A stretch of DNA of 54,522 bases, the filler included, from Squatina squatina (lineage: Eukaryota), in assembly GCA_031763465.1 (NCBI GenBank). It is 2 parts of 2 records of this genome, joined end to end, with 100 filler letters (N's around TTAATTAATTAA, not from the genome) between each part and the next. Parts side by side here need not be neighbours in the genome. Positions count along the whole stretch, not along the records: positions 26,281 to 54,522 come from JARFOE010000219.1; 1 more part is not named here. One strand, given 5' to 3'. How positions within the stretch are numbered: the first letter of the stretch is position 1; the number at the start of each line of letters is the position of its first letter. The notes below the pieces were generated by a model that was not told where the DNA came from, ran no database searches, and worked only from the letters and a program-made list of their open reading frames with translations. A program made the position numbers and the translations under genes. This document shows, one piece after another, positions 1-54,522 of the stretch.

Positions 1-2049
1 CCAGGGTCTGTGAGGTCAGCAGTCTGGAGCTGGGTGTACTCAATATCATGAGCAGTGTCCATAAATGTTGTATTTCATATTTTTTAAAACACTTATTCGC
101 ACATTAATTATGTTGCTATATACAAGCAAACATATTTTCTGCAATGACAGAATTAATTACTTTAGGTTGTCTTTTGGAAGTTAGCGTGGGGGTATTCGGG
201 CCACGTCAATATTTAAAGGGTCCGCTCATGTAAAAGAAAATGCACAAAGGCACATAAATACTGCACTATACTTCTGGAGCCCAAAGTTATATTTTAATGT
301 TCCCCCAAAAATTGGACATTTCTGCCTGATAATCAACACTGATAACGTGACTGTCCCATTGATGATCATCAAGGTCAGAACACAGCTAATTTTAACTGAC
401 CTGCAAGGTTTAAGACCGAGAACATACTGATGCACCCTGCGAAGGATGAAGGAGGGAGAACAATCATATTGGCAGTTGAACTCTACCATGTCTGTGCCAT
501 CTGTTGACCACTGGCAACGCAGCACAGGAACCAGTCCCGAAAATGTCCATAGCCAGGGTAGCCCCACAGTCTGGACTGAAGCAGTCTGTATAACTCGGAG
601 CAGGCGGAAGAATTCGAATACGTAGGAAGATTGGTTTAACAATTGTCATATGGAAGGCAAGGTCTTTTAGCACTGGCATCTCCAGACAAATCTGATCTGT
701 ACCTAATCTAACTTTGACTCAAACCAGTTTCAATTTACTCCACTGCGTAGAAATTCAATGAACAAAGCCCATTCGCGTGCACTTCCGTTGTATAAATTTG
801 CAAGTACTCTTCCTTCTTAATCATTCCCACTTAATCAAATTCCTAGTTCATGCTTAATACTAAAGTATAAACATCTAGATTCAAGAATAAACACCATCCA
901 ATTATCTTTTTAAAAAAATGCTTTGCCAAACACCCCCCAGGAATAGCCGCACATTTTAGAATTCTAGTCAAATTATTGNNNNNNNNNNCTGACGCAGAGC
1001 AGAAAATACATGCAGGCTGTAAGTTGAAGTGTTTATATGACATTTTTACCAAATGTCCATGTCCTGGGAATACTGTTTCCAAGTTAGTTTACAGAAATTT
1101 TGAATCTAATGTTATTTCTGAGTAATCTAGGGATGTATTTGTCAAGGCTCAATTGTATCAGCTGGGGGACTCGAATCTGCGAGCAGCAGTTGATATTTAA
1201 GTGCTGGCAAGCCGAATGGTGCCACAATCATACTGGTGGTTATTGTAGATGGGATATTTGATGCAATATGACAGGCCATATGGCAATAAATTGGATTATA
1301 ACCAACATGAATATATAACATTAGTATGTGCAGATGAATTACACAAGACATATATGTATCTCCAATGAACTAAACATATTTCTTAGGGATACTTGGAATT
1401 CTGTAGCTCCTAAATTTCTCAATTTGCATTGGCCTTGTTGTACTTGGCACAGCATCATGGAGCTCAAGGAACGTGAATGCACTGTACAGTTTCTGGCAAG
1501 GGTGAGCATTACCTGGGGGGGGAGGGGGTGCTGTAGTGAGCCCCCCCTCCAATTACATGATCCATCATACTAAATGAAACCAGGTGAGTACTGCAACATA
1601 CAAATCCCTCTCTGCAAAATAGATCAGTCTCAGGGAGAAGAATCGCCCTTGCTAATTGGATTGCTATCTTAAAAAAAATTTAAAGTTGTCTTTTTTTCTG
1701 TTTATTTTTCCCTCTCACTTTCTCCTCTCCTGAAGGCACCACCTCGTGCTGGTACGCAGCTCTGCCAGAACTCCTGCTCACCAACTGACCATTCTATGTG
1801 CGTGAGCCGAGAAAGTGAGCATCGGCAAGCTATTCGATTTTAGGGAGCAACACAGCTGCACCCGATCCTGCCTTCATCCGATGTCCGCACACAAACACAT
1901 GCGAGCATGTGGGCGCACAAACATACACAATTTCCAATAGCGCAATAGCAATAAGGACCGTGGATAGTTCTCACTTCCTAGCTCAGTGACACTGGCCAAC
2001 TGTAGTTTATCTACCACTTCCCCAACTGTCCTTGTACAGAAATCGCAGA

Positions 2050-2712
2050 ATGTTAACTTGCTCAGCAAGCAATTAGGAAGGCAAATGATATGTTAGCCTT
2101 TATTGCAAGATGATTGTAGTGTAAATGTAGGGAAGTCTTGCTGCAACTGTTCAGGCCGGTGGTAACAACACGCCGACAATACAGCATAGAGTTTTGCTCT
2201 CCATATTTAATGGTGGACGTCCTTGCATTGAAGACAATTTAGAGAAAGTTAACTCGATAGATTCTGAGGATGACGGTGTATTGTGATGAAAGGTTCAGCA
2301 ATTATGCTCTGTACTCATTCGAGTTCAGAAGATTGAGAAGTGGTATTCTTGATCTGTCTGAATGATATACGATTCTGAGGTGGCTTGACAGGTTAGATAG
2401 ATTTTGAGAAGATTTTTAACCTCGGTGACGAATAAAGAACCAAGCGACAGATTTTAGTTCGAAGGCGTCACAGTTTTAAGATCGAGAAGAGGAGAAATTT
2501 CTTCTTTCAGTGCATCGCGAAACCTTGCAATTCTTTAGCCCAGGGATCTGAGTCGGCTGAGTCATGGTCTATAACCAAAGCTGAGAAAAACAGATTTTGG
2601 ATCTACGGGAGAGTCAAATGTTCTGGGGAACAGGAGCAAAGTGGACTGAGGGCAAGGTCAGATCAGCCACTATCTTATTGGATGATGGAGCAGGCTCGAG
2701 GGGTCGAATTGC
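2050..2712 (+). mobile_element. Degenerate CR1-type LINE, 3' end of ORF2 plus 3' UTR
   Basis: Decayed 'IRKANxMLAFIAR..EY...EVLLQL' region, then 'RRNFFxQR' and a 3' UTR 'ggagcaggctcgaggggtcgaattgcctcctcct'. It resembles the better preserved copy at 6484-7348. Confidence 0.75.
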
Positions 2713-4704
2713 CTCCTCCTTCATTCTTTCATTCTTGCTTTCATTCTTGCTTTCTATCTTCCTTGCTTTTATCTTTTTCTCTCTTTTATTTCTTTATTTT
2801 CCTAGTTTCTTTTTTCTTTCTTTCATCCTTCCTTTATTCTTTCTCTCCTTTCTTGGTTCTCTCTTGCATTTTTCCTTATCCTTCTTCCTTTCTGTCATTC
2901 TTGTTTATTCATCTTTTATTATCCGTTCTATCTTTTTTCCCTTCCTCCATCTTTCTTTCTAGGTTTCTCTCTTTCTTATTTTCCTCCTTTCTGCCTTGCT
3001 TTCTTCCTTGATTTTTTTTTGTTGTCCTTCATTTTTTCTTTCTTATTCGCTTGTTCTGCTTCCTTTCGTTCTTTCTATCCCTCTGTATCTCTTTTCTTCC
3101 TCTGTTTTCCTTCTTTCACTTTTATGCTCATTGTTTCTTAATTATCTGCTTATTTTTATTTCTTCTTTCTTTCCTTTTATCCTTTACTTATTTCTGTCTT
3201 ATATTTCTATCTTTCTTGATCTGTTTCTTTCTATCTTTCTTGTTTTTTTATGTGTCCCTTCTTTCTTTCAGTCAATCTTTATTACATTTATCTTTAATTT
3301 AAAATTTAATTCTGGCAGTTTTATCATTCATCCTCTTCTTTCTTTCTTCCTTGCTGTTTTCTTCATTGTTTCATTTTTGCTTTGTTTTTATTTTTTTGTC
3401 TTGCTCTTTTGTTTTTTTCGCTGTTTTTCCCATTCTTTCATTCATTCCTTCCTTCTTTCTCATTTGCTTTTTTTTCTTTATTTATCGTTGCATTTTTACT
3501 TGTTTTATTACTTTCTTTTATTCTTTGGTTCCATCTTTCTTTCAAACCTTCTGTGTTGCTTTCTTTATTGGTTATATTCATACTTTCCTTATTTTGGTCT
3601 TTTGTTACATCATTTTTTCTTGTATTCTTTATTTCATTTTTCATTCAATTATGTTTTCTTGCTTGCTTTTCAATTCTTTCTTTCTTTCATTCCTTCCTTC
3701 TTTCTAACTGGCTTTTCTTTCTTTCTCTCTCTGTTTCTGTTTTTTTTATTTCTTCCATTCCTTTTTTTTGTCTTTTTGTTTTCTTTCTTATTTTTTTCAT
3801 TGTATTCTATTTTCTCCTTTTGGGACTTTTATTCCTCTGTTCCTACTTTATTTCTTGCTTCTTTACATCTTTCTTATATTCTTTACTTCTTACTTTTTTC
3901 ATCCTTTCCTGCATTTTTACTTTCATTCATTCCTTCCTTCTCTCATTGTTTCTTTCTCTCCTTGTTTTCATTCCCTCCATCTTTGGTTCTTGTTTTCTCT
4001 CTTAATGACTTTCTTTCCCTCTTTCTTTTATCTTTCTTTCTTTCAGTCTTTCTTCCTTCTTTATTTTATCGTGTTCTCCTTATTTTTTCTTGCGGATTTC
4101 CTCTTTGTTCCTTTCATTCTTACTATCTCTCTTTTTTATTTCTACGTTCCTTTCTTTGTGTCTTTCTTTCTTGTTTTTTCCTTCATTCCTTTTACATTTT
4201 TTCTTACTCGGTTTCTTTCCTTTTTTCTTTCATCATTTTTTGTTTTCTGCTTTCTTTTATATCTTCATTTTCTTTCATTATTGATTTCTTTCTTTCCATC
4301 CTATTTGATTTTTTGATTTATTCCTTTTTTCTGTCGATCTTTCTAACCTTGATCTGTTTTATCAAATTAAGTTCTATCTTTCCTTTTTTATGGTCACTCT
4401 TTCTTTCATTTTTCATTCTTTCATTCTTTCTTTCTTTCCTTCTGTGGTCCATGCAGATTTGTTCATTCTTTCTCTCCATCTTTCTTTCATCTTTGCTTTT
4501 TTCCTTTTTTCTTTTTTTCTTGCTTTCTATTTTAATTTCTTGCTCTTTTCTTTCTATCTACATTTCTTCCATTATATTCTTCAATCCTTTCTTTCATACA
4601 GTTTTTCTTTCTGTCATTTATTCTTGCTGTTTTTCCTTCCATCTTTCTTTCATTCAGATTTCTCTTTTTTCATTCATTCTTTCTTGCTTGCTTTTGTTCT
4701 TTCA
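2712..4704. repeat. ~2 kb degenerate (CTTT/TTC)n polypyrimidine low-complexity tract
   Basis: Overwhelmingly T/C on the + strand. The long F/L/S-rich ORFs here result from this composition. Confidence 0.95.
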
Positions 4705-5275
4705 GAACGTAAGAACCAAATAACTTGAGTAATTGGAGCAGGAGGAGTCCATTCATTCTCTCGAGCCTGCTCCACCATTCAACAAGATCATAACTGATCT
4801 GCCAGCACTACATCTTTTTCATGCACTACCCCCAGATCACTCAATGTATTTAATATCTATAAATCTGTCAACCGTTGTCTTGAATATACTCAATGACTGA
4901 CACTACACTTTAATCTGAGGTAGTCAATTACAAAGATTCATCACAGTCTAAGAGAAGAAATTTATCATCATTTTAGAGTGCTAATTGGACTACCACTTAT
5001 TTTGTGAAAAACTACCTTGGTTCAAGATCATGCAGCCAGGGGAAACATCCTAATGAATCTCCCTGTCGATCCGTGTAAAAATGTTGCATGTTTCCATCAG
5101 ACCAACTGTCTTTATTCTAAACTCTAGAGAATACAGGTCCAGTCTACTCAACCTCTCCTCATAGGACAATCCCCACATCTCAGCAATCAGTTTGGTGAGC
5201 CTTCGTCTCACGCCCTCTGTGGCAAGTCCATCTTTCCTTAGGTATGGAGACCAAAACTGCACACAATAACTGCAT

Positions 5276-6010
5276 TGTTATTGTCTAACTTCAGAAACCA
5301 AGCAGAGACTCAGATACAGGCAACAATTGTTTTCTTCAAGCGAGTCACAGGAAGAGGTGCTCTTCGAAATCTCCATGAACCAAACTCTGCAAAACCACAA
5401 CAGTTCACATCTTTGGTCAGGACAACACATTCCAGTCCTGTCACTTTATAATCTGAATGGAAGCAGACTCCACTTCATCCTGGTTTGTTCTCACGACTTT
5501 TCCCTTCATGTCTCGTTAACTTTACTAGTGGAATGTGATTCTTCCCCTCCACCGAGGCTAGCCTGGCTACCTTAGTGAAGTCTTGTGCCTGTCTGTGTTA
5601 ATCTGACTGATGTCTTTTACCCCATGGTACCACTCTGTTAATACCTGGCTTCTCACCTCGTGTCACATTTATCAAGATGGTGTTTAGGGCTTAATGGCAC
5701 TCAAGATATAACATCTCTGTACCTGATTCCATCGTGCCATGTTTATCAGAATGTTATTTGGGACGGGATGGTACTCAAGATAAAGCGTCTCTCTACCTGC
5801 CTCCATCGCGGCATACTTCTTTGCTATTTTAATCTTAGCTAGCTTATTTCAACATTAGGTCAACATAAGACATGTGCTGTTTCAAAATGAGCTGTCAGCG
5901 ATGTATTTTCTGTCATTAGAGCATTAAACGTATTGTCCTTTTTGACTCTCCTTGCCTCGTTGCTTTTCGAGAGCTATGGTTGATATGAAACTCAATAATT
6001 TAATAAAAAC
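5276..6010 (-). mobile_element. Solo-LTR-like interspersed repeat, copy 1
   Basis: Aligns by eye over ~700 nt with 13886-14578 (aacttcagaaacca.gcagagactcagata.aggcaacaat...). Starts with TG and interrupts the CR1 LINE. The right boundary is uncertain. Confidence 0.6.
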
Positions 6011-6483
6011 TCACAAAAATCAAGAAGTAATACTTCTGCACTCAAATCCCCTTGTAATAATGACACAGCGAACATTTGGTTTCCGACCATCTTGCTGCAG
6101 CTGCCTGTTAGCTTTCAATGCTTCATGTCGAAGGTCACTCATGTCCCTTTGAACATCAACATTTCCCAATCTCCCACCAGTTAATCCATACTCTGCAATT
6201 CTCTTTTTCTACTAAAGTGAATAACCTCACATTTTTCGAGTTTTTATTCCATTTGCCACGTTCATGCCTACTCATTGAGACTATCTTTATCTTCTTGAAG
6301 CTTTGTTGCATCCTCTTCACAATTCACAATCACAACGAGTTTTGCTTCATCTTCAAAATTGGAAATATAGCACTTGGCCCCTCATTCAAATTATTGATAT
6401 CATCTGTGAAAAGCTAGGGCCCAAGAACCGGCCCTTGAGATATCCCTCTTTTGCCAGCCTGCCAAACTGAAAATTACCCGTTT

Positions 6484-7348
6484 TTTTGCAGACGACACAA
6501 AAATAGGTGGGACGGCAAGTTGCGAGGAGGATACAAACATTTTACAGAGTCCTAATGATAGGTTGGTGAGTGGGCAAAAAGTTGGCCGGTGGAGTATAAT
6601 GTGGGAAAATGTGAAGTTTTTTATTTTGGAGGAAAAGCAAAAGAACAGAGTATTATTTACATGGAAAGCTGCATCACAAAGTGATTTGGCAGGAAACACA
6701 GAAAACGAACAAACAAGTGCAGCAGGTAATAGGGAAGGCCTTTTTTCAAGGGGGTTGGAGTATAGAGGTTATGAAGTCTTGCTGCAACTGTACAAGGCAC
6801 TGGTGAGACCACATTGGAGTTCGCTGAGCAGTTTTGGACCCTGTATTTAAGGAAGGATATAAATTGATTGGAGGCAGTTCAGAGAAGGTGTACCAGGATG
6901 ATTCCGGGTATGTTGGGATTGTCCTATGTGGAAAGTTTGAACTATTTGGGACTCTTCTCATTGGAGTTCAGAAGAATGAGAGGAGATCTTATTGTAACAT
7001 ACAAGGGCCTGGACAGAGTAAATGCTGAAAGGACCAGAGGACACAGCCTCAGAATAGAGGGGCGCCCAGTTAAGACAGAGGCAAGGACGAATTTCTTCTC
7101 CCAGAGGGTTGTGAGTCTTTGGAACTCCTTGCCACAGAGGGTTGCGGAGGCTGAAACCTCGTACATATTTAAGTCTGAGATAGATCGATTTCTAATCAGT
7201 AAGGGAATCAAGGGTTATGGGGAGAAGGCGTCAAGGTGAACTTGAGAAACGTCGGATCAGCCATGGTCCAATTGAATGTTGGAGCGGGCTCGAGGGGCCG
7301 ATTGGCCTGCTCCTGCTCCTACTTCTTATGGTCTTATGTCTGATGGTC
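6484..7348 (+). mobile_element. 5'-truncated CR1-type LINE (RT C-terminus, 3' UTR, CTTATGGT-like tail) nested in the older LINE
   Basis: FADDTKIGG at 6485; ORFs EVLLQLYKALVRPH and EAVQRRCTRMIPG..RGDLI..TRGHSLRI..NFFSQRVVSLWNSLP; tail 'acttcttatggtcttatgtctgatggtc'. Confidence 0.9.
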
Positions 7349-8999
7349 TATTCCTACTCTGTCTATTAAGCAATGTTCAATCCATGCCAGTATATTACAC
7401 CCAATCCTGTGAGCTCTAATTGTGTTTACTAACCTCTTGAGTGAAAACTTTTCGAAAACATTCTGAAAATCTAATGCACCACATCGCTTATCTATTCTGC
7501 GAGTTACAACCTCAGAAAAATTCAAACATTTCGTAAAACAAGATTTCCCTGCCATAAATCCATGTTGACTCTGTCCAATGCTATTATTACTTTCGAAATC
7601 TCCTGTTATCACATCTTTTTCAATAGATTCCAGCCTTCTCCCCACCACTCATGTATGTAGTTATCTTTATTCTCTCTCGCTCCTTTCTTAAATAGTGGGA
7701 GTACATTTGCTACCTTCTAATCTGCAGGAAACATTCTAAAATCTATGGAACTTTGGAAGATTGCAGCCAAGGCATCCACTATCTCTATCGCCAACTCTTG
7801 CAAAACGCTCGGATGTAGGTTTTCAGGTCCTGGAGATTTATCGACTCTCAGTCCCCTTAATATCTCCAGTAATTTTTTTTTTAATGATACTAATTTCTTT
7901 CAGTTTCTCGTTTTCAGCAGTTACTGGGTTGTGAATTATTTCTGGCGGATTTTTGTTTCTTAATCTGTGAAGACAGGCAAAACGTATTTGTTAAATTTCT
8001 CTGACATTACCTTATTCCCCATTATCAATTCTACTGTTTCTGCCTGTAAGCAACACACATTTGCTTTCACTAACGTTTTCCTTTTTATTCACCACTAGAA
8101 GTTTTTAGAGTCTGTTTTAATGTTGCTCGCGAGTTTACTCTCTTATTCTCTTTTTGCTTGCTTCATCATTTTCTTGGTCCTCTTTTGCTGAATTCTAAAA
8201 TATTTCCCTCTCTCAGGCTTCATGCTTTTTTGAACGAAAACTATGTTGAACTTCTATTTTTAGCCACGGTTAGCCAATTTTCCTGTTGTGTTTTTGTGCC
8301 TTAAAGCATTTATGTTTGTTGTAAATTACGGACAAATCTTTAAATGGTCGCTGATGCCTGTCTACCGTCATACCTTGTAATGTAATTTCACAAGCTACCA
8401 AAGCCACCTCGCCCCTCAAACCCTCCTAGCTCCGTCTGTTTATATGTAAGACCCTAGTTTAAGATTCAACTACACCACTTTCAAAATGAATATAAAATTC
8501 TGTAATATAGTGTCATTCTTCCATACGGCCCTTTTACAACACGATTATTAATTAGTGCTTTCTGATTGTACAATCCAAGATCAAAAAAGGCTTTGTGTGT
8601 GTTCCTTAATGTACTGGTCTAGAAAACGTTCTCCTTTACATTCCAGGTATTCTTCCTCCACATTATTAGTGCTAATTCGTTTGTCCAGTCTATATTTAGA
8701 TTATAGTCCCCCAAAGTTTCAGTAGTAAGCTTGTTATATGCACCTCCAATCTCCTGATTGATACGGTGCCCTGCATTACCACCACGACTCGGTGTCCTGT
8801 AAACAAGTCCGAACAATGTTTTCTGCCACTTGTTTCTTCGCTCCAACCAAACAGATTCTAAATCTTGAACTTCCCATCCAAGTTCCTTCCTCACCATTGA
8901 ATTGACCTCCTGCATCACCAATAGCGCTACCCCAGCTCCGTTTCCTTTTTGCCTTTCAATCCTAAATGTCGAATACCCTTGAATAATCAGCCCCCGGAT

Positions 9000-9980
9000 A
9001 AACTTTCTCGATTTTTTTCTCTTTCTTTCTTTCAATCTCTGTTTCTTTCTTAAGTTCATTCTTTCTGTCTATTCATTCTTTCAAGGTTTTTCACTTTCTT
9101 CCTTTCCTTCCTTCCTTCTTCCTTTATTTCCAGCATTCTTCTGTGTTCTAACTTTCCATCTTTGTTTTTTTCAGTATTTCCTTCTGATTTATTTCTCTTC
9201 TTTGTTTCTTTCAATCTGTCTATTTCTATCTGTGCTGCTTTCTTTCTTTCCATCTTTTTCATTCTTTCATTCTTTCTTTTGTCTTCTTTCTTTGTACTTA
9301 CCTGGCCTTTTTTTTCTTTCTTGTTTTATATCTTGATTTTTTGCTTTCCTTATTTCTTTCCTTCTTGCTTTTTGCTCTTTTGCTTGCTTTTTCCTTTCTT
9401 TCATTCCTTTCTTCTTCCTTTCATGTTTCTTTGGTTCCAGATATGTTTATTTTCTATTCAATTCCTTTCCTTCTTTCTTTCTTAATCTTTGTTTTTACTT
9501 TCCTTCCATCTTTCTTGATTTTCTCTTCCTTTCTTTCTTTCCTTCCTTCTTTTTTTCCTCATTTATTTCATTTTCTCTTGCTTGCTATCGTTTCTGAATT
9601 TTTTCTTTACTTCCATTTTCATTTCTCCATTTCTTGCTTTTCTTACTTTGCTTCTCTCTTTCTTACTTTATTTGTAATTGAATTTTTACTTTCTTCTCTG
9701 CTTATTCCCTTTCTTTCTTTCCCCCTTCTTTCTATGTTTCTTTCTTTTTTCCATTATCTAACTTTCTACTTTCTTTCCATCTTTCTTCTGATTTGTTATT
9801 TTACTCCTTGTTTGCTTTTCATGGTCTTTTTTTTCTTTCTCTCTTTCCTCTATCGTAATTTCATTCTTTCGTTGTGTCCTTCTTTTTTTCCTGTTCAGTT
9901 TTCGATTTCTTTATTTCCTTCATTTCCTTCATTTTCTTTCTTACTTTCTTTTTTTTCGATCATTCATGCATTTTTTCCTG
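9000..9980. repeat. Degenerate polypyrimidine tract
   Basis: T/C-rich; reverse-complement homolog of 22610-23590. Confidence 0.9.
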
Positions 9981-10221
9981 TGGAGGCATTTCTTCACCCA
10001 GAGAGTGGTGGACCTGTGGAATTCTCTACCACAGAAGGCAGTTCAGGCCAAATCATTAAATATATTCAAGAAGGAGTTGGATAAAGCTCCTAAGGCTAAA
10101 GGGATCAAGGGATACAGGAATAACGCAGGGACAGGGTACAGATCTCATTGAAGGGTGGAGCAGGCTTGAAGGGCCGAATGGCCCACTCCTGTTCCTTTCT
10201 TCTATGTTTCTATGTTTCTAT
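9980..10221 (+). mobile_element. CR1-type LINE 3' terminal fragment with (TTCTATG)n tail
   Basis: FFTQRVVDLWNSLPQKAVQAKSLNIFKKELD, then 'gaagggccgaatggcccactcctgttcct' and 'ttctatgtttctatgtttcta'. Confidence 0.85.
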
Positions 10222-10845
10222 CTCTGCGTGAACCCACTTGTCACTGCTTGGCAACCTGAAAAGACCCATTGATTCCTTCGCTCTGTTTTCTGTCTGTTTA
10301 CCAATTCTCAATCCAAGCCAGTATATTACCACAATTCCATGTGCTATAACTTTGTTCCCAATCTCCTGTGTTGGACCTTAGTGTCCAAATACACCACATC
10401 CTCTGGCTCGCCCTTATCTACTCCATTAGTTAAATCCTGAAATAATTCCATTAGGTGTGTCAAATATGATTTACCTTTCATAAATCCATGTTGACACTGC
10501 CCAATCCTATTATTATTCTACAGGTGTCCTGTTATCACATCCTTTTGATAGATTCCAGCATTTTCAATACTACTGATTGTAGGCTAATCTGTCTGTAATT
10601 ACCAGTTTCCCCTCTCCTTTTTTAAAATAGTGGTGTTATGTTAGCCACCTTGCGATCTGCAGGAACTGTTCCAGAGTCTATAGAATTTTGGAAGTTGACA
10701 ACCAATGCATCTCCGGCCGCTTTCTCCACCTCCTTCCAAACCCTGGGATGTAATACATTGGGCTGTGTCGACCTTTAGTCCCATTTATCTCTCTGGTGCG
10801 ACTTTTTTACGAATAGTAAATTATTTGCGTTCCTCATTCTCGCTA
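10222..10845 (-). mobile_element. CR1-type LINE RT fragment
   Basis: Minus strand encodes decayed FQNSIDSGTVPAD.KVAN..NY.QISL..QHGFMKGKS; homolog of 21830-22390. Confidence 0.8.
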
Positions 10846-10899
10846 GGCTCGAGGGGCCAAATGTCCGATTCTTGCCCCAATCTTAGGTTCGTATGTACA

Positions 10900-11350
10900 T
10901 ATGTTCCTTATTTCTATCATTCTTTCTTGTCACATTTCCAACCTTTTTCTGTTTTGTTTCTCTTGTTCATGCTTTTTTGCTTCCGTCTTTTCTTCTTTCG
11001 TTTTCTGTCGTTCTTTGTTCCTTTCTTTGCATCTTTCTTTCCTTCATTCTTTCTTTATTTCTTTCCTTCTTTCTATTTTCCTTCCTTTTTGACTTGCTGT
11101 CTTATTTGATATTTTTCTTATTTTTTTACTTCTTTCCTTCTTTCTTTCCTTCTTGTTGTGATGCTATTTTTCTTTCCTTCCTTTTTTCTATTTTTCTTGA
11201 TTTCTTTCTTTCTATCTTTCTGCCTTTATTTCTTTCATTCCCTCTTTCTTATTTTCTATTTTTTTGATCGAATTCTATCCATCTTTTGTCCTTTTGTTTA
11301 TTTGTTCTTTCATTCTTGCTTGATTCTTTAGTTTGTTCTTTCTTCCTTCT
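10900..11350. repeat. Degenerate polypyrimidine tract
   Basis: T/C-rich; reverse-complement homolog of 21280-21700. Confidence 0.9.
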
Positions 11351-12130
11351 TGTAGCAAAAACAAGGTGGAAAGGCTGTCAATATAACAAGAGATATCCTG
11401 CTGTTTTACAAACCACACAGAAAGAACTTCTCTGCTTTTTCTCTCAATCGGCTGAGTCGGACGAGACTGACCTGCAGCATCGTTTGGACAGGAAGTGACA
11501 CAATGAGCAACGCACCGCTGGACAGGAATTGGTACAATGAGCACTGCATATCCTGGACAGAAAATGACACAATGAGCACTGCATTCCTTGGACAGGAAGT
11601 GACACATGAGCACCGCATACCTTGGACATGAGGTGACATAATGTGAACCGCATAGTTTTGGATAGGAATTGATAAAATGAGCTCACATCTGAGTGCTTCA
11701 CGGGTGCCAAACTACAGAATAATCCAATCCTGGTCCAGCCCCAGCGAAACTAAGTTACAACGAAAGGATGTTATATGCCCAGGACTGTGCATGAGCGAAG
11801 GCCCAATTGCCGGGCCCAACAGGATTGTGCACGAGGTGACCATGCAGTCAAAAAGGTACAACTGAGGGATGGTGAGTTCAGCCCGCATGGTGGAGAAGGA
11901 TAACGAGTGAGGAAGGATGCAAGAATTTTCCCTAAAGAGCAGAACAGGACAAAAAGACAAGCGAAGGATCCCGAGTTAGTGCAGCCCCCTCCAGAACAGA
12001 GAAACGGGAAGTAAAATCTTCATAATACCTGCACATTACTGACTCGTTTGTTAAACTTTAAGGATGTATGTGTTTAATAAACTTTTCAAAGATGTTTTGA
12101 TCGAGTTGATCCAACTGTGGATTTGTACCA
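11351..12130 (+). mobile_element. LTR-like element containing a ~35-bp tandem repeat
   Basis: Starts TGTAG, ends near ..TACCA. Tandem repeats at 11484-11690, a TATA-like site at ~11770 and AATAAA at 12076. The paralog at 20652-21272 (-) has TG..TTTATCA ends. Confidence 0.5.
11484..11690 (+). repeat. Minisatellite, ~6 x ~35 bp (TGGACAGGAAGTGACACAATGAGCACCGCA...)
   Basis: Six successive units start with TGGACA/TGGATA and contain ATGAGC or a close variant. Confidence 0.85.
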
Positions 12131-12309
12131 GTCCCATCCATAAAATAAAAGTAAGTAAAATTTTTACTTCATTGGATAATGTTCAGGAACAGGAACCTGC
12201 TCTAATTCCACCCACACTAACCTAGAGTCACTGAGCTCAGTTCTACATCACTAGCTGAAGCTTAACTCTTGTGGTCTTTGTTATTTGTTGGAATTCTGAG
12301 CTCTTTTTA

Positions 12310-12444
12310 CTGGAGTATGAAAGAATCTGTCAGTCCAGCAGTGACCAACATCATATCTCTGATAAACTGCTATCACTCGTGTGTTATTTCATCCAAATAT
12401 TGAATTACATTTAATGTTTGATTTCGTTGAACTATAATCGGTAT
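12310..12444 (+). pseudogene. Degenerate first exon of a second GPR139-like GPCR paralog, truncated by a gap
   Basis: Reverse-complement match to 20345-20473, the putative exon 1 of the GPCR pseudogene. Contains in-frame stops. The downstream exon is not seen. Confidence 0.4.
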
Positions 12445-12544
12445 NNNNNNNNNNNNNNNNNNNNNNNNNNNNNNNNNNNNNNNNNNNNNNNNNNNNNNNN
12501 NNNNNNNNNNNNNNNNNNNNNNNNNNNNNNNNNNNNNNNNNNNN

Positions 12545-15197
12545 AGATTCAGAACAGACCTAGCAGTTCAAAATGGGGCACCCATGGTGCTCTGTAGGCT
12601 ATTGGCAGCAGCAGAATGGCACACGACCACAATCTGTAATTCCCATGGCCAGGCATACTCCTCACTCTACCAGTACAATCAAGCCAGCGGGCCAACCCCA
12701 GTTCAAGGAGGAGTGCAGAAAAGCATTCCAAGTACAGCACCACACGTACCTAAAAAAGAGATGCCAACTTGGAGAAGCTGCAATATATGCGTGCTAAACA
12801 GCGGAAGCAATATGCTATAGAAAAAGCGCGGCGATCTCAAAATAAACTGTTCATGTTAAAGCTCTGCAGCCCTGCCTTATCAAATCGGGAGTGGTGGTGG
12901 ACAATTAAACAACTAACGTAAGGAGGATGCTTCATGACTAACCCAATCCTCATTGAAGATGGACCCCAAAACATGATTGCATAAGACAAGGCTGAATTAC
13001 TTGCAACCATCTACAACCAGAAATGCTGAGTGGATGATACATATCGTCGTCCTCCTCCTGAGATCCCCAGCATCACAGCAGCCAATCTTCACCCAATTAG
13101 ATTCACTTCACGTGCCATCAACAAACGGTTGAGCACATTGGGTACAGCAAAGGCAATGGGCCCTGGCAACATCCCGGCTGTCATGCGACAGACTTGTGCT
13201 CCAGAACTAGCCAGTTCTTTAGCCAAGCTGTACCACCACAGATACAAGATTGACATCTATCTGACAACGTAGAAATCATTCCAACTACGTCATGTACACA
13301 AAAAGCAGGACAAATCCAATCTGTCCAGTTAGCCCCGTACCAGTCTACTCGCAAACAGCAGCAAAGTGATGGAAAAGATTCGGTGAAAATGCCATCAAAT
13401 GGTACTTGCTCACCAATTACCTGCCCACAATAAAAAATTTGGGCTCCACCAGGCCACTCAGATCCAGACCTCATTAAAAACATAGACACAAGAGCTGCAT
13501 TCCAGAGTTGAGGTCAGAGTGACTGCTCTAATTTCAATGTGGCATTTAAGCAAGTGTGTCATCACGGGTCCCTAGTAGAATTGAGGCTAATAGGGATCTG
13601 TGGGCAAGCTCTACAATGGCTGGAGTCATACCTAGCACAAAGGACGATGGCTGTGGTTGTTGGAGGTCAACCTTCACAGCCTAAGATATTGCCTTAGGAG
13701 TTCCTCAGGGCAGTGTCCGAGACCCAACCATCATCAGCTGCTTCATTAATCCTTTCCAGCTTCATAACATCAGAAGTGGTTGTTCGCTGATGACTGTACA
13801 ATTTTCAATGCTATCTACCACTCGTCAGATAATGAAGCGGTCCATGCACACAAGCAGCGAGACCTGGAAGACATTCAGATTTGGGTGTATTATCGTCAAA
13901 CTTCAGAAACCACGCAGAGACTCAGATAAAGGCAACAATCATCTTATTCAAGCGAGTCACAGGGCGAGGTGCTCTTGGAAATCTCCAAGAACCACACTCT
14001 ACAAAACTACAAAAGTTCACATCTTTTATACACCTTTGGTCATGCACACACCTTCCAGTCCAGTCACTTTACAATCTGAATGTAAACAGACTAATATTTC
14101 TCCCCAGTTTGATCTCAGGACTTTTCCCTTCAGTTCTCGTTACCTTTACGAGGGGAATGTGACTTATTACCCCCGCGAGGCTGGCCTGGCTACCTTATTG
14201 ATGTATTGTGCCTGTCTTTGTTATTCTGACTGATGTGTTGTGTTCCATGGTACCAAGCTGTTAATACCTGACTTCTCACCTCGTGTCATGTTTATCACGA
14301 TGGTGTTTGGGGCTTAATGGTACTCCAGACATAACATCTCTCTCTCACTTCTCCATACTTCTTTGCTATTCTAATCTTAGCTAGCTTAGGTCAACATAAG
14401 ACATATGCTGTTCTTTGCCCTAAAAATGAGCTGTCATCTATGTGTTTTCTGTACTTTCAACATTAAACTCGTTCTCCTTTTAACCCCACTTGCCTAGTTC
14501 CTTTTTCAGAGCTACGTTTGGTGTTGGATTCACTAAATTAATATCAAAGCTTACTGAACTCATTCTCCTACCCCATCAAGCTGATCCGTGGCAAGTAATA
14601 TTAACGCTGCACATGTGCCATGTGATGACTATCTCCAGCACCCGTTGACATTCAACAGCATTACCATCGCGTAATACGCCACCATCAAAATCCTGGGGGT
14701 AACCTTTGAACAGAAGCTTAACTGGACCAGCCACATAAATATTATGGCAACAAGTGCAAGTCAGAGGTTGGGTGTTCCGGGGTGAGTGACTCATTTCCTG
14801 ACTCCCGAAGCCTTTCCACCATCTGCAAGGAACAAGTCAAGAGTGTGATTCAATACTCACCACATGCCTGAATGAGTGCAGCTCCAACAGCACTCAATAA
14901 GCTCGACACCATCAAGGACAGAGCAACTAGCTTGATTGGCACCCCATCCACCAACTTCAACATTCAGTCCCTCCACCACTCGCTGCAGTTTGTATCATCT
15001 CCAGGAGGTGCTGCTGCACTCGCCAATGTTTCTTTGGCAGCACCGCCCAAGTGCACAATCTCCAGCAGCTTGAAGGAGAAGTGCAGCAGATGCATGGGAA
15101 CACCGTCATGTGCAAGTTCTCCTCCAAGTTAAACTCCATCCTGACTTGGAAGTATATCGTGATTACTTCATTGACGCTGGGCCAAAACCCTGGAACT
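12545..15197 (+). mobile_element. Degenerate non-LTR LINE ORF2 (RT), a family distinct from the CR1 copies, interrupted by an LTR-like insert
   Basis: EWWWTIKQL, AKAMGPGNIPAV..CAPELASSLAKL, GVPQGSV.DP, FADDCT, and WMSAAPTALNKLDTI. Many stops and frameshifts. Confidence 0.85.
13886..14578 (-). mobile_element. Solo-LTR-like element, copy 2 (~690 bp)
   Basis: TG...CA termini. It splits the LINE at 'attcagatttggg | agctgatccgtggcaagta'. The minus strand has TATAAAAG (~14030) and an AATAAG signal (~13945). Confidence 0.65.
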
Positions 15198-15980
15198 NNN
15201 NNNNNNNNNNNNNNNNNNNNNNNNNNNNNNNNNNNNNNNNNNNNNNNNNNNNNNNNNNNNNNNNNNNNNNNNNNNNNNNNNNNNNNNNNNNNNNNNNTAG
15301 TACACAGTGCATTTACCCACTGAGCTCTCGAGGGATTTTAATTCCTTTTTATAAGTGAATGTTTTTACTTTTACCAATCAATTGCTTTGTTTAAAATTTT
15401 TTTTATTAACTGGTCGTTAATTCATTTCACACAATCTAATTTTCGATCTAGGGCATTGCTATCAATGTGGGTCACAGTAAAAATAGCAGAATATGATGGG
15501 AGTTGAATAAGGAATGGCTGGTATGGTAATGTCATCATGAAGGAGCCAGTCTAGCTGCACAGAAACCAAACAGAGGACTGGACACTGATCAGGTCACCTA
15601 GGGCTGAAGAACTGAAGATGACGGGCAGTAAAAGTGTGGAACTAACTGCCTGAGAAGGGCAGAAACTATTGAGGTGTTTAAACGGAAGCTGTAAACTTAC
15701 CTGGGAAGTAAGTGTATGTGAGGTTCTGGAGAAAAGGCAGGGGATTCAGATCACGGAGATAAAGTTCCCGTGGCTGACAGAAATGGCAGAGTGGACTAGT
15801 TGGGGCAAATCGCCCATTTCTGTACTACTCCATGGCTTGGCTTGTTGGCCTTCCAACAAGCTGAACCACTGTCCTTGGGAAGGGACGGGGGAAACAATGG
15901 GAGAAGGGTAAATTCTTTTGGCTAAGATTTAGCAGAAACGTTGCCTTTTTAAAAAAAAAAATCTCTCTCCAAATATTTAG

Positions 15981-16215
15981 GTGAGTGTTTCAATGGCTGG
16001 CTGGAACCTTTGCTGGGAAGAATAGCTGCAAATTACACTGCCGTGGTGAGCCCGGACATCACTACCATTGACCTCAATACCTTTGAGGTATCCAAACTTG
16101 TCCAGTATGGAAGGCAGCACAACCGGGGTAACTTTGACTGGAGTTTGTCATTTGGCTGGGAGGCCATTCCACCTCATGAGCGAGAAAGAAGAAAAGATGA
16201 AACCTATCCCATCAA
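15981..16215 (+). CDS. GALNT6: Polypeptide N-acetylgalactosaminyltransferase internal exon (GALNT6/GALNT3 subfamily)
   Basis: AG/GT-bounded exon encoding (C)[68 protein letters not shown], which is characteristic of GALNT3/GALNT6. The 6-versus-3 choice is tentative. Confidence 0.85.
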
Positions 16216-17104
16216 GTGAGTGTTTTGTGTGTTCAGTGGTTTTAATTGAATTTTTGTGCTCAATACGACTAGGGCTGAGAAATGGGCCAGAATTTTGCCG
16301 GCGCTCAGAGGTGGGTTTGGGGCAGGCCCGCTAGCAAAATGGCCCTGATTGGCAGCGGGTCCAATTGCCACTCCGATCAGTTTCCTAGCTGTCGGGTTCT
16401 GTGCTCTGCCAAACCCGACAGCAAGCGGCGGGCCAGATCGTTGAGGCACTTAACAGCTCTTTGAGGCTAATTAAGGTTTATTAAAAATGGAGAAGTCCTA
16501 CTTTGCCAGCTACTGTAGGATTACCAGTTGCTCCTTGAACCTGTCGTGTAAGTGGAGTCATGTTCAGTCAGTTTCCATTCCTTTGACTAATTCACAGCTG
16601 CTAAAGTTGCACAAAAGCTACCATTCACAGCTGTTCACTTTCCAATGCCTTCAGGATTTGGAACTTACCTTTCAGCTGCATGCAGTTTTGAAGAGTTTGC
16701 AGCGAACTCTCAGCTGTCAGCTNNNNNNNNNNNNNNNNNNNNNNNNNNNNNNNNNNNNNNNNNNNNNNNNNNNNNNNNNNNNNNNNNNNNNNNNNNNNNN
16801 NNNNNNNNNNNNNNNNNNNNNNGATGTTAGATGGCTACAATCTTTTTGTAATTAGGTCCATTTTTATTCTTGAAGGGATACATACAGACCATGGGATTCA
16901 CTCTTTAAATGAAAAAAAATTAAAATGTTTCCTCCCATGTTTTACTGCAGCATGCAAAGGATTAATAAACCAACATTACTGGAAATTGACTAGTGTATAT
17001 GTCTAATAAAGGAAATTCGGTATTTAAATTAAAGCCTTTATGTCGCCTTTTACGTTTCCACATTGGCTAACAGCCCTGTTGCCTAACTTCCTTTNNNNNN
17101 NNNN

Positions 17105-17287
17105 CAGTTGGAAATCATTCCCTGCTCGGTGGTGGGCCACGTGTTCCGTAACAAGAGCCCTCACAGCTTCCCGAAAGGTGTGCAGGTAATTGCCCGCAAC
17201 CAAGTGCGCCTGGCTGAGGTCTGGATGGATCACTACAAGGAGCTGTTTTATAGGAGGAACCAGCAGGCACTGAAGATGGCCCAGGAG
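17105..17287 (+). CDS. GALNT6: GALNT6/GALNT3-type exon (5' end hidden in a 10-N gap)
   Basis: [61 protein letters not shown], then GT. The KMAQE ending and EIIPC are closer to GALNT6 as I recall it. Confidence 0.85.
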
Positions 17288-17631
17288 GTGGGTGACACAA
17301 CTGCAGTTATTTTTTTCTGAAACCATATAAATTGTTTTTAATTTTTTTTTTCTCCCAATGCTTGGCGACTGGGGATTTCTGCGAGTAGATCCTATTCCCT
17401 GCATTCCAGACACTTACTTTCTTAGAATCTAACTTTAGCATAGTTGCGTATCCCGAGGGGTTAATCATTGCCTCAATTACAGCATGCTTCTTATTGAATT
17501 TAAATGGTCTCATATTGCACTACTAGACACCNNNNNNNNNNNNNNNNNNNNNNNNNNNNNNNNNNNNNNNNNNNNNNNNNNNNNNNNNNNNNNNNNNNNN
17601 NNNNNNNNNNNNNNNNNNNNNNNNNNNNNNN

Positions 17632-18150
17632 TTTGGCGCTGGATGGTCCGTTGAACGTGGAGGCTGATGGGGTGAAGGTGAGGATAAGGGCAATGCTACG
17701 GTGGTTCTGGAAAGACTGGGAATGGGTGAGAGCAGAACTACGGGACATAGATTGGTGAAGGTCGAGGACCTGGTCGACAATGGGGGAGGGCAATGCTCGC
17801 TAAAGGGAAAAAAAAAACCTATGAGAACCGCTGGAATTGAAGGTGGTGTCATCAGAACAGATGCAACAGAGATGGAGAAACTGGCTGAAGGGAAATGAGT
17901 ACTTACAGGTAGCCAGGTGGGAGGAAGTGTAGTTCAGTTAGCTGTGGCAGTCACTGGGATTAGAGCATATCTTTGGCAGCAGCCCATCACCAGCAATAGA
18001 GACAGAGAGGTTGATAATAGGACGCGAAGGTTCGGAGATGGATCAAGATAAGCAGAGGGAAGTGTGGATATTGCAGGCACAGTGAATGACATTTTCTTGT
18101 TCATCACAAGAGCAGTAAATGGCACCGATACAGTCATCAATGTATACCTG
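17632..18150 (-). mobile_element. Penelope-like retroelement RT fragment (degenerate)
   Basis: Minus strand reads RYIDDCIGA..SISEPS..LSVSIAGD..DCHS*LNYTSSH..KYSFPFSQFLHLCCICSDDTT, which are Penelope-type RT/thumb motifs. Confidence 0.75.
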
Positions 18151-19293
18151 TGTTTTTGGCTCAGAATTTGTGGTCTGATGCCTCCTGTGTGCAGATGGCT
18201 CCATGCAAAATATTTCTCCAAACCTATCTTGGTTCCTGTACGTTCGGTCGCTTCAGCTCCTGGTCCTCTCTGGTTTCCTCTGCTTTGTGGGCATCGCATT
18301 GTATCCATATCGCAGTTTGGAGACCTCGGTGTGGTCACGTGGTCGGGCCCAGCCAATCAAGGTAAGTGTAATCCCGCTCATACTAAGGGGTATTATGTAC
18401 ATTCGTCATCAGCATAAGTATGGATGGGGATACACCCCAAAATGCACAATCAAAAAATAAATTAAACAAAAGAACAATTACAGGGTAAAATTAACCTAAA
18501 TGGTATTTAATAAATGATTTCAAAGTAAAACATTCGATTTTTAAATTAATACATTTATATTCATTAAATTGACTCAAATACACTGACATTATTTGACAAG
18601 ATTTTAAATGTTTGTATCCCTGAATCTTTTTGCATGTTTTCAAAGAATGAGAGAAATTAGCCCACCTTCACCAACGGAGGCTCTTTACTCTCGAATGAGG
18701 TCGGCCTGTGAAGAGAATGCCGGACAGATCACAATTTCTGGGTTTAGAGACATGTGCAGTGTATCCATAAAACCAGAACTAGCTGCGCCTCTACGGGACC
18801 GTGCACACCTCCAACACACCTGTAGCGACTGGGGTTACATGGTTTCTTGTGGATTTGTGAGTGAATTTCATTGCACAAAGAATGTGTTTGACAGTGTTTT
18901 AATATGTGCAGGTTGCCATTGAATTCTGCTATTAAATACACAGTGACGGCAGTAATATTTACAGGTCATTTCTCCCTCTATGATTCTAAATATTAGCCAA
19001 GCGTCTGGATCTATATTTTGTTGCTTACTGTCGGACATTAGTCATGTAATAATATTGACAGATTGTGTCAGTGGATTTGTTAAAATTAACCTGTGCACTC
19101 AGCCCGAGTGTCAATATTACTGACGTCAATGGGAGTGTTTTACAATTCACAGATTGCCTCTGGCGATGGGTTATGAAGCACACTGTCAGTGAGAGTGGTA
19201 ATATTAACCTCTATCACAGGCCCCTCTGTGCAGAGAGATCAGGTCATAAGATGTGATTGGATTCGGATTCTGGAAATTCTACAGTTCTGTTCT

Positions 19294-20473
19294 TCATTTA
19301 TTACATTTACCAATTAGAGAGAATGAATATATCCCCATATTGTTCAACTGCTCTCTGAATATATACTTGGTCACAGCATAAATAGAAGTGTTTGTGCAGC
19401 AACTCAGGATCTCGAGCAACAAACCCAGTAATTGTACCAAAGTCAGGAGATGTGCAGATGATACCCCCAAAACCATATTCCGCTCGATACAGAAAGCACC
19501 ATAAAGACTGATGCGAACAGTGTGAAAATTCCAGAGACAACAAACAGTAAAGTGATAGATTTCCTTTGGCTCTCTATCTCTGTATCTCTTGAAATATTCC
19601 TACTGCTGGGCCCCCGAAGTTAGCTGCGGGCTATACTGGCCACTACAATATGTCTGATGTTTAAAGCATTGAGGAGCTTAATAAAAACAAATACGACACA
19701 GTGGGTTAAAATATCACAAAGAAGTTGAATTGCTCCCCAGATCTTTCTTCGCTGAACTTTGACTGTGATATCACAAAATCACTGGATATTCACAAGGCAA
19801 TATTTATCAGTTAACATAAAATAGCAGGTAATGTTCTTTAAAAACGTCAGCACACTCACTATTCCCTGAACCACAGCCACCGTTTACTTGCTGCAATGTT
19901 TACTTTTCCACTTCTGGCAACAAATGTGCACAAATCGATCAAAGATGAAAGTGACGGTGAACCAGACATAACTGTCTGTTGATGCACCAAGAAGGACAGC
20001 GTGGATATTACACATGGGGATGGAATACACGAAAATAAATTGTTCCCAAAAAATATTCTGAATCTGCCTCAGTATCAGCTCGGTGTCAGCAACCAATAGA
20101 TGTGCCACTGCCATGCCAACAGTTAGTGACACATTTGGAATTAACGCACTTTCCCCGAGACAAGATCATAATCATCCTTATATCAACTGTTAGGAAAGGA
20201 AATGCACAGGAAAATTGCACATCAGTCTGGGAGAAAAGTTATCACTTTGATGGTGTAATTATCGTGAATTAAAAACTGGTTACTTTATCCAATGATGTAT
20301 TGGAATGGTTGTGCCTGTGACAGCGTTACCTGCTGGAGACAGGGATACTCGTTCATCGAAATCAAACATTAAATGTAATTCAATATTTGGAAGAAACAGC
20401 ACACGAGTGATAGCAGTTTATCAGATATATGATCTTGGTCACTGCTGGACTGACAGATTCTTTCAAACTCCAT
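19294..20473 (-). pseudogene. GPR139/GPR142-like class A GPCR pseudogene (putative exon 1 20330-20473, exon 2 ~19294-20186)
   Basis: After the acceptor tttcctaacag: ILSRGKCVNSKCVT (frameshift) VGMAVAHLLV..CNIHAVLL.ASTDSYVWFTVTFIFDRFVHICCQKWKSKHC*..LLNALNIRHIVVAS..ESQRKSITLLFVVSG..LSCCTNTSIYAVTKYIFREQL. Several stops and frameshifts. Confidence 0.85.
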
Positions 20474-20651
20474 TAAAAATAGCTGAGAGTTGCAACAAAT
20501 AACAAGGACCACAAGAGGTTAGCTTCAGCTAGCGATGTAGAAATGAGCTCAGTGATTCTGTGTTAGTGTGGGGGGAATTAGTGCAGGTTCCTGTTCCTGA
20601 ACATTATCCAATGAATAAGAATTTTACTTACTTGTCTTTTATTGCTGCGAA

Positions 20652-21272
20652 TGATAAAACCGACAGTTGGACCAACTCGATCAAAACAACTTTGAAATGA
20701 TTATTAAACACATGCATCCTCATAGTTTAACAAACAAGTCAGTAATGTGCAGGTGTTATCCAGATGTTACATCTCGTTTCTCCCTTCTGGCGGGGGCTGC
20801 GCTGAATCGGGATCCTTCGCTTGTCTTTTTGTCCTGTTCTGATCTTTAGGGAAAACTCTTGCGTCCTTCCTCACTGGTTGTCCTTCTCCACTGTGCGGTC
20901 AGTACTTGGTGTCCCTCTCTTGTACCTTTTTGCTCACCTCGTGCACAATCCTATTGGGCTCGGCATTTGGGCCTCAGCTCTTGCACAAGGCTTGGCCTAT
21001 AATGTCCTTTTGTTAAAAAATGATTTAGCTGCTGCTGGACCATGATTGGATTATTCTGTAGTCTGGCACCCTTTAATAACTCAGGTGTGTGCACATTTTA
21101 TCACTTCCTGTCCAAATTCTGCGGTGCTCATTGTGTCACTTCCTGCTGCAGGCTGGTCTCATCAGACGTCGCCGATTCAGTGAAAATGCAGAGAAGTTCT
21201 TTCTGTGTGGTGTTTATAACAGCAGGAAGTCGTTTTATATATTGATACCCTTTCCACGTTGTTTTTCCTACA
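20652..21272 (-). mobile_element. LTR-like element, paralog of 11351-12130
   Basis: Reverse-complement homology; TG..CA ends; only ~2 units of the 35-bp repeat. Confidence 0.5.
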
Positions 21273-21279
21273 AGGACAA

Positions 21280-21700
21280 AGAAAGTACACACGAAAGAAT
21301 CAAGCAATAATAAAGGAACACAATAAAAAAGCACGCAAGATGGATAGAATTAGATCAAGAAAGATAGAAAATAAGAAAGAGCGAATGAAAGAAACAAAGA
21401 CAGAAAGATAGAAAGAAAGACATCAACAAAGACAGCAAAAAGAAAGGAAAGAATGATAGTATAACAGCAAGAACGAAAGAAAGAAGGAAATAAATTTGGA
21501 AATAAAAGAAAATTAAAAAAGCAGCAAGTCAAGAAGAAACGAAAAAAGAAAGAAGGAAATAAATAAAGAAAGAATGAAATAAAGCATGACAGAAAAAACG
21601 AAAGAAGGAAAGACGGAAGGAAAAAAGCATGAACAAGAGAAAGAAATAAGAAAGGAGATGAAAGATGAAAAGAAAGAAAGACAATAAGATAGAAAGAAGT
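21280..21700. repeat. Polypurine (GAAA-rich) tract
   Basis: A/G-rich; paralog of 10900-11350. Confidence 0.9.
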
Positions 21701-21769
21701 ACATTGGTACATACGAACAGATGATTGGGGCCAGAGTCGGCCATTCGGCCCCCCGAGCCTGGCGAGAAT

Positions 21770-22610
21770 GAGGAACGTAAAGAAATTAGTATTTGTGAAA
21801 AAATAGTACAAGAGAAATAAATGGGACAAACATTCAATACCTACGGATGAATTACATCCCAGGGGTTGGAATCAGGTGGATATGGAGACAGTGGTGCATT
21901 GGTTGTCAACTTTCAAAATTCTATAGACCATCGAACAATTCCTGCAGATCGGAAGGTGGCTAATTTAACGCCACTATTTAAAAAACGAGAGAGAAAACAG
22001 GGAATTACAGACAGGTTAGGCTCACATCAGTTGTAATGAAAATGCTGCACGCTATCATAAAGAATGTAATAACAGGACACCTGGAAAATAATAATCGGAT
22101 TGGGCAGAGTCAACATGGATTTATGAAAGGTCAATCATTTTTGACAAATCTATTGGAATTCTTTGAGGATGTAACTGATAGAGTAGCTAAGGGGGAACCA
22201 GTGGATGTGGACTTTCAGAAGGCTTTCGATAAGATCTCACAAAGGAGTTTGGGAACAAAGTTAGAGGACATGGAATTGCAGTAATATACTGGCAGGAATA
22301 TGAGAATTGGTAAACAGACAGAAAACATAGCGTATGAATAAGCGGGTCTTTTCAGGTTGGCAGGCAGTGACAACTGGTTAGCACAGAGTTAGAAACATAA
22401 AAACATCGAAGATATGAGCAGGAACAGGCCATTCGGCCCTTCAAACCTGAACACTGTTCCTGTTTTCTCCCCGTATTGCTTGATCCCTTTCGCCTTTGGA
22501 GCTATATCTAACACTCTCTTGAATATATTTAATTTATTGGCCTAAGCTGTCTTCTATGTTAGAGAATTCCACTGGTCCACCACGCTCTAGATGAAGAAAT
22601 TCCTATTCAT
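21770..22610 (+). mobile_element. CR1-type RT fragment (+) followed by an inverted CR1 3' fragment (22392-22610)
   Basis: IGQSQHGFMKGQSFLTNLLEFFEDVTDRVAKGEPVDVDFQKAFDKI (22036-22284); paralog of 9980-10845. Confidence 0.85.
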
Positions 22611-23590
22611 CTTGAAAAAAAACGGAAAAATGCAAGAAAGATAGAAAGAAAGAAAATGAAGAAAAGGAAGGAAATAAAGAAATAGAAAAGTGAACAGGAA
22701 AGAAAGAAGGGCAGAAAGAAAGAATGAAATTAAGATAGAAGGAAAGAGGGAAAGAAAAAAAGTCAATGAAAAGCCAAAATGAAATAAAATAAATTATCGA
22801 AAAATGGATGCAAATAAATTAGAAAGATAGAAAAATGGAAAAATGCAAGAAAGGAACACATAAAGAAGGGGGGAAGAAAGAAATGGAAAAAGCAGAGAAG
22901 AAAGTAAAAATTCAAGAAAAAAAGAAAGTCAGAAATAGAGAAGCAAAGGAAGAAAAGCAAAAAATGAAGAAATGAAAATGGAAGTAAAGAAAAAAATCAG
23001 AAACGATAGGAAGAAAGAGAAAATGAAAGAAATGAAGAATGAAAGAAGGAAGGAAAGAAAGAAAGGAAGAGAAAATCAAGAAAGATGGAATGAAAGGAAA
23101 AACAAAAATTAAGACGGAAAAAAGAAATAAATTAAAACGAAAATTAACATATCTGGAACCAAAGAAAATGAAAGGAAGAAGAAAGCAAAGAAAGAAAGGA
23201 AAATCAAGAAAGACAGCAAAAAGCAAGAACCAAATAAATAAGGAAAGAAAAAAAACAGGATGGGAAACAAGAAAGTAAATAAAAGACAGAAAAAAAGTAA
23301 GAAGGAAGGAAAAAGAAAGAATGAAAGAATGAAAAAGATGTAAAGAAAGAAAGCAGGACAGATAGAAATAGACAGAAGGAAAGAAAGACAGAACAGAAAG
23401 AAAGTAAGAAGGAAATATAGGAAAAAAAACAAAGATGGAAAGTTAGAAAGCAGAAGAATGCTGAAAATAAAGGAAGAAGGAAGGAAGGAAAGAAAGAAAG
23501 TGAAAAACCAAGAAAGAATGAATAGGCAGAAATAATAATGTAAAGAAAGCAACCAAGATAGAAAGAAAGAAAGAGGAAAACAAATCTAGA
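22610..23590. repeat. Polypurine (GAAA-rich) tract
   Basis: A/G-rich; paralog of 9000-9980. Confidence 0.9.
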
Positions 23591-23599
23591 AAGATAGTA

Positions 23600-25284
23600 T
23601 GGGAGCTGAATATTCAAGGCTATTCGACATTTAGGATTGAAAGGCAAAATGGATATGGAGCTGGGGAAGCGCTATTGGTGAAGCAGGAGGTCAGTTCAAT
23701 GGTGAGGAAGGGACTTGTATGGGAAGCTCGTGACGTAGAATCTGGTTGGGTGGAGATAAAAACAACAAGTGGCAGAAAACATTGTGCAGACTTGTTTACA
23801 GGACACCAAGTCGTGGTGGTAATGCAGGGCACGGTATAAATCAGGAGATTGGAGGTGCATATATCAAGCATCCTACAGAAATCACGGGGGACTATAATCT
23901 ACATATAGACTGGACAAACGAAATTAGCACTAATAATGTGGAGGAAGAATTCCTGGATTGTATACGAGAAGGTATTCTGGACCAGTACGTTGAGGACCAA
24001 ACCCAAAGTCTATTTTGATCTTGGATTGTGCAATGAGAAAGTACTAAATAATAATATTGCTGCAAAAGGGCCTTCAGTGAAGAGTGACACTATAATCACA
24101 GAATTTATATGCGTTTTGAAAGTGATGTTGTTGAATCCTAAACTAGGGTCTGAAATATGAACAGAGGGAGATAAGATGGTCTGAGGGGCGAGTGAACTTT
24201 GGTAGATTGTGAAACTAAATTAAAAGTTATGACGGTAGACAGGTAACAGCGATCATTTAAAGATTTGATCCATAATTTACAAGAAACATAAATCCTTTAA
24301 GGCAAAAAAAAACAACAGGAAAATGGGTCAACCGTGGTTAAAAAGAGAAGTTTAACATATTTTTCGATAAAAAAAATGCTTTCAGCCTGAGGAATGGAAA
24401 TATTTTAGAAATCAGCAAAAGAGGACCGAGAAATTGATCAAGGAAGTGAAATGAGAATAAGAGATTAAACTCGCAAGTAACATTGAAACAGACTGTAAAA
24501 GCTTCTATTGGCGTGTAAAAAGGAATAGGTTGGTGAAAGCAAACGTGCGTTTCTTCCAAGCAGAAACAGTAGAATTTATCATGAGGAATAAGATAGTGGC
24601 AGATAAATTTAACATGTACCTTTTGCCTGGCTTCATGGAGGAAGAAACAAAAACCTGCCAGAAATAATGACAACATGGTGACTAGTGACAAGGAGGAACT
24701 GAAATAATTTGGTATCAGTAAAAAAAAAGTACTGGTGCAATTAAGGGGACTGTGCGTTGATAAATCTCCAGAACCAGAAGATCTCCATCTGAGCGTTTTG
24801 AAAGAGGTGCCTACAGACATAGTGGATGTGTTGGCTGCACCCTTCCAAAATTCCATATATTTTAGAACGATTCCTGCAGATAAGAAGGTAGCAACTGTAG
24901 TCCCAATATTTAAGGAAGGAGCGAGAGAGAAAATAGGGAACTATATATCTCAGTCATGGGGTGAAGGCCAGCATCTATGAAAAAGTATGCGATAACAGGA
25001 CATTTCGGAAATAATAATAGCATTGGACTGAGTCAACATGGATTTCTGGCAGGGAAATCATGTTCAACAAAAATGTTGGATTTGTTTTGGGTGTAACTCG
25101 AAGAATAGGTAAGAGATATGGTGTGATTGGATTTTCAGAATGCTATCGATAAGGTTTCACTCAAGAGGTTAGTAAACACAATTAGAGCTCACAGGATTGG
25201 AAGTCTTATATTGGCATGGATTGAGAATTGGTTAACAGACAGATGACAGGGAGTAGGAATAAACGGGTCATTTTCTGTTTGGCA
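23600..25284 (+). mobile_element. CR1-type LINE ORF2 (endonuclease to RT), degenerate
   Basis: VYRTP..GDYNLHIDW..EEEFLDCIREGILDQYVE; VDKSPEPEDLHLSVLKEV..FQNS..ATVVPIFKEG. Paralog of 7349-8995. Confidence 0.85.
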
Positions 25285-25399
25285 NNNNNNNNNNNNNNNN
25301 NNNNNNNNNNNNNNNNNNNNNNNNNNNNNNNNNNNNNNNNNNNNNNNNNNNNNNNNNNNNNNNNNNNNNNNNNNNNNNNNNNNNATCTTTTCTATGGTT

Positions 25400-25577
25400 C
25401 GAAGGAAGACCATACCTTGGTTTAACATCTCGTCCAAAGGATAGCATCTCCGACAGGGCTGCGCTCCCTCAGTATTGCACTGAACTGTCAGTTTAGATTA
25501 TCTGCTCAAGTCCTGCAGTGGGGCTCGAATCCACAACCTTCTGACTCAGGGCTAAGAGTGCTACCCACAGCTCCACC
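25400..25577 (-). mobile_element. tRNA-derived SINE 5' part (DeuSINE/SacSINE1-like)
   Basis: Minus strand: A-box-like TGGAGCTGTGGGTAGC, B-box GGATTCGAGCCC, then CAGTGCAATACTGAGGGAGCGCAGC..GAGATGTTAAACCAAGG, resembling the Deu domain. Confidence 0.65.
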
Positions 25578-26180
25578 TAATTTGCTGATCTCAGCCAGAG
25601 TGACAGTGCTATAATTGACTTCAGTGACCCTGAGCGAGGCGGCAGCACCTTGGGGAGGGGGAGGGTGGAGGGAGATAAAAATTCAACTCGTTGATTTACT
25701 TGGTATTTGAATTGAAATCAGCTGTAATCCTTCGCATATTAACAGTAATATTACAATAACTAATGATGTGTATTTCAACATATCTCGCTATACAGTCGGT
25801 GTCTTTCCCACAGTTAATAGATTAATTGGCAAATCACCGCCAATTCCCATAATTCCTTAGATTAAAACAGAGTATTAAAGTGAAGCCACAGAACTGCAGC
25901 AGTCTCTGCACACAACCAGCAGAATTACCAAATGTTGAGACTGGTAATCTTCGTGAGCCTTGCCCTGTTTGGTGAGTAGAAATGTTTGTATCTTACAGTA
26001 TAACTGGATGTTGAGCAGGCATTACTTTGGTCACCATCGATCCAATCTGGTTCAGTGTGATCTGGACTCCTCTCGCTCATTTTAAATGAGTCTCTTCTAC
26101 ATTGACGTAGACTTATAATAGAGGCTACTCCACATAAGCACAAGTCTTGTGAAGTAACTCCGAGAAGGTCTGCCTGCTGT

Positions 26181-26280
26181 NNNNNNNNNNNNNNNNNNNN
26201 NNNNNNNNNNNNNNNNNNNNNNNNTTAATTAATTAANNNNNNNNNNNNNNNNNNNNNNNNNNNNNNNNNNNNNNNNNNNN
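26181..26280. other. Artificial contig/scaffold spacer (N44-TTAATTAATTAA-N44)
   Basis: A 12-mer with stops in all six frames, centred exactly in 100 positions. Confidence 0.95.
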
Positions 26281-27440
26281 CAGGAATTCACATTACTGTA
26301 CTTTTAGAACATAGTGAACACAACTGTGGAGTCATGCAGCTTTAAAACAAAAAAAAAAGCCTTTAGGTTTATTTTGTGTTTGCAAGCCAACTAATCACAG
26401 AATTAAGAACAGAAACTGCACTGACAGCAAACATGGCACAGAAGCATGCATTGCAAACATTAACACTCCTTTCCACATGTATGCGATTTATTTATATTAA
26501 TAGTGTCAAAGGTTTTGCAGATACTGGGAATACGGGACTTTAAACATCTGTGTGAAAATGTTGTCTAATGTACAACAGACACCATGTACCCATCGAAAAC
26601 ATAACCCAGCCACAGAGATTCAGAAGATAATACTGGATAGGCAGATCTAAAGTTCCAGTCAGACAATCAAGTCTTTGCAAAACTACTCCAGGTTAAGTAT
26701 ATAGGAAGTAGCCTTTATATTAATAATTAGTTAGCAATCTTACATTATCATTTACATTATACATGGTGTAATAATGTAATTTCGTTCCTCTAGCAGTGCT
26801 GGCAATTGTGTTACAAATGTTGTTAATCATTAAACTTTAAAATAAAAAGTCCAGGTTTGATGATGTATGCAAAATATTGTAGTGCAAGTTACACAAAAAT
26901 ATTTATTTATACATTTTTATTTCCTTGAGATGATATATTATTGCTTTTGTCCTATCTACTATAAAGGCATGTTCTACAATTAGTGCTTCCATATACACTA
27001 CAGTGAAAAACACTCATCTAGAGTTTCCAAATTCCGCCTTGATGAACAAATATCCACATCAGTATTGCTATTTTGTGTGTCTTGTTTGCTCCTTTTTCCT
27101 AATGAATAACATAGTGCTACCTCTTGTAGAACTCATTATCAGCAATCAAATAAAATTTGTGAATTTTGTGGAGAGACCTGACCTGTGAAAAAGTATTTGG
27201 ACTTTACAACGATTGGAGTCGGTTTTTGTCATTAAAATATAAATCCCCCAATTTCCACAGATTTTTTTTGACTGCAATTTTAAACAGCTCCATGGTACTT
27301 CATATAGCATTAGAAATGTATTATTCTAAGCAATAGGTTGAGGAGGATCCCAAGTTCAATGACTGAACTGGAATGTTAGCTAATGAAAGAAGGGAATTTT
27401 CCTACACTGAAGAGGGAACAGTCATGCAAGTTTTCAGTCC

Positions 27441-28160
27441 TAGGGGCCCCAATTTGACTGTGCCGAAACTGGCTGCAGCATTCGAGGCCCCACAACCAGG
27501 GGCGTGCCGCACTGGCAGCGTGGATTTGGTGAGCGGCCTTTGTGACTTTGTCACCGTTCTGGGTCAGCATAACGTGGCAACGCTAAATTAGCATTGCCAC
27601 GGCGCTGACCCGGCCAATGCNNNNNNNNNNNNNNNNNNNNNNNNNNNNNNNNNNNNNNNNNNNNNNNNNNNNNNNNNNNNNNNNNNNNNNNNNNNNNNNN
27701 NNNNNNNNNNNNNNNNNNNNCAGCAAGACTTCCTTACCTCTATACTCCAACTCCCTTGAAATAAAGGCCAACATTCCATTAGCCTTCCTTATTATCTGCC
27801 GCACTTGTGTGTTAGCATCACGGAGCAATACAATGGAGCCTAATCTGACTGCTCTCACTTGCGCTGGATTCTCTGAGCTGAGGCCTGTGTCACCGCTGAA
27901 AAATGCAGGTGTTGGCACCGTTGGATTTAGTGCACACTGACACTGTACAATTTCGGACGGTCAGCCATTTTGGGTGCCGCGCGCACTTATGATGTCATAG
28001 CGCCATGATTATGCTTCAGCCAGCACTTCAAGCATTATGGGACTTGCGCCCGTTTTGCGCCAGTGCGAACAGAACCCAAATTTTGCGCCGGAGATTTCAC
28101 GCCCAAAGTGCCTTTACGCCCATTTCGCACCAAAAGTTACCTGCGAATTGGGCGCCCTTA
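27441..28160. mobile_element. GC-rich MITE-like repeat segments flanking a gap and a short CR1 fragment (27721-27800)
   Basis: TA-GGGGCCCCAATT at the left and AATTGGGCGCCCT-TA at the right are imperfect inverted termini. The interior is CpG-rich within an AT-rich background. Confidence 0.35.
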
Positions 28161-31100
28161 GTTCCTTATTGATGTTTGCAAAAGGATTTAGGCTGCTTTA
28201 GATGACATTACAACAGGTGATCACAGGGAAACTCCAAAATAGTATGGTGCATAATATAAAGTGAGTAAAATTGTTTGACTACCAGTTTGATCCGAAACGC
28301 TGCAATTCAATGGATTTTAAGCATTTCCTCTATGCTCAATTTAGTTTGCCTGTGTAGACAAATACAAAGCTTAATTTTAATTGCTTTATAGTTGAACCTT
28401 GCAGAATCCACACAGTTCAACTTAGTCGTATTTTATTCAAATAATTTGGTAAAATAGTCATAGCCTGATAAATTGCTGACAGTCTTTTAACAAACTGACT
28501 GTCTCCCTTTGGCGTGACTTTATGACATTACTTCTGCAGCAAAATAAAAAGTAGAAGATTACAGTTTCATATACATTTGTTTAGAGCATTGAAAGTTTGA
28601 AATTGTTGGCGTGAAATGTTTCTGGAATTTCAAACCTTTAACAGAAAATGTGCAAATTTGTTTTCTCAGTGTTGCAACTTTCAAAATACACACATACAAA
28701 TATAATAGTGTTTTGAAAACTGAAAGACAAACTTGTTTAAAATAGTGACACTGTGAAAGCAAGTCATTACACTTCTGCACTGTTCTAGTGTAATATGTGG
28801 CACAGAAGGAGAGTAAATTGCTCTTTGAACATAGAAAAGTAATTTGGGATGGGTATTACAGCCAAATTTAAGTGCAATTTTGATTTAAAAATTAATGCCC
28901 AACAGGTTTTAGCACAAAATGATTTGTAATGAGTACATGGGTGTCCTATTAGATCGAACAGCCATTTACTCAATGCATTAGCACTAAACCTACATAGTAG
29001 GCTTCAGTTGCCTTTGCCTATGCCAGCTATGGTTAGCTGCTTCTTACAATTTGTTGGATGTTGTCTTGATTGATTGTGATGAGTGTTTCCAGATAATGAG
29101 AAGTTTCACATTGATTACTTGGCTACAGGCAAATACTTCATTGACATTCAACCTTAGCCTTCAGGGCAATTGATTTCAATAATTCAAACAGAGGCAAGTA
29201 GTCTTCAGCAACCCAAGCAGGTTTTTGAATTGTCTTTATTACACAAGACCAGTGTGATGTGTTAATATGGCACAACCTTCATTATTCTTGTCATGTGGCA
29301 CTTAATTTATGTTGGAGCAGCAGTCATGAATTATGTTTTTTGTAAACTCTAATTGCGAAGGCGTAGCAATTGGAATTGGTGGTGACCTGCAGGAACAAAT
29401 CATTAACTGGAATGCTTGAGGAATCAATGTAACTCTGGACCGACGCATGCATTTGGCTATAATATTGAATCCCTCTGGTCTGTTTTATATAGTTTCTGTA
29501 GCAACCAACATTTAGTCTTACTGTACTGTTAATTCAAATAATCTTTTTCTGCGAGTATTGGTCCAAAAAAGGAGAATTCTGTTGCTTTGTTCTTTGAACC
29601 TTATTCAATGTGTATTTAAGTAGAATCATCAGAGTTTAGTATGATAAATATAGAGCTCACTGCTTTTCAGAAAGTTTCAGAGTCTCAGAAGAAAATGATA
29701 CTCCCAGACACATTTTTAGAGATGTATGTGAATATTTGTAAGATTATTTGATTTTTGCTTCTTATCATGTAGCGGCAATTTTAACCCTGCCCNNNNNNNN
29801 NNNNNNNNNNNNNNNNNNNNNNNNNNNNNNNNNNNNNNNNNNNNNNNNNNNNNNNNNNNNNNNNNNNNNNNNNNNNNNNNNNNNNNNNNNNNAGCATGTT
29901 AGAGCACCAATGGAAGGACTGGAGTGTGGGTTTGATGCCATTGAGTTCCAAATCTAAGCTACACTGCTGTAGGGATGAAAAATTGGAGGGAGAGAACTTT
30001 CTCAGTTGCCATTATGTGCCTCCTAGTGCAATGGATCATTTCTTAAGGCTGTCTTTTTGTCCTTCCACAACTGTACATATTCCAGGTGTGTTTGCATAGA
30101 AGCCTCGAACTTTGGAGGCAGAGAGATAATGCATGAGTATGGGATCCACACAGACAGGCAAAAAACTATAAGCTCAAGCCACTCCAGCTTGTTTACTTTA
30201 ATCTTGATTCAGCAATTTAACAAAAAAACAGAATTCTAATTTAACAATTGTTTCACATTTCTTATTTAAGATAGCCTGCAATTTTTCATATGCTGTTTCC
30301 CAGAAATTGAACTGTGCCATAGCTTTTTGTGTTTATTTTAAGGAACAATTTTCTTTGGGGAATTGATCTATAAATAAATTGTGACATTTTGATTAATAAA
30401 ATTATTGCTTTTGCTTCTCACCTTATTCATGCTCTGATACTGACCTGTCCTTTAGTGTGGCAACTTAATTTGGTTCATCTACAATAGACCATGATAAAGG
30501 TCAGTGATGGGTAAAAGCAATCTCTGCTAATTTGGGGTTTATATTCCTCGGTATTTCATTTCTGACAGTTTTATCTTGTGTCATTACACACTGAGCTTAT
30601 CTATTTGTCCAGGCGATAGCCTAATCTTTGCTTATTTACAAAATACGGGAGAATGGAATGCACATCACTGATTTTTATTGTCCATCTGCAGTTCCAGCAT
30701 GATTATTGAAAATNNNNNNNNNNNNNNNNNNNNNNNNNNNNNNNNNNNNNNNNNNNNNNNNNNNNNNNNNNNNNNNNNNNNNNNNNNNNNNNNNNNNNNN
30801 NNNNNNNNNNNNNCTGACCGCGCGTGCGCGGCCTCTCGATGCAGCCAGCAGGTGCGTTTTGTCCCGGTTTGGCCTTTCTAAAATCTGGTCACCCGAGCAA
30901 TTTGACCATTGGCCATGAAGACTACAGGGCCCGAAGTGGACCTCTCGTCTTCGTTGACTTCGCTGTTCTCAACCAGGGTAGCACTTGAAGGAGAGGAGCT
31001 CCACAGGTCTGAGGTCCTGGAAAAGAATGAGTTAGAGTAGGAAATTGTGCAAAAAATCTCTATTTCAACACAGAAGTGTGCAGTAGGCTATTGGACATCT

Positions 31101-32106
31101 CCTGTTAATACTACAGTGTAATTTAGACTCATTTGCAGCCCTTTCAATGGCCTTCCACCAAAGTGGCAGCTGAAGTCTGCTGGAAGGAGGGTGGATATTC
31201 AGCATTCAGCTGCATCATGCTGTGGCATCAAAACTCATTTTATAAATAAATATGCTCCCAGTAAGAGCACTGAATTCCTCTTACTTTTTGTTGCATTGGC
31301 CCTTGAAAATCCTGCTAATTATTGCTTAATGCACAAAAATTTACAAATATTGTACATGTTAAAAGAAAAACTTGGAACCAATTGGGTCAGTCAAGACTGT
31401 ATTGCACATATTATTGTTGTAACTATTGCTTTGTTCCATTAAGTGATTACTGATTTAGAAATAGCTTGGAATTATTTTAAATACAAATCTCTCCCTCTCC
31501 CTGAAAACCTCACACGGCCTTCCTGCAATATCTTATTGTTTAAAATATACAAGTTGTATGCTTGCCATTGGGACCCTTAATGAAATAACATTGTAAACCT
31601 TTTCTGATGAGAACAAGTTAAGATCTCCAGAGAGCTAGTTGGCCTTTCCTGCGCTAATTCATCTACCCAAAATGTATTTGTTTCTTTGGGCTAGGCAGAG
31701 GCAAATTGCCAGCAGCAGTCACCTTTCAACATGTTGAACTCTTGTTTCCTGCCATTTTCAAATAGTTTTCCCCAGGAAACTCTGTCTGAGCCCGTGAAAA
31801 GCATTGGTCTTTTGGGAGCAGTCACAGCAAAATTCCCATGTTGAAATACTATAGTGCGCGAATAAACAATCTGAATGCACCGCAGCTGCCTGAAAGTGTG
31901 TGGCACAGCAATTACACAATCTGTGGGTTTGATGACATCAATGCGACCATTAAAGTTCACATTGTTTACAAACTCATCAGATAGTCAATAGTGTGCACTA
32001 GACTATNNNNNNNNNNNNNNNNNNNNNNNNNNNNNNNNNNNNNNNNNNNNNNNNNNNNNNNNNNNNNNNNNNNNNNNNNNNNNNNNNNNNNNNNNNNNNN
32101 NNNNNN

Positions 32107-32783
32107 TTGACAATGATGAGTATATAGCACAGGCAGATGGCGACGACGGGAATGAGAAAGCCCATTAAAAACGTGTAGACCACGAACACCGCTTGCCACT
32201 GCACGATCGGCTTGGGCATCTGCATATTGCAGGCAACCGAGCCGTCGGAGTTGGTGGCCGTGTCCGCAAAGATAATGATGGGCAGGATAACCAAAATGGA
32301 CATGAGCCACACTGCTAGGTTGACCATTTTAGCTATGGTGGGTCTTCTGTAACTGGCAGCTTTGATGGGGTGCACCACAGCAATGTATCTGTCCACACTG
32401 AGGACAGTGAGGCAGTAGATGCTGGTGAACATGTTGATGGCATCCACACTGAGTACCACGCGGCAGAGCAAAGAGCCGAAAGGCCAGTGACCCAGCAAGG
32501 TTGAGGTTACCAGAAAGGGCACGCTCAGCATGAAGAGCTCATCGGCGATGGCCAAGTTCAAGATGTAGATGTTGGTGGCCGTCTTCATTTTGGCATACCT
32601 TAAGATCACGTATATGACTAATGAGTTCCCACACAGTCCAACAAAGCAAACGACTGAATAGATGAATGAGATAAGTATGGCACTGCTGTGGGTTCCGCTC
32701 GAAGTCCCATTCTGAGTAAAGTTGGCAGTGCCCATGGCATCATCTAGGATGGCGAAGTGCTTGGCGGAGTCATTGGGCAACAT
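32107..32783 (-). CDS. SSTR1: Somatostatin receptor type 1 (N-terminus to TM5; remainder lost in the gap at 32007-32106)
   Basis: [108 protein letters not shown]-like..ACNMQMP is SSTR1-specific. Synteny with TTC6/FOXA1 agrees. Confidence 0.95.
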
Positions 32784-33859
32784 CTTTTGAGAACCCAGCG
32801 CAAAGCTTCCCTTTCTCAAATCATTCCTTGTTCGTATCTCGCTGGCAATCCAACGGGCATCTCCTGGAGCTCGCTTCTTTCTTTCTGCTCATTCTCACTC
32901 CGAAGTGTATGAACTGGCGAGTGAAGAGGTAGAAGTGTGGAGGCAGGGGTCGGGCGCTCTGCACCGGTCCTCTCTCGCAGACAAGCTGCCGAGGAATNNN
33001 NNNNNNNNNNNNNNNNNNNNNNNNNNNNNNNNNNNNNNNNNNNNNNNNNNNNNNNNNNNNNNNNNNNNNNNNNNNNNNNNNNNNNNNNNNNNNNNNNATT
33101 TTGATTAATATTAGTCAGATTAAAATTACTACTGGCTGCTATTTGAAAGAACTGTAAGAATAGATCTGATTATTAAAAATCCAAACACATTAACCAATAT
33201 ACCACTCAATTTTACTTTACAAACAGATTAATGGTCCAGAACATGTTTACATACAGATTATAATACTCCTTTTTTAAGTAGAATTTCATTTTCTGAATAA
33301 AACACATTGTAGCATTCAATCAATATAAGCAGACAATATTACATTAAAGTCAACTACAAATATAGGCATTTGCTAGAATAAATGATCAAATACATGTATG
33401 CTGTTTTTGAATATATTACATAATCATCATATGACAGTAACTCGTGGGCAGCTTGTGAATTTTTAATTTAAGATAAAGATTGGCATATTGAATATAATCT
33501 ACAGTTTCACACATACAACACAACTTTTCACCATGGAATCTTATTTATGTTTTAGGTTTTAATGAAGATGTAGGGCTATCTTAGTTTACTTCCAATGCTT
33601 TCAACTTATCAAGCTTTTATACCAGTGCACAGTCAGAAAATCCTAGACGATATCTGCTGAGCTGTCAATCATAGCAGTGATCATGCATTATTAACCAGAC
33701 TCATTAGTTTCCTAGGACGTGGGGTTTGGCAGGGTACTTTGTATTCTGTGGCAGCTCCTGGACTCACCAGTTCAATGCAGCCAGATCCTGCTACTCGCAA
33801 GATCACAAAATGACAGTGGATGAGGAAGACCAATTAGCCTATCTCAGTTCACCTATCTG

Positions 33860-34420
33860 CAATAACTTACAGTTCCCTTTCATGGCTTTCAAATGTTTCT
33901 TCGATGGTTCCACAAATTTTGCCTCCAATAGTCTGCCAGGAAGACTATTCCAAGTGTTAATCACTCATTGGGTGAAGAAGAGTTCCTTACATTAGTACTA
34001 CATTTGTCTTTCTCTAGTTTGAATCTCAGCTCCCTAGTGCTCTGAATTTACCTTTTCCATAATATTTACTTTATTATTCATGCTCACACTTCGATCCTCA
34101 TACACTAGACTTCAGCTTTGTCACTCTCCCTTCCAAAATCTCCAGGGCTTGTACATTTGCTTTGTGTCGTTGGCCAAAACTGGACACATTACTTAAGTTT
34201 CAGCCTCACGTCACTTGACTTGTATTCTACTGATTTAGTACCATAATGCAGCCAACTATTTACTATGTAGCAAAGCTCCACAATGTTTGGACTTTTAAAT
34301 TATCAGATCTATTAATACCCCCTAATCCTTTCAACTTCTCCATTAGCCACCTCAACATGGTTCTTGGAGTAAATATCTCTCATTTTTTTCCAATGTGCAA
34401 TACCCAACACTTATTCCTGT
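33860..34420 (-). mobile_element. Highly decayed CR1-type LINE 3' fragment
   Basis: 'aagactattccaagtgttaatcactcattgggtgaagaag' is the reverse of FFTQ.VI.TWNSLP; 'ccaaaactggacaca' is the reverse of CVQFW. Confidence 0.45.
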
Positions 34421-35221
34421 TTGCATCTTCCACTGCTCCAGCCAGTTACAGATTTCATTTAATTCCTTTGTAGGTCTTTTCCTGCCCTGTCAGTTGCAAA
34501 TGTTAACCCTCCTGGGATGTAGGTTTCACGGAGTGTCTTTCATCTAATTAATGGCTGCGTTAGATATAGTCTGTGCCATTCTTTTGAGTCCTTTTTTGGG
34601 GGCCTGGCCGCAGGCAGGCTTGTGTCTTGTCCCACCTGTACTGAGTTATCAGACGTTCCCAACAGTAGATAATGTCCTGGGCAGGCCTGGAAACTCACCA
34701 ATGAACAGTTCCAAAATTTACCCAATAGAGTAGATTTGGCAATCTGACCCGTATCACTGTACCACTTCCAATGGACCAGTTCAGTAATCATAAAGTACAT
34801 GAAACTTGGCAACAAAGATGGTGGATACTGCATTTGCAGGCATTTCTCCCATTGAAGCTATCCAGTTGACAGGGAGGCATCTCTCCCTATGATTCTGTCC
34901 GACTGGCCGCTCCGTCATGGAGCAGTATTCCTTCTGGAACCATGAAAAAGTCTATTCACACTCAGAAAAGAGGGCAATTGTGAGTAGTTATAATGCTAGG
35001 ATCAAACGAGGGTCTCCAGGTCAACAAGGAGGTCCCAGAAGATCCCAGAGGTCATCACATATCTATCCATCTGTTAGGATTTTGGTATTTCTCTACATTG
35101 CTTGATTGAGCACATTCTCTCNNNNNNNNNNNNNNNNNNNNNNNNNNNNNNNNNNNNNNNNNNNNNNNNNNNNNNNNNNNNNNNNNNNNNNNNNNNNNNN
35201 NNNNNNNNNNNNNNNNNNNNN

Positions 35222-35470
35222 TTAAATGTTAAACCGAAGACCTGTCTGCCTAATCCAGTTTCAGCATGTAAAAGATCCCATGGCACAATTCACAGATATG
35301 CTGGAAATTTTCCCAGTGTCTTGGCCAATATTCATTTGTTGTCTGTGGGACTTTGCTGTGCACAAAATGGCTGCTATGTTTGCTTACAGAACAAAGGTTA
35401 CCCATTGCTTGTGAAACATTTAATGATGATGACATGGTAAGGTTCTATTTAAATGCACGACGTTCTTTAT
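35222..35470 (+). mobile_element. DeuSINE-like fragment (central domain and 3' tail)
   Basis: tgttaaaccgaag..gtaaaagatcccatggcac..gtgtcttggccaatatt..gtgggactttgctgtgcacaaaatggctgc. Confidence 0.6.
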
Positions 35471-37432
35471 AAGTAAAGCTCTGAAATGAAGAAGCAGTAC
35501 AGAATGCTTTAAACTGTCTCTGGTAGTACAAAAATTTTTCCTATTTGGAAGAAGACATAGTCTTCTTGTAAAAGGCATAGTCAAGTCTTGCCTGTTTACA
35601 ATTCCCCTTATAGTACNNNNNNNNNNCCTTGGATAATCTAAATTTTTATTGGAGCATGGCTTGTCACAAACTGATTGAGTGAACCTTCATTCTTGTTTAT
35701 TCTTGCCACGTATTCAAAAGAGTTTTTCATTTACTAATGTGTACATTATCAAATTGCATCTGTTTCCATTTGGTGAAAGTTAATTTTCTGCAGACAAGAA
35801 TAGCCAGTGTCAAGGAATTGTAATATACAAGATGTATTTCTATACAATGATGGATGGATAGGGATGAGTTGCATACAGAGTAACGGATAGAGTGAGCAAA
35901 CTAGATATAAGGTAAGCCTATCAGTGCACACAGTGAGTCTGGCCAAAAACCAAGAAAGATCCCCTTCAAATTTGCCATATATTTTAATATTTATAATATA
36001 CTTTGCTGTTTCTTTGCCTCTATTTATTAAATAGTTAAGGTTGAGTTAGGGCTGAAGTGGTTGTTGAGGTTAGATTTTGTTTCATTTAATTCAGCCACTG
36101 GGGAATTCATATTCGCCTTCACCACTTGGGCAGTAATCTGACAGAGCGAATNNNNNNNNNNNNNNNNNNNNNNNNNNNNNNNNNNNNNNNNNNNNNNNNN
36201 NNNNNNNNNNNNNNNNNNNNNNNNNNNNNNNNNNNNNNNNNNNNNNNNNNNGGACATCTGCACGGAGCTTGTAAAATAGAGCATCACCTGGCTTTAGCTG
36301 TAGTGCTGCAAAAATATGTTAAAGACAGGTTAATAGCACAACCAACATAATTTTAATTGCACTTATTTGTTTAGTTTATTTTAACTTAACCATAGCACAT
36401 AAATTTAAAGCAGAAAGAATTTGGTTTTGATATTAAACTGTAATTTGTCTTTTGTTTAGGTTCCTTTAGATTTTTTTATTATGAAATTATCTTTCTTCTT
36501 ACTAGCATTTCTAACATTGGAAGTCTGTTTTAACTTTTCTGCAATGTTGTGAATAAGATTGTTGTGGGCTAGAGAAAGAAAATTGTGTTATTGAGTAGGA
36601 GTTAATACAGTGCAACAATGGACGTTTCTTGAAGACATTCATGTATATAAAACATAAGATTGACAAGAAGGCTCGGTGAAAATCAATGAGATTAGCAGTC
36701 ACAGCAGAAGAGTAAACAGAGCAGAATGCACAACCACATAACAGCCAAAGCAGACTTATGCAGAATGTAAGAAAATCAGATTTTGTGGTCAGCGGTGAAC
36801 GGATGACATTAGCCATTCGTTACACTTACACTTGCCTACAGACTTTCTATGAGATTTTGCACTGGAACTTGCAGTGATTTAAAATCCAAAACAGNNNNNN
36901 NNNNCTTTGATAAGAATAAAAATGAATAGAAGTTCAAACTTTACATGGGATCTGGGACCAGTGTAAACAGGGCAAGTAACTTAAACCTTAAACAATCAGA
37001 CTGAAGATTGTTCTGAGCCACGCAGGCCTGAATCTTGACTCGCAAATACAGGTGACTTGGGGTCATGTCAGAACTTAAAATGCAAAAAAATCTGGAACAG
37101 GAACAGAACCAGCCTTGAACCTGCCCACTTCCAGTTTTAACGGNNNNNNNNNNNNNNNNNNNNNNNNNNNNNNNNNNNNNNNNNNNNNNNNNNNNNNNNN
37201 NNNNNNNNNNNNNNNNNNNNNNNNNNNNNNNNNNNNNNNNNNNATGCATATATACATATACATTTAATTTATAATTTGCAGATAAAAGTTACCTTTATGG
37301 TAATATAATATCTAATTCATGGTTTTTTCCTAAACTTAGATTTGGGAATGTTTGTTAGAGATTTTTCGGTGCATCTCACAGCACCTGTCATTTTACAAGA
37401 CGCTTGTAAAAAATGTGTATGTTTCATCTTAC

Positions 37433-37658
37433 CCTGTGAATAATCTTTCTCAGCATCTTTGTATTGCTTTAGAGTAGCATAGAGGTTTGCTCTGTTGAAG
37501 TATATGTGAGCTGAATAAGGACTAAGTTTAATAGCTTCTTCAAAGTCTTCCAGTGCCTCTTTGGCATGCCGAAGCAGAACATGGCATATGGCTCGATTCA
37601 GCAAAGCAGATTCATCGTCTGGTTGCAGATCAATTGCCTTGGTATAGTAGTCATGAGC
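37433..37658 (-). CDS. TTC6: TTC6 TPR exon (near C-terminus)
   Basis: AG/GT-bounded, 226 nt: AHDYYTKAIDLQPDDESALLNRAICHVLL..YSAHIYFNRANLYATLKQYKDAEKDYSQ. Confidence 0.85.
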
Positions 37659-38265
37659 CTGGGAAGTAATTACATTGAGATCATTTAAAATGATTACATT
37701 TCATTGGTGGAATGCCTTTCCAAATTAGCACAATTTTACACATCTGTAATCAGGCATCAGATAATTGAACAATAAGTCACACTTATTAATCAAAGGACAA
37801 AACTGTCAGTTGCAGATCATAGCTGTAAGGAAATAAAGATGGCAAATATTAAAGACCATTCCATATTTGGTAATGAATTCTTGAATATTTCTGNNNNNNN
37901 NNNNNNNNNNNNNNNNNNNNNNNNNNNNNNNNNNNNNNNNNNNNNNNNNNNNNNNNNNNNNNNNNNNNNNNNNNNNNNNNNNNNNNNNNNNNNTTTTGTA
38001 CATCTGGTTGTCTTCCATTTTGTGGTACTGGCTTGCCCAAATATTCTCCATTTTGTATCGAATTCTACACAAAACTCTTTCAAAGCTGACATTTTAACAG
38101 TAATTAACAGGACAATATAACACTAACAGTTGAGGATAGCTGACCATTTCCATGCTGCTGTATTTCCATCTTGCTGTCTTCAGGATCTCCACATGAAGTG
38201 GATGTTATTTTATACAGTTTTACAAGATGTGATACATTTGCAATAGACTGGCCACCTGCAGTCCA

Positions 38266-38427
38266 ATAAATTTATAATGAGAGTCAGAATCAGGTTAGCT
38301 TAGAGACAGACAAATATGATTCATTTACATCTTTGCTTCAAACAAACAATAATTGAATAATAATTCACATTAAGTGGCTGCGTAAGTCTCTAAGCTAACC
38401 TGATCCTGATTCTCGGTATAAATTTAT
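38266..38427. repeat. Inverted repeat, 42-bp arms (38/42 match), 78-nt spacer
   Basis: ataaatttataatgagagtcagaatcaggttagcttagagac versus gtctctaagctaacctgatcctgattctcggtataaatttat. Confidence 0.9.
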
Positions 38428-39519
38428 GTGGCTATTTGCCTTGGCTGCCATTAAGTAGGATGGCTGCGAGAGTGGTCAGTTTTTGTTAAAGAGCAAGCTG
38501 AGGTGAAGAGATGAGAAATGTGGAACTATATTTAGAAGCCCTGTTGTTTAAGTCAAGTAACATGGCCCACCAATGTTGGGAAAGGTGGCGTGGTTTTTTT
38601 CCTTTCTAATTTTACACAAATCTAAGTTATTGAACCAAGCAAATCCAATTATAGCTGTTGCTGTGTACATTTCACTTTACTGTGGAGCAAAGACACCTAA
38701 CAATTTGAAGCAAGCCTTGTCTCACGCCAAAGTGCACCATTGGAAAAACTGAAGAAATACACAAGTGAAAGACATGAATATCCGTGCAGGTCACAAGGGG
38801 GGTATTATTGTTACACTCTGTTTTATGCTATTATGCAAGTAGAGTTAGGGCAGTGTGAGTCAAATCCCATGAAACTCAGATACTCAGACCACTTACGGGA
38901 GCGACTGACAGCATTGAACCCAAGAAGGTATGTACGGCAGACCCGAATTCATAACAATTCCTAGCTTTGGTTAGCTTCTAGAATCAGAAGTGGTATATTT
39001 TTAGATTTTCCTCAGGTATTTCTCTCACGCTCAAAACTACCACCATAAGTGAGCCTTTTCTCCCTGGAAATCTGCTCGTGTCTTTCTATGCCCACTATCT
39101 GGTAATGCAGTGAGTCAAGGGGTAGAACAGAAATCCTTGTGACTGTATTTAGCCTACTAGATATACAAGACCTCCTAAACTTTGGAAAACAGTAGAATAA
39201 ATATTCCAGCAGACCATGGTTTAGTCTATGATCCATGAACAGGTATAGTACAATTAACAGATAAGCAGTAGCAATGCACAATAAAGCAGGTTGCAATAGC
39301 TTACTGAGTATATTTATGCCCCCTTGAGCAGGGAAGGTAAAAAAAAGATGCAGTATTCACTAAGACTTTTATTACTATTGGAACTGTGATCACATTTAAC
39401 AATAACTTTACATCAGGCTGTTTGTCTTTTCCCTATGCCTTTCTCTTGGCCTCAGGAGAATTGGTAAACTGGGAGCACGAGATATTTCCCAGTAATCTTT
39501 GTAGTTTGACCAAAGAAAA

Positions 39520-39680
39520 GAAAGAACTGGCTTTTATGTAGTGTCGTTCACGATCTCAGAATGTCCCAGAGCACTTTACAGCTAAATAAGTATTTTTGAT
39601 TTAAAATAGGAAACGTGGTAGCCAATTTGCACAGAGCCAGGACCCAAAAACAACAATGAGATAATGACCAGATAATATGG
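39520..39680 (-). mobile_element. SINE 3' tail fragment (same family as 35222-35470)
   Basis: 'gtcccagagcactttacagc..gtagccaatttgcacagagc..caatgagataatgaccagataat' is the reverse complement of the SINE tail. Confidence 0.55.
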
Positions 39681-40000
39681 CCCTGATATTTACAGGGAGG
39701 GTGCAGAGGAGCGTGGTAGTGGGGGGAAACCAAGAAAACCCGGGGAGGTCTCTCAATTTATTTTCCTCCCCCTGACTTTCTCCCGCCCGTTGTGAACAGG
39801 TTATTATCGAGGCCTATATTCCCGTAGCCATATTTTGTCTCTTTCCTTGCTGGGTTACTGTTTCTCTAAGCATGCTGAAACATCTTTGCTTTAAAATTGA
39901 AATGAGAGCCTTATTAAACAAATTTTAGCAAATATAAAGAAAGCCTATAGAAGCATGAATTTTCTTGTGCAATAAAAAACCCCCAAGAAATCCTCCTCAC

Positions 40001-40211
40001 CTGAAAGTTGTATCCTAGGTTGAGTCTGGCTTTCAGACATTCAGGATCTAAATGGAGTGCTTGAACAAAATCTTTTTGTGCTTGCTTTATTCCAGCTGCA
40101 TGACCAGAATCCATATATACGTTTCCACGTCCAATATAGGCATCCGTGAAAAATGGATCCCATTTCAGTGCTTGGTTGAAATTGTTTACAGCTTCTTCTA
40201 AATAGTAAAGT
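40001..40211 (-). CDS. TTC6: TTC6 TPR exon (acceptor position uncertain)
   Basis: LEEAVNNFNQALKWDPFFTDAYIGRGNVYMDSGHAAGIKQAQKDFVQALHLDPECLKARLNLGYNFQ, then GTGAG. It matches the recalled TTC6 motif DAYVGRGNSYMEYGH..KQAQKDFLKALH. Confidence 0.9.
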
Positions 40212-41308
40212 CTCAAACACATTGCATACAATAAAAAGTTGCTCATTCTTTGTAATGAGATACGTTACATTATTTACATTGAAAGGTACAACAGAATTCT
40301 GAAAATTTGCAATGTTTGTTAAGCAGTAGTGTACTTTAAAGCTTTATTCCTTCCATAGACTGAACAAAATCAGTTAATAGCACAGAACCACTTTATCAAT
40401 TAAACATTTCTACCTTGTACAGGTCATGGGGGTAGATTTTCAGCTGGCTGCCCATGCATTAGAACCACAGAAAAGATACAGCACAGAAGAGGGCCATTTG
40501 GCCCATCATGTATGTGCCNNNNNNNNNNNNNNNNNNNNNNNNNNNNNNNNNNNNNNNNNNNNNNNNNNNNNNNNNNNNNNNNNNNNNNNNNNNNNNNNNN
40601 NNNNNNNNNNNNNNNNNNTAATTTTACTTAAGCGATGTTTAGCATCGTTTTCTCCAAGGTGCTACGTGGCCCAATTTAATGCCCCTGCAGTTTAAAAGCA
40701 TTGCATGAAACTATGGCCACCACCCTGCTCTACTGCCTCTGTACACTGTACTGACTTCACAATGCCACTTTTATAGTGGGGTTGTTTCCTGAAGAAGGTA
40801 CAGGGGTGGAAACAGAAGAAAACTTTTGAGAACACATAACCATAACCACCCACGAGCATTTATATATGGTAGGGAGGCTCAGGATTAGTGGCCAAGGTCA
40901 GGGGTGGGTTGATGGGAGCAAAATCCTGACAGAATGTTTTGGGGCAGAATTGCAGCAGGACACCTCACTGTCCCATTTTTCTTTAGTTAGCACTGCTAAA
41001 ACAACTGAAAATAGGCAATTTCTGTGAGGAAAATCTAGGCTTTGGTCTGTATTTGAGCCAACTGCATGATAAAAGCTTCTAATTTTTTGGTAACACAGAT
41101 TTTTACAAATTAAAAATCTATAAACAAAGTCAATTACATTTCTAGTCATTATTCTCAAAACTTAGAAAATTAGCCAATACTTACAGATATCTGTAAATGA
41201 GATTTTTAAAATGTGGTGACATTGAATATTTGTTAACCAATGAATAATTTTGAGTAAATCTGAATGCAATTACCTGGAATCAATACATATATAGGTAAAT
41301 GTCAATAC

Positions 41309-41458
41309 CTCAAAGAGTTTGGGGTTGATTGCAAGGGCTCTGTGAAAATCGGAGACACAATTAACCTCATGAAGCCTCATTCTGCACAATCCTCGCTGAT
41401 AATAAGCTTTAGCAAAATTTGGGTACACTTTCAGTGCATTATTAAATGCATCCATTGC
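41309..41458 (-). CDS. TTC6: TTC6 TPR exon
   Basis: 150 nt, AG/GT: AMDAFNNALKVYPNFAKAYYQRGLCRMRLHEVNCVSDFHRALAINPKLFE. Confidence 0.85.
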
Positions 41459-41543
41459 CTAAAAAAATCAATCAAGAAAGCATTTTAAGTAATGACAAAA
41501 ATAATCAACACACATAGATCAAAATAAGGAATAATATTCTCAC

Positions 41544-41687
41544 CTCTATCAGTTTATCCTGTTCAGTGTAGCAAAGACCCATGAGATAATGTATTTCTGC
41601 ACTTTCTGTTAATTTGTTTGTAACTTCTTTTATTTCAGAAGTTTCAAGATTAAGATCCAAAACTTTCTGAAAGCTGATCAGTGCTTC
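41544..41687 (-). CDS. TTC6: TTC6 exon
   Basis: 144 nt, AG/GT: EALISFQKVLDLNLETSEIKEVTNKLTESAEIHYLMGLCYTEQDKLIE. Joins the next exon in phase 0 across an 85-nt intron. Confidence 0.8.
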
Positions 41688-41938
41688 CTACATTGCAAAC
41701 AGAAAATTTGGGATATAACATAAGCATTGGGATTACAAGCATTGATGCTAATATCGAACAATTTTTTTGTATTGTGGGAGAGAAGGGGAAGGGGAAGGTA
41801 GAGAGAGGTGTGGGGAAGGAGGAATGGGNNNNNNNNNNNNNNNNNNNNNNNNNNNNNNNNNNNNNNNNNNNNNNNNNNNNNNNNNNNNNNNNNNNNNNNN
41901 NNNNNNNNNNNNNNNNNNNNNNNNNNNNGTAGATTTAC

Positions 41939-42111
41939 CATCCGATAATCTTCCATAGCCAGAAGTAGATCATTGTTTCCTTCGTGCAGCTCAGCTCTCC
42001 TAAAATAGACGTCATCATCAGGTCTGCACTTGAGTCCATGAGAATAATTTATGATTGCCATTGTAATGTCCCCTTTTTTTCTATAAATATCTCCCTTTGA
42101 TGTGTAAGCAT
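41939..42111 (-). CDS. TTC6: TTC6 TPR exon
   Basis: 173 nt, AG/GT: (D)AYTSKGDIYRKKGDITMAIINYSHGLKCRPDDDVYFRRAELHEGNNDLLLAMEDYRM. Phase-compatible with the upstream exon. Confidence 0.85.
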
Positions 42112-42523
42112 CTACAGCAAAAAATGGATAGCATAGTAAATAACTTTATGTAAGCTAGATCAAATTTTGTGGAAGTAGTTTCCAAAATCTTCATACAGAA
42201 GAAATAAAGCCTTATTTTAATAACAGGAAATACAAAATGAAAAGAGAAAATTCTGATGAAAAGCTACAACCTTATGAAACTATATCTACACTTAGGATTA
42301 TTTTGTTCATATTGTTAATATTTTATTCCACATATTAATTCCAAGATGATACTTAATATTTGTTTGAAACTACTAATAATGCTAGAGAAATTATGTTTAT
42401 TTGTTTGTAATTATAAATCCTGCATAATTAAATATCTAAATGCATATTTTCTAGTTGTAAATATGATTGGACTGAACAATTCTGGCTAAATCTGAAAAGT
42501 ATAAAATAATTTAATTATCATAC

Positions 42524-42653
42524 CTGCATAATTTTTATTGTGCTTAAGCACAAAATTTAGATCATCTAGTGCAACAGATGTTTTCAACTGAAGAAGGTAA
42601 ATCAAATGTCTGTGCCAATAGGCATTTAGCAACATCGGTTCTAATTCAAGGGC
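42524..42653 (-). CDS. TTC6: TTC6 TPR exon
   Basis: 130 nt, AG/GT: ALELEPMLLNAYWHRHLIYLLQLKTSVALDDLNFVLKHNKNYA plus G. Confidence 0.85.
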
Positions 42654-43091
42654 CTAAACCAAAACCAATTAAATTATTATTTGAATGGAATTTTTGTTAT
42701 TTATATTTTCTGAGGATTTTGTAACTATTATTATCACTTGTGCAGCTTAGTGTTTCTTTTGAGCTCATTTTTGAGAACTGATGGTGGACCAGGGTCGTAC
42801 TGGGGCTTGCTGTCTTGAAAATGATTTTTTTCTAAGAAGTTCTGTACATGNNNNNNNNNNNNNNNNNNNNNNNNNNNNNNNNNNNNNNNNNNNNNNNNNN
42901 NNNNNNNNNNNNNNNNNNNNNNNNNNNNNNNNNNNNNNNNNNNNNNNNNNAAAACTCATCACTTCCTTCATCTGTTGGTTTTGTCTGGTATGTTGTAACA
43001 ACAAACTGTACTGCAATTTTGGAAAATTACATCTTTCATGACATTCAACTTTCAGCTAATAGAACGTATCACTCTGTTATGGTTCACCTAC

Positions 43092-43852
43092 CTCACTTTT
43101 ACTGCTGCCAAGCACTCTCTCCAAGAGTCCTTTCATCTTCTGGTCTGAAGCAGACTGGAGGGTGTTGTGGCTAGTAGACCGCAGTGAAGCAATGATTTCA
43201 TCAACAGATTTTGCCTTAGCTGGAAATATTTGCTGTAGTGCGGTCAGAGGCTGCTCCGGCTTGCTCAGTTGGAAGTTTCTTTCATATATTTTTGGTGCGT
43301 CTGGCATTGCGAGATATTCAGCCTCTTCCAACAGTTCTGAAACAGACCTCACAGCTTGAGAATGAATGGAATGAGCACCATCTTGTTTATCAAGCGGGAC
43401 ACCTGTATCATCTGGTGATATTTGTGTAGTCAGAGAAGGGGATTTGTTGAGATTTTTATTTTCAATATTTTGTTTGGTTATATCTGAAGAGAGGGTGTTA
43501 CTTCTTCCATCACTTTTACTGCTAGTTTTAACATTAGGAGTATGCAATCTTTTGCTCAAAGCAGAAACTTGACCCTTCTTTTCAGTAACAGAAGTACGTG
43601 CTTGTGGTTTAGAAGACTTCAACGAACCAAAGTGTTTTAAAGAAGTAGGTTTTGATGCTGGTTCAGGCCTCTTTTTCAAAGATAAACCTGTGACTGTACC
43701 AGTAATTGGGGCTATTGCTGATTTGAAAACAGCCTGTTTTCTACCATCTAGTTCATGCAGTTCTGTGCCTCTCACCAATATTTTTTTAATAGTTTTATGT
43801 CCCTTATCAACAACTAATCTCTTACTGTGTTTTGGAGAATTTGCTTTAGTCA
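43092..43852 (-). CDS. TTC6: Large S/K/T-rich exon, probably the TTC6 N-terminal non-TPR region (5' end in a gap)
   Basis: Stop-free for ~253 codons from the gap edge to a GAG|GTAGGT donor. Includes SVDEIIASLRS..SASDQKMKGLLERVLG. Same strand as, and upstream of, the TPR exons. Confidence 0.65.
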
Positions 43853-46143
43853 NNNNNNNNNNNNNNNNNNNNNNNNNNNNNNNNNNNNNNNNNNNNNNNN
43901 NNNNNNNNNNNNNNNNNNNNNNNNNNNNNNNNNNNNNNNNNNNNNNNNNNNNNNNNNNNNNNNNNNNNNNNNNNNNNNNNNNNNNNNNNNNNNNNNNNNN
44001 NNNNNNNNNNNNNNNNNNNNNNNNNNNNNNNNNNNNNNNNNNNNNNNNNNNNNNNNNNNNNNNNNNNNNNNNNNNNNNNNNNNNNNNNNNNNNNNNNNNN
44101 NNNNNNNNNNNNNNNNNNNNNNNNNNNNNNNNNNNNNNNNNNNNNNNNNNNNNNNNNNNNNNNNNNNNNNNNNNNNNNNNNNNNNNNNNNNNNNNNNNNN
44201 NNNNNNNNNNNNNNNNNNNNNNNNNNNNNNNNNNNNNNNNNNNNNNNNNNNNNNNNNNNNNNNNNNNNNNNNNNNNNNNNNNNNNNNNNNNNNNNNNNNN
44301 NNNNNNNNNNNNNNNNNNNNNNNNNNNNNNNNNNNNNNNNNNNNNNNNNNNNNNNNNNNNNNNNNNNNNNNNNNAGGTACGTGAATCTGGGGCGCAACCA
44401 GTTATAGCTAAAACCTGATGTTAAAACAGCAGTTAAGGGCCTGTAAACGAGCATTTATGTACCACAATGAGGTATCCGGCTTCTCTTTAGCGGGTCTGTG
44501 GCGTGTCTCGAATGCGTCCCAATGAAAGGCGAAAGTCGGTGGGATGACGGCGAGTTCCCAACGTGCTGTCAATTTCTGCGCTTTTAACCGCTGACTTGCC
44601 CCCAAACCTGCACGCTCTCAAATGTGAAAATTCCGGCCCAGATCTTTAAAGACTGGAATCCCCTTCGCCCCCACCCCACCCTCCTTCATTCTGCATGCTC
44701 GGAAATGTTGAGTTGAGTGCAGGAAAAAATTGAGAAACTCCACTGTCATTAAAGGTGAGCCCTTCTGAAAAATCTGTGACACAGATAGCTCTGGTTAGCT
44801 AGCCCATAGGATGTCTGATAGATGGTGAAGCCTTGTAACCAAGTACAGGTGATGCATTGATAACAAAAAGTCACTTATGGATATGCAGATATATCACTAA
44901 AGTCAACAAAGATATTTTTCAAGCTGCCTCTGCTCACCGAGATGCTGAGAATAGTTATTTTCTAATTTATGTTGCATGACTTCTGTTATGGTCTGGTGCC
45001 CAGTAGTACTGTAGCATTAGCAGCCCCAAGCAATAATTCCATCCCCTTGGATAACTTTTGAGAGATTACAATGACGTGCTTTTCCCAGTTGAGCAATTAA
45101 GAAGCTATGGTTCAATACATCAAATTCAGNNNNNNNNNNNNNNNNNNNNNNNNNNNNNNNNNNNNNNNNNNNNNNNNNNNNNNNNNNNNNNNNNNNNNNN
45201 NNNNNNNNNNNNNNNNNNNNNNNNNNNNNAAAAAGTCGAAGGGCAATTTTGATTTGTTAATAAACAATAACCCTCGTGTTATTTTGTATTGGAGGTCGAA
45301 AACTATATTGGCAAATGTACATTGCAAAGGCCAAATAACACAATGCATGTAAAGCTTGTCTAAGAATGTCTGCTAGTAGTCACAACAGACAAACTTGTAC
45401 TTCTGCACTTATGTCATTCCTTTCACATATAAATAACTTACTTGAATTAGAATGATCCAATTAATTTTGCAACATTGTTAACAAAATCCACCTCGTGCAT
45501 ATTGCTCTTTAGATGCAAATGAGACCTTTCTGAAACCGTCAGCGTCCCCGGAGTCGCTCACTCCAGATGGATAGTTCCTATTCTCAGATTTACGTTGACT
45601 CCATTCTCTGCTGATTATTGCCGGTGCTGCTCCTTAATTACTGGAAACTATTTTTACAGGTAATCCGTAGAACTGCTATAAATTATACTTGTGAATTAAC
45701 CTGTTTATTTACAGTCAGTTGATTTTCTTCCTTTAAACGGTGGCGGTGGTGGTGTATATTTATACACGTGTATAAATACGTGTATTTTTCAGGCATGGTT
45801 TTCTGATCCTACCGTTGAAAGATATACTTTGTATTTAGGAGATGTNNNNNNNNNNNNNNNNNNNNNNNNNNNNNNNNNNNNNNNNNNNNNNNNNNNNNNN
45901 NNNNNNNNNNNNNNNNNNNNNNNNNNNNNNNNNNNNNNNNNNNNNNNNNNNNNNNNNNNNNNNNNNNNNNNNNNNNNNNNNNNNNNNNNNNNNNNNNNNN
46001 NNNNNNNNNNNNNNNNNNNNNNNNNNNNNNNNNNNNNNNNNNNNNNNNNNNNNNNNNNNNNNNNNNNNNNNNNNNNNNNNNNNNNNNNNNNNNNNNNNNN
46101 NNNNNNNNNNNNNNNNNNNNNNNNNNNNNNNNNNNNNNNNNNN

Positions 46144-46215
46144 TCATCTGCAAATTTTGAAATTGTGTCCTGTACAACCAAAGCCAAGTCATTAATAAAA
46201 ATGAAGAAAAGTCGC
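46144..46215 (-). mobile_element. CR1 RT fragment
   Basis: LFFIFINDLALVVQDTISKFAD(D). Confidence 0.7.
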
Positions 46216-48906
46216 GAAACTCCAGCGGCTGGCACTGGTTAAAAGAGGCCAAGTGTGCGAAGTTGGACGGTAGGGATATGCTCTTGGACCCAGTCCTTGA
46301 TCATCAATGTACTTAAACACTGAGACTATAGAGGACCAGCATGTTAGCAATATTTTCCCTATACAGTATTTTTTTTAATGTTACCAAAACACATAGAAAG
46401 GGTGCAATCATAATGCCAAAGAGAACTGTGTATGCGGATTCAATAAACTGACAAGACTTGGTAGATTTTATTTCACAAAATTTACACGTTCTTAGTTTCC
46501 TGAGGATGAGTTGTGAAGACTATTTATTGGTTTGAAGTCCACGCTCGTGGGATGTACCAGATCTGCTCCTGACACCGTTGGCAAAGCACGTACAGATTCA
46601 TTTCTGAATCGCTTCGTTGAACAACACACCTTCACTCGGATCCGCGTTAGGTGACCGTTTAACTGTGCCCTTTTCGCAGACCTAAATTGCAGTCATGACA
46701 ATAACAAATGGACTAGAAATAGCTTCCTTCCACAATATTACTTCAGTCCAAAATGTAGTATTTTTTAATGAAAATAACGAGAGCTCCTTGGTAAAATAAA
46801 AATGACCATGGTGTTCTTTTAGCCTTCCCTTACAGAGAGAAAATCGAATCAATCTCTTCGCATTTCACAAAATGTTCGTGCTTCTGACAAAAGTTCAAAT
46901 ATTACATTCTGGTTATTTAAAGAAGTAAAACGCCAAGGCCTGGTCTCTGATCAACCCTTCCCACCAATACTTTATAAAGGGCCAAGTAAACGGGCGCTTG
47001 CTCTGGTGGGGTTTCAATCTCCACAAAATTTCAGATGAAAATAAACGGCGCACAATTAGGCTAAAATAATTTCAAAACACTGAGCAAATCACGTCAAAGA
47101 AGGCGGTATATACAAAGTAAAAAGACAGACTATTTAGCTTTCATTAGACTATTTACACTTTGACTCCCCGATATGCGAGATTTTGAAGCACGTGTTGCCA
47201 GCCGCAGGTCCCAGTTTTCTCTCTCGTGCTGTATTTGGGACCCAGCTCACGGGCGGAGCGGCAAACTTCTTGCTGACGACAGAGAGAGAGAAAGGAGGGA
47301 GTCCAGAACTGTTCATTTTGTTCGGGTTAACATCCCTGCTCCAAAAGCTGTCCCGTTGCTAGGCGCTACAGAAAGCCAGCGCACAAGCTGAAGCTTCAGT
47401 TATTGATGACTTGGAGCGAGGGCTGTTGCCGGCTGCAAACTCCAAAAGAGGGTAACCCGAGGTACGTGATCTTGAATGCAAACTATTCTTCCATTCTGCA
47501 TTTTTACGACCTATCGCGACGGNNNNNNNNNNNNNNNNNNNNNNNNNNNNNNNNNNNNNNNNNNNNNNNNNNNNNNNNNNNNNNNNNNNNNNNNNNNNNN
47601 NNNNNNNNNNNNNNNNNNNNNNAAGAAGGACGAAGAATGCGTTTATTTACACCATTCCTCAAAGACGTCACACTACAGAGTAAATTCTACCTCAGGCTAA
47701 TTACATCTGCCACTTTCAGTCCGATTCGTCTCTTTCAGGGTAGGAATGTCGCTCAGCCTAATACCTTATTAAACAGACATTTGTTTAGATTTCTAAATGA
47801 ACAACAGACGGAAAGGTCCATCGCCCTTTATAGTCTGTCCACCATGTGGGGCTCAGATTGCAGCTCACATAACCGTGTAATTTAACGAATTGCCTGGGAT
47901 CAGGGCTGAATTCCCCAGAAATAATTTGTTTTTGGAATGCTACCGTTATTGATTGAGATAAGATATTTTGCTGGTCCAAAGGTTTGCTAACAGTGCTATC
48001 GCTAGACAGGCTGCCAGACCAACTATCTCTTTTACAGTTGACTGATTTACCGGAGTAATGCATTTTACCAATCGTTCCAACCTTTAGCATGTATTTCAGC
48101 AAGCCAATACTTAAATAAAATAAAAAAGACTTACTAAATTTGTAAAATAGATAATTATCAACCAGGAAGGCAAGGTGAATGCTGTGGCTGTCATCAAATA
48201 ATTAGTGGAAAAGATCATGCCCATCACTAATTACTGTTAATGGTCGCTCATGAAATAAGTAATAACATTCCTAAATATAGTCCATAATGAGAAAAATAAC
48301 TTGTTGGCTAAGTCGTGCAATTGTTGCACTGACACACCTGGTTCTGGCACACAAGGGTTTTATTCCAAAGTTAGCATTAAAAATTACTTATGGAGAACAT
48401 AGATTAGTATTAACATATTTGTGTCAACTATGGGCACAGATATATTACAAGTACTAGTTTAAGACTGTTGTCACGAGTGTTTACACATGCAGAGCTCTGC
48501 TCACTGATATCCAAATGTTAGTTCAATTCTAAATGTAATTGAAGAGCCAATGGGATAGTCAGTTCCTTGCCAACGTTAAAAAAAAATGTTACTTCTACAC
48601 CTTTTAATGTTGGAAACTGCCTGGAAACACTTTAAGGTTCGCTCCAAGCTAGTTAAATTAGACAGCATCCAGTGCAAAGGCAAAGTGGTGTCAAACTACC
48701 TGCAAAAGGTCTTTGGGCATAGAATGCTAGAATGGTACATCACAGAATGAAGCCATTCGGCCCATCATGCCTANNNNNNCAACACTTCCTCACTCACGCA
48801 GGCTCCATTCTATCTTCCTCACTGTACTTCAGCCAGAGTGCATCCGCGCTGGGATTTTATTTTGGGGGCAAGCTTTGATGTTGGTTTATTGTACTCTGCC
48901 TCCATG

Positions 48907-48978
48907 ATGTTAGGTACGGTGAAGATGGAAGGACACGAAGCTTCCGAGTGGAGCAGTTACTACGGGGAACCGCAGGAG
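48907..48978 (+). CDS. FOXA1: FOXA1 coding exon 1 (alternative in-frame ATG at 48904)
   Basis: [24 protein letters not shown] followed by [19 protein letters not shown] is FOXA1-type. Confidence 0.95.
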
Positions 48979-49638
48979 GTAAGTACAAGTAACAGTTGTA
49001 CCTTATTTTGAGGTGAGCGCTTGCGATCATCAACTAATAGGCATATTTCGAGCGCTGGATTAGTAAATGTCTTACTTTCAAGCCATATTTACAGCTCCTT
49101 GTTTTCAAAATTGGGACAGTGTTCAGTCGAAGTAACTCTAGCGGATGTTATGTGGGCGTTTATGGTGTCTCAAAATGAAGGGATACCAACCCGTAACGCT
49201 AATAAAACTCATTCGTTTTGTTCATTTGTGTACTCGATGCAGGAGGTTATGAACCAGCCTCAAAGTTATTGACCACGCGGTGGCAACAGAGAGGGGAGCT
49301 GGGAGCTGCCCGCTGCCGCCACACGGTTTATAGGACCGGCGAGAGATCAGAGGGGGAATCTTAACAAGTCATCACCAATAACCAGTAGCGCTATTGTATT
49401 TATTACTCTTATACCAGAGAGAAAGCTGCTGCAACTTTGTACTTTATATTAAGAGGCGTGGCTTTCTCACCTAATTTTACTTAAATGAGTCCGAAGGTTT
49501 TTTTTCCCCTCTCTATTAGCGTGTTGTAAAAGTTTCCCGTCAAAATAGCTGGTGACCAAAGTGTAGAGAGTTCTGAATAAAGAAAACAAAAGTTGCCATT
49601 CTGACCGGTCAGACTAAGATCTTCCTTTCATTGTGCAG

Positions 49639-50869
49639 GCCTATTCAGCGGTACCAGTGAACAGCATGAACCCGGGACTGGCCAACCTGAACAGCATGAA
49701 CACCTACATGAGCATGAACACCATGGGCTCCGGCNNNNNNNNNNNNNNNNNNNNNNNNNNNNNNNNNNNNNNNNNNNNNNNNNNNNNNNNNNNNNNNNNN
49801 NNNNNNNNNNNNNNNNNNNNNNNNNNNNNNNNNNNNNNNNNNNNNNNNNNNNNNNNNNNNNNNNNNNNNNNNNNNNNNNNNNNNNNNNNNNNNNNNNNNN
49901 NNNNNNNNNNNNNNNNNNNNNNNNNNNNNNNNNNNNNNNNNNNNNNNNNNNNNNNNNNNNNNNNNNNNNNNNNNNNNNNNNNNNNNNNNNNNNNNNNNNN
50001 NNNNNNNNNNNNNNNNNNNNNNNNNNNNNNNNNNNNNNNNNNNNNNNNNNNNNNNNNNNNNNNNNNNNNNNNNNNNNNNNNNNNNNNNNNNNNNNNNNNN
50101 NNNNNNNNNNNNNNNNNNNNNNNNNNNNNNNNNNNNNNNNNNNNNNNNNNNNNNNNNNNNNNNNNNNNNNNNNNNNNNNNNNNNNNNNNNNNNNNNNNNN
50201 NNNNNNNCCCGCTCGCCGGACAAGCCGGGCAAGGGCTCCTACTGGACGCTGCACCCCGACTCGGGCAACATGTTCGAGAACGGCTGCTACCTGCGGCGCC
50301 AGAAGCGCTTCAAGTGCGACAAGAAGTCGGCGCTGAAAGGTGGCGGCGGGGCGGCGGACGGAGGCAGGAAAGAGCCGGGCTCCTCCTCGTCCTCCTCGTC
50401 CTCCCCGACCGGCGGCACGGCCGCCCTCAGCGACTCCAACTCGGCCCCCAGCCCGGACCCAGCGCCGCCGCACCCTGACATCAAGCGGTCGCTCGGCTCG
50501 GCCTCGGCGTCGGCCGGCGGGGGCCCGCTCAGCCCGCACTCTCACCCGCAGCCGCACCCCGGGCACCCCCTGGGACCCATGTCGGCGGCCGACTCGCAGC
50601 AGGTCCACCAGCTGAAGGCCGACCCGCACTACTCCTTCAACCACCCCTTCTCCATCAACCACCTCCTGTCGTCCGAGCAGCAGCATCACCACAAGATGGA
50701 CTTGAAGGCCTACGAGCAGGCCATGCACTACTCCAGCTACGGGGGCAGCATGGCCAGCGGGCTGGCCCTCGGCTCAATGGGCAAGAGCGGCATGGAGCCC
50801 TCGGTCCTGGCCAGCGAAGCGTCCTATTACCAAGGTGTGTATTCCAGACCTGTTCTGAACACTTCCTAG
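49639..50869 (+). CDS. FOXA1: FOXA1 coding exon 2 (most of the forkhead domain in the gap 49735-50207)
   Basis: [29 protein letters not shown]..; [63 protein letters not shown]. The frame offset across the gap means the gap length is inexact. CpG-rich. Confidence 0.95.
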
Positions 50870-51329
50870 TCTTGCACCAAAAACAAAAGAAGCTAAAGCC
50901 GTCATATAATAAGAAACACTTTTCCCTCTTTGGGATTGCACCTTGCGTGCAAAGACTGTTACTTTATAACATTTATATATTAAATGTGGTATTTTTTTTG
51001 GACAAGATTTAAACAAAGAAAACATTAAATCTAGATTATTACCACCATTTAGAATGTTAATTAGGATTAATGAGAAATCATTGAGCACATTCCAAAGCAG
51101 TGTGTACCCTCGTCATGGAATGCTTCCTAGGAGGGGCACCAGAATGAACAACTATCAGACTGTTTACTTTTGTATGTTACTTTCGCATCAAAACAACGGA
51201 AGCATCATTGGGTCAATAATTAAGGAACCATATTTGGCCATCAAGAGAGATGGTCTCAACACTGAGTTCAACAATTTCAGATCATAACTACGGCTCCCGT
51301 TTTTTCAGACAGCAGCTGCTGGTAATGAC

Positions 51330-51630
51330 TCTGCGGTTGCCATTTACACCTCCTCTAGACTCATCTTTTGTTTCCTTTTTTGTCCCATTCCCACTCCCTT
51401 TTGCCTTGCACCATCATCCTTTTTGTCATTTAATCACTCCTGCCTTCCACCCGATCAGACATTCCCTTTTGTTCTTTCCATTGCCCCCTCCCTGTCTCTG
51501 TACTTGCTTAAAACCTGTTACAAAGATTACTTTTTCCAGTTCTGATGAAAGGTCATCAACCTGAAACGTTAACTGTTTTTCTCTCACCACAGCCTGACCT
51601 GCTGAATATTTCCAGCATTTTCTGTTTTTA
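51330..51630 (+). mobile_element. Penelope-like terminal (pLTR-type) repeat fragment
   Basis: Pyrimidine-rich body, then 'ttctgatgaaaggtcatcaacctgaaacgttaactg..cctgacctgctgaatatttccagcattttctgttttta'. Confidence 0.6.
51537..51575 (+). ncRNA. Minimal type I hammerhead ribozyme motif
   Basis: CAGTT-CTGATGA-A-AGGT(CATCA)ACCT-GAAA-CG-TT-AACTG. Both core boxes are present, with stem I (CAGTT/AACTG), stem II (AGGT/ACCT) and a palindromic ACGT in place of stem III. Confidence 0.65.
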
Positions 51631-52296
51631 CACAAGAGATGGTCTTCTATGGTTTCAGTTAATGTGGGTGGAAGACCCACTGTGAGATATTTAAATCCAA
51701 AAAGGACTTCAGTCCACATACAGACCTAGGCAACAGAAACACCTCTTCTAGTCAGTGAGATAAATGCAGAAACATTCTAAGCTGGTACACAGACGGGTAG
51801 AGCCTACAACAGAGGAAGATATGATCAGTTGGCTTCAAATTAGCTAGCTCAAAAGCAAGTTCCTGCCGAGAATGGACAGAGTTGAGTTTTGTTTTAAACT
51901 GCACAATAGGTACGAAAAAGATGAATCTCACTGAAAACTGAATTCTCATGTATTTTATAAATCAATTTGTTGGTTTACAATTCTATTTTGTCTTGCAATA
52001 GTGCTCTTCAGTCCACCTTCACGAAAAACAGGACATGGTGGCACACATACAATTACAGTAGCCTGTCCAAACTATGGTTCAATGGCATGCCCCATGACTG
52101 TCATACTATTATTTGGCTAGATATTGGGCTAAATGTGCACTTTGTATCATAAGTGATACAGGGTCTACTTAATGAGTGACTGGTGACATTGAACCCAAAA
52201 GAATATCTAATACAAGAGCTGTGAAATTTGTCCAAGCTCCTAGAGATGGCCCACTGTATGGGAGGGGATTCACTGTGCATACATAATTATGCATAC

Positions 52297-52626
52297 GGGT
52301 ACGGTAGCATAGTGGTCATGTTACTGGACTAGTGATCCAGAGGCCTGGACTAATGACCCAGAGACACGAGTTGAAATCCCATCATGGCAACTGGTGAATT
52401 TAAATTCAGTTAAAAGCAATCAATCAGGAATAAAAAGCTAGTATCAATATATGGTGACCATAAAACCCATGATTGTCGTAAAAACCCATCCGGTTCACTA
52501 ATGCCCTTCAGGGAAAGAAATCTGCCATCCTTACCTGGTCTGGCCTATGTATGACTCCAGACCCATAGCAATGTGGTTGACTCTTAACTGTCCTCTGAAA
52601 TGGCCTAGCAAGCCCCTCAGTTGTAT
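52297..52626 (+). mobile_element. tRNA-derived SINE
   Basis: A box TAGCATAGTGG (52305) and B-box-like GAGTTGAAATCCC (52368), followed by a body ending 'tgaaatggcctagcaagcccctcagttgta'. Confidence 0.7.
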
Positions 52627-54522
52627 TCAAAAAGGCAGATCATCNNNNNNNNNNNNNNNNNNNNNNNNNNNNNNNNNNNNNNNNNNNNNNNNNNNNNNNN
52701 NNNNNNNNNNNNNNNNNNNNNNNNNNNNNNNNNNNNNNNNNNNNCGCGTCCACTCAATATTTCCCAGTAGCTGCACACAAGTTGTGGCGATACAAAGATA
52801 TTGATCCAAGACTTGTCTTAACTACTGAAAAGATGAGCGGGGGGATGGAGGGTAAATAAAGTGAGCTGCTTGAAGAAAATAATTGTATGTTAATTTTATG
52901 AAACTGCTATGTCAAAGCTCTGTTGGACGCTGTGCAGTTTGAGAGAAGCAGGAAGGCCGTTTCTCTTGACTCGTTTTGCATGTTCATTTCAACTTATTTG
53001 CAAATACATTTTTAAAAGCGGGTTTATTACGAAAATGAACCAAATGTTACCTGCATCAGGAACTTCGAAAAGTTACCCTTCTATTCGTTCCATAATGCCA
53101 TTTAACTCTTATTTCCATCCAGTGTTAATGCACTTTCCCCCGTTTTTAGCTGTCCAGAAATGTTGGTGTTAGCATATAGCCAGGCGGGTTCTCACGGCTT
53201 TTCTCAATGTGCCTAATTTATTGCATGGTCTACTCTAGGTCCTTTCTAGTTTTAAGTTGTTTAAAAATAATAATGCAAATTACAAATGGAATTTAAGGAG
53301 TTGTTAATTTTGTATTTGTAATTCTATGAAAATGAATAAAANNNNNNNNNNNNNNNNNNNNNNNNNNNNNNNNNNNNNNNNNNNNNNNNNNNNNNNNNNN
53401 NNNNNNNNNNNNNNNNNNNNNNNNNNNNNNNNNNNNNNNNNNNNNNNNNNNNNNNNNNNNNNNNNNNNNNNNNNNNNNNNNNNNNNNNNNNNNNNNNNNN
53501 NNNNNNNNNNNNNNNNNNNNNNNNNNNNNNNNNNNNNNNNNNNNNNNNNNNNNNNNNNNNNNNNNNNNNNNNNNNNNNNNNNNNNNNNNNNNNNNNNNNN
53601 NNNNNNNNNNNNNNNNNNNNNNNNNNNNNNNNNNNNNNNNNNNNNNNNNNNNNNNNNNNNNNNNNNNNNNNNNNNNNNNNNNNNNNNNNNNNNNNNNNNN
53701 NNNNNNNNNNNNNNNNNNNNNNNNNNNNNNNNNNNNNNNNNNNNNNNNNNNNNNNNNNNNNNNNNNNNNNNNNNNNNNNNNNNNNNNNNNNNNNNNNNNN
53801 NNNNNNNNNNNNNNNNNNNNNNNNNNNNNNNNNNTTGTAGCATCCTTTATACAAATGGTTACGATTTCACTACAAAAAGCAAGCAGAAGAAATCTTTCCC
53901 GAGAATCTTTATGTATTGGTACCTTTGGTTAAGAAGACGTACAGAAGTCTGCTGTACTGTCATTGATATCACAAGATTCTGCAGCACTTGGGCGTTCCAT
54001 AGTGTTACAAGGAAACAGAAAATTTATCAAAGGGATCTGTAAACACTTAACAGCTGAGCAAGCATATGACAAAATGACATTTAATATTGTCAATTAAAAT
54101 TATCTGTGGGGTTGTTTCATTTTCATACATGAATGTCACTTCGTTGATCATTATTTCAGAAGCAGCGCGTCACGGATCCCTGTGTATTTTATCTCTACCG
54201 AAAAAAGCAGCGAGTTTGTTAACAGAAAAACAGGTTGCGAAATAAAACCAAACCGTGTGCATTATCACCGATAATTTATAAAGTCTGCACAGAACAGATA
54301 ACTACACCATGAAAACAGATTTGGCAGCCTGTTTCCTTTGTCACGCTGAGAACAAGTATAAAGTATTGTCTAATACAAATGCTACAATGTGTGACAGAAT
54401 TGCATTTCTTTGTATCTGGGTACAAAACACTTTGTAATTTCGACCCACACAAGTGGATTTTGGACATGAATAGCTTTTGCTTTGATCACTGATCACTGGC
54501 GGGACACACACATTGTCAGAGT

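Follow-up and report, generated by a model that had tools for sequence, protein, structure and literature searches.

The minimal hammerhead motif behind FOXA1 in Squatina squatina (positions 51537-51575 of the window, the whole 54,522-nucleotide stretch analysed here, filler included) is best read as inert pLTR cargo, the fossil of a Penelope-like retroelement, causing no meaningful cutting of FOXA1 mRNA whether or not that mRNA spans it; we give this reading a probability of about 0.85. The carrying fragment was probably inserted by 5'-truncated reverse transcription and would since have drifted neutrally, with no meaningful cleavage. As found, the motif, a decayed member of a published class with no fewer than 1,720 copies, matters little, and shark genomes hold about one intact-looking minimal hammerhead per Mb, so some land behind stop codons by chance. 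Trans-cleavage, if true, would amount to control of a host mRNA by repeat-derived dimeric ribozymes, a form of control that was not found in our literature search.

The motif and its repeat of origin

All mapped features lie on the plus strand. A 5-bp stem I (51537-51541 with 51571-51575) encloses the CUGAUGA core (51542-51548), one extra A (51549), a 4-bp stem II (51550-51553 with 51559-51562) around a 5-nt loop, and the GAAA core (51563-51566); C15.2-G16.2 (51567-51568) completes a palindromic ACGU, which stands in place of helix III, and U16.1-U17 (51569-51570) precedes the predicted cut between 51570 and 51571. The two cores, both stems, the extra A, the palindrome and a cut after 51570 had been proposed in the original prediction, and a descriptor search combined with a position check confirmed each at its place. 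The core CUGANGA, GAAA and UH are thus present in type I order together with helices I and II; the helix III loop is absent, positions 15.2-16.2 are palindromic, and the usual G10.1-C11.1 pair is also missing, A51550-U51562 standing there instead (an A10.1-U11.1 variant). An A-U pair at 10.1-11.1 reduces hammerhead activity, and GUC is cleaved better than the GUU triplet.

The motif sits within a fragment of about 380 bp (51257-51630, delimited by BLAST and paralogue alignment) that begins about 390 bases behind the FOXA1 stop codon, a repeat context that the original prediction had missed. The stretch common to the paralogues is 51251-51630, and BLAST matches start at 51251-51255, overlapping the left of two identical 11-bp direct repeats (51246-51256 and 51635-51645). 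Random window pairs at like spacing shared at least 11 bases in 19 of 2,423 cases, and the flanking repeats are likely, judged by their sequence and position, to be a target-site duplication. Translation of the fragment's 5' end (51255-51287) gives the closing 10 codons, with stop, of the RT/GIY-YIG open reading frame of the element, and longer paralogues extend 5' into a decayed version of the same frame.

The nature of that frame emerges from its homologues. A profile built from nine RT fragments retrieved 139 proteins of at least 722 residues, and the 120 listed are nearly all unnamed and mostly 720-1,000 residues long; most carry RVT_1 and some GIY-YIG. The C-terminal fragment of the family has a match in 112 of the 120, where its end lies at a median distance of 3 residues from the protein C-terminus, and it aligns at 40% to residues 703-800 of one of them (P0137), in which Pfam places GIY-YIG at 708-751. 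Direct Pfam scans of the decayed copies yielded RVT_1, below threshold, in 3 of the 8 scanned and GIY-YIG in none, and the latter domain was likewise not found in them by a homologue search with one endonuclease fragment or by PDB profile searches. Through its homologues, the family is nonetheless shown to possess a single frame encoding RT followed by a C-terminal GIY-YIG domain. The motif lies 3' of the frame in the window and at two further loci (L022 and L039), and a decayed motif lies 5' of it at L038, which gives the family as a whole a pLTR-ORF-pLTR layout. Because of this layout, the homology of the family frame and the terminal codons, 51257-51630 is assigned on sequence grounds as the 3' end (ORF tail plus pLTR) of a 5'-truncated Penelope-like element.

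Other traces of such elements were encountered. In the other record of the window, 17634-18144 is an internal piece of an RT region that lacks a hammerhead and is 70-73% identical to L022, L038 and L039; it belongs to the same Penelope-like family or a related one. At L012, L018, L026 and L050, a second, inverted pLTR piece lies near the main copy. A fold-back layout is known for Penelope insertions, and these inverted pieces resemble it.

Used as a query, 51300-51640 produced 9,131 candidates at first look, of which 40 were scored, namely the window and 39 paralogues 80-85% identical to its fragment. A descriptor comprising core, stems and palindrome matched the genome 1,720 times, or about 1.1 per Mb, with no match in the reversed control. 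Across these matches the 10.1-11.1 pair is G-C in 281, A-U in 421, A-C in 20 and, by subtraction, G-U in 998; A10.1 avoids C11.1 (Fisher p=5e-20), a value that may reflect few events since the copies are related. Such coupling fits pairing kept in the source elements, and the coexistence of G-C, G-U and A-U forms suggests either subfamilies or CpG decay in steps, compensated afterwards in those elements. Exact 32-mer counts, 153 for the motif against 46 for a control upstream and 2,365 for one downstream, were rejected as a genome-wide test of constraint, as they track subfamily sharing.

That the motif is a short AT-rich stretch bearing a merely accidental resemblance to a hammerhead has a negligible probability. 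In its favour, an Rfam search of 48000-54522 returned no hammerhead family at E<=10, and the 39-mer does not stand out in folding energy (z=-1.2); Rfam models presumably miss minimal hammerhead forms. Against it, the strict descriptor matches once in the window and not at all in 10 Mb of first-order Markov sequence, the coupling at 10.1/11.1 extends across the family, and the motif lies in a pLTR, as published for Penelope-like elements (PMC4209133). For the family, the simulated sequence and the pair counts refute a chance origin.

FOXA1 and its downstream region

The gene upstream is readable in its 3' part (50210-50869; Pfam HNF_C, E=2e-27), and translation places its stop codon, TAG, at 50867-50869. 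Eleven of its 12 best homologues are named chondrichthyan HNF3-alpha proteins and the twelfth is an unnamed catshark protein, at 60-75% identity, as against 49-53% to chondrichthyan FOXA2 among the matches listed. Sequence comparison therefore supports FOXA1 (HNF3-alpha) over FOXA2, and the latter was ruled out as the identity of the host gene. Read by eye, 48907-48978 is probably the first coding exon of FOXA1, with 24 codons and a GT donor directly after them. PF09354 has only 2 matches in the assembly; a second gene with an HNF3 C-terminal domain, on a 660-bp contig (L056, G000:C1055433:209-394), is probably another FoxA paralogue.

The join between the two records of the window falls at 26181, and all the sequence that follows the FOXA1 stop in the window is collinear with scaffold G000:C219, which bears N runs 3' of the SINE described below. 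The distance of about 670 nt originally given between the FOXA1 stop and the motif is borne out by the stop codon position and this collinearity, and the proposal that FOXA1 is followed, in the sense orientation, by a Penelope-type minimal hammerhead (type I) agrees with the descriptor, the family reading frame and the gene homology alike.

Hexamer searches returned candidate poly(A) signals on both sides of the insertion. Two variant ATTAAA hexamers lie upstream (50979-50984 and 51024-51029), and AATAAA occurs downstream at 52429, 52855 (52855-52860), 53335 (53335-53340, where an AU-rich stretch ends) and 54241, the last three on the same scaffold. Both ATTAAA positions and the place of the first AATAAA at 52429 had been correctly read in the original prediction, which overlooked the three more distal hexamers. 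The AATAAA at 52429 falls within a probable tRNA-derived SINE of approximate limits 52298-52644, a label taken over from the first reading of the sequence; its tRNA-like Rfam match (52298-52352) is under the gathering score (E=4.5), and 52427-52580 matches another genomic locus at 84%. Between the Penelope fragment and the SINE, weak matches elsewhere in the genome (68-83%, within 51910-52240) indicate older repeat remnants, and the region therefore tolerates insertions. We lean, as a matter of judgement, towards some FOXA1 mRNA isoform covering the motif, and its place in the FOXA1 3' UTR is a putative one.

Decay, predicted folding and possible partners

Divergence was assessed in an alignment of the window copy with 30 paralogues (29 loci from the first search together with L032; L033, being partial, was left out), which are best hits and hence biased towards similarity. 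Within 51300-51630, 34 of the 331 positions of the window copy carry a base other than the majority one (about 10%; the mean of the 31 copies is 8.8%). Its differences number 2 in the 39 positions of the motif and 36 in the 335 of the rest of the copy (p=0.40, a comparison of low power), and in the paralogues the corresponding figures are 105 of 1161 and 789 of 9014, i.e., equal decay inside and outside. The motif at the FOXA1 locus thus shows no significant excess conservation over its flanks, and all the family copies examined are decayed. Five of the 30 paralogues pass the full descriptor, so that an intact look is not rare. For the orthologous locus, no look-alike windows were found in other genomes, and a FOXA1 C-terminal pattern had no match in metagenome contigs.

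Two changes bear on the stems. G51558A, a CpG-type change, leaves stem II with 4 bp where it would otherwise have 5; because 9 of the 30 paralogues share it, it is common decay and no lesion special to the FOXA1 locus. Stem I has gained a fifth base pair through a private change at 51575, which is either a substitution or a slip of 2 nt.

In folding models, G51558A completes a 6-bp hairpin between the core UGAUGA and the stem II loop. The modelled probability of stem II is 0.19, 0.11 and 0.009 with 20, 60 and 100 nt of native flanks, respectively, against about 0.8 for the paralogue L023, and G-C type copies with 20-nt flanks reach 0.84-1.0 in 5 of 7 cases, with 0.19 and 0 in the other two. 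The competing hairpin, which buries the core, has a probability of 0.56-0.82 once the modelled context extends past the bare motif and is predicted to dominate over the weakened stem II. In element-only contexts, a hammerhead-shaped monomer is modelled as likelier in the window copy than in L023.

For dimers, the short homodimeric double hammerhead is less unfavourable in the window copy (+6.2 kcal/mol) than in L023 (+10.1 kcal/mol), and in a longer context the values are +13.1 and +16.6 kcal/mol. All modelled dimers are unfavourable, those of the G-C type included, so the model gives relative hints only and cannot show that the window copy is dead; absolute dimer energies were rejected as a test of activity on the same grounds. 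As for a partner in cis, BLAST and a relaxed descriptor alike turned up no second hammerhead, either in the window or across L034-L036 (the 30 kb surrounding FOXA1, 17-38% N), so that the readable flanks hold no partner. With neither a helix III nor a second motif nearby, the window motif cannot form three helices within one RNA, and a dimer would have to form in trans.

These data suggest how the motif might act in the element and fail behind FOXA1. In source elements it would cut pLTR-containing transcripts as a double hammerhead in which two ACGU palindromes supply helix III, possibly helped by the element's protein. The lone copy beside FOXA1 is unable to form helix III and would depend on another pLTR RNA in trans; the weakened stem II of this copy is predicted to lose to the core-burying hairpin.

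Cutting could still occur incidentally and without function, with a long FOXA1 UTR isoform being cleaved now and then, unselected, by a pLTR transcript or by the element's protein. This we regard as unlikely. The core, the palindrome and a 5-bp stem I are all present, the genome offers 1,720 potential partner motifs, and cofolding yields an intermolecular helix across the palindrome; however, that helix also pairs the cleavage-site nucleotide and so is not the active form, which lies at least about 12 kcal/mol above the cofold minimum for window-containing pairs. The decay of every family copy examined and the low activity published even for tethered dimers (PMC4209133) also speak against it.

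Considerably less probable is a co-opted control in which Penelope-derived hammerhead RNAs cut FOXA1 mRNA in trans, such that transposon expression lowers FOXA1. Equally improbable is its mechanistic form, in which a half-ribozyme in the FOXA1 3' UTR would serve as a sensor of transposon activity, cut only with pLTR RNA, and perhaps element protein, through trans-assembled double hammerheads. The sense orientation, a core intact despite 10% divergence, the private lengthening of stem I and the precedent of a hammerhead in the 3' UTR of mammalian Clec2 genes (PMC6155905) are compatible with such control. Nevertheless, chance alone should place about 11 sense motifs less than 1 kb behind a stop codon (by arithmetic, with 20,000 genes assumed), excess conservation is not significant, stem II is weakened and lacks G10.1-C11.1, and the Clec2 precedent has a different, type III architecture.

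Altogether, an inert pLTR fossil is favoured because there is no significant excess conservation, stem II is weakened, no partner was found in cis and published activity is low, while the intact core and palindrome (shared with 5 of 30 paralogues), the low power of the conservation test, the 5-bp stem I and a dimer less unfavourable than that of L023 count against it. Of the two outcomes entertained in the original prediction, the inert single copy is thus the better reading, and cleavage of FOXA1 mRNA in trans is disfavoured by the same four considerations together with the missing G10.1-C11.1 pair, the activity in question being low even for tethered dimers (PMC4209133).

Comparison with known systems

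The literature searched on Penelope, sharks and hammerhead ribozymes yielded no shark case, the word "shark" there referring to the shape of a motif. Among host genes a parallel is Clec2, whose 3' UTR carries a discontinuous, co-opted hammerhead in rodents and other mammals (PMC6155905). As there, the shark motif lies behind the stop codon of a vertebrate gene, but the Clec2 ribozyme belongs to type III, has a very long helix I and occurs in several mammals, whereas the shark motif is a minimal type I form that depends on a partner, derives clearly from a recent repeat and shows no significant constraint.

Non-LTR retrozymes carry PLE-related type I hammerheads in tandem arrays (PMC7229834), and in Xenopus the few exonic copies are reported to sit mostly in 3' UTRs (bioRxiv 10.64898/2026.07.22.740005). 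Unlike those tandem units, the shark fragment is a single copy of an ORF tail and pLTR with flanking direct repeats, and a retrozyme array was rejected as a reading of the locus, where only a single copy is present.

Also close is Poseidon of Anolis carolinensis (PAc), in which the hammerhead cut only with the element's protein, no RNA-seq reads ended at the site, and the ORF starts at stem II (PMC11167929). The shark motif resembles PAc in being a pLTR hammerhead with an ATG at the boundary of core and stem II; it differs in that the PAc protein is active in vitro and the shark copy is a 380-bp fossil (PMC11167929). The ATG in the hammerhead core (51544 onward) opens a frame of 57-58 codons in L023 and L038 and of 47 in the window, and may be the Penelope-like element's start codon. 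A further observation concerns the region 51520-51541, where a branch-point-like motif, a pyrimidine run and a CAG directly before the core occur in 16 of 30 paralogues, the window copy not among them. This acceptor-like arrangement is reminiscent of Penelope in Drosophila virilis, for which an intron ending at helix I has been reported (PMC4209133).

A close match is provided by the min-HHRs of Cervera and De la Pena (2014, PMC4209133), which are defined there by an extra nucleotide that separates positions 9 and 10.1, G10.1-C11.1 and a palindromic 15.2-16.2, the G10.1-C11.1 pair having emerged from the hits and lying outside the descriptor used. They number thousands per genome, mostly single, in the pLTRs of metazoan Penelope-like elements, and a single min-HHR gave no detectable cleavage, with dimers and trimers showing low activity (PMC4209133). 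Sharks receive no mention in the sections of that account available. The window motif shares with min-HHRs the type I order, the lack of a helix III loop, the palindromic 15.2-16.2, the one extra nucleotide, a 4-5-bp helix I, and a place in the terminal repeat of an RT/GIY-YIG element found mostly as dispersed, single, truncated copies (PMC4209133). It departs from them in carrying A10.1-U11.1 in place of the usual G-C, which 281 family copies retain, and from most of its own paralogues in a helix II of 4 rather than 5 bp.
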